A model generated the notes under the pieces. It was not told the origin of the DNA and searched no databases. It worked only from the letters and a program-made list of their open reading frames with translations. Both the position numbers and the translations under genes were made by a program. Below, one piece after another: positions 1 to 64,000 of a DNA stretch of 64,000 nucleotides (its first letter is position 1; each line of letters starts with the position of its first letter). Origin of the DNA: Poseidonia sp. (GTDB taxonomy: Archaea > Thermoplasmatota > Poseidoniia > Poseidoniales > Poseidoniaceae); NCBI GenBank assembly GCA_965661285.1, contig CBFIDD010000002.1, positions 192,001 through 256,000 of the forward strand. Reading direction: 5' to 3'.

Positions 1-1
1 G

Positions 2-118
2 GCCGTGCTCGAACTTCATGCCTACGTTCCCTGCAGCAACTGTGGCGAACTGACGCCCTCACAAGGGACGCACTGCATGAACTGCGGTGCGGTGTTGCCG
101 GCGGGTAGCGCTCAGTAA
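2..118 (+). CDS. 3' end of a Zn-ribbon protein (partial, runs off the window start)
   Basis: Manual translation gives ...VPCSNCGELTPSQGTHCMNCGAVL...*, with two CxxC motifs. It is convergent with proS. Confidence 0.7.
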   Translation, partial: AVLELHAYVPCSNCGELTPSQGTHCMNCGAVLPAGSAQ

Positions 119-1635
119 GACTTGGCCAGCAAAACACGCCGAGTCGTCATCTCACCCGTCATGTGGCAGGGTCGCCCAGCATCGTAGGGATCGGTTGCAT
201 CACCAAGGAACGATAGCCCAGTCGTGCGTTCTATAATTTCTGCATGGGCGTCAGAGCCGTTGAAGGCGAGTTCGTAAATGTGGCCGTCCTTGACCTCCCC
301 GTCCATGCTCCACTGGCCGTCTGCTTCGGTGAAGGCGGGCAGTGGTTGAACGACGTCGTCCATGTGTTGAGAGGCACGTGAACGGAGCTCGACGCTGATT
401 TCGTCAAGCACACGATAGCATTCCTCAACGATGTTGTCCATCGGCAGCGGCTCCTTTCCGCCCGTTCGACGAGCAGCAAAAGCGGTGCCTTGAGCGATGT
501 CTCGTGGACCGATATCAAGACGGAGCGGCACACCTTTGATTTCCCAATCATAGTACTTCTGACCGGGATGGAGGTCGCGGTCGTCCACCTTGACACGCAG
601 ACCGCGTGAGCGGAGTTTGTCCGCGACTTCGTGGGCAACGGCGACGGTGTCCACCTCGAGGTTCTTACGAATCATCGGACAGATGACGACCTGGAAAGGT
701 GCAATCTTGGGCGGCATGATGAGGCCGTTCTCATCACCGTGCATGCCGACGACAGCGCCAAGGAGACGTTCGGACATCCCGTAGGTGGTTTGGTGGCAAT
801 AGGCTTGCTTGGCGTCAAGGTCTTCGTATTTCACGTCGAAAGCTTTGGCCCACTGGTCTCGGTAATGATGGCACGATGCCACCTGGAGGGTTCGCCCGTT
901 GGGCATGACGGCATCGATGCCGATGGTGTACCATGCACCCGGGAACGTGTCCCAAACAGGACGCTTGGCCTTGATGATGGGCAAGCAAAGGTCATGCATG
1001 AGGCGGTCAACGATCTCCAAATCTTCGGCGATCTGTCGGCTTGCGTCCGCTTCGTCTACATGCGCCGTGTGCGCTTCAAAGAAGTGGATTTCCCGCACAC
1101 GAATGAAGGAGCGGGTTTGCTTGGTCTCGTAGCGAAAGGTGTTCACCATCTGGTAAATCTTCAGAGGGAGGTCCTTGTGCGAGCGAATCCACAACGGGAA
1201 CATGGTGTACATGGCCGTCTCTGAGGTCGGGCGCAGGAACATCGGTATGTCGAGGTCGTTTTCGCCAGCGTGCTTGACCCAGTAGACTTCTTTCTTGAAG
1301 CCGCCTTCTTCGTCTTCATCCCGAAGTTCGTCAGGGTCCACGCCTTCCTCCCGGGCTCGTTTGAGCCGAGCGACCAGTGCGTTCTCCTTTTCGAGAAGGT
1401 TTTCAGGAATAAGTAAGGGGAAGTTTACTTCCTCGTGGTTGGTTCGCTCCATTTCGGAGTGCGTCAGTGCGTCGATGAGTTTCATCGTCTTCCAGCCGTA
1501 GGGTCGCCACACGTCCATGCCTTTGATTGGATAGCGTTTGTCAACGAGTTCCGCAGCTTCAACGATGAACGGATACCACTCGTTGAAATTCTCGCTCTTC
1601 GAGGGAATGCCTCGCTTTGCTTTGCGGTTGCCCAT
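112..1635 (-). CDS. proS: Proline--tRNA ligase (archaeal/eukaryotic type)
   Basis: Motifs FNEWY, YPIKG, LRPTSET, FRYE..RSFIRVREI, HQTTYGMSERLLG and the anticodon-binding domain (WEIKGVPLR). Start placed at MGNRK (1635) to avoid overlap with the upstream gene. Confidence 0.96.
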   Translation of the reverse strand: MGNRKAKRGIPSKSENFNEWYPFIVEAAELVDKRYPIKGMDVWRPYGWKTMKLIDALTHSEMERTNHEEVNFPLLIPENLLEKENALVARLKRAREEGVDPDELRDEDEEGGFKKEVYWVKHAGENDLDIPMFLRPTSETAMYTMFPLWIRSHKDLPLKIYQMVNTFRYETKQTRSFIRVREIHFFEAHTAHVDEADASRQIAEDLEIVDRLMHDLCLPIIKAKRPVWDTFPGAWYTIGIDAVMPNGRTLQVASCHHYRDQWAKAFDVKYEDLDAKQAYCHQTTYGMSERLLGAVVGMHGDENGLIMPPKIAPFQVVICPMIRKNLEVDTVAVAHEVADKLRSRGLRVKVDDRDLHPGQKYYDWEIKGVPLRLDIGPRDIAQGTAFAARRTGGKEPLPMDNIVEECYRVLDEISVELRSRASQHMDDVVQPLPAFTEADGQWSMDGEVKDGHIYELAFNGSDAHAEIIERTTGLSFLGDATDPYDAGRPCHMTGEMTTRRVLLAKSY

Positions 1636-1660
1636 GATGTTGGGGCGGACTTCAGTTTCA

Positions 1661-1939
1661 TCAAGATGACGCTTCATCTCGAGCGACATCAGCCGACTTG
1701 GTCAGTGAGAACAACGCCAGCACAGCAGCACCGCACCAGACCACCTCGAGTACCAAAAACGCCCACTCGTCGATCAAGAATGCACGTGCGCCCAAGAGTC
1801 CAGACCCAAGGGCCATCAAGATGAGGTACAACGGCTGTTTGCTGTGAAGGATGTTGCGTGTTTCCAATAGAAATGCCAGAAGAATGCATATCATACCGAT
1901 ATAGCCAATGGATTGAGAGAACCAGCCGTCCGGCGACAT
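1661..1939 (-). CDS. Small 3-TM membrane protein (CBU_0592/PQ-loop-like)
   Basis: 92 aa with three hydrophobic helices and an IGYIGMICILLAF...FLVLEVVW pattern. Confidence 0.7.
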   Translation of the reverse strand: MSPDGWFSQSIGYIGMICILLAFLLETRNILHSKQPLYLILMALGSGLLGARAFLIDEWAFLVLEVVWCGAAVLALFSLTKSADVARDEASS

Positions 1940-1945
1940 GCGCCT

Positions 1946-2551
1946 TCACGACCTGCGAATCAACACAACGAGACCGCCCAAAAGGACGACAAGGGCGACG
2001 ATATCCGGGATGCCGATGCCACCAGCGACGCCGCCTATACCGTTCATGCTCTCGGAAAGCAGGGAGTAAGACCAACCGTCGGATTCGCCGATCTTATGTG
2101 GACTCATGAGGTTGAGTCGCGTTTGTTCTTCACCACGACAGGTCCCTGCTTCGCACAGCGAATTGAAGGCTGATGAAAAGAGGCCAAAGAGGTTCAAGAC
2201 ACACACCACCAAACCTCCAGCGAACACAAAGCGGAGCGGACTTTTCTTCGCAATCGGCATTGGTGGCAAGGCGAGGTCAAGACTCGGTTCGGGAAGCGGG
2301 ACGGCCGGTGTGGCAGGCGCCACCGGTGCGATGACCTCAACGAGCATGTCGGTGGGCGGAGCGACCTCCGTGACGTCCGCAGGCAACGCCAGAACGGTGT
2401 TGGCGTCGCGGGGTTTGACCGGCTGGACGGAGGCAATTTTGATGCCGTAAATGCGGTCGGCAAGACTGACCAGCGTCGGGTCGTCCGCGATGTCTGCAGG
2501 GTCGATTTCACCGTCCAACAATTGTTGAAGACGGTCTTGGGTCGACGTCAT
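1946..2551 (-). CDS. Hypothetical 2-TM membrane protein with Pro-rich linker
   Basis: ORF with GGAGG upstream of MTSTQ and two TM segments. Confidence 0.7.
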   Translation of the reverse strand: MTSTQDRLQQLLDGEIDPADIADDPTLVSLADRIYGIKIASVQPVKPRDANTVLALPADVTEVAPPTDMLVEVIAPVAPATPAVPLPEPSLDLALPPMPIAKKSPLRFVFAGGLVVCVLNLFGLFSSAFNSLCEAGTCRGEEQTRLNLMSPHKIGESDGWSYSLLSESMNGIGGVAGGIGIPDIVALVVLLGGLVVLIRRS

Positions 2552-2631
2552 GGGTAAGCCTCCGTGGTGGTTGCGTGAGCGCTTCCCTTCAAGAAGCCTC
2601 CTTTTGGAAAAATCATACAATTCGGAGGCGT

Positions 2632-3270
2632 TTAGGCCTCTTCGTCGTTGAACTTACGAACGAGTTCAGGCCCGACCAAGGCCGCAGCGCAATGTGGACA
2701 ACGGTCGGCTTGTCCGAGCATCGTAGGCTGAATAGCCAACACGGCAAGGCATGAGGGACAAGCCGCCAACATCTCGCCGTCTTGGAGGTTGAAGGCATCC
2801 GTGGGGTTGCGTCGGAGGTAGCCCATGCGATAGCCGGGGTGCCAGTGGAACAAGCCTCGCCGACCAGAACCCAACGCAGCCCACCCCATCAAAAACGCAA
2901 ACAACAAGCCGGTGATGTACCCGCTCATCAACGCCTGCAGGAGGTTGAGGAAAGCCAAGAACGCAAACATCAGGCTGGCCAAAAAGAGAATCGAGACGGC
3001 CGGCCAGTACGCCCATTGTTTTCGATTGCGGTATCCGCCGTAGACCAGCAGCGCGAAAAAGACACCAGAGCCGAGGAACACCGTACCAGCAGTGCCAGCC
3101 AAGAGGCCCATGGTGGCGAGGGCTGTGGCGAGTAAATACACGACGATGCCGCCGTCGACAAGCACGATGAAACTGGTCCCGCGGTGAATATGAGCAATAG
3201 GGTCGCTTCCGGGGGCTGGGGTCGGTGCGGAGCCCGCAAGGACCATCTCATCCGCTCGGCTTGTGCTCAC
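2632..3270 (-). CDS. Membrane protein with C-terminal Zn-ribbon
   Basis: About 4 TM helices followed by CPSC...CPHC. Confidence 0.75.
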   Translation of the reverse strand: MSTSRADEMVLAGSAPTPAPGSDPIAHIHRGTSFIVLVDGGIVVYLLATALATMGLLAGTAGTVFLGSGVFFALLVYGGYRNRKQWAYWPAVSILFLASLMFAFLAFLNLLQALMSGYITGLLFAFLMGWAALGSGRRGLFHWHPGYRMGYLRRNPTDAFNLQDGEMLAACPSCLAVLAIQPTMLGQADRCPHCAAALVGPELVRKFNDEEA

Positions 3271-3362
3271 GCTTCACCCTCGGTTGAGGTGCATTTGAAT
3301 CATTTGTTTCACGCCCGAGTCCAAAGCGAAGAAGTCTTGACGGTCAGCAGGTTGGCCGAACC

Positions 3363-4565
3363 ATGGCGCTACGCGACACGGACGTGGAAGTGCAGGGCAA
3401 CGCGCTGCTCGGGCAACGCATTGTGCTGGGCATCACCGGCGGCATCGCAGCCGTTGAAAGCGTCCGACTCGCCCGTGCCTTGCGCCGTGAGGGGGCTGAC
3501 CTCACGGTGATCATGACCAATGCAGCACAGCGCATCATCACGCCGCTGGCCGTTCGTTGGGCTTCACAAGCCGAGGTCATCACCGACTGGGACGGCGACT
3601 TGAGTGCACTCAACCACGCTGATGCCGTTCTCGTCGCCCCCGCAACACGGGACGTGATGGCCAGTCATCTCCATGGCCTCCAACACGGACCGCTCATGAT
3701 GGCCCTGTCCGTTGCTCGTTCCCGAAGCACGCCGACGATGATGGTGCCCAGCATGCACCAAGACCTTGCGACCGACCCTGTGACCGATGACATCGTGGAA
3801 GAACTCCGCAGCGAGGGCATGCACGTCCTTTGGGGACCTGAGGAGGAAGGCAAGAGAAAAACACCCGATGTTCAACACATCGTGGCAGAACTGGCTCACA
3901 TCGCCAACAAAAACAAGCCGAATCGCAAAAACATCGTCATCACGCTTGGCGCCACACGCTCGGCCATCGATGATGTTCGCCACGTGCAAAACACCAGTTC
4001 AGGCAGCACCGGCTGGGCGCTGGCCCAACACCTGCACAAGCACGGTCACGACGTGGCGTGCGTGGCAGGAATCACGACGATTCCTGCACCGGCCTGGCTT
4101 CCTCTTGTCCTTCATTGTCCAACTCCAGAGGCCATGCTCGCAGAATGCACTGCGCTGAGCAACGACGCCATCGACGCGTGGGTTCACGCAGCAGCGGTGT
4201 TGGATTATGTGGTTGAACAAGCCGCAGAGGGAAAATTAGCGAGCCAGCAAGGTACGCTCACCCTTCCCTTGATTGAAAGCCCAAAACACATCATTGAACT
4301 CAAGGATGCTTGCGCTTCGGCCGTTCGAATCGGGTTCAAGCTCGAATCTGGCATCAAACAAGCCGACTTGATCCACCGAGCCTACGCCCAGATACAGAAA
4401 GCCGGAATGACCGCCGTGGTCGCGAACCGCCTTGAAGACCTTGGCAACACCAGCAAACCACGGGGCTATTTGGTGGACCAACAAGGCGCCCATTTCGTGC
4501 TCAACACCGTTGATGACCTCCACGAGGCCGTCCAGACCCTCATCGAACGAGGAAAGGAGGCGTAA
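3363..4565 (+). CDS. coaBC: Bifunctional phosphopantothenoylcysteine decarboxylase/ligase
   Basis: Motifs LGITGGIAA, VAPAT, PSMH, IDDVRHVQNTSSGSTG, AAAVLDY, GFKLE and VVAN. Confidence 0.93.
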   Translation: MALRDTDVEVQGNALLGQRIVLGITGGIAAVESVRLARALRREGADLTVIMTNAAQRIITPLAVRWASQAEVITDWDGDLSALNHADAVLVAPATRDVMASHLHGLQHGPLMMALSVARSRSTPTMMVPSMHQDLATDPVTDDIVEELRSEGMHVLWGPEEEGKRKTPDVQHIVAELAHIANKNKPNRKNIVITLGATRSAIDDVRHVQNTSSGSTGWALAQHLHKHGHDVACVAGITTIPAPAWLPLVLHCPTPEAMLAECTALSNDAIDAWVHAAAVLDYVVEQAAEGKLASQQGTLTLPLIESPKHIIELKDACASAVRIGFKLESGIKQADLIHRAYAQIQKAGMTAVVANRLEDLGNTSKPRGYLVDQQGAHFVLNTVDDLHEAVQTLIERGKEA

Positions 4566-4567
4566 GT

Positions 4568-5182
4568 GTGCGCCGTTTCGCCGTGGTCGGACACCGAGCC
4601 ATGTCGAAGGGAAAACTCCCGCTCAACGACCTCGCCGGTGGTGCCGGACGGATGGACGTGCTCATCCGAGCGCTCATGGCAGGATTGATGACGAGCCACG
4701 GCCTGCGAAGCAACACCGTTGTGGTGCTGCATCTTCTGGGAGGACCCGGACCACCACGAAGAGTAAAATTTGACGGCGCCAGCCTCAAGGGATTGCATGC
4801 AGATGAGCGTTCTATAGCAGGAACCATTAGCAAAGTCATCGCCACACCACTTCCTCCCGTGGGCCATTGGCAACCCATTACTGCCGGCATCAGTCATAGC
4901 GGTGGGGCGCTTGAGACCACGCTGCGAGAATGGGAGGGCGGCCACACCGTCCTGCTCGACGCCGATGCCCCTCGCCTGTGGAAAGCAGGCGCTGTCCTTG
5001 CAGACCAAGGCAAGCCAGACGAGCAGGCCATCACGTTTGTCTTGAGCGATGACCAACCGCTTGGCGAGGTGGTTGGAGACGATGTGCTCGCTCGCTCACT
5101 TGGCGACCAGTGGCTCCAAGGCCACATGGCCATCGGCGTGGTCCATTTTCTTATGGACGAAGGCATTGATCTCAATCTTTGA
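4568..5182 (+). CDS. trmY: tRNA (pseudouridine54-N1)-methyltransferase (SPOUT)
   Basis: GTG start; motifs LNDLAGGAGRMDVL, SHGLR, DERS, FVLSD and SLGDQWL. Confidence 0.88.
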   Translation: MRRFAVVGHRAMSKGKLPLNDLAGGAGRMDVLIRALMAGLMTSHGLRSNTVVVLHLLGGPGPPRRVKFDGASLKGLHADERSIAGTISKVIATPLPPVGHWQPITAGISHSGGALETTLREWEGGHTVLLDADAPRLWKAGAVLADQGKPDEQAITFVLSDDQPLGEVVGDDVLARSLGDQWLQGHMAIGVVHFLMDEGIDLNL

Positions 5183-6158
5183 CCAACCAGCGAGGCCAGC
5201 CGTTCAGCGTCGATTCTAGTCCGTGAGCCAGCAGATCTTCGTCAAGCGCAAAGGGATGACTCTGGGGCCATACCGCAAGACACGAAAGGCTCGCTTTGTT
5301 TTCCTCGACGGCATCACAGTCACCTGCGACAATGCCTGAATGGTCCACGGAGGCCGCCCCAATCGTGAAGGTCGCCGTGGCGTTGGGGTCCTCACCGTCA
5401 AATCGCACCGCATTTCGGTACCAGCGTACGCCAAGTCGAGTGGTCGCCCACGTGCCGTCCCATGTTCGTGGGGCGTTGATGTTGAGCATGAGGTCGCCGT
5501 TCGAGAAGGCTGCGAGTAAGGACGCTTCGGGGTCCTCGAGCCAACGGTCGTCGGTTTCGGGTTTTGGCCAAGCACTGAAGTAACCCGTATCGAGTTCGCC
5601 ATGAGGCCGACCGAGGTTCTCAGCACGAAGCGGGAGAACCGCAACGGCCTTCTTCACAGCCTCAAGGGTGGCTTCAACCGCTTTTTCCATGCCCTCGGGG
5701 TCAAACGACGTGAACGAGGCAGCGATGGCGGGGACACCGTACAATCCTGCTTCGCGTGCAGCGCCCATGGTCCCGCTGTGGTAGGCGTCCTGAGAGAGGT
5801 TGGGTCCAAGGTTTACGCCGGAAACTACGAGTTGTGGGTGAACGCCTGGAACGAGGTGGTCCAAGCCTCCGTCCAAGGCAACGATCATCGTATCGCAAGG
5901 CGTGCCGTCGAGCTCGAAGAGATGGACAGGGGTTTGGTGCGGGTCAAGTGACCATGTGTCGACAAGGTCGTCTCGAGCGCGAAGCGGCATGGGTTTCATC
6001 AGATTGATGCGCATACCCGTCGCAGAGTGGTTCGAAGACGGTGCCAGAACCGCAAGAGGATATCCAGCAGCGTGGAGGGCTTTGACCAAGAGGGAGAAAC
6101 CAACGGCTTCAATGCCGTCGTCGTTCGTGAGTAAGAGCCAACCTCGTTGAGCCACCAT
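5172..6158 (-). CDS. surE: 5'/3'-nucleotidase SurE
   Basis: Motifs LLTNDDGI, DGTPCD, VVSGVNLGPN, SGTMGAAREA and LNINAP. Confidence 0.92.
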   Translation of the reverse strand: MVAQRGWLLLTNDDGIEAVGFSLLVKALHAAGYPLAVLAPSSNHSATGMRINLMKPMPLRARDDLVDTWSLDPHQTPVHLFELDGTPCDTMIVALDGGLDHLVPGVHPQLVVSGVNLGPNLSQDAYHSGTMGAAREAGLYGVPAIAASFTSFDPEGMEKAVEATLEAVKKAVAVLPLRAENLGRPHGELDTGYFSAWPKPETDDRWLEDPEASLLAAFSNGDLMLNINAPRTWDGTWATTRLGVRWYRNAVRFDGEDPNATATFTIGAASVDHSGIVAGDCDAVEENKASLSCLAVWPQSHPFALDEDLLAHGLESTLNGWPRWLVKD

Positions 6159-6167
6159 AGGATGACC

Positions 6168-7148
6168 TCAGGCCGTGTTGTTTTCATTGTTCGCTTTGGG
6201 TGATGAGGCGTGTTCAGAGGCAACGACAACCGTCACGAGGCCAACCATCAGCACCAATCCACCAAGCCATGTCCATCTCCCGGGGACACCTGCGTCGAAG
6301 AAGACCCACCCAATCACCGAACCCAAAACAGGCTCGAGCGTGACCGCCACCGAAACCACGAGTGGCGAAATGTAGCGCAAACATGTGTTGAGCCCGGTAT
6401 GACCCAGCAGGCCGGCGATCAGGGCCAACAACAGAAACCAAAGGAAAAACTCCCCTTGTGTCCAACCGAATGCACCGAACTGTGCGAAATCGGATTCAAA
6501 CCACCATGAGAAGGGCAGCAACAACAGGGCCCCGATGAGGGTGACTGGAAAGGCGTAGACAAAGATGGGCATCCATGTCCTCAGCATGCGACCCACCACG
6601 ATGTAGCCCACCACGAACACCGCCCCACCGAAAGCGAGCATATCGCCGAAAAGCGTAGCGGTTTGGTCGCCTTGGGAGGACCCCGTGTCCAGAAGCGTGA
6701 TGCCAGCACCCACGAAACAAACCACTGCGCCGATGGTCTCTCGTGGCAGTGGACGACGAACGGCGGCCACGACAGGAGCGAGAACCATCATGCCCACCAC
6801 AATCACCAGCGGATGGGCCGTTACGAAGAGCAGCGAGTGGGTAAGGGTGGTTTCATCCAGACTTGCTACCCAAGCGCCAAAATGGGCTGCCAACGCCACG
6901 CCGCTCGCTGCCAGCAGTTTCCATGTTCGCTTGGTTCTGAACTGTTTGACCACCTCGTCCTCAAGATTGCGGTATTGATAGAGAAACAGCGGAAACAACA
7001 CCAGCGACGTGAGTTGCAGGCGCCACGAGGCCCGAAGTAGTGGAGGGACAGCGTCGACGTGCTGAAACAACGCCCCTGCACTCGAGACACCGACGACGGC
7101 CGCCACGAGAAGACCCCAAACCCAGCGTGGGGTGCTGGAACCGGTCAT
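6168..7148 (-). CDS. DMT/EamA family transporter
   Basis: About 10 TM helices; motifs ALAAHFGAW..SL, GDMLAF and LEPV. Confidence 0.88.
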   Translation of the reverse strand: MTGSSTPRWVWGLLVAAVVGVSSAGALFQHVDAVPPLLRASWRLQLTSLVLFPLFLYQYRNLEDEVVKQFRTKRTWKLLAASGVALAAHFGAWVASLDETTLTHSLLFVTAHPLVIVVGMMVLAPVVAAVRRPLPRETIGAVVCFVGAGITLLDTGSSQGDQTATLFGDMLAFGGAVFVVGYIVVGRMLRTWMPIFVYAFPVTLIGALLLLPFSWWFESDFAQFGAFGWTQGEFFLWFLLLALIAGLLGHTGLNTCLRYISPLVVSVAVTLEPVLGSVIGWVFFDAGVPGRWTWLGGLVLMVGLVTVVVASEHASSPKANNENNTA

Positions 7149-7160
7149 GGGAACTCACAC

Positions 7161-9542
7161 TCAAGCTTCGGCTGAGGCCGATTCGCCACCGATGACACCG
7201 GCTCGCTTGAACAGGTAATAGATGGCGGCGCCGACGGCCACGTTGATGAGGATCAAACTGGCCATGCGGATGGCGTACCATGCACCTGAATCTGCAAAGT
7301 TTTCAATACCCATCACCGTCCGCATGCCTTCGTCATTGTACCAAAGCGAATCAACGAAAGAGAGGATGCTCGATTCCGTTCCGAAGAAGGCTTCACCCGT
7401 GAGGAGACCTGCGGCGACCATGAAGGTGCTCAACAGAATGAGGGCACGCTGCTTTTCCGCAACGGTCGTCCCCTCTTTCTCTTTCAGGGCATCAATGCGA
7501 GGTCGGAGTTTCTTGTCTTCCCAGCGGTCTCGGGCAACACCACCGATGAGCATGGGCAGCGTGTGCGGGACGTCGAGGTACATGCCCAACCCAAAGGAGG
7601 TGCCCATGCCGGTGGCCCACTCAACAAACATCCCGAGAAGGAACCCGAGGGCGAGCAGCACGAGGTCGCCCTGCCCTTCGGCGAAGATGACCGAGAAGGT
7701 TGCGAAGGCGTTGGCTTGAGGAGCGATCAGTTGAATGCGACCTTCTGCGAGTTGAATCGACAGGAAGATGGCCACACCTGCGCCAATGATGGCACCGGGC
7801 ACAACACCCATGATGTTGCCCTTCGAGATATGATAGGGGCGGTTGCCGATGTAGAGGCTGTTTTTGTAGTCCCCGATGACGGTACCCGACATGGAAATCG
7901 CTGAACCAAACACCGTGGTTCCCACAAGTCCCAACAAAACGGCGTCCTGCGTGTTCAAGGACAGGAGGTCTTGGAAGTTGAGGAACACACCGAGCAACAT
8001 CAGCAGGACGATGAACGATGTTCCCGAAACGGGTTCGATTCCGGTCTCGCCCATGACACGCACGGCGATGGCGCCGAGCATGAACGTCGTGAGAATGAGG
8101 ACCGAGGCAAACACAAGGGCTGCGAGGGGCGAAAAACCACCGATGGTGAAGATGATGATCATGGCGATGAAGGTCACGCCCATGAAGATGGGAATGTGCT
8201 TGAGGGGCCATTCGTACCAGCCCCTTCCTTCCATGTACTCCTGGCTGCCATCGCCCTTGAAGGCGGCCCCGATGTCGGTGAAAATGTTGGCAAACGTGCG
8301 CCACATCTTGGCCAGTCCAAACATGCCGCCGCCAACGATGGCGCCAATGGCGATGGTTCGCACGGTCTTTGCAAAGGCGATCATCTGCAGCGCTGCAGAG
8401 CCACCGCTGGCATAATCCTGAATGGGAATGTTCGCTTGTTGGGATGCGTCATAGATGGGCACGTTCATGAACACCGCCAAGGGGACGAGGAAGAACCAAC
8501 CAACGATGGTACCCATGTTGACCAAGAACGCCACACGGGTCTTCATGAACCAGCCGATGGCGAACATCGAAGGCGTGAGGGCGACGCCAACATAGGTGTA
8601 GGCAAAGGGGTTCCAGGCCGTCTCTTCCGACCAGTGTGTTTGCTTGAGGGAGATACCGTCAACGGTGCCCGATGGTTGGTGAATCTTCCCGTATGAGTAA
8701 AAACTTGCAAGGCCAATATCGCCGTAGTGAACGGATTGGGCAATGAAATCAAGAAGGGCCACCTTGCGGTCGTTCAACCAAATCAGGGGATATTCCACGA
8801 GGAACAAACCCACCATGGTGACCACGGTCCACACCCCGATGGTTTTGAGAGAATCGCGGGCGTGCTCAACAGCACCGGTGCTGACATCCGACGAGATATC
8901 AAGCATCTTCAACGTCGCTTCGAACCCGGGCAGTGGGAGCGGGTCTTCGACCAGCCAGACACGTCTGAAAATGATGAAGTACATCACGCCGAGGAAGCCA
9001 GCGAACATCGAAGCGACAATCCCGATGAAAGCGAGGGTAAACGCCTCACCGTCATCAAGCGTCACAAGTGGCCCGTCGGCTAAAGCGTAAGCCGGTTGAC
9101 TGGCCAGCAGGAAGATGGCGGGGAAGGTGAAGATGAAACCGGTCGAAGCGTGGGTCGCACCGGTGGTCGCCGAGGTGGCGATGTTCACTTCGGATGGCGA
9201 CCACTTCAGCGCCATACCGAGCAGGTAGGCGATGTACCATGCGGCTGAAATGGCCAAACCGAGCTTGAGGCCGATGTAGGCGGTCACACCGGAGAAAACG
9301 GCGCCGATTCCAATACCGATCATCACTTTGGGTGTGTTCCAGTGCGACACCTCAAAGGACTCTTCGAGGTTTTTTTCCTCAAGATACTGCTCCAGCACAC
9401 CGGTGTTGAGGTTGTTGTACATCTCGTCATCAAGCCAGGTCAGCGTCCCGGACTCGATGGCCTTGAGACCTTCTGGTGTGACCGGTTGTCGGTACGCTGA
9501 CTTAGAGACGGTTTTTTCATCCGATGCGTTGGAATTGGACAT
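7161..9542 (-). CDS. OPT/YSL family oligopeptide transporter
   Basis: Motifs YIGLKLG, EVNI, GFIFTFPA, LPLPGFEAT, GETGIEPVSG, APQANAFA and GLGMYL. Confidence 0.9.
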   Translation of the reverse strand: MSNSNASDEKTVSKSAYRQPVTPEGLKAIESGTLTWLDDEMYNNLNTGVLEQYLEEKNLEESFEVSHWNTPKVMIGIGIGAVFSGVTAYIGLKLGLAISAAWYIAYLLGMALKWSPSEVNIATSATTGATHASTGFIFTFPAIFLLASQPAYALADGPLVTLDDGEAFTLAFIGIVASMFAGFLGVMYFIIFRRVWLVEDPLPLPGFEATLKMLDISSDVSTGAVEHARDSLKTIGVWTVVTMVGLFLVEYPLIWLNDRKVALLDFIAQSVHYGDIGLASFYSYGKIHQPSGTVDGISLKQTHWSEETAWNPFAYTYVGVALTPSMFAIGWFMKTRVAFLVNMGTIVGWFFLVPLAVFMNVPIYDASQQANIPIQDYASGGSAALQMIAFAKTVRTIAIGAIVGGGMFGLAKMWRTFANIFTDIGAAFKGDGSQEYMEGRGWYEWPLKHIPIFMGVTFIAMIIIFTIGGFSPLAALVFASVLILTTFMLGAIAVRVMGETGIEPVSGTSFIVLLMLLGVFLNFQDLLSLNTQDAVLLGLVGTTVFGSAISMSGTVIGDYKNSLYIGNRPYHISKGNIMGVVPGAIIGAGVAIFLSIQLAEGRIQLIAPQANAFATFSVIFAEGQGDLVLLALGFLLGMFVEWATGMGTSFGLGMYLDVPHTLPMLIGGVARDRWEDKKLRPRIDALKEKEGTTVAEKQRALILLSTFMVAAGLLTGEAFFGTESSILSFVDSLWYNDEGMRTVMGIENFADSGAWYAIRMASLILINVAVGAAIYYLFKRAGVIGGESASAEA

Positions 9543-9611
9543 CAAAATCACCCGCGACGCGACAGCGTGCTGGTGTTCGGTTGGGAAGGCACTTCATGAC
9601 CGTTGCGATGG

Positions 9612-11405
9612 TCATGCCGTTGCTGCATCCGTTTGCCGGTTCCGCTCATCTTCAGCACGAGCAACGGCAATACCGTCCTCGACGTCGACGTTACGCAACA
9701 TGATCGCACCTGCAACGATGAGGAGCGAGATGGCGAAAATACCGACACGGGAGTCAAACCACACCGTCATGACCGAATAGATCAGCGGGCCGAGAAGAGC
9801 AGCGACTTTCCCAAAGAATCCGAAGAAGCCAAAGAATTCAGCAGAGCGAGTTTCGGGAACCATCTGTCCAAACATCGAACGTGCAAGACCTTGGGAACCG
9901 CCCAGAAGCGCACCCCCAAAGACACCCAACAGAAGGAACTGGAAGAAGACCGACATGCCCAACGGCGCCCAGACCAAAGCACGGGCCGTTTTGGGAAAGA
10001 AATCGAGCAGACCGTCGCCCAAACTGGTCGGGTGATTGACGCCCAGTCCGGTGGTGTTGGCGAATTCCCCGCCTTCTATGCTGTAAGAAAACCGGGAATC
10101 CTCCATGGTTGCTTCGAGGGCAGCCAGTGCATCTGCTGTCAGATCAACGCTGACGTTCACGGCGTTGCCGTCGCTGTCAAAGGCCCACTCAACGGCGTAA
10201 CCGCTCTTGTAATCCGTATTTTTTTGAACTGGCAGAACGGCTTCGTGCTCCAAGGCCCACTGTTGTTCATCGTCTTCAGGGAGCGCAGCGATTGGATTGA
10301 CACCCTCACGAGCGATGGCATCGTACATGCCCGTTTCTTCATTGAAGAGGTACTGCATATCGTACTCGTCGTGGTTCTCAAGTTCCAACGGAGCGAACGA
10401 GAGGGCTCCGACGATGACGAAACACCAGCAGACGAGGGAAAACTGCAGGGCGCTTTTTGTGCCCCACTTCTCTGCAAGTTTCGTAAAGCCAATCGCCGCA
10501 GGTGCTGCTACGAATTGAATGATGAGGATGGTCAGAATAAGTCCGGTCGTGGTCAAACCGAGAACAACGATGCCGAACACGCCTGAAAGGGCCGTGACCG
10601 AGTTGATACCGTCAATGAAACAGAAGTAGGCGAGCATGTAGAAGAACAGCGTTCGGAAGCTCTTAATGTCCGAGAGGGTAGCTTTGACCTCTCCAAGCGC
10701 CATCTTGGTCGATGCCACCATGCCCATCGGTTCCATCTCGTTTTCAATGTGAGGCTCGGGAACCATGCGGAACGTCATTTGGGCAAATCCAAGCCACCAG
10801 ATACCGGAGGTCGCCATGGCGAAGGGAATCACCCAGCTTTGCCCAGGAAGGCCCATGACCAAACCGAGGTGAACCACGAGCAACAGGCCACCACCGAGGT
10901 AGCCAGCAGCGAAGGCTTTGTTTGAAATGGAATCCATCTCGGATTCATCACCCATGTGAGGGAGCAGGGCGTTGTAGAATACACCCGCACCGTTCAATCC
11001 GACGTTGGCCATCATGAACATGATGAGGGCCCAAATCCAACTTGTTGAAACACCGAGGTAGGGCGAAAGCGCCAGCAGGACGCAAGAAATCGAGCCCAGG
11101 AGGGTGAGGATTTTGAGCCACCACATCTTGATCATGCGTCGGTCAGCGATAACACCAAGCGATGGGGCACAAATGGCCACGAGCAGAGCACCGATCATCA
11201 CGGCGGCCGAATACATGGCGTCGGCAGTCCATTCACTTCCGAGCAGTTTGGTGGAGATGCCGTTGGCCTCAGCGAAAAGGTAGGCGAACCAAGCCGGGAA
11301 AATGGCGGTGGTCACCGAAGTCTCAAACGCGCTTTTTCCCCAATCGTAGGCACAGTATCCACGCACACGCTGGTCCTTGTCCATCGCCACATTCGCTTCT
11401 TCCAT
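9612..11405 (-). CDS. MFS transporter (UMF1/Atg22-like)
   Basis: Motifs YDWGKSAF, FYNALLP, GYLGG, DGINSV, QGLARSMF and EFFGFF, plus a large soluble loop insertion. Confidence 0.88.
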   Translation of the reverse strand: MEEANVAMDKDQRVRGYCAYDWGKSAFETSVTTAIFPAWFAYLFAEANGISTKLLGSEWTADAMYSAAVMIGALLVAICAPSLGVIADRRMIKMWWLKILTLLGSISCVLLALSPYLGVSTSWIWALIMFMMANVGLNGAGVFYNALLPHMGDESEMDSISNKAFAAGYLGGGLLLVVHLGLVMGLPGQSWVIPFAMATSGIWWLGFAQMTFRMVPEPHIENEMEPMGMVASTKMALGEVKATLSDIKSFRTLFFYMLAYFCFIDGINSVTALSGVFGIVVLGLTTTGLILTILIIQFVAAPAAIGFTKLAEKWGTKSALQFSLVCWCFVIVGALSFAPLELENHDEYDMQYLFNEETGMYDAIAREGVNPIAALPEDDEQQWALEHEAVLPVQKNTDYKSGYAVEWAFDSDGNAVNVSVDLTADALAALEATMEDSRFSYSIEGGEFANTTGLGVNHPTSLGDGLLDFFPKTARALVWAPLGMSVFFQFLLLGVFGGALLGGSQGLARSMFGQMVPETRSAEFFGFFGFFGKVAALLGPLIYSVMTVWFDSRVGIFAISLLIVAGAIMLRNVDVEDGIAVARAEDERNRQTDAATA

Positions 11406-11491
11406 GGCGTTGCATAACGCGATGAACTTATGAATGCATACCCGTGAAAATCGAAGGGTGCTGTTGTTTCAAACCCTTGAGGTTGACCCCA

Positions 11492-11887
11492 TCAGTGGTC
11501 TCGGATAATGATGTAGCGCCCAAGGGCTTCTTGCCACATGATTTTGCCGCCGGCTTGGATGTTCATGTCGGATTCGGCCGAAGGCATGGGGAGGATCATC
11601 ATGGAGTAGTCTCGGTCGTTCATGGCGTGAACTTCCTCGCCCTCGATGTGGGTGACGGTGGCCGTTCCCTTCTCGATCATCGGGACGCTGATGGAATCGG
11701 TGACGGTTCCTACGTGGGAGATTTTCTTCCCCGTGAAGATGGATTCGAGGGACAATCGAGCCTTTGCAGAGCCGTGCTTTCCGGGCTTGGATTTGGAGAT
11801 GCTCAAAATCTTGTAGGCTTCATCGTCAACGACACAAAATCGTCCAACTTTTAGCGTTCGAATTTCTACACGGTCGGTGCCTGGCAT
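11492..11887 (-). CDS. eif5a: Translation factor aIF5A
   Basis: Hypusine motif SKPGKHGSAKAR. Confidence 0.95.
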   Translation of the reverse strand: MPGTDRVEIRTLKVGRFCVVDDEAYKILSISKSKPGKHGSAKARLSLESIFTGKKISHVGTVTDSISVPMIEKGTATVTHIEGEEVHAMNDRDYSMMILPMPSAESDMNIQAGGKIMWQEALGRYIIIRDH

Positions 11888-11952
11888 GGTATCCCTCTAC
11901 AGCGCTGTCCGGGTGTTGGCTTATCACCCTTCGCCCCACTGAAATTGGAAGT

Positions 11953-12708
11953 TCACAAATCTCGTACGTCAAAGCGCTGGCCCGACTGTTCTGCGGTATG
12001 GGCCGTGATGAGCGGCATGAGCGCATGGGCTACATCATCGGGTTTGGTCAACTGTCCATCTTCATGATAGCCCACGAAATTTGAGCGGAGGGGAAAGTCT
12101 TCTACGGAGGCGGACCGAATGGTGGTCTGCATGTCGGTATCAACGATTCCAGGAGCCACCGATACGGCCGTGATGTTGTCCGCTGCTCCCTCTTCAGCAA
12201 GGCATCGCGTCCACATGTCAAGGGCTGCTTTGGCCGTGCAGTAAGCAGACCAAGAGGCGAGCGGCCTCAGGGCTGCGCCACTGGAAATGGTGGTCACTCG
12301 TGTGCGATGTTGGCCCTGAAGCGCCGGGGCGAGGGCTTGGGTCAGGTGCTGAACACCCACCACGTTCACCATCATGGAACGCGCCCAATCGGAAGCATCA
12401 GCACCGAAGAGCGGTTTGATGGGATGGATATCACCGGCGTTGTGAACGACACCGTGAATCGAGTTTTCGTGGGCGAGGATGGTTTGGGCAGCCGATGCAA
12501 CAGAGGACGACTCGCCCAAATCGCACGGTGAGGCAAACGAGTGCGGTGAATGCGCTTGGACGTCTGCGAGCGTCTGATTCAACTCAGCACTGGGCCGAGA
12601 AAGCAGAATCACGCGGACCCCCGCTCGAGCAAGTGCGAGCGACACCTCGCGCCCGATGCCCTTTGATGCTCCGGTAACCAGGTAGGTTTGACCTTCGAGG
12701 CTCCCCAC
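11953..12708 (-). CDS. SDR family oxidoreductase (sepiapterin/benzil reductase-like)
   Basis: Motifs TGASKGIG, HNAG, ISSGAA, YCTAK and PGIVDTDMQ. Confidence 0.88.
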   Translation of the reverse strand: MGSLEGQTYLVTGASKGIGREVSLALARAGVRVILLSRPSAELNQTLADVQAHSPHSFASPCDLGESSSVASAAQTILAHENSIHGVVHNAGDIHPIKPLFGADASDWARSMMVNVVGVQHLTQALAPALQGQHRTRVTTISSGAALRPLASWSAYCTAKAALDMWTRCLAEEGAADNITAVSVAPGIVDTDMQTTIRSASVEDFPLRSNFVGYHEDGQLTKPDDVAHALMPLITAHTAEQSGQRFDVRDL

Positions 12709-12717
12709 ATCATCACC

Positions 12718-13563
12718 TCAGTAGGTGTAGAACCCTTGACCGGACTTTCGCCCAAGTTTCCCTTCTTCAACCATCTGGACGAGCAACGGAGCAGGAGCAT
12801 ACTTCTCAGTGCCAAAGCCTTCGTAGAGGACATTCATGATGTGAAGGACGGTATCGTTGCCGATGAGGTCCGATAGTGCCAATGGGCCGATGGGGTGATT
12901 CATCCCGAGTTTCATGATGCCGTCGATGGCTTCTGGTTCGGCGACACCTTCCTGCAGCGTGAGGATGGCTTCGTTGATCATCGGACACAGGATACGGTTT
13001 GATACAAATCCGGGTGCATCGTTGCACGAAAGGGCGGTCTTACCCATTTTCTCAGCTGCCTCCACAACGGCGGTGTTGGTGGCCTCACTGGTGGCTGCGC
13101 CGTTGATGATTTCAACGAGTTTCATGATGGGCACCGGATTCATGAAGTGCATTCCGATGACCTTCTCCGGTCGTTGTGTGGAGGCGGCAATGGTCGTGAT
13201 GGAAATGGAAGAAGTGTTGGAGGCCAGAATGGTCTCTGGCTTGCAGAGGTTGTCGAGTTCGGTGAAAATCTCCTGCTTCAGGGAGAGAATTTCAGGAACG
13301 GCTTCCACCACAAGGTCGCAATCTGCGCACAGGCTTCGGTCGGTCCCCGTTGTGATGCGAGCAAGAGCGGCGTCAGCATCGGCTTGCGTCATGCGTTCCT
13401 TGCTCACAAGTTTTCCAAGCGAAAATTGGATGGTACCAAGGCCCTTCTCGACGTATTCGTCTTTGATGTCGATCATCACCACATCGTAGCCCGCACAAGC
13501 GGCCACCTGTGCGATACCGTTGCCCATTTGTCCTGCACCAATTACGCCAATGCTCTGAATCAT
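12718..13563 (-). CDS. hbd: 3-hydroxyacyl(butyryl)-CoA dehydrogenase
   Basis: Motifs [34 protein letters not shown] and GRKSGQGFY. Confidence 0.92.
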
Positions 13564-13668
13564 CGTCTCACCTGTAGCCAAATGCACAGCCACACCGTTC
13601 ATGAAGATGCGTATTCGTTTGGACGGCGTCGGGGAAAGAAATATCCTTGAGCACGAAATGTTGAACCC

Positions 13669-15090
13669 ATGGTGGAGATTCTATGCCCGCACTGCGATGG
13701 GGAAATTGAACTCGACGACGACGCTTCCGGTGAATTTGCGTGCCCTTATTGCGAAGGAGAATTCGAATGGAATGTAGAGCCGAAGCCAAAACGGTCCAAG
13801 CGTGGGAGGTCGTCAAGCGCTTCAAAGCAGGACAGCAGGGGTCCATCCTTCTCAGCAAGTGGGTTGAAAGTCGCACGGGAAGCGGTTCACGTCGCCATGC
13901 TGGCGTTCCTCGTGCTCTGCTTGACCGGCCCCACGATGTATGTTGTTGAGACCGAAGACGGTGTAACGCTGGCAGAATTTAGCACAACCACCTTCAAGTT
14001 TGAATCTGAGGACGAATACGAGAACTACGATACGGAATACAGCGAAGTGATGGAAGGGCTGAAGGCCCTCAAGGAAGCATGTGTCTTCGCTGGGGGCGGT
14101 GGTTGCGAGTTAATCGACGAAGCCATGAGTGGGTTCGGACGATGGAACCTCGCCAGTAATTTGTACACGTTTATGATCGGGATTTCAACCTTGCTTGTTG
14201 GCTTGTCCTTCGCAGCACGAGGTCTGGTGGGTCTTGTCGCCGGCGGACGGATGGTGACCTCGGCCAGGGGATTTGAGCGGCTCTATGGCTTCGGTCGCTT
14301 TGCTATCGTACCGGCGGGTGGATTATGGCTCCTGGCCACAGTTTTATTCATCTTCATCACGCCTTCGTTTGAAGCCACGTATGCGTTTGCTATTGATGAC
14401 ACTGAAGGCCCGGCATTGGACACCAGCTATACCTTGTTTGTGTGGCTGTCGCTGCTCATGTCAATTGTCCTAACGACCGTTGCCGTGATGTTCCTGTCAA
14501 ACATTACGGTGGAGATGCGTGAGCCAGTAGAGAATCCGCTCTATCTGGCATCCTTGGTGGCCCTCATCTCGAGCGCTTCGTGCGGTGTGGGACTGCTCGC
14601 CTCGTATTTCTTCAATTGGCTGGTGGCTGGAGAAATCTTTGGTCTTCGCCCCGGTGGCATCCACCTGAGCCTCTTTGGCGAGGGTGAAACTCTGGGCTGG
14701 ATTGAAATCTTCCAGACCGAGGGCATGAAATTCATCGCCGTGCTGGGGATGTTGTTTTTCCTCCTCGTTCTGGCCAGCGTTATCGTACAACTGGCGCATA
14801 CCGTGAGCGCCGTGGCCGTCCAACTTGACGACATGGGCTTCATTGACATGACCGCCGAACGGTACAATCTTGCGGTGCAACTTCAAGTTCCAACCGCTGC
14901 AATCGCCCTTGGCGGCGTGGTTGCGAGTTATCTTTTGGTCCAGTTAGCGTCGTTGCTGTTGCTCTCCGACCAGTTTAGCGGATTATTTCTGGACGAGATG
15001 ATTCCTCGGCCCAGCCTGCTCCTCGGCGTACTGGTGGGTGGCCTGATCGTTCAACTCCTTTCAAATCGGGCCTATCGAGAGGAGAGGTAG
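13669..15090 (+). CDS. Multi-pass membrane protein with N-terminal Zn-ribbon
   Basis: CPHC...CPYC N-terminus followed by about 8 TM helices. Its stop codon overlaps the 3' end of tRNA-Gln. Confidence 0.75.
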
Positions 15091-15160
15091 CCCGACTCGG
15101 ATTCGAACCGAGGTCGGCGGGACCAAAACCCACCATGATGGACCCCTACACTATCGGGCT
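15088..15160 (-). tRNA. tRNA-Gln(TTG)
   Basis: Reverse complement AGCCCGATAGTGTAGGGGTCCATCATGGTGGGTTTTGGTCCCGCCGACCTCGGTTCGAATCCGAGTCGGGCTA folds as a cloverleaf. The A1-U72 pair is typical of archaeal tRNA-Gln. Confidence 0.95.
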
Positions 15161-15210
15161 GTGTAAGCCGGGCGGAGGGGTGCCGCTTTTTGTTTCTGTC
15201 GGCTTTGCCT

Positions 15211-15675
15211 TCAGCGAAGGAGGTCGTGGTCGCCCAGCGTTTTGCGGGCGCTGTCAATGAATTGATTGAGGTCGAGTTCGCTCCGTTCCATGTAGACCTT
15301 GGCCTGCAGCGCCATGTCCAACTTGTCGAGCTTTTTGACAAACACAGCCTCGGGTGTCGTTTCGTGTTCATACTCATCAAACAGCGCCACCCACTCAGGT
15401 GCAAGTTGTTCCATGGCAGCACGTTCGTCAGCCGACTTCGTCGACACATCGTCCTGAGGCGTCAGGTCGCCGACGATAACCTCGGGGAGGTCGTGGACCA
15501 AACAGAGTTTCAGCACGTGTTCAAGGTTCAGGTCCTCCGGGCAGAGTTTCAGGGCGAGAACGGCCATACCCCAGGAGTGAGCCGCAACGGATTCAGGTGC
15601 ATCCACACCGGCATTGACCCAGCCTTGACGAAGCACGTCCTTGAGCCCGAGGTAAGCCATGAGCGTGTCTCGCAT
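15211..15675 (-). CDS. HD-domain 5'-deoxynucleotidase-like protein (HDDC2/YfbR-like)
   Basis: Motifs RQGW, ESVAAHSW, LVHDLPE..GD and DKLDM. Confidence 0.88.
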   Translation of the reverse strand: MRDTLMAYLGLKDVLRQGWVNAGVDAPESVAAHSWGMAVLALKLCPEDLNLEHVLKLCLVHDLPEVIVGDLTPQDDVSTKSADERAAMEQLAPEWVALFDEYEHETTPEAVFVKKLDKLDMALQAKVYMERSELDLNQFIDSARKTLGDHDLLR

Positions 15676-15725
15676 GGTTGTGCTTTGAAGCGCGGGTTCA
15701 AAACCTCATCTCTCCAACAGCAATC

Positions 15726-16337
15726 ATGAGCGGACGAGCCCCAGCATGGTGGGATGAGGCACACGCCTTTTTGCTCAAGGACGAATTGTTGGGTCCCGTT
15801 GTGGAACAATACGGTCCCGACGGCATCACGAGTCGGGACGACCTGTTTCAGACGCTGGTCCGCTCCATCGTGGGCCAGCAAATCTCCGTGCTCGCCGCCG
15901 ATGCGATTTGGGGGCGCCTCGTCGACCATCTCGGCGAAGCAACACCCGAAGCGGTGTTGGCGACCGACCAGCGAAGCATCGCTGCTTGTGGTGTTACACG
16001 ACCCAAAGCAAGTTACATCTACGGCCTCGCAGAACACGCAGCGGAAATTCTCAACCAGCCTTGGGATGAGATGTCGGACGCCGCCATCATGAAGCACTTG
16101 GTGAAGTTCAGAGGGATTGGACCTTGGACGGCGGAGATGCTTCTCATGTTCCACTTCCTTCGACCCGACGTGTTCAGCCTTGGTGACATCGGCTTGATTC
16201 GGGGCACCCAACGGCTCGTGCCCGAGGCTGAAACGAAGGAAGATGTGGGTAAAATCGCCGAGCGCTGGCGCCCTTACCGGACCGCAGCGGCGTGGTATTT
16301 GTGGCGTATTCTGGACCCGGTACCCGTGGAATACTGA
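15726..16337 (+). CDS. alkA: DNA-3-methyladenine glycosylase II (AlkA/HhH-GPD)
   Basis: Motifs SIVGQQIS, RGIGPWTAEM, DVF..GD and WRPYRT.AAWYLW. Confidence 0.9.
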   Translation: MSGRAPAWWDEAHAFLLKDELLGPVVEQYGPDGITSRDDLFQTLVRSIVGQQISVLAADAIWGRLVDHLGEATPEAVLATDQRSIAACGVTRPKASYIYGLAEHAAEILNQPWDEMSDAAIMKHLVKFRGIGPWTAEMLLMFHFLRPDVFSLGDIGLIRGTQRLVPEAETKEDVGKIAERWRPYRTAAAWYLWRILDPVPVEY

Positions 16338-16377
16338 ATGGCGAAGGTTTGACATGAAGCCACGGGGTGGTTTCCCC

Positions 16378-17301
16378 ATGGCCGAGAATCCCTACTCGCC
16401 CAGCAAGCCATCCAAATCCCTCGCTGAGCGCCTCGGCTCAACGGGAAATAAAATCGCTGAGCTGTCCAAGCAAGCAGCGAGCGCCACCAAGGAAGCGATG
16501 GCCAAAGTGGCGGACGCTGGCAAGGAGGCTGCAGCCAAGACCTCCCAAGCCGTTTCCGATGCCAAAGAGTCACGAAAGGAGAAGAAAGAAGAAAAATTGA
16601 CCCAAAAAATCGAGGAGACACGAGCCGAACTTCGCGAGGACGGTCACATCGAACTGGCTCCAGCCATGATCACCCTTCCAGAATTTGAAGAAGAGCGGAT
16701 GGCGTTGATGGCAGAAGAACACGATATCCTCGTCGACCTTGTTGACCACATGCACGCCTTGTCCACGAGAGTGGACAAACTCGAGCAAACCTATCGCGCT
16801 CTTGCCATTGAAGAAAAAGCGAAACTTTCGGAATCCTCAGTTTCCCAAGAGGAACAAACCGCCGAAACCACCTCCCAAGGGATGACCTCTGCCTTGAGTC
16901 TGCTCGGTGCTTCTCTTGTTTGGGTGGTCCTGCTCACGGGCATCGATCGCTACCTCGCCTCCAATGAGGTGATGCTGTTCTCGAGTTATCCCGCAGAAAT
17001 TCCCGTGTGGGGGTTGGGAGCCGGTTCTTGGGTGATGTTTGTCATCCACCAAATCGGTAAAGCCGCACCGTTCCTTCGCGTCTCGACACCCATGCTGATT
17101 CAAACGGGCCTCGCCGTGGGCATCACCACCGTCATGGCGCTGTTGCTTTCGGACAACACCATCTCTACGATGTCAAGCGTTTGGACGTGGGGAACGGCCA
17201 TCGCCGTGGCTGTTTTGGTCTCGTCGAGCCTTGTAGCAAGCGCATGGCGGAACACACGAAAGGTGCTGACGCCAAACGAAGAGATTGAACTCATCGATTG
17301 A
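16378..17301 (+). CDS. Coiled-coil membrane protein (hypothetical)
   Basis: Ala/Lys/Glu-rich helical N-terminus and four C-terminal TM helices. Confidence 0.7.
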   Translation: MAENPYSPSKPSKSLAERLGSTGNKIAELSKQAASATKEAMAKVADAGKEAAAKTSQAVSDAKESRKEKKEEKLTQKIEETRAELREDGHIELAPAMITLPEFEEERMALMAEEHDILVDLVDHMHALSTRVDKLEQTYRALAIEEKAKLSESSVSQEEQTAETTSQGMTSALSLLGASLVWVVLLTGIDRYLASNEVMLFSSYPAEIPVWGLGAGSWVMFVIHQIGKAAPFLRVSTPMLIQTGLAVGITTVMALLLSDNTISTMSSVWTWGTAIAVAVLVSSSLVASAWRNTRKVLTPNEEIELID

Positions 17302-18493
17302 CGGCTTCCACGTCTTTGAACAGATCTCGCGTGATGTTCTTTTGATGCGACTCGAGCGTGCCGCCACCGATTTCAAGCAACTTGGCGTCTCGCCACAGAC
17401 GCTCTACGTGGTATTCACCAACATAGCCGTAGCCGCCCATGACCTGCATGGCGGCGTCGGCGATTTCCTTGGCTGCGGTGGTGGCAAAGAGCTTGACGCC
17501 GTCGGAATCGAGTCGCTGACCTGAGGTGCCGATGGTGAGGTTGTTGGCCGTGTCGTAGATGTAGGCACGCATGGCTCGATACTTGGCCCAGCTCTCACCG
17601 ATGTAGCGCTGGATTTGACCAAAGTCTCGAATGGGTGAGCCGAAGGCCGTGCGGTCCGTAGCGTAGCGATTCATCTCGTCCAAGGCACGTCGGCCGATGC
17701 CGAGGGCCATACCTGCGAGGGTCAGGCGCTCAAGTTCCAAGTTCCCCATCATGTGGAGAAGGGACTCACCCACGTCACCAACGAGGTTTTCAGCAGGGAC
17801 AATGCAGTCGTCAAACACCAACTCAGCGGTGTTGGAGGCACGCATACCTGTTTTGTCGTAGATTTTCTGACCGACGCTGAATCCGGGCATACCGGCTTCG
17901 ACGAGGAAGGTCGACATTTGGACGCGACCTCGCTCGTCCTCGCCGGTTCGGGCGTAGACCCATACCACGTCAGCGGGTGTGCCGGCTTCGTCGATGCAAC
18001 CGTTGGTGATCCACATCTTTCGTCCGTTCAACACCCAAGCACCGTCATCACGCTGAACGGCGGACGTCGAAAGGCCGAGCACATCGGTTCCTGCATCGGG
18101 TTCGGACATGGCCATGGCGCCGATCCACTCTCCCGAGCAGACCTTGGGGAGGATGCGAGCCTTCTGGTCCTCGTTGCCGTTGTAGGCGAGGTTGTTGACA
18201 AAGAGCATCGAGTGGGCAAGGTAAGCAAGCGCAAATCCGGGGTCGGACGCCGAGAGTTCCTCGTGAACCATGGTGCAGGCAACAGCGTCCAGTCCAGCAC
18301 CGCCGTATTCTTCGGGAGCGCTGATGCCCAGCAGCCCCAAGTCACCCATGCTTCGAAGCAACTCGAGGTTGAACTTCTCGTTTCGGTCGTATTCCAGCGC
18401 TTGAGGCTCAACGTGTTCTTGGGTCCATTCTCGAACCATTTCACGAAGCATCAAATGTTCTTCACTGGGGTTGGCGATGTCCATGGTGGCCAT
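17291..18493 (-). CDS. Acyl-CoA dehydrogenase (isovaleryl-CoA dehydrogenase-like)
   Basis: Motifs AMSEPDAGTD, LNGRKMWITNG, GMRASNTAELVF, GGYGY and RDAKLLEIGGGT. Confidence 0.92.
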   Translation of the reverse strand: MATMDIANPSEEHLMLREMVREWTQEHVEPQALEYDRNEKFNLELLRSMGDLGLLGISAPEEYGGAGLDAVACTMVHEELSASDPGFALAYLAHSMLFVNNLAYNGNEDQKARILPKVCSGEWIGAMAMSEPDAGTDVLGLSTSAVQRDDGAWVLNGRKMWITNGCIDEAGTPADVVWVYARTGEDERGRVQMSTFLVEAGMPGFSVGQKIYDKTGMRASNTAELVFDDCIVPAENLVGDVGESLLHMMGNLELERLTLAGMALGIGRRALDEMNRYATDRTAFGSPIRDFGQIQRYIGESWAKYRAMRAYIYDTANNLTIGTSGQRLDSDGVKLFATTAAKEIADAAMQVMGGYGYVGEYHVERLWRDAKLLEIGGGTLESHQKNITRDLFKDVEAVNR

Positions 18494-18556
18494 GCTTTGC
18501 CGTTTCCTCGGTGGCTTTTGACCTTTGGCGCACCGTCGGCATCAACGCGCTTGGCC

Positions 18557-18748
18557 TTACTCTTCTGACGAGGAATCTTCGCCGAGCATTTCCTTACGAA
18601 ACGCCCGATAATCCTCCTCTTTGTCAAACTCAAGGGGGACCACCATGCGCTCTTGGCAGTCTTGGCACTCGTATTGTTGGCCGACCATGAACCCCATGTA
18701 GGGGTAGACTCGGATGCCATAACAGGCGATACAGACTCGAAAGGACAC
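18557..18748 (-). CDS. Small Zn-ribbon protein
   Basis: CIAC...CQDC in 63 aa with an acidic tail; GTG start. Confidence 0.7.
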   Translation of the reverse strand: MSFRVCIACYGIRVYPYMGFMVGQQYECQDCQERMVVPLEFDKEEDYRAFRKEMLGEDSSSEE

Positions 18749-18763
18749 CTTGTCACGTCCGTT

Positions 18764-19039
18764 TCACTCTTCTTCGGAAAAGGCACTGCGAAGTTCGTCG
18801 AGGTCAATACGATGGTCGGTGTTCACGTCCAAGGCTTGAATGATCACGGAAATTTGTGCGGGAGAGAGCACATCACCGACCAATTCTCGGATGCCCTTGT
18901 GCAATTCAGGACCGTTAATGGTGCCGTCGCTGTCGGCGTCGAAGGCTGCAAACATGTCGTCTACGGTCATGTCCTTCTCGTTCAGGGCTTCTGAAAGTTT
19001 GCTCATGGCTTCGTCTGCACTCCAGGTGTCTTCGCTCAT
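18764..19039 (-). CDS. Two-EF-hand calcium-binding protein
   Basis: Starts MSEDTW; canonical loops DADSDGTINGPE and DVNTDHRIDLDE. Confidence 0.85.
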   Translation of the reverse strand: MSEDTWSADEAMSKLSEALNEKDMTVDDMFAAFDADSDGTINGPELHKGIRELVGDVLSPAQISVIIQALDVNTDHRIDLDELRSAFSEEE

Positions 19040-19214
19040 GACCGGTGGTGCGCATGCGCCTCCTAAATCGTTTGCCCGGCCACGATGAATGCCGAGGTCG
19101 GGCGTGAGCACCACATCAACCCGTTGTGAGAGAGGAAGAAACGGCGATTCTTTTTCTAGCCTTGACCGGCATAAGTTCTTGATGGATGGCAGTATGCAGG
19201 CAAAAGAACCACGC

Positions 19215-20525
19215 ATGGCAAAGAAGTACATCGCAAGGGACCCGCGTACGGGAAAGCCCATCCAAACGGGCCACACCAGCGTTGCCGATGCCTCGTACGA
19301 GCCGACCGAGGGCCCTTGGTGTGCCCTCCATCCATCCGATATCATGTCGCTGGCCGAGGGAAGTTTGGCACAACGAGATGTGCGGTGGAAAAACGACACG
19401 TTGACCATGACCCGGAAGAACGGTGTCCGTGCCTTGAGCCATGTGCCGCAAAGCATGATCATGCCCGCCCACGGACTTCTGCTCGCAGCGTTTGAAGACG
19501 ATGACCCCGAGATTCGCATCGCAGCGCTCGAAGTGCTCCCAGAGTTTGCCGTTCGCCGCTCAAACGAACTCTTTGACTGGCTTTCTGTGTTGCTCGATGA
19601 CTCCAACAAGGCCGTGCAAAAGGCAGCCAGTGCTTCGCTCGCTCGTGCTGCACCCACCTTCCCTTCGGGCGTTCACTCATCGCTTGAAAACGAATTGCGG
19701 CACCCCGATGAACAGCGCCGAAAGGTGGCGTGGAAGGGACTTGAAGCGTTGACCAAGACGTGGCCGGATGTTGTGGCAGACCACGTCGACAGCATCCTGC
19801 TCGAACCGGATGTCAGCCTGCGACGTCGTGGGGCGAAGATGATCAACGCCATCGTTTCAAGAAAGACCTCTGCGGTGTGGGACCTCGTGTCTTGGGCGCT
19901 TAACGACGAGGACGACCAGGTTCGCAAAACCGTGGCGAAATCGCTGCCGAGGCTCGCCAAACAAGATGTTAGGATGGGAACGATGTTCGCCGAGCGCGCC
20001 ATTGCTGACCCCAATCCTGACGTTCGATTGTCCGCCATTCGAACGATTGAGAAACTCAACCGGGGTCACGGCCGTGCTCGTGATTTGATTCTTGCTGGGG
20101 CTCGCTCCGGGGACGTCCGTGTGCGCCGTGCCTGCGTGAGCCTCCTCCCGAAATTGATGGATGAGGCCGAACTTCGTGCTCTCGTCGACGACCTCCTGAA
20201 AACGGAGACCGACAAGGGCCTGGTTGAGAAATTGATGCAGTATCGCTTTGATGCCATGCTGGAGGGTACAGAAGCCGAGAAAAATGCGGCCCTTGCACCC
20301 GCGCTGCCCGTCCCTGAAATCGATAAGGAGGTGTTGCTGGCACAGGGCAAGCGTGTTGGCATGCAGCCTGCACCTCCCGCAGAGACGCCAAGAGCGAAGC
20401 CCGAAGCGAGCCCGGAGGCTCGTAAACCATCCACGCCACCAATGCGACGACCCACCCAAGACGAAATCATGGGGTACCATGACGACGATGATTTTCCTGA
20501 TTTTGATGATGAACCGTATGACTGA
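19215..20525 (+). CDS. HEAT-repeat protein
   Basis: Repeated D.D..VR..A helical units (DDDPEIRIAA, DEDDQVRKTV, DPNPDVRLSA). Start is uncertain (19182-19215). Confidence 0.82.
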   Translation: MAKKYIARDPRTGKPIQTGHTSVADASYEPTEGPWCALHPSDIMSLAEGSLAQRDVRWKNDTLTMTRKNGVRALSHVPQSMIMPAHGLLLAAFEDDDPEIRIAALEVLPEFAVRRSNELFDWLSVLLDDSNKAVQKAASASLARAAPTFPSGVHSSLENELRHPDEQRRKVAWKGLEALTKTWPDVVADHVDSILLEPDVSLRRRGAKMINAIVSRKTSAVWDLVSWALNDEDDQVRKTVAKSLPRLAKQDVRMGTMFAERAIADPNPDVRLSAIRTIEKLNRGHGRARDLILAGARSGDVRVRRACVSLLPKLMDEAELRALVDDLLKTETDKGLVEKLMQYRFDAMLEGTEAEKNAALAPALPVPEIDKEVLLAQGKRVGMQPAPPAETPRAKPEASPEARKPSTPPMRRPTQDEIMGYHDDDDFPDFDDEPYD

Positions 20526-20595
20526 GGCCGGCTGGCCGGTGCAACACCGTTAAGAACAGGTGGACGGTCGGCAACTCGCTGAAGAGGTGTATGCT

Positions 20596-20814
20596 ATGGA
20601 CGATGACATGCCATTCAACGACAAAGCACAACAGTTTGACCGATTGTGGGACGGCATCACGCCCAAAGGCGTGAACCGCTCAAAAGCGCTCAAATTCCGA
20701 CAATACATCCTTGAGCATGTTCGACAAATGCGTCGCCCACTAAACCGCGAAAACGCTCGCCGGTATTGGATGGGTGAACTTCAGAAAGAGATCGCCGACC
20801 GCGATAACTTCTGA
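20596..20814 (+). CDS. Small hypothetical protein
   Basis: 72-aa ORF with a GAGGTG SD-like sequence upstream. Confidence 0.7.
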   Translation: MDDDMPFNDKAQQFDRLWDGITPKGVNRSKALKFRQYILEHVRQMRRPLNRENARRYWMGELQKEIADRDNF

Positions 20815-20880
20815 TGACCCTGTGGAGGCCGCCTCGTCTCGGTGGCCAATGAAGAACACATGAGACGAACGGTGAGACCG

Positions 20881-22302
20881 ATGTTCACAACAACACGATT
20901 CGATGCATGGAACCTTCCAGAACCCATCCAAAACGGCTTGAACGCCATGGGGTGGGAATTTGCAACCCAAGTGCAACGGGACACGGTACCCATCGCTCGC
21001 AAAGGAACCGACGTCATCGGTCAAGCCCGCACCGGCTCAGGAAAAACAGCGGCCTTCGGCTTGCCCATTCTTGAGCGATGTCAAGCCACCGGTGAACTCC
21101 AAGCGTTGATTCTGACGCCCACGCGGGAACTCGCCAATCAAGTGGCCGAGGAACTGGCCATGCTCCAAGGCGATTCGGGATTGACCATCCTCACCGTGTA
21201 CGGTGGCACCGACCTCGAGAAGCAGGCCAAAACCCTCGGCCAAGGCGTGGACATCATCGTCGGCACGCCCGGTCGTGTCATGGACATGAGCGAACGTGGC
21301 CACATCGATTTGGCCAAGCCCCAAGTGATGTGCCTCGACGAAGCAGACCGCATGCTCGACATGGGATTCTTCCCGGACATCATGTGGGTCGTCGAACGTA
21401 TGACCGGACGTGAGCAGACCCTGCTCTTTTCCGCCACCTTTCCCCAGGAGATCATCGACGCTGCGCACGAATTCATGAACGAACCTGATTTCGTGTTGAC
21501 CAATGCAGAAGAACTCGATGTCCCGCCCATTGACCTCTACTCGGTTCGCATCGGGCGCTCCAACAAACTCTGGGTGCTCGGCCGCCTTCTCATTCGAATG
21601 CAGGACGAGGACCAAACCATCATCTTCTGCAACACCAAGCGCATGGTTGACTTGGCGGTTGAGCGACTCAAGAAACACCGCTTTGATGTCGCCGGCCTCC
21701 ACGGTGACTTGAGCCAAAACCAGCGAGAACGCATCTTGGACTCGTTCAAAGAAGGCAAGGTCAAGACCATCATCGCCACCGATGTGGCTGCCCGTGGCAT
21801 CGACGTCGACGGCATCACCCTCGTCGTCAACTATGATATTCCAAACGACATGGATTCTTTCATCCACCGCATCGGCCGAACCGGACGGATTGGACGTACC
21901 GGAGAGGCATGGAGTTTGGTCTCCCGAGATGACGAACCGCAGTTGTCGAAAATCATGGCGACCTACGGCCTTGAGATCACACCAAGTGAAGCCCCTGAAC
22001 TACCAGACGGCGTTGAGCGTGACCCTGTTCGCCGACAAGAAGACTTTGGCGAAACGGCTGATGTCTTTGGGTACGTGACCATGAAACTCTCGCTTCGACC
22101 CGAGGATGCTGGTTCCAGCTTGAGCGTCGCCAACTGGTTTGTTGAACAGTTGCGCTGCGATGAATTGGCCATCGGCACCGTTGCCTTCCGAGACGATGCG
22201 ACGTTCGTGAGCCTCCACAAGAGCAAGATTGGAACGGCGATGAAGGCCATCGAAAAGCGCCCCTACAACGGGCAAACGATGACCGCAACCATCGTGGAAT
22301 GA
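20881..22302 (+). CDS. DEAD-box RNA helicase with a possible DbpA-like C-terminal domain
   Basis: Motifs Q motif, ARTGSGKT, PTRELA, DEAD, SAT and HRIGRTGR. Confidence 0.94.
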   Translation: MFTTTRFDAWNLPEPIQNGLNAMGWEFATQVQRDTVPIARKGTDVIGQARTGSGKTAAFGLPILERCQATGELQALILTPTRELANQVAEELAMLQGDSGLTILTVYGGTDLEKQAKTLGQGVDIIVGTPGRVMDMSERGHIDLAKPQVMCLDEADRMLDMGFFPDIMWVVERMTGREQTLLFSATFPQEIIDAAHEFMNEPDFVLTNAEELDVPPIDLYSVRIGRSNKLWVLGRLLIRMQDEDQTIIFCNTKRMVDLAVERLKKHRFDVAGLHGDLSQNQRERILDSFKEGKVKTIIATDVAARGIDVDGITLVVNYDIPNDMDSFIHRIGRTGRIGRTGEAWSLVSRDDEPQLSKIMATYGLEITPSEAPELPDGVERDPVRRQEDFGETADVFGYVTMKLSLRPEDAGSSLSVANWFVEQLRCDELAIGTVAFRDDATFVSLHKSKIGTAMKAIEKRPYNGQTMTATIVE

Positions 22303-23352
22303 TCATTCCTCTTCGCCACGGTTCTTCCACGAACCGGATTTTTTCGTGTGATGCGATTTCTTGGCCGGACTGGTTTCAGGTTGGTTGGCTGGTAATGCCG
22401 AGGAGGGCCACGAGCCGTCCTCGAGAGGTCGTTCAACCACCACCATGGTGCCCACGCCGACCGTCAAGCCCAGTGCTGAAAGCGACCAAGCATAGCCGAT
22501 GGCATCGTCCCATCGCTGTTCTGCATCAGCGCAATCGGATGAAAGTTGACTCGAAAATTCACAGAAGGCCAGCGTGTCCCTCGCATCGATGGCCTCCTGG
22601 TTGGTCGAGATGTTCGCCATGGCGAACACAAAGAGGAGGAGGGCAGCGCCCAGCAGCGCTTTGTGCTTTGTTTCCCAATGCCGTCGTCGCTGAAGCCGCC
22701 AGGGGGACGGGTCCTCTTTGGTGGCAGCCAGGGTTCGAGCGGGGCCGCCAAACCGAAGGAACCAGACGAGCCACATCGTGACAAGGACCACCAAGAAGCC
22801 CCAAGTGTAGACCGTTTCGTGGAATTGCCACATGGGCGTCAAACAGGCCTGGACGTCAGGTGTTTCGAGGCAGGAATCCAACGCGATGGGATAGAACACC
22901 ACCAAACGCAAAATGTTCAGAACGTACACAATGCCACACATCACGGCGACGGCTTTCCATTTTTCTCGTTGTGGAACACCATCCGTCATCATCACCAACG
23001 TGGAGAGGAAAATCATCTCGTGCACACCTGCGCACTCGTCCGAAACATAGAGTCCAACGCTGTCGTAAGGACCGGGAAAGGTGGGATGGAGAAGGTCAAT
23101 CCGGGTCAACCACCCGTTGTGATGGCTGATGACGGCGGTTCCTTCACCGTAGATGAGGTTGGTGAGTTCGTTCCATATCCACGCTTCAGTGACCTGGATT
23201 GGAGCAAGGGTATCGGAGGGGATGGTGAGAAACCAGTAGAAGGCCTCAACCAACAGAAGCGCCAATGGTATGCGACCGTACCGCAAACCCAACTCGCCAA
23301 CCTCCTGCCAAGACATGTCCCCTTCGGGACGTGCTGACTTGGTTGCCGCCAT
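22303..23352 (-). CDS. Archaeosortase/exosortase family protein
   Basis: Catalytic-triad pattern VSDECAG...NILR...FH in a multi-TM protein. Confidence 0.85.
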   Translation of the reverse strand: MAATKSARPEGDMSWQEVGELGLRYGRIPLALLLVEAFYWFLTIPSDTLAPIQVTEAWIWNELTNLIYGEGTAVISHHNGWLTRIDLLHPTFPGPYDSVGLYVSDECAGVHEMIFLSTLVMMTDGVPQREKWKAVAVMCGIVYVLNILRLVVFYPIALDSCLETPDVQACLTPMWQFHETVYTWGFLVVLVTMWLVWFLRFGGPARTLAATKEDPSPWRLQRRRHWETKHKALLGAALLLFVFAMANISTNQEAIDARDTLAFCEFSSQLSSDCADAEQRWDDAIGYAWSLSALGLTVGVGTMVVVERPLEDGSWPSSALPANQPETSPAKKSHHTKKSGSWKNRGEEE

Positions 23353-23463
23353 GGCATGAGAGCCGCGCCGTTGTTGAAAAGGTGTCGCGGAACAAAACGG
23401 TGGAACTTCGTGTTCATGGGGCTTGTGCATGTGTTCAAAACAGGGACGAACCTGCATCATGCC

Positions 23464-23715
23464 ATGGGAGGAGGCCCCGAAGCGTACGCCATAACGCATC
23501 GTCTCGACGTCTTGGGGTTCAACTGCCCCGTTCCTGTTGCGAAAACCAGAGAGGCACTTGAGGACCTGAGCGACGGAAATGTCCTCGAAGTCCTTGCCGA
23601 CGACCCCGAAACCCTGCAGGACATGCCGCTGCTCATTGGCAGAAGCCAGCACACCCTCCTGCATGTCGCCAACGAAGAAGGTGAACTTCGGTTTGTCATT
23701 GAGGTGAAAAAATGA
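23464..23715 (+). CDS. tusA: TusA/SirA family sulfur carrier
   Basis: Motifs LDVLGFNCPVP and LEVLADDP..DMP. Confidence 0.85.
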   Translation: MGGGPEAYAITHRLDVLGFNCPVPVAKTREALEDLSDGNVLEVLADDPETLQDMPLLIGRSQHTLLHVANEEGELRFVIEVKK

Positions 23716-24323
23716 AGATTGTCAAGCATGAAGATGTCCCAAGCATTGCGTTCCTCCCCACCGGGTTTGGCGATTTTCAAATTCAAGTCTTCCACGAAGA
23801 ATCAACGGGGTTTGACCACGTAGCCTTGACACTCGGGGACATGAAAGGGCCCGACCCCGTTCTTGTCCGCGTCCACTCCGAATGCCTGACGGGCGATGTC
23901 TTTTCCAGCACCCGATGCGACTGTGGACCACAACTCCATGCCGCCCTCAACGCCATCGTCGAAAAGGGATGGGGCGCCCTTCTGTATTTGCGTCAAGAAG
24001 GACGTGGCATCGGACTTCACGCCAAAATTCAAGCCTACCACCTCCAGGACGGTGGCGCTGACACCTTGGATGCCAATCTCATGCTGGGTCACCCAGCCGA
24101 TGCACGAGACTACGCCATTGCAGCAGAAATGCTCGAAGACATCGGCGTCGAACGTGTTGAGTTGATGACCAATAACCCCGAGAAAGTGGAACAGTTGACC
24201 AAACACGGTATCGAAGTCGCCAGCCGCAGCCCGCTCATCGTGGGTGTTGGTTCAAACAATCGCGACTATTTGGCGACCAAGGGCGAGCGCATGGGCCACC
24301 ACATCTCCGACGGCGATCTGTGA
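23712..24323 (+). CDS. ribA: GTP cyclohydrolase II
   Basis: Motifs VRVHSECLTGD, RCDCGPQL, QEGRGIGL and MTNNPEK. ATGA overlap with tusA and a GAGGTGA SD. Confidence 0.95.
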   Translation: MKIVKHEDVPSIAFLPTGFGDFQIQVFHEESTGFDHVALTLGDMKGPDPVLVRVHSECLTGDVFSSTRCDCGPQLHAALNAIVEKGWGALLYLRQEGRGIGLHAKIQAYHLQDGGADTLDANLMLGHPADARDYAIAAEMLEDIGVERVELMTNNPEKVEQLTKHGIEVASRSPLIVGVGSNNRDYLATKGERMGHHISDGDL

Positions 24324-24326
24324 ACA

Positions 24327-24402
24327 TGGGGCCGTGGCCGGGAATTGAACCCGGGCTGGCAGAACCACAATCTGCCGTGCTAACCCCTACACCACCACAG
24401 CC
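24327..24402 (-). tRNA. tRNA-His(GTG)
   Basis: Reverse complement GGCTGTGGTGGTGTAGGGGTTAGCACGGCAGATTGTGGTTCTGCCAGCCCGGGTTCAATTCCCGGCCACGGCCCCA; G-1, C73 and CCA are genome-encoded. Confidence 0.95.
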
Positions 24403-24526
24403 ATGAGAGGTATCTGCGCCTCATGCGCTTGGTATTTCAAACATGCGCCAGCCGCGTCCTCGCTTCGTCCGTCGCTGGGCGCAGGGAACCCTCTGTTTCA
24501 AGAAGTGCCACCTCGTCCAAGACGTC

Positions 24527-26920
24527 ATGCGAACCCACAGCAAAGCGCTGTTTTTGACTCTCATGCTCTGTGTGGTCTCAGCCTCTCCGATACTGGCAAC
24601 AGCACAAGCCCGCAGCGTGCACAGCACGAGCGATGTCGACCTCTTTCCGCAGGGAAGTTTCGCGGACGCTGGTCTCTGGGACATGGGCGCCGAGACATCG
24701 TTCACGCAGGAGCGAGCTACCTATTCCGAAACGATGGTCGCTGACCAACGACTCACGATGCTGCACACTCGCCCCGTCCACCTCGATACCCTCACCGTGT
24801 GGTCGTCGACCTCACCGACCGGTTCCAACTATTCAACCGGTGCACCCGACGGGGCGAGCACATGGTCATCCGGTCCAGAAATCGAACTGACGGATTTTGA
24901 CATCGCTGGTCTGGTGAACTACCCCTTGGTTGAACTCCATATGGTTGGCGTCTTCCAAATTCCAGATGCGCTGCAGGAAGATACCGTCCGCATCTCGGTT
25001 GAACACGGTGATGGTTTTGACCTGCTCAAAACCTTCGCCCACACCCAAGGCAACGTGGATTACATCAACAACTCGGCGTACAAGGTCAACATCACCGGAC
25101 TCATGGATTGGACATGGGACGACATCGCCCAGATGACCTTCACCCTCGATTATGTTTCAGCAGGTGGTGTTGATGATTCTCGTTTGGTGGTCGACGCTCT
25201 TGGCCTTGACATCACGGTTCAAACACCCTGGTACGGTGGCGAGGTCGCCTATGCCACCTCGACCTTTGCCGGACACGACCTGCCTGTTCTGGGGCTCGAT
25301 TTCACCACCGGGAGCAGTAACAACATGGCGCTTGACGCCTGCGGACTCAAACCGACCGTTGAGGGCACCACCGGACAGTGGACCAGCGACATCATCACGC
25401 ATCCAGCCGAGCAAAGCCTTGGACGATTGCATCACAGCGTCGCTGAAGACGCCGATGGTGAGGTCAGTGTAGAAGTGGCCGTGTATGAAAACGAGGTGAT
25501 GACGGCTGATTTCACCACGGTTCAACCCAACACCTTGCTCCCGAACGGTGATGCCTACCAAGTCAGAATCACCGCCACCGATGCCTGCGTTTCGTCCGCA
25601 TGGGTCGATGTCAACGACCCATCACTGCGCCTCGACGGCCGTGTCTTTGGCACCAATGACGGCATTGATGACGAATACTCGCGTTGGCTGGTCTTTGTCA
25701 ACGACGAGTTGGTTTCCAACGAACCGATGACGCTTGGCACCTTCACGCACGAGTGGCCCATTGGCGGCTACCTCCAACCTGGAACTTCGTCCTTCACGGT
25801 GGCCGTACGTGCGTGGTTCACGTGGGATTCCGACGGAACAGCCAGTCATTCAGCCCTTGAGTTCACCCGTGCAGCCGTCTCTGGAGGCTATGCGATCCAG
25901 TGGGATGAAGACCCCGTCTGTGAGCCGATCGGCGACCAAACCCTCAGCGAGGACAACGGCGGCATCATCCTACCGCTCTTGAACCGCTGCACCGACGACA
26001 GAGCGACCAGCGAGGTCTTGCAGGTCCACTTCACCAACTCCAACGAGAACCTCGTCGCCGTGGACCTCACCGAAGGCGAAGTCCGTCTTCGTTTGCTTCC
26101 CGAAGCCAGCGGTCAAGCGGACATTGGCGTCACGGTAACCGACCCGGCAGGAAACACCTGGGAGGATGCCTTCTCCTTGGTGGTGGATGCAGTGGACGAC
26201 CCGCCCGTCGTTGAAGAATTCCAATCCCTCATTCCAGTTGAGCGAGAACTGACGACCGTCATCAACATGACCTGGAGTGACATTGATTCGCCCGGTCAAG
26301 TCACCGCTTCTACCAACCGCTCATGGGCCACCGTTGACCTCGACAGCAGTATCCTGACCTTACAGCCACAATCCGTTGGTTTCCAATCCGTTCTCGTGTC
26401 CGTTTGCGACCAGACCTCGTGCACGGAACGCGAGGTGGACCTCGATGTGCTGGCGCTGCCGGACCTCAGCATCGAGAGCATCGCGTTTGACAAGGAAGAA
26501 CTCACGCAGGGCGACATCATTTCGATGCGCGTCCTCGTGCGCAATCAAGGCCAAGCCGACGCCACCATGGTATCGGTTCGATGCCAAAGCGACGACCAAC
26601 TCATCGACGTGCAAACCATTCCCATCATCCGACCGGGTGAACTGCAAGCGGCGTTGTGCGACTGGCAGATTCCTCCCGACGCACGTGTCATTCGATTCAA
26701 TGCTGTCGTTGACCGAGGCCTCGAGATTCAAGAAGGGGACGAAAACAACAACATTCTCGAAGAATTGGTGGCGATTGAAGAGCGCGTGGAGGAGACCAGC
26801 GATTCGACCGAAGGAGAATTTTCAGCACAAACAGCGATGATTGGCGCCGTTCTTGTTGCGCTTGCCCTGCTCGGTTTGATCGCCTTTTTGATGCCGCCAA
26901 AAATCAAGAAAATTCAGTGA
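24527..26920 (+). CDS. Secreted/surface protein with cadherin-like and CARDB domains and a C-terminal TM anchor
   Basis: Signal peptide, DDPP cadherin-like linker, CARDB pattern LPDLSI...VRNQG...VVD...IQEGDENNN, and a TM followed by a basic tail. Confidence 0.82.
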   Translation: MRTHSKALFLTLMLCVVSASPILATAQARSVHSTSDVDLFPQGSFADAGLWDMGAETSFTQERATYSETMVADQRLTMLHTRPVHLDTLTVWSSTSPTGSNYSTGAPDGASTWSSGPEIELTDFDIAGLVNYPLVELHMVGVFQIPDALQEDTVRISVEHGDGFDLLKTFAHTQGNVDYINNSAYKVNITGLMDWTWDDIAQMTFTLDYVSAGGVDDSRLVVDALGLDITVQTPWYGGEVAYATSTFAGHDLPVLGLDFTTGSSNNMALDACGLKPTVEGTTGQWTSDIITHPAEQSLGRLHHSVAEDADGEVSVEVAVYENEVMTADFTTVQPNTLLPNGDAYQVRITATDACVSSAWVDVNDPSLRLDGRVFGTNDGIDDEYSRWLVFVNDELVSNEPMTLGTFTHEWPIGGYLQPGTSSFTVAVRAWFTWDSDGTASHSALEFTRAAVSGGYAIQWDEDPVCEPIGDQTLSEDNGGIILPLLNRCTDDRATSEVLQVHFTNSNENLVAVDLTEGEVRLRLLPEASGQADIGVTVTDPAGNTWEDAFSLVVDAVDDPPVVEEFQSLIPVERELTTVINMTWSDIDSPGQVTASTNRSWATVDLDSSILTLQPQSVGFQSVLVSVCDQTSCTEREVDLDVLALPDLSIESIAFDKEELTQGDIISMRVLVRNQGQADATMVSVRCQSDDQLIDVQTIPIIRPGELQAALCDWQIPPDARVIRFNAVVDRGLEIQEGDENNNILEELVAIEERVEETSDSTEGEFSAQTAMIGAVLVALALLGLIAFLMPPKIKKIQ

Positions 26921-27008
26921 TGTCTTGACAACGGCCATTCGCATCTCCACTGTCGGATAACGCGAAAAACCCACTCAAACTTGATAACCAAAACGTCGGA
27001 GGGGCTGT

Positions 27009-27052
27009 TGCTTTGAGGTCGTGGGGGCCGTTCAACTTCGGTTGACAAAGCA
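27009..27052 (+). promoter_or_regulatory. Structured RNA leader candidate (three-way junction with cUUCGg tetraloop)
   Basis: TGCTTTG/CAAAGCA encloses GGTC/GGCC and TCAAC-TTCG-GTTGA. It abuts a GGAGTGG SD-like sequence. Confidence 0.5.
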
Positions 27053-27064
27053 GGAGTGGGAACC

Positions 27065-27130
27065 ATGTCTCAACTGAAAATCCGCATTGAAACGGACGAA
27101 TACATCTACGAAGAATACATCGAAGCGTGA
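27065..27130 (+). CDS. Putative 21-aa microprotein MSQLKIRIETDEYIYEEYIEA
   Basis: ATG with an SD-like sequence upstream and host-like codons. It fills the intergenic gap and stops 3 nt before the cbf5 stop. Confidence 0.5.
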   Translation: MSQLKIRIETDEYIYEEYIEA

Positions 27131-27133
27131 GCA

Positions 27134-28102
27134 TCAGGACGACGTCGGCCATCGCCGAGGGTAGACCTCGGTGTCGATGAGGACCATGCTGGGCCGAGCG
27201 ACTTCCCCGGCGTCAAGCGTAGCGATTTCGTTGGAATCCATCTTGAGTTTGACAAAGCCAACCGCCTCGTCTTTGAGAGAGGACACCATCAACTCGGTGC
27301 CTTTCTTCAGACCTTTTGGAATACTGATGAGGCCGGGACGAAGCAACGGTGCGCCGTAGGCCAGTGCCGCGACAGCGCTGTCCTTTACCTGGCATCGTGG
27401 GAGGTCGACCAGCAGTTTCTCAATCGGATGGATGACCTTCATCAGCGCTTCGTCTTGTCCGCACTCCTTCCAAAGCCAAACGGCATCGGCCAACTGGTCC
27501 ATCGTGATGCAATTGTTGAGGTCAAACATCCCGGAGGTTTCTCTTCGAAGTTCCTTCAGTGTGACCGGGGTGTTGAGCAACAAGCCCATGTCTCGGGCGA
27601 TGGTACGGATGTAGGTTCCAGCCTCACAGGTGATGCGGGCGACCACGTCCTGCTTGTCGATGTCCAGCAGTTCAAACGCATGGATGGTCCGGGTCCGCAC
27701 CTGCACTTTGACGGCCGAGACCTCGGGCGGTACGTTATAGATGCGACCGGTAAGCGAAGCCATGGTTTCCCGAATGACCTCTTCTTCCGGTCGCTCACGG
27801 AATCGCAGAATGGCGATGTAGGATTTGGTATGCTTGAGAATCTTATTCGTGATTTTCATGCATCGTCCGGTCATCAGGGGGAGCACGCCGGTCGCAAACG
27901 GGTCAAGCGTTCCCCCGTGTCCCAGACGATCCAAACCGAGCATATCACGGGCCCAAGCAGCCAGTTGATGCGATGTTGGTCCTGCGGGCTTGTCGATCAG
28001 AATAAAGCCCGAGGCGAGACGTTGCTCAAGCGTGCGCTCATCGGGCGATGTCCCAAAGGCTGCGTCGGTTGAAGGGCCATCGTCCAAAACATGTAGACTC
28101 AT
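27134..28102 (-). CDS. cbf5: H/ACA RNA-guided pseudouridine synthase Cbf5 (TruB family)
   Basis: Motifs IDKPAGPTSH, GHGGTLDP and CEAGTYIR, plus a PUA domain. Confidence 0.94.
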   Translation of the reverse strand: MSLHVLDDGPSTDAAFGTSPDERTLEQRLASGFILIDKPAGPTSHQLAAWARDMLGLDRLGHGGTLDPFATGVLPLMTGRCMKITNKILKHTKSYIAILRFRERPEEEVIRETMASLTGRIYNVPPEVSAVKVQVRTRTIHAFELLDIDKQDVVARITCEAGTYIRTIARDMGLLLNTPVTLKELRRETSGMFDLNNCITMDQLADAVWLWKECGQDEALMKVIHPIEKLLVDLPRCQVKDSAVAALAYGAPLLRPGLISIPKGLKKGTELMVSSLKDEAVGFVKLKMDSNEIATLDAGEVARPSMVLIDTEVYPRRWPTSS

Positions 28103-28638
28103 TCATTGGCCTCCAACAAGGCGACGACAGCCCCCAGTATTTGAGATGCATTGAGGGAAGTGGCATCAAGAATGTGGGTGTAGGGCTCCGGGTCTTCGGG
28201 CACGAGGTCGTAAAGCATGCGGAAACGCTCCTCGTCAACCGCTGCTCGTTTCCGATTGGCCTCAAGCGCTTGTTCAACTGAAATCTCTTCTCGAGAGGCC
28301 ACACGACGACCTCGTTCCTCATCGGAAACATCCAGCCAGATTCGCAAGCAGGGCAAACCCAGTCGGTAGGCCCACCAACCTGCGAGGCGAGACTCGACAA
28401 TATCGGCGCTGTCATCGCCCTGCATGCGCTGTTGCAACAACTTGTCGAGCGAGCGGTCAACATCCAGTTCGTTCTTGCACAGTTCGCCAAAGGCCCCGAG
28501 CGACATGCCTCGCCGTTTGGCTTCCTCCCGGAACACATCGCCTCCGTTGAGACTTGACCAGCCGTAGCGCTCCATCAAACCCTTCACGAGCGTGCTTGTG
28601 CCGCTGCCGGGATGGCCGGAGACGGTCAACGTGACCAC
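28099..28638 (-). CDS. cmk: Cytidylate kinase (archaeal type)
   Basis: Motifs TVSGHPGSGTST, GDVFREEA and VESRLAGW. In-frame GTG start at 28638. Confidence 0.88.
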   Translation of the reverse strand: MVTLTVSGHPGSGTSTLVKGLMERYGWSSLNGGDVFREEAKRRGMSLGAFGELCKNELDVDRSLDKLLQQRMQGDDSADIVESRLAGWWAYRLGLPCLRIWLDVSDEERGRRVASREEISVEQALEANRKRAAVDEERFRMLYDLVPEDPEPYTHILDATSLNASQILGAVVALLEANE

Positions 28639-28642
28639 GCCA

Positions 28643-29560
28643 TCACACCCATTCGTGGAAGCAGACGTTACAGCGCTTGGTCCGAGGGCCGTCGTGGGTG
28701 ATAACGTCGCCATCGCACTCCGGGCACACGAGGGGGACGCCGTCCATCAATCCGCCTCGAGCGGGAGCTTCGGCGGCCTTGTTGGAAGGGGGGGATTTCT
28801 TGCGGTGTTGCTGGCTGCGCTTTGAACGCTGTTGACGCTTCTTCGCTTGGTTTGACTTGGCAGCGGGTTTGGTGGCGACCAAATGCAACAGGGGTTCTTT
28901 GAGCACTTCACCGGCGACGACCAACGGGTGCGTCCTGTAGCGTGCAAGTTTGATGTGGCGGTCGAGAATGCGTCCATAGGCAGCGCTCATACAGATATAA
29001 CAGCAAATCCATGCTGGGAAAAACAGGAATTTACCTTCAAGGAGATTCCACTCCGGGGACCACGGAAGGGAGACATAGTCCACCCGAAAGGTCTCCACCT
29101 TGGTGGTCAACCACGCGAAGATACCGATGATGAAAATCATGGTGAACATCATCGGTTTCATCGCCCCCATTTGGACCTCGAGTTGCTCTGGCATCATCTG
29201 CTGCTGGAGCGTCATGGCCTTTTCTTGCAAAATCGGGTCGCGGGAAAGGCGTGCCTCGTTCATGATTTGGCGAACTTGACCTTGGCGGTGTCCGATGTGC
29301 GCCTGGTCCATGGGGTCAACGAAGAAGTTGCGAATCACGGTGTTCAGCGTCATCGAAAAGATACCAAGAATCATCACCGTGATGACGAAAAACGACTCCT
29401 CGGGCAGCACAGGTGAGAGCAAAGGATCGGCCGTTGTCCCCAGCGATGTTCGAATCGAAGGCGTCATGATGAGGACGGTCATGAGGATCATGAACATCAG
29501 CATGACAAACATTGAGCCTCCCGGTGGCGGGGGTGGCGGGGGTGAGGAACCGTTGGCCAT
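28643..29560 (-). CDS. DUF106/EMC3/TMCO1 (Oxa1 superfamily) membrane insertase-like protein with C-terminal Zn-ribbon
   Basis: Gln/Met-rich coiled coil, MKPMMFTMIFII..FAWL, W..Y..S, terminal CPEC..CNVC. The position next to cmk/cbf5 is the usual archaeal context. Confidence 0.82.
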   Translation of the reverse strand: MANGSSPPPPPPPGGSMFVMLMFMILMTVLIMTPSIRTSLGTTADPLLSPVLPEESFFVITVMILGIFSMTLNTVIRNFFVDPMDQAHIGHRQGQVRQIMNEARLSRDPILQEKAMTLQQQMMPEQLEVQMGAMKPMMFTMIFIIGIFAWLTTKVETFRVDYVSLPWSPEWNLLEGKFLFFPAWICCYICMSAAYGRILDRHIKLARYRTHPLVVAGEVLKEPLLHLVATKPAAKSNQAKKRQQRSKRSQQHRKKSPPSNKAAEAPARGGLMDGVPLVCPECDGDVITHDGPRTKRCNVCFHEWV

Positions 29561-29671
29561 GATGGCTCTGCGATGATGGCAGGGCATGAAGGTTAGCATG
29601 GTTCTTTTCAAGACAGGCTGGTCTACACGGTGATGCGAGAACTTCAAACAAGGCGACGCTTTCGTCCCTTC

Positions 29672-30091
29672 ATGCGCCAGAAAGAACCGCTGGATGTTTC
29701 ACCCACATGGCGCTATCCGCTGCCCATGCCCATGCCGGGTCAGCCCGTGTGTGCCACGGAACTCGAGGCCATGGAACAAGTCGAGCGCTTGCCGGTTTCA
29801 CCTCGCATGTTTTTCTGGACCGACGCCCAGCGAAAATGCCCTCAGGATTGGGGCTTCATTGGCAGCGTTCGAGAAGGTGTCCCGCCGAGCGGAATCGAGG
29901 CTGAATTGATGGCATGGGCCGACCAATACCCAAAGGCGTGGCTGGCCGTTGATATGCGAGACGGTGCCGTGCCACCATCAACCGTGCGCCCCCTCAACGA
30001 GGTTTTGTCTTCACTGAATCGACCGGTCATCGTGATCGTGAGTCGTTCTCCCGAGCACGAAGAATGGCCACAATGGGTCCTCCCAGAGTAG
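29672..30091 (+). CDS. Hypothetical protein
   Basis: ORF of about 139 aa filling the gap between opposite-strand genes; start uncertain. Confidence 0.65.
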   Translation: MRQKEPLDVSPTWRYPLPMPMPGQPVCATELEAMEQVERLPVSPRMFFWTDAQRKCPQDWGFIGSVREGVPPSGIEAELMAWADQYPKAWLAVDMRDGAVPPSTVRPLNEVLSSLNRPVIVIVSRSPEHEEWPQWVLPE

Positions 30092-30136
30092 GGCGCCTAA
30101 CCGGGAAGCAACCCCCCGATTCGGTGGATGTTCATC

Positions 30137-33052
30137 TCATTCGGTGAACGTGTAGCCGCAGGCGTTGCAGGTGCCAGCATCCGCTGCATTAACGGTGGAA
30201 CAAATGGGACAGGCCTTCTCTTCGGCAGATGCCTCTTCGGCAGATGCCTCTTCAGCAGGCGCAGCCTCTTCTTCCTCGGTTTCCCCGTTGGCTTCGTTCC
30301 AAGCCTTGGCAGCGTCTTCCAATTCTGCCTTCTTGAGGTAGCCGTTGTCGTCGTGGTCGTAATCCACGGCGAATTCCACAAACGCATCTCGGTGGCTGGC
30401 GTCAATTCCAGCAGCGTCCATGACCCGCAAGAGCATGTCTTCTCGGAATTTCATCTTGGGAGCGCTCTCTTCAACCGCTTCTTCGGATTCAGCATCTTCG
30501 GATGCAGCGTCTTCAGATGCCGCCGCTTCCGTGGTCTCCGGCTCGGCCTCGGCTTCGGCTTCTGCCTCTTCCGACTCAACGCTGGGCAAATCCTCGGTTT
30601 CAATCTCATCGCCGAAGTGAACGCCGTGGAAGCGGTTCAGTGCTTCTGCGTCAACTTCCCCGCTTCCCTTGATGTCAAAGGACACTTCGAGACGCTCGCC
30701 CTTCTCCACCTTCGGAACATGCCACGTGATGTGAAGGCCACCTTCGCCCTCTTCGGAGGTCATGGTGACATCGTCTCGCTTGCCGTCAGCACTCTTCATT
30801 TCCCATTCCTTGATTTCAAATTGGGGTGGAAGAACATCGTTGATGTACAGGTCGCTGAGCGCCGTATCGCCGTTGTTCTCGAACAAGATGAGCACTTCGT
30901 AGCGACCCTTCCCACCCAGTGGAATGGCCTGCTTACCGGCGCTAAAGTTTCGGCGGTTGTGGACGACCTTCAGACTGGGAGTTTCGGTTGGTTCCCTGGT
31001 GCAGATGGGGCCGAAGCGTTCGGCACTGAACTCGATACGAGCAGGGGCGTCCACTCGCTCGTTGGCCGGCGAGGGGTCGGGAGCCGAAAGTGGGTAGGAG
31101 ATTTCGATTTTCTTTCCTGCTTTGAGGCCGATGGGACCGCGAGTTCCGACGGTCAGCATCATGGTATGACCTTGGCCGTCGGGTGAGCGGTGTTCCTTCT
31201 CAAGCGTGATGCCTTCGGAAAGTTCCACCTTGTACTGGTCGTCGTCGATGATTTTGCCGTCGATCTTGATGCTCAACTGCTCCTTAGTGGGCGCTTCGAA
31301 CAGTCCGGGAATGTCGTCGGTGATGCGCATCAGATTGATGGTGGATGAACCCTTGTTGACGAGGGTCATGGTCGCCTGAATCTTCTGCTCACGATAGGAG
31401 CGGAGGTTTTCCGTGGAGTAGGTTTTGGAAACATCTGCCTCCAACACCTCGAGTTTCTTCTCCTCGAGCGTCATCGTTCCCTCGGAGGTCTGAACCGCCT
31501 TGGGCAGCACCGTATAGGAGAGGTCGTAGGTGAAGTCTGGCTCGGACTGTGCCATCACCGTTCGCTCATCTGACTCCCACTTTCCATTCGGACCCACATC
31601 CTGGTCGACATCGTGAACGTCAAAGAGAAGGTCCTCACTTCCCTTCATGCTCACTTGCAACTTGGTCAAATCAACAGCAAAGGAAGAGCGGTTTTCGAAG
31701 ATGGCTTTGCAAATCCAATTGTCAGGACGCTCGTCTTCTCGGACGCGCATGTAGGTGAAACCGCGACAAAACGCATCCAACTCGCGGAAGGACATGTTCG
31801 AGACCGTAGCGTCTGCCTTGTAGGTGGCCGCTGCCTTTCCAGCCTTGATGGCCTTGGTGGAGTCAACCCTGATGGTTCCCTCAAGGGCAAGGGTTTGGGT
31901 TTCGCCAGCCTGTAGGCGACCGACGGTCCACGTGATGACACCGTCGTCGAGCTCGGCTCCCGGAGCCATTTCAAAGTGCATAGCATCGGCCAGTGGGCGA
32001 GTAACAACGACATCGTGAAGTTCAACCCCAGAGAGGTTTTCCACTTCAAGTTCAAGGGAAAGAGGGCCGGGATCCTCACCGATGGCGACGGACAAGGAAC
32101 GTTCTTGCGAACGGGATGGGTTGGTGTCCAATCGCTCTCGCAGGGTCATCATTTGCCTTCCGCTGACCTTGTAAGACTCGGTGTGCTTCTTGCTCGGTTC
32201 GAGTTCGTCCACGGAGACGTGTTCGCCACCAAGGTCGGTTGAACCAATGTTGTCAAGGAGGACATCGATGTCGTAGATGCGGTCGTCTGCCGAGGGGTTG
32301 TTCACCGTCAGGGTACCCTTCACGTTCTGCTTGATGATGTTACCATCAGCGTTCAAGGTGGTGGTTTCCACCTCGTGAAGCGTGCCTTCCAGTTTGTCCC
32401 CATTTACGGCTTCGACTTCGGCGCGACTTCGAATCTTGGCACCGGCTTGTTCACCGGTCAAGTCGGACGGAGCCAGGTCAGGAACCGGTGCATCCGAGGT
32501 ATCACCAAGCGAGAGGGCAGCAAGCGGGTCGGCTGCTGGGGCCTCGGGGGGTGCGGGTGGTGCTGGAGGTGCGGCGAGCGGGTCCATCAACGGGTCGGCG
32601 GCCGGTGCTTCGGGCATGGGCGGCATCTCGGGTGGAGCAGGTGGTGCCAGTGGTGCTGCCAAGGGGTCCATCAGCGGGTCGGCGGCCGGTGCTTCGGGCA
32701 TGGGTGGCATGGGCGGCATCTCGGGTGCTTCTGGTGGAGCAGGTGGTGCCGGTGGTGCTGCCAAGGGGTCCATCAGCGGGTCGGCGGCCGGTGCTTCGGG
32801 CATCGAGGGCATGGGCGGCATCTCGGGCGGTGCTGGTGGAGCGTCGGGCATCGGAGGCATGGGCGGCATACCGGGCGGTGCTGGAGGTGCATCTGGCATC
32901 GGAGGCATGGGCGGCATCTCGGGCGGTGCTGGAGGTGCGTCGGGCATCGGAGGCATAGGCGGCATACCGGGCGGTGCTGGCGGGGCTTCGCCTGGAGGCA
33001 TAGGTGGCATTGGTGGTAGGCCAGGAGGCATCGGGGGTTTCTCTTCGCTCAT
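30137..33052 (-). CDS. Large Pro-rich beta-sandwich protein (mu-homology/DUF11-like domains, EF-hand, Zn-ribbon)
   Basis: Poly-Pro repeats, several Ig-like beta domains, EF loop DHDDNGYLKKAE and terminal CPIC..CNAC. No signal peptide or TM segment seen. Confidence 0.8.
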   Translation of the reverse strand: MSEEKPPMPPGLPPMPPMPPGEAPPAPPGMPPMPPMPDAPPAPPEMPPMPPMPDAPPAPPGMPPMPPMPDAPPAPPEMPPMPSMPEAPAADPLMDPLAAPPAPPAPPEAPEMPPMPPMPEAPAADPLMDPLAAPLAPPAPPEMPPMPEAPAADPLMDPLAAPPAPPAPPEAPAADPLAALSLGDTSDAPVPDLAPSDLTGEQAGAKIRSRAEVEAVNGDKLEGTLHEVETTTLNADGNIIKQNVKGTLTVNNPSADDRIYDIDVLLDNIGSTDLGGEHVSVDELEPSKKHTESYKVSGRQMMTLRERLDTNPSRSQERSLSVAIGEDPGPLSLELEVENLSGVELHDVVVTRPLADAMHFEMAPGAELDDGVITWTVGRLQAGETQTLALEGTIRVDSTKAIKAGKAAATYKADATVSNMSFRELDAFCRGFTYMRVREDERPDNWICKAIFENRSSFAVDLTKLQVSMKGSEDLLFDVHDVDQDVGPNGKWESDERTVMAQSEPDFTYDLSYTVLPKAVQTSEGTMTLEEKKLEVLEADVSKTYSTENLRSYREQKIQATMTLVNKGSSTINLMRITDDIPGLFEAPTKEQLSIKIDGKIIDDDQYKVELSEGITLEKEHRSPDGQGHTMMLTVGTRGPIGLKAGKKIEISYPLSAPDPSPANERVDAPARIEFSAERFGPICTREPTETPSLKVVHNRRNFSAGKQAIPLGGKGRYEVLILFENNGDTALSDLYINDVLPPQFEIKEWEMKSADGKRDDVTMTSEEGEGGLHITWHVPKVEKGERLEVSFDIKGSGEVDAEALNRFHGVHFGDEIETEDLPSVESEEAEAEAEAEPETTEAAASEDAASEDAESEEAVEESAPKMKFREDMLLRVMDAAGIDASHRDAFVEFAVDYDHDDNGYLKKAELEDAAKAWNEANGETEEEEAAPAEEASAEEASAEEKACPICSTVNAADAGTCNACGYTFTE
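32515..33040 (-). repeat. Intragenic tandem repeats encoding APPAPP(G/E)MPPMPPMPD x4 and EAPAADPLMDPLAAP x3
   Basis: 48-nt and about 45-nt imperfect repeats are visible in both DNA and protein. Confidence 0.9.
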
Positions 33053-33208
33053 CGTACATTCCTCAGCATCGCTCGGGTGCGATGAGTTCTTGGACACATG
33101 CTGAGCACATAACCATTCTCCAACATTGCGTTGAACGCATCATTTCGGACATGTCCCAACAAACGGGGAGGAAGGAGGTTTCTTGTAGGGTCGGCAGAAC
33201 CGAAGGCC

Positions 33209-34027
33209 ATGGTCGGTATGGACAACAGTTCGCCACCTGTTCTTTTCGTGGTTGGCACGGCGGGCGCAGGAAAATCTTCGCTGGTTACATCTTTTCAACG
33301 CTGGTCTCGCTTTTTGGAGACCGAGGCCATTGCGGTGAACCTTGACCCGGGTGCTGAGCGCGTCCACTACGACGCCGAATTTGATGTTCGGGACCTCATC
33401 TCCTTGACCGAAGTGATGGACGAGTATGACCTCGGGCCCAACGGAGCTCAAATTCTCGCTGCGGACCTCTTGGCCGCTCAGGCCGGCGAAGTGGCCGATC
33501 AGCTCCACACGCTCTCGGGTGAAATCATGATCGTTGACACACCCGGACAGGTCGAACTGTTCGCTTTCCGCGAAGCCAGCAACCACTTGATTGAAACCCT
33601 TGGTCGAGAGCAATCCGCCATCATTTACCTCTTCGACCCCATGCTGTCCCGCTCGCCGTCGGGATTCGTCTCACAAATGCTTCTCTCGTCCATCGTTGAG
33701 TTCCGCCTCGGCCTGCCAACGAAGAACTTCCTGTCGAAGGCCGACCTGCTGGAACCGGAAGAACTGGACCAAATCCTTGAATGGTCCGAGCGCCTTGAAA
33801 TTCTCGAGTTGGCACTCTATGACGAAGCAGGTGGTCAGCGAACCGAATTTGCCATCAACCAACTCCGTATGATGCAAGAGTTCTCTCAAGCCCCGGGACT
33901 CACCCCCCTGTCCTCAGAACTCGAAGAAGGACTGGCCGATATTCTGACGTTTGCACAGGCGCTGTTTGGAGGCATGAGCGATGCCCGTGATGGCTTTGCA
34001 GCCGACATTGAGCACGAAAAGAACTGA
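33209..34027 (+). CDS. GPN-loop GTPase (PAB0955 family)
   Basis: Motifs GTAGAGKS, NLDPG, LGPNGA, DTPGQVELF and SKAD. Confidence 0.93.
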   Translation: MVGMDNSSPPVLFVVGTAGAGKSSLVTSFQRWSRFLETEAIAVNLDPGAERVHYDAEFDVRDLISLTEVMDEYDLGPNGAQILAADLLAAQAGEVADQLHTLSGEIMIVDTPGQVELFAFREASNHLIETLGREQSAIIYLFDPMLSRSPSGFVSQMLLSSIVEFRLGLPTKNFLSKADLLEPEELDQILEWSERLEILELALYDEAGGQRTEFAINQLRMMQEFSQAPGLTPLSSELEEGLADILTFAQALFGGMSDARDGFAADIEHEKN

Positions 34028-34066
34028 GCGCACAACGCTTAGAAGCCGCCTTGTGGTGGTGATGCC

Positions 34067-35035
34067 ATGGTACAACACCTTCTGGCCATTGACGATGTTG
34101 ACGAAGACTTTGAAGGAATTCTCAAGTGGGCGATTGAATTCAAGCGACTATGGAAACAGGGCGATGATGTTGCGCTGAATTTCCTTCCCCTCGACACCCT
34201 CGCTATCGGTTCGATTTACGAAAAGCCATCCACGCGGACCCGTGTGTCGTTCGAAGTCGGCGTCCAGCGACTCGGTGGCAGTGCGCTGACGCTGCTCAAG
34301 AACGACATCCAACTCGGGAAATCAGAAACGGTTGGCGACACATCGCAGGTCCTTTCTCGGTTTTTGGGCGGCATGACCTACCGTTGCTTTGCTCATGCTG
34401 ATGTTGAGGAATTGGCGAAACACGCCACCGTGCCGGTCATCAATGCGCTCTCGGCCAAGCACCATCCCTGCCAAGCCGCTGCTGACTTGATGACCGTGAT
34501 GGAACACCACGACGACACGGAGGATTTGACCGTGGCGTGGGTGGGGGACGGCAACAACGTGCTGCACGATTTGATGTTGGCGTGTGCCATGCTCGGCATC
34601 AACATTCGATACGCCTGTCCTGAAGGATACGAACCTGCAGAGGATGTCGTGGAACGCACCAAGGCCTTTGCGAAGGCTAATGGAAGCGATGTCATGCACA
34701 CCACCGACCCCCTCGAAGCCGTGAAGGATGCGCATGTGGTCTACACCGATGTCTTCATTTCAATGGGCGAAGAACACATGACCGACAAAATGGAAGCCTT
34801 TGACGGCTACCAGGTGAACGAAGCCATGGTCGGCCACATGGACGAGGCGTGGTCGTTCATGCACTGCCTGCCTGCTCACCGAGGCGAGGAAGTCACCGAC
34901 TGGGTCATGGACCATGAACAGAGCATCGTCTTCGACCAAGCGGAAAACAGAATGTGGGCCCAAATGTCGCTCATGACCTACCTCATCAACCGCAGTGCGT
35001 GGGATGCGATGGGTGAATTCATGGGTCTGGTTTGA
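34067..35035 (+). CDS. argF: Ornithine carbamoyltransferase
   Basis: Motifs KPSTRTR, HPCQ, GDGNN, SMG, HCLP and QAENR. Confidence 0.94.
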   Translation: MVQHLLAIDDVDEDFEGILKWAIEFKRLWKQGDDVALNFLPLDTLAIGSIYEKPSTRTRVSFEVGVQRLGGSALTLLKNDIQLGKSETVGDTSQVLSRFLGGMTYRCFAHADVEELAKHATVPVINALSAKHHPCQAAADLMTVMEHHDDTEDLTVAWVGDGNNVLHDLMLACAMLGINIRYACPEGYEPAEDVVERTKAFAKANGSDVMHTTDPLEAVKDAHVVYTDVFISMGEEHMTDKMEAFDGYQVNEAMVGHMDEAWSFMHCLPAHRGEEVTDWVMDHEQSIVFDQAENRMWAQMSLMTYLINRSAWDAMGEFMGLV

Positions 35036-35914
35036 TCACAATGCCCCAGCCGCAACGAAGCTGATGAGACCCAGCAGCATGGCGATTCGAATACGACCGG
35101 CGACCAAGACGTCATCCCCTTTATAGAGCGGACCGTTGAGCGTGATGAGGGTCAAAATCGCCGGGGTTTGAAGCACCAGTTGACCAAACGCGAAGGGGCC
35201 GCGCCAGAACGGCATGTAAAGGCACACGAGAGCACCCATGATAACGACATAGGCAGCCATCCGGACTTTCTCCTTCCCGTACGTCATCGGCAAGGTTTCA
35301 CGACTGCCTTCATCGGCTTCCATGTCCATGCAATCCTTCACCATCTCTCGAGCAAGGTTGGTCAAGAACACGACACCAAAGACCCACCAAATCACGGGTT
35401 CTGTGATACCACCGACGCCAGAGGCCCCGTAGAGAATGACCGCAGCCACCAGCAGGGAGATGACGATGTTTCCAGATAACCCCTGGTTTTTTGTTGCTGG
35501 CCCGTGGTCGTAGGTCACCATGAGAACCACGGCAAGAATGTAAATCAGCACCGTAGGTAGGTAGACACCGACTTCTGGCTCCACCACCAGCAAGCCACCG
35601 ATATGGGCGAACACGCTCAAACCCCAGAGAAGTGAAGTGAAACCCTGTGCCTGCGAAAGGGTCAGCCGGCCGGAAGGAAGCGGACGTTGTGGGTGAGCCG
35701 TTTGGTCGAGGTCGGCATCTTTGATGTCGTTCATGGCGTTGCCAGCACCGGTAAAGAATACCACAGCGAGCGTGTGGAGGCCGACGGCGAGCCATGGAAA
35801 ATCTGCACCCTGCTCCATCAATGCAAAGTAAGCACCGAGGGGAACGGTCGCACCTGCGAGAACCAAGTTCTTCGGACGCATCAATTCAATGAACGCACCG
35901 AGGCGACCTGCCAT
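35036..35914 (-). CDS. Digeranylgeranylglyceryl phosphate synthase (UbiA family)
   Basis: Motifs RPKN, NDIKDADLD..HPQRPLPSG and REMVKDCMDMEAD. Confidence 0.85.
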   Translation of the reverse strand: MAGRLGAFIELMRPKNLVLAGATVPLGAYFALMEQGADFPWLAVGLHTLAVVFFTGAGNAMNDIKDADLDQTAHPQRPLPSGRLTLSQAQGFTSLLWGLSVFAHIGGLLVVEPEVGVYLPTVLIYILAVVLMVTYDHGPATKNQGLSGNIVISLLVAAVILYGASGVGGITEPVIWWVFGVVFLTNLAREMVKDCMDMEADEGSRETLPMTYGKEKVRMAAYVVIMGALVCLYMPFWRGPFAFGQLVLQTPAILTLITLNGPLYKGDDVLVAGRIRIAMLLGLISFVAAGAL

Positions 35915-35953
35915 GGTTGAGTGCAGGCGTCTTTGATTCTTGATTCCTTGGAC

Positions 35954-36193
35954 TCAAGCGGCGGCCATGGACCAAACACAGACACGCATTCGGAACCCAC
36001 CGACATCGGTACCCTCGTCAAAGCCCACTTTGACAAAGCGACGGTCTCGAGCGAGGACGTTGCCGAGCTGGTTCATCGTTGCACCCCATCGAAAACGACG
36101 GTTGACGTGGTCGAGGATGACGGTGGTGTTGGCCTCACCCACCTCGCTGAGGAAGGAGAGGATTTCGGAGCGAAGTCGCTTGGTCCGACTCAT
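35954..36193 (-). CDS. Small winged-helix DNA-binding protein (DUF3860-like)
   Basis: Pattern RTKRLR...NTT.I.DHVN...WGATMNQLGNVLARD. Confidence 0.75.
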   Translation of the reverse strand: MSRTKRLRSEILSFLSEVGEANTTVILDHVNRRFRWGATMNQLGNVLARDRRFVKVGFDEGTDVGGFRMRVCVWSMAAA

Positions 36194-36450
36194 CAGGCCT
36201 CACCTCGGACGATGCGCTGAAGCAGGGATTGCATGCTTCGGGAGAGCGGCGCCTTTGTGGAGGCGGCACCCGGGCCTGCAATCGGCTGCCAACCGATCTG
36301 CTCGGTCTTCTGTGGCAGACGTCCCGTAGCGTGGGCGAGGTGTGTTTGACTGTTCTTCACCCAGGACGGCTCGGTGTGTACGGTGGTCGAAGCGACCATG
36401 TCAGCAAAGCACAGATGTTCGGACAGATTTGGTTGTTCCATGGTTGCCAT
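36193..36450 (-). CDS. Hypothetical protein coupled to the DNA-binding protein gene
   Basis: TGATG stop/start overlap at 36193 and a GGAGG SD-like sequence near its 3' end. Confidence 0.6.
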   Translation of the reverse strand: MATMEQPNLSEHLCFADMVASTTVHTEPSWVKNSQTHLAHATGRLPQKTEQIGWQPIAGPGAASTKAPLSRSMQSLLQRIVRGEA

Positions 36451-36636
36451 TCCGTGGCGGTGGTATATCAACCGACGAAAGAGGGGTCGGGTTGAAGAAA
36501 AACGCCATGTCAAGCGCAGGCCCTCGTTTTTCAGTTTTCAATTTTAGTTAAAGTGAATGAAAATCTTCCCTTGACAGCCCACACGAAAGCATGGCGTGAT
36601 GGCTAAATAGGAAAGGCCAGTCCGAAAGCCTACCAC

Positions 36637-36709
36637 GCTCGTATAGTGTAGTGGCCCATCATGAAGGACTCTCATTCCTTCGACCCGGGTTCAAATCCCG
36701 GTACGAGCA
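36637..36709 (+). tRNA. tRNA-Glu(CTC)
   Basis: GCTCGTATAGTGTAGTGGCCCATCATGAAGGACTCTCATTCCTTCGACCCGGGTTCAAATCCCGGTACGAGCA folds as a cloverleaf. A TAAATA box lies about 30 nt upstream. Confidence 0.96.
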
Positions 36710-36765
36710 CTCCGATCTTACGTACGATTGTACGGACGGAACCATTGAGTTTCCCGGTACGAGCA
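36696..36765 (+). repeat. 70-bp exact repeat copy 1 (core + 42-nt spacer + core)
   Basis: Identical to 39261-39330. Confidence 0.95.
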
Positions 36766-36918
36766 TCCATCTGACGTCAAAACTTTTGACCTGCGTCAGT
36801 GCACATCAAATACTTTCTTTTATGCTCATTGGACCTCATTTTGATAGCACATTAAGTGCTCTGCTGAATTGTACAGAGATTAGGCCATCATTGAAAACTC
36901 ACAATCCGGCTTAGGACC

Positions 36919-37183
36919 TTGGAAGAATCAGAAGCACGGAGAATCGCTGCTGAAACACAAGGGCACTCAACCCTGAACAAATTCATTCGAACTGTTGTTA
37001 ACTCGGCTATTCTTGATTTTGATGGGAACGGGGATGAATTCGAGGTGCAAACTCAACAAAAATTCGATGAAAAAATGCATCGAATGAAAGGGCAACGTTT
37101 CCGTTCGTTTGATAGAATATGTTGAGTCCCATGACCCATATGAATAGGTTAAATGGGTTGTCGGCGAAACGGGTGACATTGAT
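36919..37183 (+). pseudogene. Probable decayed ORF fragment in cassette 1
   Basis: 68-aa ORF with only a TTG start; a protein-like continuation in another frame is broken by stops. Confidence 0.3.
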
Positions 37184-37247
37184 TGATATGGTCGTTATAC
37201 AATCGTATACTGAGTGCATGAGCAGTCGGTGGAGAGTGTCCAAATTT

Positions 37248-38180
37248 TCAGAATTCCCAAGCGAATCCAGTTTTCTCTTCTGAATCCTTCCACAATCGAG
37301 TCATCGTCTCCTTCTCGTAAGCGTGGGCTTCCAACTGATTTTCTGCAACAGGACCAACCCAATCCAATGCTCCTGTAGGTCCGTACAGCGCTCGCTCTTG
37401 CAAGTCATTCGAAGTAGCACACATTAGTTGTGAGTATGCTCCTTTTTTGGCAGATTGCACTATTGGTAGAAGCACCATAATTCCCCAAATAAAACGTGTA
37501 ACCATACTTGCATTCGTCTTAATCAACGATGTTTTGGCAGCTCCTGGATGACAAACGAAGACTTTAGTTTCCTTTTTTGCGAGAGAGATTCTATCTTGTA
37601 ATTCATACGCAAACATCATCAGAGCAAGTTTGCTTTGACTGTAAGCGGTGTTTGAATTATACTTTTTATCCCAATTCATGTCTTCAAAATTGATTGTCTT
37701 CATTCCCATTTTATACCCTAAGCTGGAAACAACAACGATTCTGCCTTGATTTTTTTCGATTGAAGGGAAGAGCATTCCTGCCAACAAAAAGTGTCCGTAA
37801 TGATTTGTTCCTAGCTGTACCTCAAAACCATCAACTGTAAGAGTTCTTTTAGGCGTTTGAGCAATTGCGGCATTACAGATCAATACATCGATCTTTTGCT
37901 TCCTCTCAATCAGCACATTTGCAGCATCTCTTACCGACTCTAAATCTGACAAATCTAACTTTACAAATTTCAAGGGTTGATTTTCTGCAAGTTCGTTGTT
38001 AATCTCCTGCATGATTCGATTGGATTTTTGCTCATTCCTGTTCAACATCGTGACTTCTGCTCCCTTTGCAAGCAGGATTTTTATGGCCTCTAGTCCAATT
38101 CCTGAGCTGGCTCCGGTGATGACGACAGACTTGCCTTCTAGACTTTGAATTAAATCGGGAGTCCATCCACTTGATGCCAT
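37248..38180 (-). CDS. SDR oxidoreductase (retinol dehydrogenase/WWOX-like), AT-rich cargo
   Basis: Motifs TGASSGIG, LDLSDLESV, CNAAI, TNHYGHF, YSQSK and HPG. Codon usage differs visibly from the host genes. Confidence 0.9.
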   Translation of the reverse strand: MASSGWTPDLIQSLEGKSVVITGASSGIGLEAIKILLAKGAEVTMLNRNEQKSNRIMQEINNELAENQPLKFVKLDLSDLESVRDAANVLIERKQKIDVLICNAAIAQTPKRTLTVDGFEVQLGTNHYGHFLLAGMLFPSIEKNQGRIVVVSSLGYKMGMKTINFEDMNWDKKYNSNTAYSQSKLALMMFAYELQDRISLAKKETKVFVCHPGAAKTSLIKTNASMVTRFIWGIMVLLPIVQSAKKGAYSQLMCATSNDLQERALYGPTGALDWVGPVAENQLEAHAYEKETMTRLWKDSEEKTGFAWEF

Positions 38181-38359
38181 AATGCTCCGTCTTTGGGTTA
38201 GTTCATATTGGTTACGGACAATAGGTCAGGCTTCTCTTTTCGGCAAATTCATCATAGAAGATTATCATTGCGAATAAGAATTGAAATAGGTCCATGACAG
38301 GCATTACCCTTTGATTGGTTGCCTCAAAGGTCAATTTTGAAGTCAATCAGATGTGGGTA

Positions 38360-38373
38360 TCCCGGTACGAGCA
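38360..38373 (+). repeat. att-like copy of the tRNA-Glu 3' end
   Basis: TCCCGGTACGAGCA; a 15-nt match including the preceding A. Confidence 0.92.
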
Positions 38374-38421
38374 TTCTCTATATTAAAAAAATTAAATTTT
38401 ACAGTTCGCTAAACCCATGAC

Positions 38422-39204
38422 ATGGAATGGCTTGAAAGAGCAGGTTGGCATTACGACAAAGATTCGAATTCAATAGAACAATCAGAATTTACTCACCCTC
38501 TTCCAATGACTATTGTATTTTGTTTCTTTTTTACCCCAATTCCGTTTATGTCCGTTGTGTTTGTAAATGGACCGATCTTTTTTTTGTTTGTGAGCTTAGC
38601 CGTATGTGCGCTCAGTTTGGCTTGCTTATTGGGGTACATCCTCACAATCAAAGGAACTGTCAGGAGAATTTCTCTGCATGACTTATCTTACACGGTGATG
38701 AAGCGAAACAGGCGAACGCTCGAAAATTCCAAGATCAACACCCTCGAATCAACGGATGGATTCATCCACCAGAACCTCGAGGTTATTGTCGTTGAGTATG
38801 AAGTACTCACAGGATCTGAAGGAGGTAGTGGCTACGTTACAACTTACCAGGTACGATTGGTCGAAAAAAGACTGGTCGGAGATGAACGCTACTTCACCCG
38901 TCTTGGAAAACGTTTTTTGAAGGCAGACCAGAGCACTCTGCCTCCAGAACTGCAAGTGGAACCTTGGCGTTTGGTTAATAATCACGGGAATAAACAAATG
39001 AAGTGGAATTATGGAAACGATCCAGCATACGATGTGCAGAGGATGCTGGTCTTGAGGGCGAAAAATAAACAAGATGCATTGGAATTAAGCGACCATTTTC
39101 GAGAATTTTTCATTGAAGGTGGTTGGCAGAAACTCACTGAACAGATTCCTCCTGTGATTTCAGATGAAGCAACCAATGATGGAAACGAACCGTTTTGGGT
39201 ATGA
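38422..39204 (+). CDS. Cassette membrane protein, paralog A
   Basis: Two N-terminal TM helices and a soluble domain; colinear with 39380-40159. Confidence 0.82.
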   Translation: MEWLERAGWHYDKDSNSIEQSEFTHPLPMTIVFCFFFTPIPFMSVVFVNGPIFFLFVSLAVCALSLACLLGYILTIKGTVRRISLHDLSYTVMKRNRRTLENSKINTLESTDGFIHQNLEVIVVEYEVLTGSEGGSGYVTTYQVRLVEKRLVGDERYFTRLGKRFLKADQSTLPPELQVEPWRLVNNHGNKQMKWNYGNDPAYDVQRMLVLRAKNKQDALELSDHFREFFIEGGWQKLTEQIPPVISDEATNDGNEPFWV

Positions 39205-39260
39205 ACTCAAACATTGAGGTCCTACTCAAAGACGCCACACCATGGTATTTGCAGATAGTT

Positions 39261-39330
39261 TCCCGGTACGAGCACTCCGATCTTACGTACGATTGTACGG
39301 ACGGAACCATTGAGTTTCCCGGTACGAGCA
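39261..39330 (+). repeat. 70-bp exact repeat copy 2 (core + 42-nt spacer + core)
   Basis: Identical to 36696-36765. Confidence 0.95.
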
Positions 39331-39379
39331 TTCTCTATATTGAAAAAAATTAAAATTTACAGTTCGCTAAACTCATGAC

Positions 39380-40159
39380 ATGGATTGGTTGGAGGAAGCG
39401 GGTTGGTGTTACGACCCAGAATCTCATTCAATTGAACAGGTTGAGTACACCAGTCCTAGTTTGGGCCTCTTTCTATTTGTCGTGTTCGCGATTGGAATTT
39501 CGGTCATATTCTTCGAAACTTTATACAGCCCTGATTTTTTGGTTTTTCTTCTTGTTTACGCATCATTGTTGGGTTTGATGGCGCTTGCGGGACTCCACAT
39601 AACAAATGTGGGGTGGGTGAAAAGAATTGCACTATCTGATTTGTCCTACTCTGTCATGAAACGTAACAAGCGAACGCTCGAAAATTCAAAGATTGCTACC
39701 CTCGAATCGACGGATGGATTCACGCATGAGAACCTGGAGGTCATTGTCGTTGAGTATGAACGAAAGAATGAAAGTGAAGGCCCTGCGTACTACACCTTCT
39801 ATCAAGTCCGGTTGGTTGAAAAACGACTGGTTGGAAATGAGAGATACTTCACCCACCTTAAAAAACGTTTCATGGAGGCAGATAAGAGCACGTTGCCCCC
39901 CGAACTGCAAGCGGACGCTTGGGGTTTGGCCTACAACCACGGAAAAATAAGGGAGAAGTTGTATCACGGAAAGAATCCGGCCTACGATGTGCAGAGGATG
40001 TTGGTGTTGAATGCGAAAAACAAAACACATGCACTCGAATTGAGCGAGCGTTTTCGAGAATTTTTCATTGAAGGTGGTTGGAAAGAACTCACTCGACAGC
40101 CCTCACCTGCAATCTCAAGTGATGTTGCCGAGGAGGAAAACCGGCCGTTCTGGCAATGA
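39380..40159 (+). CDS. Cassette membrane protein, paralog B
   Basis: Shares RTLENSKI.TLESTDGF, YQVRLVEKRLVG, PAYDVQRMLVL and FREFFIEGGW with paralog A. Confidence 0.82.
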   Translation: MDWLEEAGWCYDPESHSIEQVEYTSPSLGLFLFVVFAIGISVIFFETLYSPDFLVFLLVYASLLGLMALAGLHITNVGWVKRIALSDLSYSVMKRNKRTLENSKIATLESTDGFTHENLEVIVVEYERKNESEGPAYYTFYQVRLVEKRLVGNERYFTHLKKRFMEADKSTLPPELQADAWGLAYNHGKIREKLYHGKNPAYDVQRMLVLNAKNKTHALELSERFREFFIEGGWKELTRQPSPAISSDVAEEENRPFWQ

Positions 40160-40357
40160 TCTTGACATTGATATGTTGCTCAACAAACACGCACCATGGT
40201 ATTTGCACGTCGCTCATCGGCACGGGGACTATTCTATAGAATGGAATTCACTCATCCTGGTCCATCCATCTATGTTGCACGAAGATGTATCCTGCCTTGG
40301 GATGCGTCAAGCATCTACGGAGGTCTTCTTTATTGGATTGAGCGTTGAGGAGACATC

Positions 40358-40999
40358 ATGCCCGGCCCACTCCGCTCGCTCGTCTATGTCCACACCGCCC
40401 TTCGAAACGAACTCAATCAACTCGCTGCCCTCGCTCACGATGTTGCAGCAGGAGAAAACACGCTTGGAACGCTCAAAGAACGCTTTGACTGGGCAACCTA
40501 TGCCCTCCACTACCACGCTGTTGGTGAAGACGCCGCCCTGTTCCCTGCTGTTGAAGCAAAGCACCCGGGTGTGGCCATGACCTTTGACGATGACCACCGT
40601 ACCGATGACGCACTGGTGGAGGAAATGAAATCCCTCCTCGAGGCAGGAGGCGACGGTGAAACGCTCCAAAGGATTGCACGATGCGCCGACCAATTGGCCG
40701 ACCGCGCCTCCCTCCACATGGACAAGGAAGAGCGGTTGCTCGTCCCCTTCGTTGAGGAGCACTTCGGCATGGAGGAGCAGGGCGCCATTCTTGGCGGCAT
40801 GATGCAGGCGTTCCCTCCTGAATTTATGCTCAAAGGCGTTCCGTGGATTTTCTCGCACCTCGATGAAACCCTCCGCATCTCCTACGCCACCGCCCTCAAG
40901 GGCGCCATGCCACCCGAACCCTTTGGCATGCACATGAACAACGTTGAACAGCAACTCGGACCCGAGGAATGGGCACCCATTGCGGCTGCCATTGCGTGA
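40358..40999 (+). CDS. Hemerythrin/HHE domain protein
   Basis: Motifs HTALR, HYHAVGED..LFP, DDH and HMDKEE..L.P; GAGGAG SD. Confidence 0.88.
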   Translation: MPGPLRSLVYVHTALRNELNQLAALAHDVAAGENTLGTLKERFDWATYALHYHAVGEDAALFPAVEAKHPGVAMTFDDDHRTDDALVEEMKSLLEAGGDGETLQRIARCADQLADRASLHMDKEERLLVPFVEEHFGMEEQGAILGGMMQAFPPEFMLKGVPWIFSHLDETLRISYATALKGAMPPEPFGMHMNNVEQQLGPEEWAPIAAAIA

Positions 41000-41029
41000 T
41001 TAAACCGAGTCCGCAGACACGCAGCGCGG

Positions 41030-41557
41030 TTAGCCAAGGATTTGGTGGCCGACCCAAAGCAAGAGAATGGAAAGAACGGTCAACGCCCGTTGCATGTGAA
41101 GGAGTCGGGCACCCCTCCTGAACTCCCTTGGTGGCCATTTCCACTGCATCATGTACCCGGTGATAACCAAGACCCACATGGCCCCGGTCCCCACCCAGAG
41201 GGTCCAGTGCCACTCGAGGACATAGCCGTGGACGGTTCCAATAATGGCCGCAAACAGGCCGATCCAATTGTGTGCTTTCATGAAGCGTCGGTTAAAGACA
41301 CCCAATTGCCGTTTGAAGGCCTTGGGTTCCCGGTCGAGCAGTTCCGGCCCGTTGGCTCTGAGCCACTTGAACAACGGCTTCCATGCCACGATGGAAACCG
41401 TTCCCACAAAGAGGTAGAGGGCGACATCGCCCAAGCCTTCTGCTTCGAGACCGAAAACCGTGGGTTCGTCATCCTCATCTTCGTCGTCCTCCTCTGCGTC
41501 ATGATCGTTGCCAAGTGCGGTGTGAAGACTCAGAAGAAAGGCGAAAAACAACAACAC
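41030..41557 (-). CDS. Membrane protein with four intramembrane His residues (possible di-haem cytochrome b-like)
   Basis: KAHNWIG, TVHGY, LLHMQ and VGHQ in TM helices; acidic N-terminal stretch. Start is uncertain. Confidence 0.65.
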   Translation of the reverse strand: MLLFFAFLLSLHTALGNDHDAEEDDEDEDDEPTVFGLEAEGLGDVALYLFVGTVSIVAWKPLFKWLRANGPELLDREPKAFKRQLGVFNRRFMKAHNWIGLFAAIIGTVHGYVLEWHWTLWVGTGAMWVLVITGYMMQWKWPPREFRRGARLLHMQRALTVLSILLLWVGHQILG

Positions 41558-41579
41558 AACCAGGTGGCTTCGCTTTATC

Positions 41580-41915
41580 TCAATCCCTCACTTCTGCCCG
41601 CTGCCTCGCCTGCTCAACCCGCTGCCAAGGACCGCCGTTGTGGGCTGGAATGCCCGCTTGTTTCAACATCTTCGCAGCCTTTCCAGACCGCATACCGCTG
41701 GCGCAGCACGTCACGATGGTTGTTCGCTGTTTTTTGAGGGCGGCGATTTTGGAGGAAAGGGAGGCCAATGGAATGTGCCGTGATTGCTCGCCGTGGGCGC
41801 TGTTGTATTCGCCCGTTGTGCGAACATCAACGATGATAGCGCCCTCCTCAAGCAAGGTTTGGGTGTCGGGTTTGTTGGAAAATAGGAGTCCACGAAGCCA
41901 AGAAAACATCATCAC
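41580..41915 (-). CDS. Rhodanese-like domain protein
   Basis: Motifs IVDVRTTGEY, HIPL and CCASGMRS. Confidence 0.9.
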   Translation of the reverse strand: MMMFSWLRGLLFSNKPDTQTLLEEGAIIVDVRTTGEYNSAHGEQSRHIPLASLSSKIAALKKQRTTIVTCCASGMRSGKAAKMLKQAGIPAHNGGPWQRVEQARQRAEVRD

Positions 41916-41918
41916 ACC

Positions 41919-42308
41919 TCACGCATAACTGACGGGCATGCCTGCGTCCTTCCAGCCGTTGATGCCGCTTTCCAGTTCCATAAGGTTGGTGAAGCCCATG
42001 TCGAGAAGTGTTTGGGCGGCGTCTTGAGAGCGGTTTCCACTACGGCAGTAGAGCAAAATAAGCGCGTCCTTGTCTTCCGGGAGCTCGTTTTCTCGAGTTT
42101 CCAACTCGGTGTGGGGAATCAAGGTGGCGTTTTCCAAGTGCCCGTCCTGTTCCCACTCAGCCGTGGTTCGAACGTCGAGAAGAAATCCGTCGTTGTCGGC
42201 CTTGATGGCCTCGTCAAAGGCGGTGACATCCACGCGTTCCCACTGTCCATCGTTGGAGATGCAGCCGGACAAGAGCAGGAAGATCAGCAGGGGAAGCCAT
42301 CTTTTCAT
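41919..42308 (-). CDS. Rhodanese-like lipoprotein
   Basis: Lipobox LLSGC; motifs LLDVRT..EW, GHL and YCRSGNRS. Confidence 0.88.
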   Translation of the reverse strand: MKRWLPLLIFLLLSGCISNDGQWERVDVTAFDEAIKADNDGFLLDVRTTAEWEQDGHLENATLIPHTELETRENELPEDKDALILLYCRSGNRSQDAAQTLLDMGFTNLMELESGINGWKDAGMPVSYA

Positions 42309-42384
42309 GCCCTGCAATTCAAGACCTCGGCACAAATACCTGCCGAGGGTATTCCATCCAAAAACAGGAAAATATTCAAAAAAA

Positions 42385-43392
42385 ATGCAACACATCAACC
42401 TTATCGTGAGGGCTTTCCGACAAATGACTGTCCTTTTCACCATGAGTTGTGTTCTTTTCTGCATACCTGTTACGGGACAGGCCGTGAACTACAGCGTAGA
42501 AGTCGAATGTGACGATGAGACAATCGAGGTAGAATCGGAGCCGGGAAACATTGTCACTGGGTACTTGGACTGCACGTTCACCAACCCTTCAATCCATCTT
42601 GAAAAAATTCAGTACCAGGTAAACTCCGACTATGGTGGGGTGACATTGATTCCTAGACAGGGAACTCTTGATTTGAATGGTGGTGAATCTAAAATTCTCA
42701 CAATTGGAATAACACCCAACGAGGGCCTGTGGACAGGAAATTATGAGTTAACTGTTTATGGAACGGTGGTAGAAGTATGGGGTGGACCGCCACCATCCTA
42801 CGAAACAGATATGGATACAGGGACCTATTACGTATCACCGTATTTGGACTTCGATCCGGTGAGTTGCTGGTCATCCTTTTCAGACGACACATACAGTTTA
42901 GTTGATGTTGGGTGTTGGGTAGAAAACCGGGGAAACACGCATGATGAATACTCGTTGGTTGTTCCTCAATCAGCCATAGATGCAATGGAGTCATTCGGGT
43001 TTAAATCGACACCAGCACTCTCGCAATCGGTTGATTGGTTCACTTATGACATACACCATCCTATGATTGAAGGTGGGTTTGTGTTTGAAGGAGACACATC
43101 AGAATGGAGAGACAATGACACCCTCTATTCGCTGAATGAGGTGATATTGGTGGAATTGCACAGCCAAGGTGCTGAGTCCGAGGGAAGCCCGCTGATCGAA
43201 CAAGCCAGTGTTCCAATTCAGCTGGCCATAGAAAAAGAAATCGTTGAGGACCAATATGCCCCCGAGGGTTTCCTTTTCGCACCCGGGATGATCGAACTGC
43301 TTGTTGTCCTCTTGGTAGCGGTCGCAGTGGCACGGCCTCATCAGGGAGATGAGAACGGTGACATTCGCAACCTGCTCACAGACCGTACGTGA
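42385..43392 (+). CDS. Secreted surface protein with a C-terminal sorting/TM signal (choice-of-anchor T-like)
   Basis: Signal peptide, acidic beta-rich body and an APG + TM + R terminus; lower GC than the flanks. The family name is tentative. Confidence 0.7.
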   Translation: MQHINLIVRAFRQMTVLFTMSCVLFCIPVTGQAVNYSVEVECDDETIEVESEPGNIVTGYLDCTFTNPSIHLEKIQYQVNSDYGGVTLIPRQGTLDLNGGESKILTIGITPNEGLWTGNYELTVYGTVVEVWGGPPPSYETDMDTGTYYVSPYLDFDPVSCWSSFSDDTYSLVDVGCWVENRGNTHDEYSLVVPQSAIDAMESFGFKSTPALSQSVDWFTYDIHHPMIEGGFVFEGDTSEWRDNDTLYSLNEVILVELHSQGAESEGSPLIEQASVPIQLAIEKEIVEDQYAPEGFLFAPGMIELLVVLLVAVAVARPHQGDENGDIRNLLTDRT

Positions 43393-43543
43393 TGGTGTGC
43401 TCGAGGCACATCTTCCACATCTCTCGACCCGTCTGGCTTTCGTAAGCATCAAAGAACAGACAACCGTTATGGAACGCCCAGAAACTTCGGGCAGGGTTGG
43501 AGGATGGGTCGGCCGTGGTGTCGTTCGGGTCGCCGTTCAGCAT
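43376..43543 (-). CDS. 55-aa ORF resembling one ELWxxDGT-type propeller blade (possible remnant)
   Basis: SSNP...NGCLFFDA...TGREMWK; TGATG overlap with the upstream gene. Confidence 0.45.
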   Translation of the reverse strand: MLNGDPNDTTADPSSNPARSFWAFHNGCLFFDAYESQTGREMWKMCLEHTITYGL

Positions 43544-44343
43544 CACGCACGGAGCGGTGCGGTTGTGGACCATTCGGCCGTCGGCTTGTGCCAATCTCGC
43601 AGTTGGTCGGTTTCAAGTCGAAGTTGGAGGCGCTCACCCGGTTGCAGGTTCACATCATCGAAGATGAAATCAATCACTTTCTCGTTGCTGCGGAAGGTTT
43701 CGTCGAACAAGACCGACTCTTCGACAACATCGCCAGCGCTAAGCTTTTGCAGGAGAACACGAACATGACACTCCTGAAGCGGATTGCGGAGTGAACACGA
43801 TTCACTGCTTCCGTCGTGTTCAACCATCACGTAGCCCTCCAACGAGGACTGGCCTTCGTGGTCAGAGAGAGGAATCACCGTATCCTTTGCCGTTGGGGCG
43901 CAGACACATTCCATGTTGTCAACTTCCGCAGCAGACACCAAATTCACCTCAAGGACCATTTCAATCGTCTCCGTTGACCCGTCGAGCACTTCGGTTGCGC
44001 TGACGCTGTAGTAGCCTGGTTGGGTGAAACTGTGGTTGGTTGTCGAGCCTGTGGCGGTGAATCCATCACCAAAATCCCAGGAGATAAGACCGCCACGGTC
44101 GGTGGCCGTGAAGAAGAATTCGTGGTGGATGTGCTCGATGACGACTTCTTCGTCGTTGTCTCCCTCGTCGATTTCGGTCATGATGTATTGATTGGTGCCC
44201 GAAGGAGAATCCACGCTGGCCTCAAAACCGGTTTCACTCGATGAAAACAGTCCCGCGCCCTCGCCGACCACAAAAGCACCTGCGCCCAATCCGATGAGAA
44301 AAACGGAGAGCAATCCGACCATCAACACTTGAGGCGAGGCCAT
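43543..44343 (-). CDS. Membrane-anchored PKD domain protein
   Basis: N-terminal TM and PKD pattern SWDFGDG....G....HSF..PG.Y.V. Confidence 0.82.
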   Translation of the reverse strand: MASPQVLMVGLLSVFLIGLGAGAFVVGEGAGLFSSSETGFEASVDSPSGTNQYIMTEIDEGDNDEEVVIEHIHHEFFFTATDRGGLISWDFGDGFTATGSTTNHSFTQPGYYSVSATEVLDGSTETIEMVLEVNLVSAAEVDNMECVCAPTAKDTVIPLSDHEGQSSLEGYVMVEHDGSSESCSLRNPLQECHVRVLLQKLSAGDVVEESVLFDETFRSNEKVIDFIFDDVNLQPGERLQLRLETDQLRDWHKPTAEWSTTAPLRA

Positions 44344-44436
44344 GACGCCATCTTCGTGAGGAGCCATGCCTTTAGCGGTTGCCATGTTACAAAAATCGCT
44401 CAACAACTACAAAAGAACTTGCTCAAGACCGTAGCG

Positions 44437-45660
44437 TCATTCGTCTCCGACCACATCATCGGGCATGGATGGTGCCTCGGCCACGACCACGGCGAACCAA
44501 GCGACGGCGGCTGCCAGAACGATGGTCCCAAACGTAGCGTGAACGCTCCACCCAAACGGCAAGACATGGAGGTTGAGGCCTTCGGTCCAATAGAGCACAT
44601 TGGATATCGATTGCGCCTCAATCCACCACCTGGCCATGAAGATCACCACTTGCGTGGCGGCCATGAGCGGAACGTAAACCTTCATCCCCCATCGACGGAA
44701 GACAGGGAGAAAGAGTTCTGCGGCCACCGCCAACAACAAACTCATTTGAAACACGGTTTGGCTGAACTCAGTATACACCCACATACTGACGGCTTGAATG
44801 CAAAAGAGGACGAACATTGAGCCACGTGCAGGTTTCCAGCGCTTGAGAAACATGATGAGCGCCCCCGATAACAAGAGCGCCTGGAGCCAAAAACTCTGCA
44901 GTCCAAATTCAAGAGCGCCGCTGTAGTTCTCATTGTTGCAAAAGTCAGTGAAACCGTTGTAGCAGAATCCCGATAGGTCCCTGAACCAAAGGTTGGTGTA
45001 GCGGAAGATCAGTTGGACGACACTCCATGCTGCCCCGATGCCGAACACCAAAAGGAGTTGCGAGCGCAAGCCGGCACTGCCACTTTTTGAATCCGGCCAA
45101 GCCGACCAAACCGGTGCGGTCACCGACATCATCAATCCGATAAAGAGGCCGATGTGGGTCGGCGAAAGAAGAATATCGGTGTTGCTCTCAACCCCCAAGG
45201 TTTCGTGCCAAATCATATCCCCAAAGCCGGAAATGCCGAACACAATGATGCCGTAAACACCGGGTTTGTGCTGTGGAGCAAGGCCACCCAACACCTTGAA
45301 CGGGTGTCGAAGCATTTCCTGCACGCCGCCTTCCGGAAGAATGGCGTAGGTGATGTAGAAACCGTAAGCGGTCGCACCCGAGTACCAAATGGCATGCCAC
45401 GGTGTGAAAAAGGAGTCATCGACCACACCGGAAATATGAGCAAAGGCATCGGTCAACAGACCACCCAAACACCAGAGGCCCAGCACCAGCACGACTCCAT
45501 CGTAGCGAGGAGCGCCGACTCGAGGAAGCCCACCCCAACGACGGTGAAGGCCGTAAGCAACCAGGCCTGCTAGGGCCAGGGTTCCAAAGAAGAGTGTCGG
45601 AAAACCGAACAGGAGATTGGGGTCCTCCGGCGGTGGGAAATCATGGGCTGGGTGGTGCAT
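44437..45660 (-). CDS. Multi-pass membrane protein with conserved-looking His/Asp motifs
   Basis: DAFAH..DDSFFTPWH and DMIWH..LLSPTH in TM helices. Confidence 0.75.
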   Translation of the reverse strand: MHHPAHDFPPPEDPNLLFGFPTLFFGTLALAGLVAYGLHRRWGGLPRVGAPRYDGVVLVLGLWCLGGLLTDAFAHISGVVDDSFFTPWHAIWYSGATAYGFYITYAILPEGGVQEMLRHPFKVLGGLAPQHKPGVYGIIVFGISGFGDMIWHETLGVESNTDILLSPTHIGLFIGLMMSVTAPVWSAWPDSKSGSAGLRSQLLLVFGIGAAWSVVQLIFRYTNLWFRDLSGFCYNGFTDFCNNENYSGALEFGLQSFWLQALLLSGALIMFLKRWKPARGSMFVLFCIQAVSMWVYTEFSQTVFQMSLLLAVAAELFLPVFRRWGMKVYVPLMAATQVVIFMARWWIEAQSISNVLYWTEGLNLHVLPFGWSVHATFGTIVLAAAVAWFAVVVAEAPSMPDDVVGDE

Positions 45661-45785
45661 GTGTGCGACATTCTTCAGAGAAGTTTATGTCTTTCCTCCC
45701 ACTTGTGATACCTGTTTTCAACTCCAACCGCCCAGCGAAGACAGCGACAAGAAGAATATACAAACTCCGAGGACCTCCAAAATCT

Positions 45786-48700
45786 ATGGGGCCTCGGCGG
45801 AGATGGATGTGGAGCGTGATGCTGGTCGCGCTCGTGGCCTCCGTCCCGTTAACACCACTGCTCGCTGTCACGGAGGATATCGATGTGTTGCAGGAGCAGA
45901 CGAACGAACAACACCGTACCGTTCTGGTCACACAGCACTTTTCTCCCTCCAACGGATTTACTTACACCAACCTAACACACTCACCGTCCACCGGTCTGGT
46001 CAAACTCGAGCGACCCGATATCTCCTGGTCTCCTTCCTCAGGTTTGGGGTTGGTGGCAGCCCGTACGGGTGCCTGTTCGGCATATCTACCGTCAACCAAT
46101 GAGGTTTTTCTTATCGGAGGACGCATTGACCCGGACCCAACACAAACAGGTGAGGAAGAAAATACGAAGACCGTTGAAATATTTGATGCGGTGAACAGGA
46201 CGTGGGATTCTGCGTTTGAAGAACTCAAGGAACCGCAACAGTATCACGGCTGTGCCGTCGTTGGCGACACCATCTATGCCGTAGGCGACCATCACCCGTT
46301 CTCATCTCCAGCGGCTGAATCACGAGGTTTAGTCCAGGTGTACGATGCCGGAACGGGCAACTGGAGCTACGGAACGAGCATGCCCGGCAACCAGTCGGTG
46401 GGTCTTGCGGGCGTGACGAGTCTCAACGGGATGGTCTATGTGGCCGGAGGCGTCTCGGAGAAAGACCGCTCGGATTCAACCGACCGCTTGCTGCGCTATG
46501 ATCCTGTCAACGACACGTGGACGCAGCTCGCCAGCATGAACAATCGGCGACACTCCTTTGATCTCGTTGCCTTCAGAGGAAAACTCATCGCCTATGGTGG
46601 CGTTGCGGTGTTTTTTGACCCGATTGCAAACGCCACCGTTGAGAAAGAAACAAACCTGACCGAAGCCTATGACCCCTTAACGAACACCTGGGCACAACTC
46701 CCCAACGCCACAAACGTGTTCTCGGCATATGCCGCCACGGTGCTCAACGATGAGATCATCATCCACGGAGGGTACAAGCGCTCCGGTTGGTCGGGAACGA
46801 CCAACGACAAGACCTACGGATACGACCCGTTCACCAACGACTGGAACACGAGAGCAACCCTCGCCAGCGGGATGTACGATTCAACGATAGCGTTGGCTAA
46901 CGACACGCTGGTCTATGCCGGCGGGGATGCCAGTAATCGTCGCTTTGGGACATGGGGAAGTCAATACTTAGCCGGTGATGAATTCCACATCGGCCCAACC
47001 TTCAGAGAAGGGATGCTTTCATCCAGCATCCAAGATTTACGAGCAGTTCAAGACGGTTCAGCCAGCTTGCTTTGGCTTCGGTTTGATGCGGACGAACCTG
47101 CTGGGACCGAGATCGGATTGCAATATCGAACAGCCATCTCACAAGAGCTCATCGCCTCCGCACAATGGCAACCCACAACAGCCCCAACGAGCGCGTACTT
47201 CGAGAAGGGAAACCTGTCATTACGAGACGTTCCCGAGGACAGTACGTTCATCCAATATCGCGTAAAATACGCAACAACCCGTATGACAGCGTGGGAAACC
47301 CCCACGCTGCTGAGCATAGGCATAGGGGCCGACAGCGCGAGCTTCACATCCGCGCCGCCTCCCTCCATGCAGCCAACCTCCTCGCCCGTCAGCATCGTCA
47401 CCTCTCATCATGCCGCAACCCAAACCGGCACATACGTTTTGGCGATGCACCCCACCGATGCAAGCGGGAGTTATGATGAAGATTCAAACTGGTTGACGCT
47501 GGCATGGAACAGCACCACATCGAGCATGAGCATTGATGACCCGGATGGACTCCTTTTCAATCAACAAGCCAGTGTGACCCCCGGACACAATACGCCAACT
47601 GGACAAACCATGAACTGGTCGTTCTCTCTTGACGGAGCACTGCCAACAAATCACCTCAAATTCAAAACGAGTACATTCGCAGAACGCAACACGACCTCTA
47701 TTCACCCAGCCGTCACCTCCATCGACAGGGATGTCACTGTTTCGCTGGAACACGTGACCGCCGAGATGTCAAGCCAAGGCGATGCATCCGTCGAAACCGG
47801 CGAAGTCTTACCTGGGAACACAACCCTCAATGTGACCATCGACCATCGCTTCACGAACAGTGGCTTGCGTCTTTTGGGTGGTGCCATCGAGTATCGCATC
47901 CACCTGGACATGGAAACCTATGACGAGGATGAATTCGGCGAGCGTATTTGGTCTAACCTCACCTTGCCATGGTCAATGCTGTCCGCTGGGCAACTCGAGC
48001 ACGCAATCATCAACGCCCCAATCGACCTTTCGGGGGAACTGCACCTCTGGTTTGAAGCTCGGACCAGTGAAGATTGGTATCTCAAGGTCGACAGCCAACC
48101 GCTTACCTTCATCATCAACGGCGAGGGGCCGACCTTGCTGAGCGTCACACCCGACCTTGACCACTACATCAATGAGGACGAACACCGCACGGTTACGTTC
48201 GCCTTCCACGACGTTGGCGGCTTTTCTAACGAGACGCTGTCTGCGTACACGTGGATCGAAGCACGAGATGACGGAACCAACGGCGGAGCAAGCGATGGCG
48301 TTCCGCAACGTGAAGAGTACCGGTCTGCGCTGTTCTACACGCATCAAGACGGGAACCGTTGGACCGTGAATGTCACCGTCAACGACACCATTAACGACGA
48401 CCACCAGTGGGGACGGGTGCTCCTCGAAGGCACGGACCTGGCTGGCTATGGTGTCCCGACGACCACAGCCGCCGACGGTCATGCCAGGTGGGAATCACGA
48501 ACCCCAACGAAAGGGGCCTTGCTCGAGTTCGGGCCAAGCACGAACCTGTTGAACGGTACGATGATGCGACTCGAACCGTCCAAAGAGGTCGGTTGGCGTG
48601 TTTCGGTCTCCGATGCAAACGGGCTGGAAGACCTCAATGAGGTGCGTATTGAACTGGGCAATGACGACCGTTTGGGTGTGAAATACACGACGTTAGAGAA

Positions 48701-50477
48701 CACCTGTTCCACGCTCGACGAGCGGCTCTTGCTGCTCCCGACCGGTTGCGATGTTCGCATTGAAGGGGATGTGCTCACCGTTGAATTCACCGCCACCGTG
48801 CAGTGGAGCCTCACGATGTCCGGCCTTGCACAAGGTGAACTCGACCTGTTCGTGAAGGATTACGACGGAACGCAGCGGTTCGATTTCACCGAAGCTTGGG
48901 TGCTCGAGCGAGAAATGAGCATCGATGTTGAACGCCTTGTTGACGAGCAGGGTCCGGTTCAACAGGCCTTGACCACGGATTCGGTGGTGATGGCCGGCGA
49001 CGAACTCGATTTGACCGCACGCGTTACCTACCGTTCCAGTGATACACCCTACACCGGCGATTTGAGGCTGCGTTGGGACGGACTTTTGCAGGGCGAATCG
49101 TGGCGTGGCGGAGCCACGGTCTCGATTCTTGACGGGGTGCTGCAATCCGGCATCCCAACACCAGAACGCTCAGGGCTGGTCCAAGACATGACCATCACGC
49201 TCTGGGACCCGTTGGAAACCGAGATGCTCAGCACCTACGACCTGCCCGTGTTCAAATTGGATGCTATGGCACCCGAAATCCTGCCATCCGCCATCACCGA
49301 CACCATTTCTCGCTATCACTTGGACGACGTCGAAATTGGCGTAAACATCGCCGAAGAGCAGGGCTGGTCCAACGCGTTGACGCTGACCTGCCAAATCCGC
49401 TCCCTCGCCCAATCATGGGATCCCGTAACCAGCGTCCGAAACGCCACAACGGTGTTTGACGGGAAAACGATGTTCAGTTTCCGATTTGACTTCAGTGGCC
49501 TGGGTGATCCCTCAACGCTCTCGGAACAAGCCGACCTCAACTGCTGGGCCAACGGCGCCGACGATGCGGGCTGGGACCTGCTATCAACAACCGGCAACTC
49601 GGAACTCGACCCTTGGCTCGAAGCACCCCTCAACAACATCGGCCCGGATTTGGCCCTTGAGAATGTCGAACTTTCTGGAGAACTCAAAGCCAACGAAAAA
49701 ATCAGACTTTCCTTCTTCGTCACCAACGGTGGAGAAACCCTTGAATCACCGTTCAATGCGACCATCGAGTTGGTCCAAGGCGACCAAAGGGAATTGATTG
49801 GGCGAGAGGTGTTCTACTCCATGGACGCCAACACGGCCAAATCCGTGAAGCGATCGTTCACGGCTCCCGAAGGAGCGTGGACCGTTGAAATCACCGTCGA
49901 CAGCGAGGGCGTGGTTTGGGAAATCGATGAAACCAACAACGTCTGGAACCGGTCCGTCAGCGATGCCTCGTCTGGCTTTGGTGCCGCAACCGTCCTCCTC
50001 GGCGGAGGCGGTGTTCTTGCGCTGGCCGGCGCTGCTGTTCTGTTGCGACGACGGGGTGGAGGTGGCGTTGAGGAAGCCAAGGTCGTGGCTGCCCTTCAGG
50101 CGACGGCTGATGCGAAAGAAGCCAAGAGCACCCCCAAACCTCCAGCCAAACCACCGACCAAACGACGGGGTCCACCGGGTGGAAAAATTGCAACAACGAA
50201 GAGCAAGTCACCCTCACGTAGTCCCCCGAAGGGACCGCCCAAAACCAAGCAAACCGAACCCTCACCGCAGGAACGTGCAGCCATGCACATGGCGGCGCTC
50301 GGGGTACCAGAACCTTCGCCAGCATCGACCGAGGAGCGCGTGGAAGATTATTCCAAACTTCCAGGCGGCGGGGAGTACGAATACACGCCCGAAGGCACGT
50401 ATTACGTTGGCCAAAGCTGCGGACGTTGGGTGCTGAACGAGGACAAATCCTTCACCAAAGTCAGCGATGAGGTTTGA
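45786..50477 (+). CDS. Large surface protein: Kelch propeller, Ig-like stalk, CARDB, TM and Pro/Lys-rich cytoplasmic tail
   Basis: Kelch repeats (GG...YDP...W), CARDB pattern GPDLAL...EIDETNN, TM followed by RRR. Confidence 0.85.
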   Translation: MGPRRRWMWSVMLVALVASVPLTPLLAVTEDIDVLQEQTNEQHRTVLVTQHFSPSNGFTYTNLTHSPSTGLVKLERPDISWSPSSGLGLVAARTGACSAYLPSTNEVFLIGGRIDPDPTQTGEEENTKTVEIFDAVNRTWDSAFEELKEPQQYHGCAVVGDTIYAVGDHHPFSSPAAESRGLVQVYDAGTGNWSYGTSMPGNQSVGLAGVTSLNGMVYVAGGVSEKDRSDSTDRLLRYDPVNDTWTQLASMNNRRHSFDLVAFRGKLIAYGGVAVFFDPIANATVEKETNLTEAYDPLTNTWAQLPNATNVFSAYAATVLNDEIIIHGGYKRSGWSGTTNDKTYGYDPFTNDWNTRATLASGMYDSTIALANDTLVYAGGDASNRRFGTWGSQYLAGDEFHIGPTFREGMLSSSIQDLRAVQDGSASLLWLRFDADEPAGTEIGLQYRTAISQELIASAQWQPTTAPTSAYFEKGNLSLRDVPEDSTFIQYRVKYATTRMTAWETPTLLSIGIGADSASFTSAPPPSMQPTSSPVSIVTSHHAATQTGTYVLAMHPTDASGSYDEDSNWLTLAWNSTTSSMSIDDPDGLLFNQQASVTPGHNTPTGQTMNWSFSLDGALPTNHLKFKTSTFAERNTTSIHPAVTSIDRDVTVSLEHVTAEMSSQGDASVETGEVLPGNTTLNVTIDHRFTNSGLRLLGGAIEYRIHLDMETYDEDEFGERIWSNLTLPWSMLSAGQLEHAIINAPIDLSGELHLWFEARTSEDWYLKVDSQPLTFIINGEGPTLLSVTPDLDHYINEDEHRTVTFAFHDVGGFSNETLSAYTWIEARDDGTNGGASDGVPQREEYRSALFYTHQDGNRWTVNVTVNDTINDDHQWGRVLLEGTDLAGYGVPTTTAADGHARWESRTPTKGALLEFGPSTNLLNGTMMRLEPSKEVGWRVSVSDANGLEDLNEVRIELGNDDRLGVKYTTLENTCSTLDERLLLLPTGCDVRIEGDVLTVEFTATVQWSLTMSGLAQGELDLFVKDYDGTQRFDFTEAWVLEREMSIDVERLVDEQGPVQQALTTDSVVMAGDELDLTARVTYRSSDTPYTGDLRLRWDGLLQGESWRGGATVSILDGVLQSGIPTPERSGLVQDMTITLWDPLETEMLSTYDLPVFKLDAMAPEILPSAITDTISRYHLDDVEIGVNIAEEQGWSNALTLTCQIRSLAQSWDPVTSVRNATTVFDGKTMFSFRFDFSGLGDPSTLSEQADLNCWANGADDAGWDLLSTTGNSELDPWLEAPLNNIGPDLALENVELSGELKANEKIRLSFFVTNGGETLESPFNATIELVQGDQRELIGREVFYSMDANTAKSVKRSFTAPEGAWTVEITVDSEGVVWEIDETNNVWNRSVSDASSGFGAATVLLGGGGVLALAGAAVLLRRRGGGGVEEAKVVAALQATADAKEAKSTPKPPAKPPTKRRGPPGGKIATTKSKSPSRSPPKGPPKTKQTEPSPQERAAMHMAALGVPEPSPASTEERVEDYSKLPGGGEYEYTPEGTYYVGQSCGRWVLNEDKSFTKVSDEV

Positions 50478-50515
50478 TGCCTACCTTCATGAAGCCACAA
50501 CGTCTCCTCTCGGTC

Positions 50516-51091
50516 ATGGGTGAAGATGCGAAGGATGTTCGCCGAGCCCTCACCATCATTTTTCGAGGACAGGAAGGCATCGCTCGCGCGGATGTTGAAC
50601 GTATGTTCTCCTTCGACATGGAATGGGTGGCACCGCACGAAGCCGAAGAGGTGGTCGATGCGTTGCTTGCGGCTGGTTGGGTCAAATCCGAAAGCGGGGA
50701 CCTGCATCTTGCGGTTGAACTCGGCGAGGTTGATGTGCCGTTTGGATGGTTTCCCCGACCTGCGAGGTTGATGCGCCCGGTTTCAGCCACATCGTCATCT
50801 CCCCAAGCACCCCAGCCTGCACCTGCAGTTCCTCAGGCACCAGCCGTCAAGCCGGCAGGAAAGCCCGTTGATGACACCCCGCTGAGCGATGACCCACGGG
50901 CCCGACTGACGAAACGTGTGGCGAGGTTCATCGCCCGCCAAAGCGGACTCGATGCCACCGAACTTCAACGCCGGGCTGAACGTAAAATCAGGGCCTTTCA
51001 CCTCATCACGCCGTGGATGGCCTACGCTCTTGTCGGACGGGAGCAGGGGTTGGTGATGGACGATATCGTTCAGTCCTTGGACGTGGTTTAG
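50516..51091 (+). CDS. DUF2240-like protein
   Basis: FSFDMEWVAP.EA..VVD..L..G pattern; start is uncertain. Confidence 0.7.
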   Translation: MGEDAKDVRRALTIIFRGQEGIARADVERMFSFDMEWVAPHEAEEVVDALLAAGWVKSESGDLHLAVELGEVDVPFGWFPRPARLMRPVSATSSSPQAPQPAPAVPQAPAVKPAGKPVDDTPLSDDPRARLTKRVARFIARQSGLDATELQRRAERKIRAFHLITPWMAYALVGREQGLVMDDIVQSLDVV

Positions 51092-53664
51092 GCGCCTTCT
51101 TCTTCGGTGGCGCTCTCTTGGCCACGAGCAGACAATTCGACCAACACGGGCAGCACCATCAGCGCCAGCACGAGCGAGAACAAGACCGTGATGGCGGTGA
51201 TGAGCCCAAAGTCCTGAATGATGGGCATGGGCGAAAACAGCAACACGGCGAAGCCAGCCATGGTGGTGGTCGCACTGAGCATCAACGCCACACCGGTGGT
51301 GTCAATCGCTTCACGCAACGCACCCCAGTGATCGCCTCGCTTGGCCAATTCAACCTCAAAGCGACGCCACATGTGGATGGAGTAGTCGATGCCAATACCC
51401 AACGTCAGTGCGGTCACCATCACCGTCAACACGTTCCACTTCAGCCCGATGAGCGCCATCGAACCGACGACCCACAAGGAAGCGATGCCGACCGGGAAGA
51501 GAACGATGATGGCGGGCATGATGCGACGGGTGAGAAGGAAAAGGACGAGGAAGGAAACGATCAGGGAAATCGCCGTGCTTTCAATCTGGGTGGTGGTCAG
51601 CCCGTTGAGCACCGTTTCAAGCATGACCAAATCCCCGGTTACGTGGAGGTCGGCGTGGTCCTTGAGTTGGAACTTCAGCGTGCCCGAATCGTCGGTTGAG
51701 CCGAGAATCTCGACAAAGTTGTCAACCACACGGCTTGATTCAGCCGAGGTTGTCGCCTCAACCCGAATTTCATGACGCAGGTGGACGATAGCGCTGCCGT
51801 CCAGATGAACGGTTTGCGTCAAGCGTTCTTCCCACGTTTCACCGGTCAGGGGGTCGGCTGCACTGGTGTTGCCGACCAGCGCCGCATAGAAACCGCCCAA
51901 ATCCACGGCCTCGGTGCGGTCGATGGGGTAGACTTCACCGGCGAACACTTCCAAATTGTGCGCTTCGCCCATGCTCGCATTGCGCAACAGCGCATCACGC
52001 AACAAGGGGTAGGGGCCTTCATAGGACGGTGAGGAAATCCGGAAATTGGTCCCCACAACATCGTTGTTGGATTTGAGGTCGAAGTGGAAGTTACGAAGCT
52101 CGCTCAGGAGGTCCAAATCCCCCGGTATCGTGGTTTGGTCCTCAGCGGGTTCCATGAGCAGGTGGATGACTTTCCAGCCAGCGCTTTCGTAGCCTGAATT
52201 CAAATCATCCCGCACCGCCATGATCTCCATGTCTTCGTCAACAAAATCAGCCAAATCGAAATCCGTCTCCAACGAGGCGGCACCGTAAATGGCCAGGCCC
52301 GAAACGAGGACGGTCACCAAAATCACACCAACTTGCTGCTTTTGTTGGACCTTCACGATTTGATTAGAGAGCGCCGGGAATCGCAGTGAGGGTCGGTCGA
52401 CGACCTTGACCTGCTTGGAAAACACCACGTGAAGCGCACCCACAAAGACCGTTGAAGAGATGAAGGCCGACACAACGCCCAGCGACAGTGCATAGCCCAA
52501 CACGGCGAGGGGCGGCAGCGGGGAGATGACGTTCGCCATGAACGCCGCCACGGTGGTCACCACGGCCAAGGAGAGGGGCATGGACAGGTGTCCGCAGGCT
52601 CGAAGCCAAGATTCGGAGACGCTGGGCACGGTTTCCTTGAAGGTCCGCTGGGAGCGTTGGAGGTGGATGGCATAATCGATGCCGAGGCCGAGCACGAGAG
52701 GCGCAACCGTCGCTTCAAGTGCGGTAAATCGGGCACCGAAGACGTTGAGAAGACCGTAGGTCCAAATCAGGGCGCTGGTCAATCCAACAATCGGGAACGC
52801 CACGCTGGAGAGTGAACGGAACGCCACGGAAAGCATGATGAGAACGACGATGAACGCCAGCAAGACCAGCAAGAGGAGGTTGTCAAAGGTGCCTTCGTCA
52901 ATGTCGTGAGCCAAGAGATCGTTCGAGATGACCTCGTAGGTGAGAGCCGAAGAAGCGGAACGTTCGTTGAACACATCACGGAGTTGATCTTGCAGCACCC
53001 TGCGGTGGGTTTCATCGAGTTCCGGGTCAATTTCCAACACCCAAAGCGTCGAGGAGGCCGTGGGCGTTGCCGTGCCCGTCGCGTTGTCGAGGTAGACGCA
53101 AACGGGTTCGTAATCGAGGTCCTTGTTGAGCAGAGCGGACGAGGCGTAGGTGGCAGCGGACAGCAACTGGTCGTCGGCGGTCAGGCCGCAGGTTTCGTCC
53201 TCATCGAAAAGCACGTCGAGCACATCCGACCAGGCAGAAAATGTTGCCAGGTCCTGTCCGTCCCCTTCCTCATCGAGCGCCAGTTGGAGAATACCGGGGG
53301 CCGTGGTCCAAACGCTGACCATCTGCTCGCGTTTCACGGATTCGTTTTGGAAGTGCGACAGATCATCATCCATGGTCTGCAGCATGTCGAGAGCCAAGAC
53401 GTTGGAGCCGTCATCAACCGTGACGTGGACAAAAAGCGGGCGCATTTCATCGGGGAAATGCGCATGGATGCGATCGTGTGCATCGGAAGTCTCGGATTCG
53501 GGAGAAAAATCGTTGAGGTCGGTTTGGAAGGTCGGGGGAGAGACATAGAGGTTGGCCGCCAGCACAAGGGTGAGAACGGTGAACAGCCCCACGATGTAGG
53601 GTGCACTTCGCTCAAAGGTGGGGGCGACGCTGGCGAGGCGTTCCTCAAGGCCCGCCCTATCCAT
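51088..53664 (-). CDS. MMPL/RND family transporter
   Basis: Two repeats carrying GLGIDYAIH and GIGIDYSIH, with large extracellular loops. Confidence 0.9.
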   Translation of the reverse strand: MDRAGLEERLASVAPTFERSAPYIVGLFTVLTLVLAANLYVSPPTFQTDLNDFSPESETSDAHDRIHAHFPDEMRPLFVHVTVDDGSNVLALDMLQTMDDDLSHFQNESVKREQMVSVWTTAPGILQLALDEEGDGQDLATFSAWSDVLDVLFDEDETCGLTADDQLLSAATYASSALLNKDLDYEPVCVYLDNATGTATPTASSTLWVLEIDPELDETHRRVLQDQLRDVFNERSASSALTYEVISNDLLAHDIDEGTFDNLLLLVLLAFIVVLIMLSVAFRSLSSVAFPIVGLTSALIWTYGLLNVFGARFTALEATVAPLVLGLGIDYAIHLQRSQRTFKETVPSVSESWLRACGHLSMPLSLAVVTTVAAFMANVISPLPPLAVLGYALSLGVVSAFISSTVFVGALHVVFSKQVKVVDRPSLRFPALSNQIVKVQQKQQVGVILVTVLVSGLAIYGAASLETDFDLADFVDEDMEIMAVRDDLNSGYESAGWKVIHLLMEPAEDQTTIPGDLDLLSELRNFHFDLKSNNDVVGTNFRISSPSYEGPYPLLRDALLRNASMGEAHNLEVFAGEVYPIDRTEAVDLGGFYAALVGNTSAADPLTGETWEERLTQTVHLDGSAIVHLRHEIRVEATTSAESSRVVDNFVEILGSTDDSGTLKFQLKDHADLHVTGDLVMLETVLNGLTTTQIESTAISLIVSFLVLFLLTRRIMPAIIVLFPVGIASLWVVGSMALIGLKWNVLTVMVTALTLGIGIDYSIHMWRRFEVELAKRGDHWGALREAIDTTGVALMLSATTTMAGFAVLLFSPMPIIQDFGLITAITVLFSLVLALMVLPVLVELSARGQESATEEEGA

Positions 53665-53801
53665 GATACCTCCCTGTCCATGGAGCATAAAAACCAACAG
53701 GTGCACTTGACGAAGGCGGACGGCGTTCTTGAAGCGGAAAATACCGGCACCGGCAGAGGAGAAGGTTCAAGAGAAGTGGGCAGGTCGGAAGGTCGGTTAT
53801 C

Positions 53802-54059
53802 ATGGCTGTTACGGTCCTCAAGAAAGAGAAAAACGAATTGCGCCTCCGAATCATCGGTGAAAGCCACACCGCCCTCCAAGTTCTTCGAGAGCGACTCAAC
53901 AACCACAAAGACGTGGACTACGCCAACTACTTCCCGGGCCACCCCGAGCTTGACGACCCTGAATTCTACATCCGTACCACCTCGAAGAAAGGCGTGGACA
54001 AGGTGTTGACCGATATCATCGGCAGCGTCGCTTCCGACTTTGAAGGCGCCAGTCTCTGA
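53802..54059 (+). CDS. rpoL: DNA-directed RNA polymerase subunit L (Rpo11)
   Basis: Pattern GESHT..QVLRERL...VDYANY..GHP. Confidence 0.9.
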   Translation: MAVTVLKKEKNELRLRIIGESHTALQVLRERLNNHKDVDYANYFPGHPELDDPEFYIRTTSKKGVDKVLTDIIGSVASDFEGASL

Positions 54060-54075
54060 AACAAAGGTCATTTCC

Positions 54076-55470
54076 ATGTCCGACCCCATCGCACAAGCCA
54101 TTGGCTTGCAGGGGTATGCAACAGACCACCAAGGCATCGGCGGACGCATCAAAGCGAGGGTCACCGACTTTCGTGTTGAAGAGATGGCAACGTCCGTTCA
54201 CCTCGACAATCGAGGCCGGTTCACGGCGGCAAAAATTACCCTGACAAATTGGGAAACCAACCGGTTTTGCAACCAACTCGCCTCCAAACTCCGCATTCCA
54301 CGCAATCGGGTCTTTTTCGCGGGCACCAAGGACAAACGTGCCGTCACCTCCCAACTCTTTGTCATCGATGCACCGATGAACAAGGTCGCTTCGGTCGAGT
54401 TGCCGGATGTTGAAATCGAGGTGCTCGGACGAACCCATCAGAAAATCGGATTTGGCAATCACCGTGGAAACCGCTTCACGATTGTGGTCCGAGGCTGCTG
54501 CCACCCCGACGGCACACCGATGAGCGACGATGAGGCGATGGACGAAGTGCACCGTATTCATCAGGACATGGAAGCCTCACTTGGTGGTAACCGCTTCCCC
54601 AACTGGATTGGACCCCAACGGTTTGGTTCGGGTCGTCCCGTGACACCGCACGTCGGTCGACACGTTGTGAACGAAGACTGGGAGCAGGCCGTCATGACCT
54701 ATCTTTCGATGGAGGGGCCAAACGAGGAAAAGGAAGCGCATGACGTGCGCCAGCGTATTCGAGAAAGCGGCATTGATGAGGCGTTGCTCGAGACGCTACC
54801 CCGATGGATGGGCTTTGAGCGCCGCATGATCGAGCACCTCTTGGCCAACCCCGACGACCACGTGGGTGCGTTCCGGAAACTTCCAACCAACCTCCAACTG
54901 ATGACCGTGCACGCCCTGCAGTCGATTGTGTTCAACAAATCGCTCCAGCGCCGGCTTGAGGAAGGCTTGCCGCTGTCCCGCCCCGTCGTCGGCGATATTG
55001 TTGGGCGAGTGGATGAGAAAAGCCAACTCGATGTCAAGTCGTGCGTGGTGGTGCAAGAGCGCACCCTCAACCGCATCGGACGAAACTGCGACCTTGGTCG
55101 CTTGATCACGACAGGCCCGTTGCCAGGCAGTGAAATTTCAACCTCCGAAGGCGAACCCGGTCGGCTCGAACAGGCCACCATCGACGATGAAGGGCTCGGC
55201 GGTCTCTCGTGGAACGTCGAGGCCGTTCCTCGTCTTTCAAGCAAAGGAACCCGACGTGGTTTGGTGGCCGAATTCAAAGAATTCTCGGTGGACACCGTGC
55301 CCATCGCCGATAGCACCACCCTTGACAAGCGCTGGGAAGCCAGACCGGACGTAGGTGACCGCTGGCATCCCGAAGGGGCGTGCGTTCGATTCCGCTTTAC
55401 CTTAGGCTCAGGAAGCTATGCGACCGTGTTGCTTCGTGAGTTCATGAAAGGACCGCTTGCCAACATGTGA
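54076..55470 (+). CDS. truD: tRNA pseudouridine(13) synthase TruD
   Basis: Motifs DFRVEE, AGTKDKRAVTSQ, GNRFTI, FPNWIGPQRFG and GSYATVLLRE. Confidence 0.94.
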   Translation: MSDPIAQAIGLQGYATDHQGIGGRIKARVTDFRVEEMATSVHLDNRGRFTAAKITLTNWETNRFCNQLASKLRIPRNRVFFAGTKDKRAVTSQLFVIDAPMNKVASVELPDVEIEVLGRTHQKIGFGNHRGNRFTIVVRGCCHPDGTPMSDDEAMDEVHRIHQDMEASLGGNRFPNWIGPQRFGSGRPVTPHVGRHVVNEDWEQAVMTYLSMEGPNEEKEAHDVRQRIRESGIDEALLETLPRWMGFERRMIEHLLANPDDHVGAFRKLPTNLQLMTVHALQSIVFNKSLQRRLEEGLPLSRPVVGDIVGRVDEKSQLDVKSCVVVQERTLNRIGRNCDLGRLITTGPLPGSEISTSEGEPGRLEQATIDDEGLGGLSWNVEAVPRLSSKGTRRGLVAEFKEFSVDTVPIADSTTLDKRWEARPDVGDRWHPEGACVRFRFTLGSGSYATVLLREFMKGPLANM

Positions 55471-55486
55471 TTGGTCGGCCCTCTCC

Positions 55487-55553
55487 GTGGGTCGTCTCTG
55501 ACAAGACCCACCGAAAGCCCATTGGTTTGCCAATACCCGAGCCGTAGGTATTG
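55487..55553 (+). terminator. Two hairpins downstream of truD
   Basis: Inverted repeats GTGGGTC/GACCCAC and CAATACC/GGTATTG; the function is inferred from position only. Confidence 0.4.
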
Positions 55554-55646
55554 TGACAGCCCCTTTGATTGCATCCAAACGCGATTTGGAGGAGGATTGA
55601 TTCACGTCCATCAACAAATGGTGTCAAAAATATGCGATTGTTGGGG

Positions 55647-56030
55647 TTATTCTCTATCTTTTCGCGCCATGATCTGGGCTTTATTTTCGTAAAGCCTTGA
55701 GTAGGGTGGTCCATACAATTGCCGCCCCATATCATCGAAACCATGCTTGACATACCCTTTCGCCTCAGCTATCTCCTGCGAATGAGTAAGTTGAGCTGTA
55801 GATCTGGTCTGAAGGATGCTAAAGGCCATCATAAGCAACCCCAGAGGAGCAATACAAAAACCAACGATGATTGGGGTTGTCAAAATACCACCAATGAGTA
55901 AATAGATACCACGCTTCAGCAGTTTCTTTTTGACCACGAACGGGGCATGAACCCATTCTGTTCCGGTCCACAAAAAATTTCCATCAGGGGTATAATCGCC
56001 ACCCAAAACAATATTCTCTGTTGATTCCAA
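55647..56030 (-). CDS. AT-rich small membrane protein with a PDG..W.G..W motif
   Basis: TPDGNFLWTGTEW followed by a 2-TM hairpin; TTG start; low GC. Confidence 0.6.
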   Translation of the reverse strand: MESTENIVLGGDYTPDGNFLWTGTEWVHAPFVVKKKLLKRGIYLLIGGILTTPIIVGFCIAPLGLLMMAFSILQTRSTAQLTHSQEIAEAKGYVKHGFDDMGRQLYGPPYSRLYENKAQIMARKDRE

Positions 56031-56142
56031 TTTACAAAATCTTCGGTATCTGATTAGGGGGCATCCCTTTGCTCACCCATCTAAAGAGGTACGGACGGCG
56101 ATACCCCCGTCGCTAAGGGGAACCCTCGTGCACGAGGTCGCT

Positions 56143-56415
56143 TCAAATGAGGCCCATCGAGAGAACTTCGATTTCACCAACGCCGTGAATCTCAGCCATC
56201 TTGGCTTCAAAGGCGTCAGCAAGACCTTCGCCGTCGTTCATCTTGACGTGAACTTGGACGAATTTGAGACCAAAAGCCAGCGGCTTTGTCTCAATGGCTT
56301 GAATATCGTAATCGTCGTTGCGTAGGGTTGCAATCGTTTCAGCGATCGCATCCGTGTCAACATCTTGGAGATCGGAATCAGGATTTACCTTGTATGTCAT
56401 CACTACCATACCCAT
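56143..56415 (-). CDS. ef1b: Translation elongation factor aEF-1beta
   Basis: KVNPDS...PLAFGLK pattern in 90 aa. Confidence 0.92.
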   Translation of the reverse strand: MGMVVMTYKVNPDSDLQDVDTDAIAETIATLRNDDYDIQAIETKPLAFGLKFVQVHVKMNDGEGLADAFEAKMAEIHGVGEIEVLSMGLI

Positions 56416-56424
56416 ACTATCACC

Positions 56425-56592
56425 TCAGGGACCAACAAATCCACAGTTGGCGCACTTGTACAAGACACCTTGGTTTCGCACACGGGGGCTTCGACCAATG
56501 GGCTGGAAGCATCCAGGGCAGGGGAAGGAGGTTGAACCTTCTTCTGCAAGTGGGATGCCTGACGACGTACAGACTTGTGCTCGTTCACTCAT
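56425..56592 (-). CDS. Zn-ribbon protein (HVO_2753/DUF1610 family), missing from the ORF track
   Basis: MSERAQVCTSSGIPLAEEGSTSFPCPGCFQPIGRSPRVRNQGVLYKCANCGFVGP; the usual position upstream of aEF-1beta. Confidence 0.88.
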   Translation of the reverse strand: MSERAQVCTSSGIPLAEEGSTSFPCPGCFQPIGRSPRVRNQGVLYKCANCGFVGP

Positions 56593-56662
56593 GGGAATGG
56601 CTCCTAACGAATTCGCCCACGGTCTCCCCCTCTTTATGGTTGCGTGAGAAGCAGGAGGGTTC

Positions 56663-57001
56663 CTACGGCTGAAAACGCTGGACGATGCTCAATTTTCCGT
56701 GCTTTCCCGTGCTGACGACAAGCGCGCCATCTCTAGAGCGGCACCAGCCCGATTCAATACGAATGATGTCGCCAACGTTGACCGAATTCACCTGTTCACC
56801 CCAGAACACCAGGCCGACCAGTCCGGTATCGTCTCGTCCACAAGCAGCAGCCACCGGCCCGGTGTAGTGTGCGGAGGCAATCATCCGGCGGGGATACATG
56901 CGGAGGACGACGAGCTCGAGTCGCTTGACGGGGCTGTTCGGGCGGAGGTTTTCGATGCGGTTGGCGGGCGTTGGCCATGTCAGACCGGGATGGTTGTTCA
57001 T
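56663..57001 (-). CDS. Single OB-fold ssDNA-binding (SSB/RPA-like) protein
   Basis: Pattern DDTG...LVFWGEQ..VNVGDIIRIE.G......L..GKHG. Confidence 0.8.
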   Translation of the reverse strand: MNNHPGLTWPTPANRIENLRPNSPVKRLELVVLRMYPRRMIASAHYTGPVAAACGRDDTGLVGLVFWGEQVNSVNVGDIIRIESGWCRSRDGALVVSTGKHGKLSIVQRFQP

Positions 57002-57018
57002 GGCCTCCGAACATCTGC

Positions 57019-57774
57019 TCAATGTTCTTCAAGCCCACCGTTGGTTTTCTTGCGTCGAACACGAAAACTTGACGCCACCGGTTCGGGGTCGTCTTCAATT
57101 TCGTCCCCGCCCACGAGTTTGTTCACGGCGGTCTCATACCGTTCTCGAACCGACGCTTTCGGAGCCTTCCACGGCGTGTGGTGTTTGCACACGAGGTACA
57201 CCTCCGAGGACGAATTTCGCGAGGCGTCGGGAGAATAGCGGCGCACGCTTGAGAAGTGCGGGCGAACCGCAGCAATCAGTTCTTCAACGCCGATGCCCTG
57301 AAACAATTTCGTGGTGAAGCCGCCGCCTTTTTTGAGCAACGGGAGCGCAAAGTCAAACACGTCAGCGACCAATGTCATGGCCACGGACTGGTCCATGTCC
57401 CATTTGCCCGTGATGTGGGGGGAGATGTCCGAGACAATGACGTTGAGCGGCTCGCCTCCGAGTTCTTCCAAGATGCGTTCCTGCGTGAGCGGCTCGGTGA
57501 TGTCCCCGGTGAGCAGGATGGCCCCTTCCACGGGTGCGCAGGGTTGGAGGTCCACACCCACGACTTTTCCTTCATCCCCAACGAGTTCCACAGCGACTTG
57601 CGCCCATCCCCCAGGGTGGCAACCGACATCGAGGACAAAATCCCCGGGCCGCACCAAATTGAATCGTTCCTGAATCTGCTTGAGTTTGAACGCCGACCGG
57701 GCACGATAGCCGCTGGCTTTGGCTTGTTTTCGCCATGAATCACGTTTGTGATTCTCCACCCAGTGGTCTGCCAT
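57019..57774 (-). CDS. rlmE: 23S rRNA Um2552 methyltransferase RlmE/FtsJ
   Basis: Motifs YRARSAFKL, LDVGCHPGGW, SDISP, KLFQG and ASR.SSSEVY. Confidence 0.93.
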   Translation of the reverse strand: MADHWVENHKRDSWRKQAKASGYRARSAFKLKQIQERFNLVRPGDFVLDVGCHPGGWAQVAVELVGDEGKVVGVDLQPCAPVEGAILLTGDITEPLTQERILEELGGEPLNVIVSDISPHITGKWDMDQSVAMTLVADVFDFALPLLKKGGGFTTKLFQGIGVEELIAAVRPHFSSVRRYSPDASRNSSSEVYLVCKHHTPWKAPKASVRERYETAVNKLVGGDEIEDDPEPVASSFRVRRKKTNGGLEEH

Positions 57775-57894
57775 CAAGTCTTCCTCAGTCTGCTGGGCCG
57801 TCCTCGTCTTCATCAATCCTTTTCTCAAAACGAGGACAAAGCAAGCAATCAAGACGTGAGGCGAGGTGGGCAAGACATCCCCGGAGGACGACAC

Positions 57895-58827
57895 ATGAAG
57901 GCGAACCCGGGTGCAATACTCAGTGTCATCATGACCCTGATGGTGGCCACCCTGTCCGTGCAAGCCACCGTGGTCAACCTCTCCACCTCCTTTGAGCAAC
58001 CCGTTTCCACCAGCGGCGGCGGTCGGACCTTGCTGGTTGAAGAGATCACGGCGACGTGGTGCCCGAGCTGTGCGGAGATCGACCCCGAACTTCTCCAAGT
58101 GGCCGATAGCCACGGTTCCAGAATCGCCCTGCTCGCCTTGCATCCAACCGATGGTGAAGACGCCTTCCAGCCTGAAGCGAGTCAACATCGCCTCGACCGC
58201 CTTGCCCTGTCAAATCCGGAGGTGGGGCAGTCCACCCCCACGTTTGTGGTCGAATCCGGTGAACCTCGACGAGGTTATGATGCGTGGGGGGAGGTTCAAC
58301 GAGACATCCTCAATGCAGAAGTCGCTCGTCAAGAGGTGAGTCAACTTGACCTCTCGGTGGTCAACACCGACCGGGGACTTGAGGCAAGCATCATTCACGC
58401 CGACCTGCTCAAAACCAACGGCACCCAACTGACATTTATCATCATGGAACACAAAAAGAGCATGCCAGAGGGTGTTGTCAACCCCGGTGGCGACCACCGG
58501 GACCGTGTGGTGGTGGGTTTGGCAGAGTGTTCCCTTGACAATCACAGCATCACGGCCTCCTTTGGCTTGCTCGATGCATCGGTGGGCGAGGCCTGCGACC
58601 GTTCGTTTTCCATTGAATTTGAATCGCTCGGCTCGTGGAGTGTGCTGCTGGTGCACGAGCCCACGTCCGAGCAATTGGGGGCCGGCGGCGATGCACAATC
58701 GCTCGGCGCCGTTGAGTTGGCGTATCGGGACAGGGCCATCGTCGAGGCTAACTCGAATAACCTCGGAAGATTGCTCCTGGTCGGTTGCTTTGTGCTGGCT
58801 GCTGCTTCAATTGTTCGGAAAAAGTAA
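57895..58827 (+). CDS. Exported thioredoxin-fold (Omp28-like) protein with a C-terminal TM
   Basis: Signal peptide, LVEEITATWCPSC, cis-Pro TPT, and a TM followed by RKK. Confidence 0.78.
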   Translation: MKANPGAILSVIMTLMVATLSVQATVVNLSTSFEQPVSTSGGGRTLLVEEITATWCPSCAEIDPELLQVADSHGSRIALLALHPTDGEDAFQPEASQHRLDRLALSNPEVGQSTPTFVVESGEPRRGYDAWGEVQRDILNAEVARQEVSQLDLSVVNTDRGLEASIIHADLLKTNGTQLTFIIMEHKKSMPEGVVNPGGDHRDRVVVGLAECSLDNHSITASFGLLDASVGEACDRSFSIEFESLGSWSVLLVHEPTSEQLGAGGDAQSLGAVELAYRDRAIVEANSNNLGRLLLVGCFVLAAASIVRKK

Positions 58828-58944
58828 TTTTTTCTACAATTAATATCGTGAAGTTCCACGAAAGTGGAAGAAATATTCCGAAATCCGGAACCGAACCTCA
58901 CCGGAAGCAGAAGGTTTGATAAACGGCAAGGCCAATGTAACACC

Positions 58945-59214
58945 ATGACAAACACATGGGAAGACATCGCTTGGGAGACCGAGACACCACGCAAAGAATG
59001 GGTGGTTGAGTACTACGCCAAAGTCGGTGGAGAGACCGCGCACCACCTGTCCGTCCTCCACGGCGAAGACATGGAAGCCGTTCAGCGAATGCTGATGCAT
59101 GAACTTCGTTCGACCTACACGGAAGCATCTGAAATCGAGGTCACCATCTTGAGAATGGAAGAGATTGAAACCGAGCCAAAAGCTGCGATGTTCAACGGTG
59201 CCTTCTCGCCCTGA
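58945..59214 (+). CDS. Small acidic hypothetical protein
   Basis: 89-aa ORF downstream of an AT-rich promoter-like gap. Confidence 0.65.
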   Translation: MTNTWEDIAWETETPRKEWVVEYYAKVGGETAHHLSVLHGEDMEAVQRMLMHELRSTYTEASEIEVTILRMEEIETEPKAAMFNGAFSP

Positions 59215-59766
59215 TCAAGCCTTTTCACGGTAGACCAGTTCGATGTATTGCTTGTCCTCAAGGATGAGGTTCTCAAAGTCGTACACTTGCTCTCTGGTGC
59301 TGGGGTCAACCACGATGTTGTTATTATCGTCGTAGTCGTAGGTGTTGAGGAACATCAGGAATTCGTGGTTGTCGTCCACCCTGTGGTCGTCAAAGCCGGT
59401 TTCGTCCATGTGCTTGCCCCAAATGTCGAAGAAGGCCTCAAGCGGGGCTTCAATTCCCGATTCCTTGAATTCAACGTGAATCTTCCCCGAGGGGTCGTGC
59501 GTGTGAAGGGGGCGCATGGTGCACCCTGGGTCGTTCAAACCGACGTTACCGGGAATTTCAACCTCTTCACCCAGCACGGAAATGTAGACCATGGGGTGGT
59601 AGTGTTCAGCAAGGCCTGAGTGGCCGCCAACACACTCGTCGGCGAGCGCATGACGCTCGTCTGCAGTGGAGAAGGGAGGCTCACCATCGCTTTGTCCCAG
59701 CAAAAAACCGAGCGCTGCGAGGGCGCCCACCGTTACCACCAACCAAAACAACGATTCCTTGTTCAT
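59215..59766 (-). CDS. Membrane-anchored His-motif protein
   Basis: N-terminal TM; motifs HYHP, IPGNVG and PLHTHDPSGKIHVE. ATGA-coupled to VKOR. Confidence 0.75.
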   Translation of the reverse strand: MNKESLFWLVVTVGALAALGFLLGQSDGEPPFSTADERHALADECVGGHSGLAEHYHPMVYISVLGEEVEIPGNVGLNDPGCTMRPLHTHDPSGKIHVEFKESGIEAPLEAFFDIWGKHMDETGFDDHRVDDNHEFLMFLNTYDYDDNNNIVVDPSTREQVYDFENLILEDKQYIELVYREKA

Positions 59767-60386
59767 GCAGAAGCCTCCTTCTCCCCGTCGGGTGATTCAT
59801 CACTCCAAGTCCCATCGTCGTGCATTTTCCCGGCTCGCCAAAACCCGAAGAGGCACACCACGTTCGCGACGTGGGCCATGGTGCAGAACTGGCAAATCTT
59901 CTCCATCGCCACTTCGTATGAAATCAAGAGGGCGATGATGGGCAGACCAATAGCCGTCATGTATTTCCCGTACTTGAGATAGGTTTCAGCCCAGAGTGCA
60001 TCGGGTTCTTTGGAAACGGAGTTGGACACGAACATCAATGCCCCAAAGGCCACCATGCCAATCATGCCCCATGGTAATCCGAAAACAGGATCCGTGTTGT
60101 ATTGGGCATTGCCGAGCACATCATCACACGAAAACACGGTGGCGCTCGAACAGACATTGCCACCTTCACTGATTTTGTTCGATATCCAAAGCGTGTGAAC
60201 CGAGACGATAAATCCAGCCAGCACGACGAGGTTCATGCCCAGCATGTGCCGGCGGCGAGCATGTGCAAGCAGAGGGTTCCTCCCGGAGAGGGAGTTCCCC
60301 AATCCGTCACCGGCTTTGGTCATCAACACCAAGCCGAAGACGATTGGAACGATGTAGGCGATGAGCAGAAGGTTCTGGTCAACCAT
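59763..60386 (-). CDS. Vitamin K epoxide reductase (VKOR) family protein
   Basis: Motifs C......SCDDVL...Y, FGLPW..IG and CQFC...H. Confidence 0.88.
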   Translation of the reverse strand: MVDQNLLLIAYIVPIVFGLVLMTKAGDGLGNSLSGRNPLLAHARRRHMLGMNLVVLAGFIVSVHTLWISNKISEGGNVCSSATVFSCDDVLGNAQYNTDPVFGLPWGMIGMVAFGALMFVSNSVSKEPDALWAETYLKYGKYMTAIGLPIIALLISYEVAMEKICQFCTMAHVANVVCLFGFWRAGKMHDDGTWSDESPDGEKEASA

Positions 60387-60388
60387 CT

Positions 60389-61078
60389 TCAGGCCTCCAA
60401 GGTCAGTCGGAAAATGGCATCTCGCACCGTCTCGCTTGGATTCTCAGAGGAAACCCAAGCAACAATACCGCCGGGCTGAATGAGGAAATACGCCGGCGTG
60501 CCGGGGACCTTCCACTCTTGCATGTTGTCCTGATTAAGGTCGTCGATGTAAACGAAGTTGTGAGCAGGGCCGATTCGACCTTGGTTATCGCACGAACTCC
60601 CTGCACATTCTTCGCCAGCAGTCCGATCTCGGAAGGCCTCGATCTCATCTCGACTCGATTCGTGCCCTGGAATATCCAGTTGTGTTGCACTTGCGATGAA
60701 ATTGACAACAGGGCCTTGCCATGAATTCTCATTTTGCGCTCCGAGTTTCATGAAATAATTCGCGTTCTGTCCCATTTCCTCTGCAGAATCCACACAGAAC
60801 GGGCAATCGGTGTCCATGAACTCGACCAAGAGCCATTGGCCATCGTCGCCGGCGGTCCAGTTGGCGGTCAGGTAGTCACTCATGTCAAATTCGTACCAGC
60901 CGCTCCCGTTGTAGGCGAGACCTTCCAACGGAGGCGCACGGTCGCCCTCTTTCGTTCCAGTCTTGATGGGGTCGGTGGTCACGGCGAGGAAGATGATGGC
61001 AACAAAGAACAGGGCCATCACCTTGATTCCGGTATCGGTGCGTACGTCAGCTTCGGTGTCTGTTTTCATCACGTTCAC
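60389..61078 (-). CDS. Membrane-anchored redoxin (TlpA/ResA-like)
   Basis: Motifs GDRAP, EFMDTDCPFC and GTPAYFLI.PGG. Confidence 0.82.
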   Translation of the reverse strand: MNVMKTDTEADVRTDTGIKVMALFFVAIIFLAVTTDPIKTGTKEGDRAPPLEGLAYNGSGWYEFDMSDYLTANWTAGDDGQWLLVEFMDTDCPFCVDSAEEMGQNANYFMKLGAQNENSWQGPVVNFIASATQLDIPGHESSRDEIEAFRDRTAGEECAGSSCDNQGRIGPAHNFVYIDDLNQDNMQEWKVPGTPAYFLIQPGGIVAWVSSENPSETVRDAIFRLTLEA

Positions 61079-62025
61079 TCCAGTCCAATTTCCTCAAGCA
61101 GGCACTCAGCCGTGTAGCGAATAGCCTCCTCGCTGTTCATCTTCACATCAAACCCTGTCTTGAGCATTTTCTCAATACCGAGACGCGCCCGAGGAATGTC
61201 GCCCGCCCAACCGCGGTCGCCACCGGTGTATTCGATACTGGCGCCGTGGCACCCAGTGACATCGACGACGATCTCCGCAATTCGGCGAACAGAAGCGGTG
61301 TCATGGCTTCCAAGGTTGTACAAATTCAACCGCTCGTCCGCTTGACTCATGACGTGAAGGATGGCGTCGGCACAATCACCGACTTCCATGTAGGACTTTT
61401 CTTGCAAGCCATTGCCCAAAACTTCCAAGCGCGTGGGGTCGTTCTTGAGTTTGTGAATGAAATCAAAGATGACCCCGTGGGTGCCACGAGCTCCGATGAT
61501 GTTGGCAAAACGGAAAATCCAGGCTTGGAGTCCGAAGGTACCGACCCAACTGCTGATGAGCCCTTCGCCGGCTTGTTTGCTGGCGCCGTACAGAGAAATG
61601 GGCATGCAGGGGCCGTGGTCTTCGGGGGTCGGCATCGGAGCGTTCTCACCGTACACAACGGAACTGGAGGCAAAGGCGATCTTCTCGACCCCGTTCAAGC
61701 GCATCGCTTCGAGGATGTTGTATGTAGCGACCGTGCCCTGCTTGAGGTCGGTGTCGGTGATGCGCGTGCCCAGACGAATGTCAGGGTTCGCAGCGAGATG
61801 AAACACGCAGTCGATGTCCAGAGCCATGGCCTTGTCAACATCGTCGGGGTTGCAGATATCGCCTTCCACGAGCGTCACGTCGCCAGCATTGATGTGCTGC
61901 TGGATAAACGAGACATGACCACTCGAGAGGTTATCGATGACAACGACACTGTCGCCTCGACCGACGAGTCGGTCAATCAGGTGCGACCCAATAAAGCCCG
62001 CACCACCGGTCACCAAGGCTCGCAT
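61075..62025 (-). CDS. NAD-dependent epimerase/dehydratase (UDP-glucose 4-epimerase-like)
   Basis: Motifs TGGAGFIGSH, HLAANPD, SSSVVYG, YGASK and GWAGD. Confidence 0.92.
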   Translation of the reverse strand: MRALVTGGAGFIGSHLIDRLVGRGDSVVVIDNLSSGHVSFIQQHINAGDVTLVEGDICNPDDVDKAMALDIDCVFHLAANPDIRLGTRITDTDLKQGTVATYNILEAMRLNGVEKIAFASSSVVYGENAPMPTPEDHGPCMPISLYGASKQAGEGLISSWVGTFGLQAWIFRFANIIGARGTHGVIFDFIHKLKNDPTRLEVLGNGLQEKSYMEVGDCADAILHVMSQADERLNLYNLGSHDTASVRRIAEIVVDVTGCHGASIEYTGGDRGWAGDIPRARLGIEKMLKTGFDVKMNSEEAIRYTAECLLEEIGLE

Positions 62026-62150
62026 GGCATCCCGAGCAAAACCGCTCGTATAAGGAGCATGGTTCTCCCACGGCAACCAAGCGAGGGCTTCAAGACGGTT
62101 GATGTGAATCGTTCTGTTCCTGAGGAATCAGCCTCAGGGGAGGTGAAAAC

Positions 62151-62399
62151 ATGAAGAAATCTGAAACCAAAACGACCACGGAAACGGTGGACAACAACAT
62201 CTTGGTGGGCTATGTTCGCCGAAGCAATGCCGGTGGGGCACTCAAACTCTCCATCAACACGGCGGCCTTCGCAGACTGCAGCACCTACATGACCAGCGAC
62301 GGGCAGGCCTATGTCCCGTTGGTGATCTCAATGGGGGCCCTGCAAAAGGTGCTGTCCGGCGAGCGTGCAGTGACCACCGTCACGCAACTCCACGACTGA
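62151..62399 (+). CDS. Small hypothetical protein
   Basis: 82 aa with a perfect GGAGGTGA SD. Confidence 0.8.
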   Translation: MKKSETKTTTETVDNNILVGYVRRSNAGGALKLSINTAAFADCSTYMTSDGQAYVPLVISMGALQKVLSGERAVTTVTQLHD

Positions 62400-62541
62400 A
62401 GCCTCCATGGCGAATCGTGCAGTTCCTTCTCTCAGAGAAGTACAACGTCGTGCGGCTGGCCACGGTCATTCGCTCGGCCTTTCTATCACTTCATCGTATA
62501 TTTTTAAACAGGCATATATAGAACCTCGCCGACGGAGGGGT

Positions 62542-63486
62542 ATGCCTGAAGGTGAGATGCCCCGCAGTGGGGCGAAACATCACATCGTCGCAGGCATGCC
62601 GATGTACAACGAGGAAGAGACCATCGGCTCGGTCGTGACCCGAGCGCTCCGGCACGTGGATGAAGTCATCTGCATCGATGACGGTTCCTCAGACGCATCC
62701 GCCCGTATTGCCGAAGCATGCGGTGCAACCGTGATTCGGCATCGCGTCAACCGCGGCTACGGCGGCGCACTCAAGACCCTGTTTCTCCGTGCTGCCGAGA
62801 TGGACGCCGATGCGCTGGTTCTCCTGGACTCGGACGGTCAACATGAAACGAGCGATATTCCCAAACTCCTGGCTCCAATCCTCGCCGGCGAAGCCGATTT
62901 CGCCATCGGCTCCCGCTTTGTCGATGGCGGCGGCGGCACCGACATGCCTGCCTATCGCCGTTTGGGCATCAAAGTCATCACTGCGGCTTCAAACCTCTCA
63001 AGTGACCTCGGCATTCGAGACACGCAATCCGGATTCCGTGCCTTTTCGCGTACCGCACTCGAGCGACTTCGTTTTGATTCGGAGGGCATGGAGCTTTCCC
63101 TCGAAATGCTCGAGGACGCTCACGAAAAGCAACTCAGCGTGCTCGAAGTTCCCACTGTGATTCGCTACGATGTCCCCAAGGGCTCCAACTTCACCGCTGT
63201 CTCCCACGGGTTCACCGTGATGACATGGGCCGTGTTGTCCCTCTCCCAAAAGAAACCACTCCTCGTCCTCGGCGTTCCCGGTCTCGGTCTTCTCGCCACG
63301 GGAGCGGCCATGGGGATGCGAACAGCGCAGGACCTCACGCTGCAAATCGACAGCATCATCGGTTCGGGAATCTCGGCGGTATGGATTGGCTTGCTCGGCC
63401 TTTCGCTGATGGCTACTGGACTTGTGCTTCAAAGCGCACAACGCTTTTTGCGCCTGCTGCTCGTTCGGGAATTTGGCCTGGATTGA
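62542..63486 (+). CDS. GT2 glycosyltransferase (polyprenol-phosphate glycosyltransferase-like)
   Basis: Motifs PMYNEE, DDGSSD, NRGYG, DSDGQH, GSRF and DTQSGFRA; two C-terminal TM helices. Confidence 0.9.
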   Translation: MPEGEMPRSGAKHHIVAGMPMYNEEETIGSVVTRALRHVDEVICIDDGSSDASARIAEACGATVIRHRVNRGYGGALKTLFLRAAEMDADALVLLDSDGQHETSDIPKLLAPILAGEADFAIGSRFVDGGGGTDMPAYRRLGIKVITAASNLSSDLGIRDTQSGFRAFSRTALERLRFDSEGMELSLEMLEDAHEKQLSVLEVPTVIRYDVPKGSNFTAVSHGFTVMTWAVLSLSQKKPLLVLGVPGLGLLATGAAMGMRTAQDLTLQIDSIIGSGISAVWIGLLGLSLMATGLVLQSAQRFLRLLLVREFGLD

Positions 63487-63771
63487 TCATCCCATCAGTC
63501 TCGCCGCAAGCGCGAGGACATAGGGAACGGCAAACAAGCCGAAGAACACAAACATGGCGATGCGAACCGTCTTCTGGTTCTTTTCGTCTTTCTCGTTCTG
63601 CTCGATGCAGGCCTGCTGCTTGCACACACGAAGCTCAACTTTGACCGAGATGGGTTCATGGCAAATTCGGCAGTGCTTGTGCGGAGGAACTTTTCCCCCG
63701 CCGGCAATGTTGCCGACGAATTGACTTGACTTCTTGGCGACCATGTCTTTCACTTTCTTTGCATCCACCAT
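63487..63771 (-). CDS. DUF2116 family Zn-ribbon membrane protein
   Basis: PPHKHCRICHEPI...C...C followed by a TM helix. Confidence 0.8.
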   Translation of the reverse strand: MVDAKKVKDMVAKKSSQFVGNIAGGGKVPPHKHCRICHEPISVKVELRVCKQQACIEQNEKDEKNQKTVRIAMFVFFGLFAVPYVLALAARLMG

Positions 63772-63780
63772 GCCAACACC

Positions 63781-64000
63781 TCATGCTTTGATGATCGTAC
63801 CTTCGAAGAGCTTGCCCTCGAGGGCGTCGTCGAGTGTTCGAATATTTCTTCCGTCGAGCACCGCCAAGTCCAATCCTGCTTCGATGGCCACACCAACGGC
63901 CACGGGGTCAACAACGGTCGATGCTCCTGGCTCAAGCGGTGTACCTACGCCAACAATCTCGCCAAGTTGCTCGAGCGTCATGTCGGTCAAGGCCTCGGCG
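63781..64000 (-). CDS. pyrH: UMP kinase, 3' part (runs off the window end)
   Basis: C-terminus PGASTVVDPVA...VLDGRN..L..ALEG..F.GTII, typical of archaeal PyrH. Confidence 0.8.
   Translation of the reverse strand, partial: AEALTDMTLEQLGEIVGVGTPLEPGASTVVDPVAVGVAIEAGLDLAVLDGRNIRTLDDALEGKLFEGTIIKA

Follow-up and report, generated by a model that had tools for sequence, protein, structure and literature searches.

Marine Group II archaea are uncultured, abundant and genetically poorly understood, and to our knowledge the routes by which they exchange genes remain largely unknown. In the 64,000-nt stretch of a Poseidonia sp. genome that we analysed (the window), the 3′ end of a tRNA-Glu gene recurs several times downstream of the gene itself, marking off short AT-rich units. 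What are these units, and how did they come to be stacked behind a tRNA? The initial annotation saw in them non-autonomous cassettes inserted one after another by a recombinase acting in trans, the newest nearest the tRNA, and proposed an archaeal analogue of an integron array. We conclude that the locus is probably a tRNA-anchored array of integrase-less gene cassettes, mobilised by the integrase of Poseidoniales elements.

Anatomy of the array

ARAGORN placed tRNA-Glu(ctc) at 36637-36710 on the forward strand; counted on the sequence, the discriminator A is position 36709. A pattern search for the 3′ end of this tRNA-Glu(CUC), TCCCGGTACGAGCA, returned exact matches at the five same-strand positions already reported (Table 1), and these are the only exact copies in the genome (1,977,581 bases). 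None of 100 shuffles gave five matches with up to two mismatches allowed (shuffle mean 0.37), and five such cores, unique in the genome, are far beyond chance. The spacings of 56, 1608, 901 and 56 were likewise as described, and the last unit ends ~883 nt on, at a decayed sixth site.

Table 1. Features of the array and of the genes beyond it, in window positions
Feature	Position	Strand	Basis or remark
Anchor tRNA-Glu(CUC); core copy 1 is its last 14 nt (36696-36709)	36637-36709	+	ARAGORN and sequence
S, "empty" class II unit, 42 nt	36710-36751	+	Left end and right arm only
Core copy 2	36752-36765	+	Pattern search
Cassette A, 1594 nt, class III ends	36766-38359	+	Sequence, end comparison
Small ORF in A, 68 aa, TTG start	36919-37125	+	Open reading frame
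SDR (short-chain dehydrogenase/reductase), 310 aa, cargo of A	37248-38180	-	Pfam adh_short, E 1.4e-31
Core copy 3	38360-38373	+	Pattern search
Cassette B1, 887 nt	38374-39260	+	Class I right arm ACCATGGTATTTGCAGATAGTT at 39239-39260
B1 gene, 260 aa	38422-39204	+	N-terminal hydrophobic stretch, seen by eye
Core copy 4	39261-39274	+	Pattern search
S, second copy, identical to first	39275-39316	+	71-nt exact repeat
Core copy 5	39317-39330	+	Pattern search
Cassette B2	39331-40213	+	Gene 39380-40159, 259 aa; class I arm remnant ACCATGGTATTTGCA at 40193-40207
Decayed core 6	40214-40228	+	Core-like TCATCGGCACGGGGA; 12/15 with one indel; sequence
Hemerythrin gene, 213 aa	40358-40999	+	Pfam; cassette position
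Two ORFs, rhodanese-like by eye	41580-42464 (41580-41915, 111 aa; 41919-42464, 181 aa)	-	By eye

From the tRNA outward, the order is S (empty, class II), A (class III ends, SDR), B1 (class I arm), a second S, B2 (class I arm), the decayed core and hemerythrin. The array is an AT-rich island, with a GC content of 0.36-0.48 vs. 0.52-0.61 in the flanks. It starts from an intact tRNA, and its units are bounded by direct repeats of that tRNA's 3′ part, as in a tRNA-anchored additive island. The core-S-core module is repeated exactly over 71 nt (36696-36766 and 39261-39331), with a period of 2565 bp. At the decayed sixth core, the canonical distance to the arm palindrome is kept and a CTATAG lies at +6 (40234-40239). 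Beyond 40230 no further core was found at three mismatches, where the 12 matches were about at chance level (mean 5.4).

Each unit had been described as carrying zero or one intact AT-rich gene. In unit A, there may be a 68-aa ORF besides the 310-aa SDR. The small ORF gave no significant match in a Pfam scan and has a counterpart with 97% amino acid identity in the metagenome contig L167; its frame, when read upstream from 36895, looks ribbon-helix-helix-like, judged by eye only. Cassette A carries TGACGTCA at 36772-36779 (+7 from the core) on its left and TGAAGTCA plus 14 nt at 38338-38359 on its right. These class III ends are the type that flanks an integrase-bearing unit in locus L147. A copy of A that is 99.4% identical lies in L167 together with a 98.4% identical copy of B1, in another context. 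The right arm of S consists of an imperfect palindrome, GTACGGAC, 14 nt and the core, and a 42-nt empty unit of the same type also occurs in L041, L053, L057 and L061.

B1 and B2 are paralogues (59% amino acid identity; 78-82% nucleotide identity across three stretches), and their products are putative membrane proteins. Scans of Pfam, PHROGs and PADLOC and a PDB profile search gave no match to the family. Its homologues form 27 clusters that are unnamed or "hypothetical", the existing names point to Poseidoniales or Thermoplasmatota, and members are cassettes in other genera too (L059, L060 and L063). Judged from sequence, this is a family of Poseidoniales-only cassette genes.

Beyond the decayed core, the hemerythrin gene is probably an old cassette with host-like GC. 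Homologues with 85-87% amino acid identity are core-flanked cassettes in L058 and L059; aligned against these cassette forms, the region in the window has no recognisable distal arm or core. The two ORFs at 41580-42464 may be fossil cassettes. They match unit cluster U1 (L137, L163, L173 and L116) at 57% and 82% amino acid identity in tblastn, and the U1 homologues constitute an 887-nt core-flanked cassette, while no cores were found around the window's ORFs even with three mismatches.

Conserved recombination sites

The sites are composite, with an 8-bp palindrome, 14 nt, the 14-nt core and a short left-end motif, and their arms fall into three classes. Across 41 loci chosen by the core alone, an arm was present at 48 of the 54 assessable non-tRNA cores (class I, 32; class II, 12; class III, 4). 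A further set of 80 metagenome loci was fetched with a pattern including 9 nt of the class I arm, so that class I is over-represented there and this set alone is not proof of arm conservation. A 23-nt consensus could be drawn from 116 unique class I sites. On the left side, 34 of 87 unit clusters have CTATAG among their first 45 nt, always at +6 or +17; among background windows the count was 15 of 4070. The unit L057_u3 is a hybrid, its left end being class III and its right arm class II.

Spread and exchange of cassettes among relatives

The core is held by 110 of 201 genomes of the family, and 38 of the 201 have 2-9 copies (counted from the table). The arm-plus-core junction was present in at least 119 metagenome contigs. 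Of 301 genomes of the order, 23 have it, and these 23 belong to one family and three genera. Upstream, the flank OTC-UbiA-DUF3860-orf106-tRNA is syntenic; downstream, the units vary between relatives in both content and order, the comparison that the initial annotation had set as a check.

The 117 complete units fell into 87 clusters, with a single ORF (≥60 aa) in 51 of the 87. These ORFs face both ways (33 clusters on the minus strand, 18 on the plus strand), as do those in the window, with A on the minus strand and B1 and B2 on the plus strand. Empty units of 27 or 42 nt occur, and the other units are mostly single genes of 0.4-4 kb. The pool includes surface-type repeat proteins, a restriction-modification pair, hemerythrin, transporters and many proteins without a known family.

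Shared cassettes at this one variable locus are far more alike than the flanks of the genomes that carry them, as in additive islands. Cassette vs. upstream-flank identities were 99.5 vs. 73.7%, 97.6 vs. 72.1%, 95.9 vs. 74.2% and 97.7 vs. 76.6%, and the neighbouring units differed. In run X5, depth was 319 for B1 and 27.7 for A, and ~4 at most for the near-array flanks of this genome. The units fit the proposed description as non-autonomous cassettes bounded by tRNA-derived att cores. Mismatched or decayed cores were tRNA-distal in 7 of 8 arrays, which fits the claim that the newest units lie nearest the tRNA.

A candidate integrase in rare larger units

As the initial annotation had stated, the array has no recombinase in cis: a tblastn search of 34001-43000 found no integrase or recombinase. 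In relatives, a tyrosine integrase of 313-325 aa is encoded in cis in rare units of 5.4-6.1 kb, found in 7 of 201 genomes and in only 4 of the 87 unit clusters. The integrase of L062 matches PF00589 (E 5.6e-19). Besides the integrase, these elements hold a 172-185-aa ORF, two more small ORFs and one cargo gene, and the module ORFs of 172-185, ~270 and ~90 aa had no family match. L062 also encodes a PLD/SNF2 helicase that looks like cargo or defence. Six of eight integrase units were tRNA-proximal.

A cognate integrase is tied to the att site in four complete units with matching ends, class I in L062, L155 and L141 and class III in L147. Arm class appears to go with integrase subfamily in these three plus one complete units. 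No element-type integrase was found in the present genome, which is 93% complete, so that a copy could be missed. The only PF00589 match was a XerA-like protein of 361 aa on contig C1, 27% identical to the element integrase. Contig C3 holds a 311-aa resolvase-family gene (serine recombinase), whose adjoining ORF resembles a type I specificity subunit by eye; we saw no connection between this recombinase and the array.

Among viral contigs there were no matches to the class I and class II arm-plus-core patterns and no relatives of the L062 integrase when used alone. A seven-sequence integrase profile retrieved 14 IMG/VR loci at 27-36% identity. A tRNA lay on four of these (Ser, His, Leu and Leu), ~600 nt upstream of the integrase in three, and tRNA-Glu on none.

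How the array may have formed

In the explanation we favour, small integrative elements (5.4-6.1 kb) would insert site-specifically into the last 14 nt of tRNA-Glu(CUC), regenerating the tRNA. Hundreds of shorter units, mostly of one gene, share the same arm and core and lack the integrase, which would move them in trans, either singly or as multi-unit circles arising from recombination between any two cores. Units would then pile up 3′ of the tRNA, the older ones being pushed distally and decaying. What the sequences document is the anatomy, the conserved sites, a changing content at a syntenic position, cassettes that are nearly identical although their hosts have diverged and, in relatives, an integrase with matching ends. 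That this integrase is the catalyst and works in trans, that circles are intermediates, and in which order the units arrived, we infer. The cognate integrase is known only from other genomes, in units that are rare and larger, so that if it acts on this array it has to do so in trans; because its family was not found in this genome, any current mobility here is hypothetical.

Insertion strictly one by one needs amendment. The two 56-bp units cannot be independent insertions and are empty att units, and a period of exactly 2565 bp points to the joint arrival of S, A and B1 in a single composite block. A composite circle [S-A-B1] may have entered the tRNA core of a chromosome already reading tRNA-S-B2. 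No contig among 154 loci showed circular or tandem redundancy, and in contigs no locus had matching flanks around two cores except for the window's own 71-nt repeat.

Each unit could instead be the in-situ remnant of a separate full-size element after loss of its integrase module, with no cassette movement and nothing acting in trans. L115 has integrase remnants beside a 1210-aa cargo gene, and units of 885-889 nt in L057_u3 and L116 share their left end with the class III integrase element. Some of the units are plainly hybrid or decayed integrase elements; in-situ decay therefore plays a part. The available text of a review ascribes integrase-less integrated elements of archaea to integrase loss after integration (PMC8371274). 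As the whole account, however, remnants are unlikely. One-gene units with exact core-to-core bounds are 96-99.5% identical between genomes with ~73% identical flanks and have different neighbours, integrase clusters are few and single-ORF clusters many, and random deletions would not keep the fixed offsets of the left-end motif.

We give much less credence to local duplication, in which unequal homologous recombination or slippage made B1/B2 and the two S copies without any insertion. B1 and B2 are indeed paralogous and the core-S-core module is exactly doubled, but that repeat is 100% identical and B1/B2 only ~80%, and therefore one old duplication cannot explain both. Moreover, B1 accompanies A in another context in L167, the B family forms cassettes in other genera, and unit A has no paralogue at this locus.

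Mis-assembly, which the initial annotation had named as fatal to its reading, would mean that short-read assembly chained strain variants via the repeats. Repeats of this kind do break assemblies; contigs of several relatives begin or stop at a core, and the Logan k-mer contigs that served as our read evidence, in place of raw reads, end at every core. Yet an artefact is highly improbable. Depth in X1 was 12.5-14.6 across both flanks and every unit, where a strain mixture would split it, although X1 is the probable source sample of the genome and its flat depth is thus not independent. The X1 repeat contig (36630-36725) had a depth of 23.5, about twofold. Because every assembler k-mer exceeds the 14-nt core in length, each junction has to be present in the reads. 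Independently, L167 shows core-A-core-B1-core at 99% identity behind another cassette, and arrays recur in 38 of 201 genomes. In X2, X4 and X5, joints whose sides are short (21-40 nt) fall within the shared arms and are therefore ambiguous.

A true integron, or action of the host XerA, is the least credible reading: the layout resembles a cassette array and the genome has one XerA-like tyrosine recombinase, but no intI adjoins the array, its genes face both directions, its sites are a tRNA-derived core with sequence-conserved arms, the XerA-like protein is a distant sequence on another contig, and it is the element integrases that co-occur with the arms.

An array of integrase-less cassettes served by element integrases therefore remains our preferred explanation. 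A stronger version can be put forward only tentatively, namely a true functional integron counterpart on a tRNA. Each cassette would have a composite site of 36-50 nt, made up of the palindrome, 14 nt, the tRNA-Glu core and the left motif, rare tyrosine integrases would excise and re-insert cassettes individually in trans, the three arm classes would correspond to three integrase subfamilies, and empty S units would be docking or by-product sites. If this were true, the cassette pool would be a main gene-exchange route across genera in an archaeal group that is among the most abundant in the ocean. The locus is a defined, widespread exchange site, with recognisable recombination sites, a candidate integrase and a very diverse cassette pool whose near-identical members cross genus boundaries. 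It explains assembly breaks at this tRNA and offers a marker by which the flexible genome of the group can be mined. The arm plus core, the tRNA-Glu 3′ end and the integrase are concrete substrates for recombination assays and possibly a genetic tool.

Comparison with known systems

Integrons possess IntI, an attI anchor and the promoter Pc, and their attC sites are imperfect inverted repeats conserved in structure and variable in sequence; their cassettes are mostly co-oriented and read from the common promoter. Like integrons, the array lines up small cassettes, most with one gene and each closed by a recombination site; it draws on a large and diverse pool and would depend on one tyrosine recombinase. 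The proposed analogy holds for layout and would hold for behaviour. It fails in that no IntI adjoins the array, a tRNA 3′ end serves as anchor rather than attI, and the mixed gene orientation follows no common promoter logic. The sites of the array, a tRNA-derived core plus arms, are conserved in sequence.

In the CIMEs of streptococcal ICEs, att-flanked units without recombination genes stand in tandem with an autonomous element, and accretion-mobilisation can excise the composite. The array shares att-flanked units, the absence of recombination genes and a related autonomous element. Its units carry the att sites of that element, the ends of A being those of L147 and the arm of B1 that of L062. 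Unlike the array, for which no transfer machinery is known, CIMEs belong to bacterial conjugative systems.

In archaea, elements with a tyrosine recombinase repeatedly enter a single integration site and build up arrays there, according to the available text of two reports (PMC6563490, PMC8371274), and integrase-bearing Charybdis elements adjoin tRNA genes of Poseidoniales (Marine Group II), according to that of a third (bioRxiv 10.1101/2025.08.03.668216). As far as these texts describe them, those are whole elements or proviruses, unlike one-gene cassette arrays with shared arms. Our integrase units could be Charybdis clade P elements; their gene content includes none of the methyltransferases described for Charybdis. 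In the literature that we searched, we found no description of such arrays in Poseidoniales; some of the loci might still be listed in supplementary tables to papers on Charybdis or on Poseidoniales viruses.

Cassette islands anchored on tRNA genes are already known in bacteria (PMC4898812; bioRxiv 10.1101/2020.12.28.424599; available text of both). Tycheposons of Prochlorococcus are integrase-carrying cargo elements at tRNA genes of a streamlined ocean microbe. As the available text describes, neighbours are parted only by partial tRNAs, newcomers push older elements inward, degenerate remnants and extra partial tRNAs occur, and elements are much rarer than islands (bioRxiv 10.1101/2020.12.28.424599), all as here. 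Compared by description, the Poseidoniales elements in relatives have the integrase, their conserved neighbour ORFs lack a family match, no replication module (primase/helicase) was recognised, and integrase-less one-gene units dominate. The additive flexible genomic islands of Alteromonas and other marine bacteria, in the available account, are likewise site-directed hotspots beside tRNA genes whose content varies between close strains, with near-identical cassettes in diverged hosts (PMC4898812). Unlike them, the array has an archaeal host, mostly single-gene units of 0.4-4 kb, a 22-nt conserved arm by the core in nearly every unit, and empty units (27 or 42 nt). In its working, the array would resemble an integron without being one, and it is most closely akin to tRNA-anchored additive islands, tycheposons and CIMEs.

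Anatomy of the array

The initial annotation described five same-strand copies of the tRNA-Glu 3' end, and this was confirmed. The 14-nt core TCCCGGTACGAGCA occurs five times in exact form, these are its only copies in the 1,977,581 bases of the source genome, and none of 100 shuffled controls contained five or more matches. Between about 36700 and 40250, GC content is 0.36-0.48, vs. 0.52-0.61 in the flanks. The core copies delimit five units in the order S, A, B1, S, and B2, where B1 and B2 are 78-82% identical in DNA and 59% identical in protein. At the end of B2 lies a sixth, decayed site: its arm part, read from the sequence, is ACCATGGTATTTGCA, and the core-like TCATCGGCACGGGGA that follows agrees with the core at 12 of 15 positions and has one indel.

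The small ORF of cassette A, in the frame running from the stop at 36892, starts with KLTIRL followed by two helices and looks ribbon-helix-helix-like by eye. Upstream of 36919 this frame lacks an ATG, GTG, or TTG start, and Pfam yielded no significant match.

Locations of features in the window (plain numbers), on contigs of the source genome (C), and in fetched loci (L)
Feature	Location	Strand	Remarks
tRNA-Glu(ctc)	36637-36710	+	ARAGORN; discriminator base 36709, counted on the sequence
Exact core copies	36696, 36752, 38360, 39261, 39317	+	Pattern search
71-nt exact repeat	36696-36766 = 39261-39331		Period 2565 bp
S (first)			42 nt; minimal class II unit, left end and arm only
A			1594 nt; 310-aa short-chain dehydrogenase on - strand (Pfam adh_short, E 1.4e-31) and 68-aa ORF
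Small ORF of A	36895-37125	+	
B1			887 nt; one 260-aa ORF
S (second)			Sequence identical to first S
B2			259-aa ORF
Sixth site, arm part	40193-40207		Decayed
Sixth site, core-like part	40214-40228		Decayed
CTATAG after sixth site	40234-40239		
Hemerythrin gene	40358-40999		Homologues 85-87% identical (aa), core-flanked cassettes in other genera
Two rhodanese-like ORFs (by eye)	41580-42464		Homologues 57% and 82% identical (aa), core-flanked cassettes in other genera
440-aa ORF	42070-43392		C-terminal end hydrophobic
Second GC dip	42300-43400	+	GC 0.44-0.47
tRNA-Leu(CAA) with short units	C1:479900-480112	-	Outside window
tRNA-Leu(CAG) with short units	C5:158900-159132	-	Outside window
tRNA-Leu(TAG) with short units	C5:164250-164405	-	Outside window
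tRNA-Val(CAC) with short units	C6:117350-117612	-	Outside window
tRNA-Ala(GGC) with short units	C2:448100-448270	+	Outside window
Serine recombinase, 311 aa	C3:265609-266544 (L215:1327-2262)	+	
366-aa ORF	L215:2259-3359	-	Abuts serine recombinase
Extra TACCATGGTA palindromes	L062:4500-4700		Also in L155 and L141; unit coordinates about 2510-2640

Conserved ends of the units

Unit ends were alike across units of unrelated content. At 41 loci picked by core alone, 48 of 54 assessable non-tRNA cores were preceded by one of three arms, each with an 8-bp palindrome 14 nt ahead of the core: class I (ACCATGGT + ATTTGCAGATAGTW + core, n = 32), class II (GTCCGGAC + GGAACTTGCGAGAT + core, n = 12), and class III (TGACGTCA + 14 nt + core, n = 4). 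At the left end, CTATAG fell within the first 45 nt after the core in 34 of 87 unit clusters, vs. 15 of 4070 internal windows, and always at one of two offsets, +6 in 16 clusters and +17 in 18.

In the window, B1 carries a perfect class I arm and B2 a half-decayed one. Both ends of A are class III: TGACGTCA lies at +7, and TGAAGTCA followed by 14 nt leads up to the next core. A 27-nt empty unit in three fetched loci (L125, L162, and L166) is the class I analogue of S. The CTATAG after the decayed sixth core lies at exactly +6. This offset bears out the register and puts the hemerythrin gene where a cassette would lie.

Support for the assembly

Parts of the region are contained in 20 public sequencing runs from 12 studies, all as k-mer contigs. 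In run X1, possibly the source sample of the genome, depth was 13.7 in the upstream flank, 12.5 in A, 14.6 in B1, 13.0 in B2, and 13.6 downstream, with a 96-nt repeat contig at 23.5. A mix of strain variants would divide depth among the units, so this even depth indicates that each is present about once per genome. Moreover, an independent metagenome contig (L167) has the arrangement core-A-core-B1-core, 99% identical along 2530 nt, but preceded by a different cassette with a class I arm at its end. The even depth in X1 and these independent junctions argue against the mis-assembly that the initial annotation had considered.

Relatives, cargo, and mobility

Of 201 genomes sampled from the family, 110 contained the core, and by table count 38 held two to nine copies, nearly always in a single orientation on a single contig. 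Several relatives' contigs start or stop at the core, as expected of a repeat that breaks assemblies. Across 40 multi-copy loci retrieved from relatives, the upstream genes were syntenic in all (ornithine carbamoyltransferase-like, UbiA-like, DUF3860, and a 106-aa ORF), and content between cores varied species by species, even inside a genus.

Pooling the genome loci with 80 metagenome loci from among the matches listed brought the number of complete core-to-core units to at least 117. These grouped into 87 clusters, 51 with a single ORF of at least 60 aa and 18 with two. Median unit length was 1879 nt and median GC 0.415. Cargo with Pfam matches included RCC1-repeat proteins of 1000-1200 aa; coiled-coil, beta-propeller, collagen-like, pentapeptide-repeat, and TPR proteins; an Eco47II endonuclease with a C5 methylase; and a SAM methyltransferase, amino-acid permease, solute-binding protein, and hemerythrin. 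Many cargo ORFs matched no Pfam family.

Cassette identity was far above that of the conserved upstream flank for the same genome pairs: 99.5% across two genera for the hemerythrin cassette (flank 73.7%, 18% alignable), 97.6% for a pentapeptide cassette (72.1%), 95.9% for a B-family cassette (74.2%), and 97.7% for cluster U1, with two ORFs rhodanese-like by eye (76.6%). The identity block of common cassettes spans core to core, and near-identical cassettes have unlike neighbors (e.g., tRNA-U9-U10 vs. tRNA-U11-U12-U10, each U a cluster of like units). In all runs, the class I arm was joined to several distinct sequences both upstream and downstream. Run X5 held a B1-like contig of 748 nt (window 38403-39150; 11 differences, 98.5% identical) at depth 319 and A at 27.7, with the source genome's flanks no deeper than about 4 close to the array and at 22.4 in bin 35800-35993. 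Because k-mer contigs pool all organisms, these depths reflect presence in other backgrounds rather than copy number, and the B1-like cassette was far commoner than this host in that sample.

The integrase

The trans-acting recombinase proposed in the initial annotation was upheld in part: a matching tyrosine integrase exists in relatives, where it is rare, but none was found in the window region or the rest of the source genome. No integrase was found in window 34001-43000, and the search for a stand-alone tyrosine recombinase returned a single PF00589 match in the source genome. This 361-aa protein is XerA-like, is encoded on a different contig, and is only 27% identical to the element integrase. 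In one relative (G079, locus L062), the tRNA-adjoining unit of 6082 nt encodes, in order, a 185-aa ORF, a 323-aa tyrosine integrase (PF00589, E 5.6e-19; PHROG integrase match), two small ORFs, and a PLD/SNF2-helicase pair. Close homologues (E <1e-60) occurred in 7 of 201 family genomes, none in the genus of Poseidonia sp. itself, and in metagenome loci L155, L141, L147, and L146. Six of eight integrase units directly follow the tRNA.

Among complete units, the ends track the integrase type. Those with a 323-325-aa integrase (L062, L155, and L141) begin with core + CTAAAT + ACCATGGTAT and end in a class I arm, vs. core + TTCCTT + TGACGTCA and a class III arm for the 313-aa type (L147; 38% identical). 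Judging by sequence, an element integrase could act on the window array only in trans.

The class I integrase units also contain two extra TACCATGGTA palindromes, ~80-107 nt apart, between an ORF of roughly 90 aa and the cargo gene. Besides being an arm component, TACCATGGTA may, from its placement, serve as an operator for an element-encoded DNA-binding protein. Separately, four IMG/VR loci (L217, L218, L220, and L222) encode integrases 32-36% identical to the element integrases and carry tRNA genes (Ser, His, Leu, and Leu), ~600 nt upstream of the integrase in three cases, which suggests that elements of like layout targeting tRNA genes form a wider family. The source genome's only resolvase-family serine recombinase abuts an ORF that resembles, by eye, a type I restriction specificity subunit; the two may form an invertible or shuffling hsdS arrangement.

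Age and order of the cassettes

Eight tRNA-anchored arrays contained mismatched core copies, and in seven of them these were the most distal. This pattern is what would be expected if units enter beside the tRNA and decay as they become more distant, in line with the original inference that the newest cassettes lie nearest the tRNA. The window's own distal core is decayed, and the genes past it have host-like GC. Either the hemerythrin and rhodanese-like genes are fossil cassettes, or the cassettes found in other genera derive from them; extension of the array past 40230 is only probable. A second GC dip lies over the 440-aa ORF further downstream.

We infer that the simplest account of the exact 2565-bp period has two steps. 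A circle of S-core-A-core-B1-core would form when two cores recombine, and it would then integrate at the tRNA core of a chromosome with the order tRNA-S-core-B2.

Other tRNAs of the genome

At other tRNAs the same pattern was found only as short units; kb-scale cassettes occur at tRNA-Glu(CUC) alone in the source genome. One or two short units follow each of the Leu(CAA), Leu(CAG), Leu(TAG), Val(CAC), and Ala(GGC) tRNAs, each unit closing with 12-26 nt that duplicate the 3' end of the tRNA concerned, with periods of 67-95 nt at the Leu and Val tRNAs. Some have a small hairpin and TTGAGTGA ahead of the tRNA copy, much like S. These may be empty att units of sister elements with other tRNA targets.

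Comparison with known systems

We consider it likely that the locus is a tRNA-Glu-anchored stack of trans-dependent cassettes from a family of small tyrosine-integrase elements. No account of such arrays in Poseidoniales was found in the main texts of the literature searched. The predominance of integrase-less one-gene units, the sequence-conserved arms at nearly all units, the three arm classes, and the occurrence of empty units are apparently new for the lineage and unusual generally.

The integron analogy describes how the array works, but does not extend to membership. Integrons have IntI and attC sites, whereas this array lacks IntI, its cassette genes point in both directions, and its sites, a tRNA-derived core plus sequence-conserved arms, do not look like attC; it is no integron. 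Tandem re-use of one site is already known for archaeal tyrosine-recombinase elements (PMC6563490, PMC8371274), and integrase-bearing Charybdis elements have been reported beside Poseidoniales tRNAs (bioRxiv 10.1101/2025.08.03.668216). In the tycheposon islands of Prochlorococcus (bioRxiv 10.1101/2020.12.28.424599), partial tRNAs lie between neighboring elements, newcomers push older ones inward, and remnants persist; in these respects the Poseidoniales array matches them.
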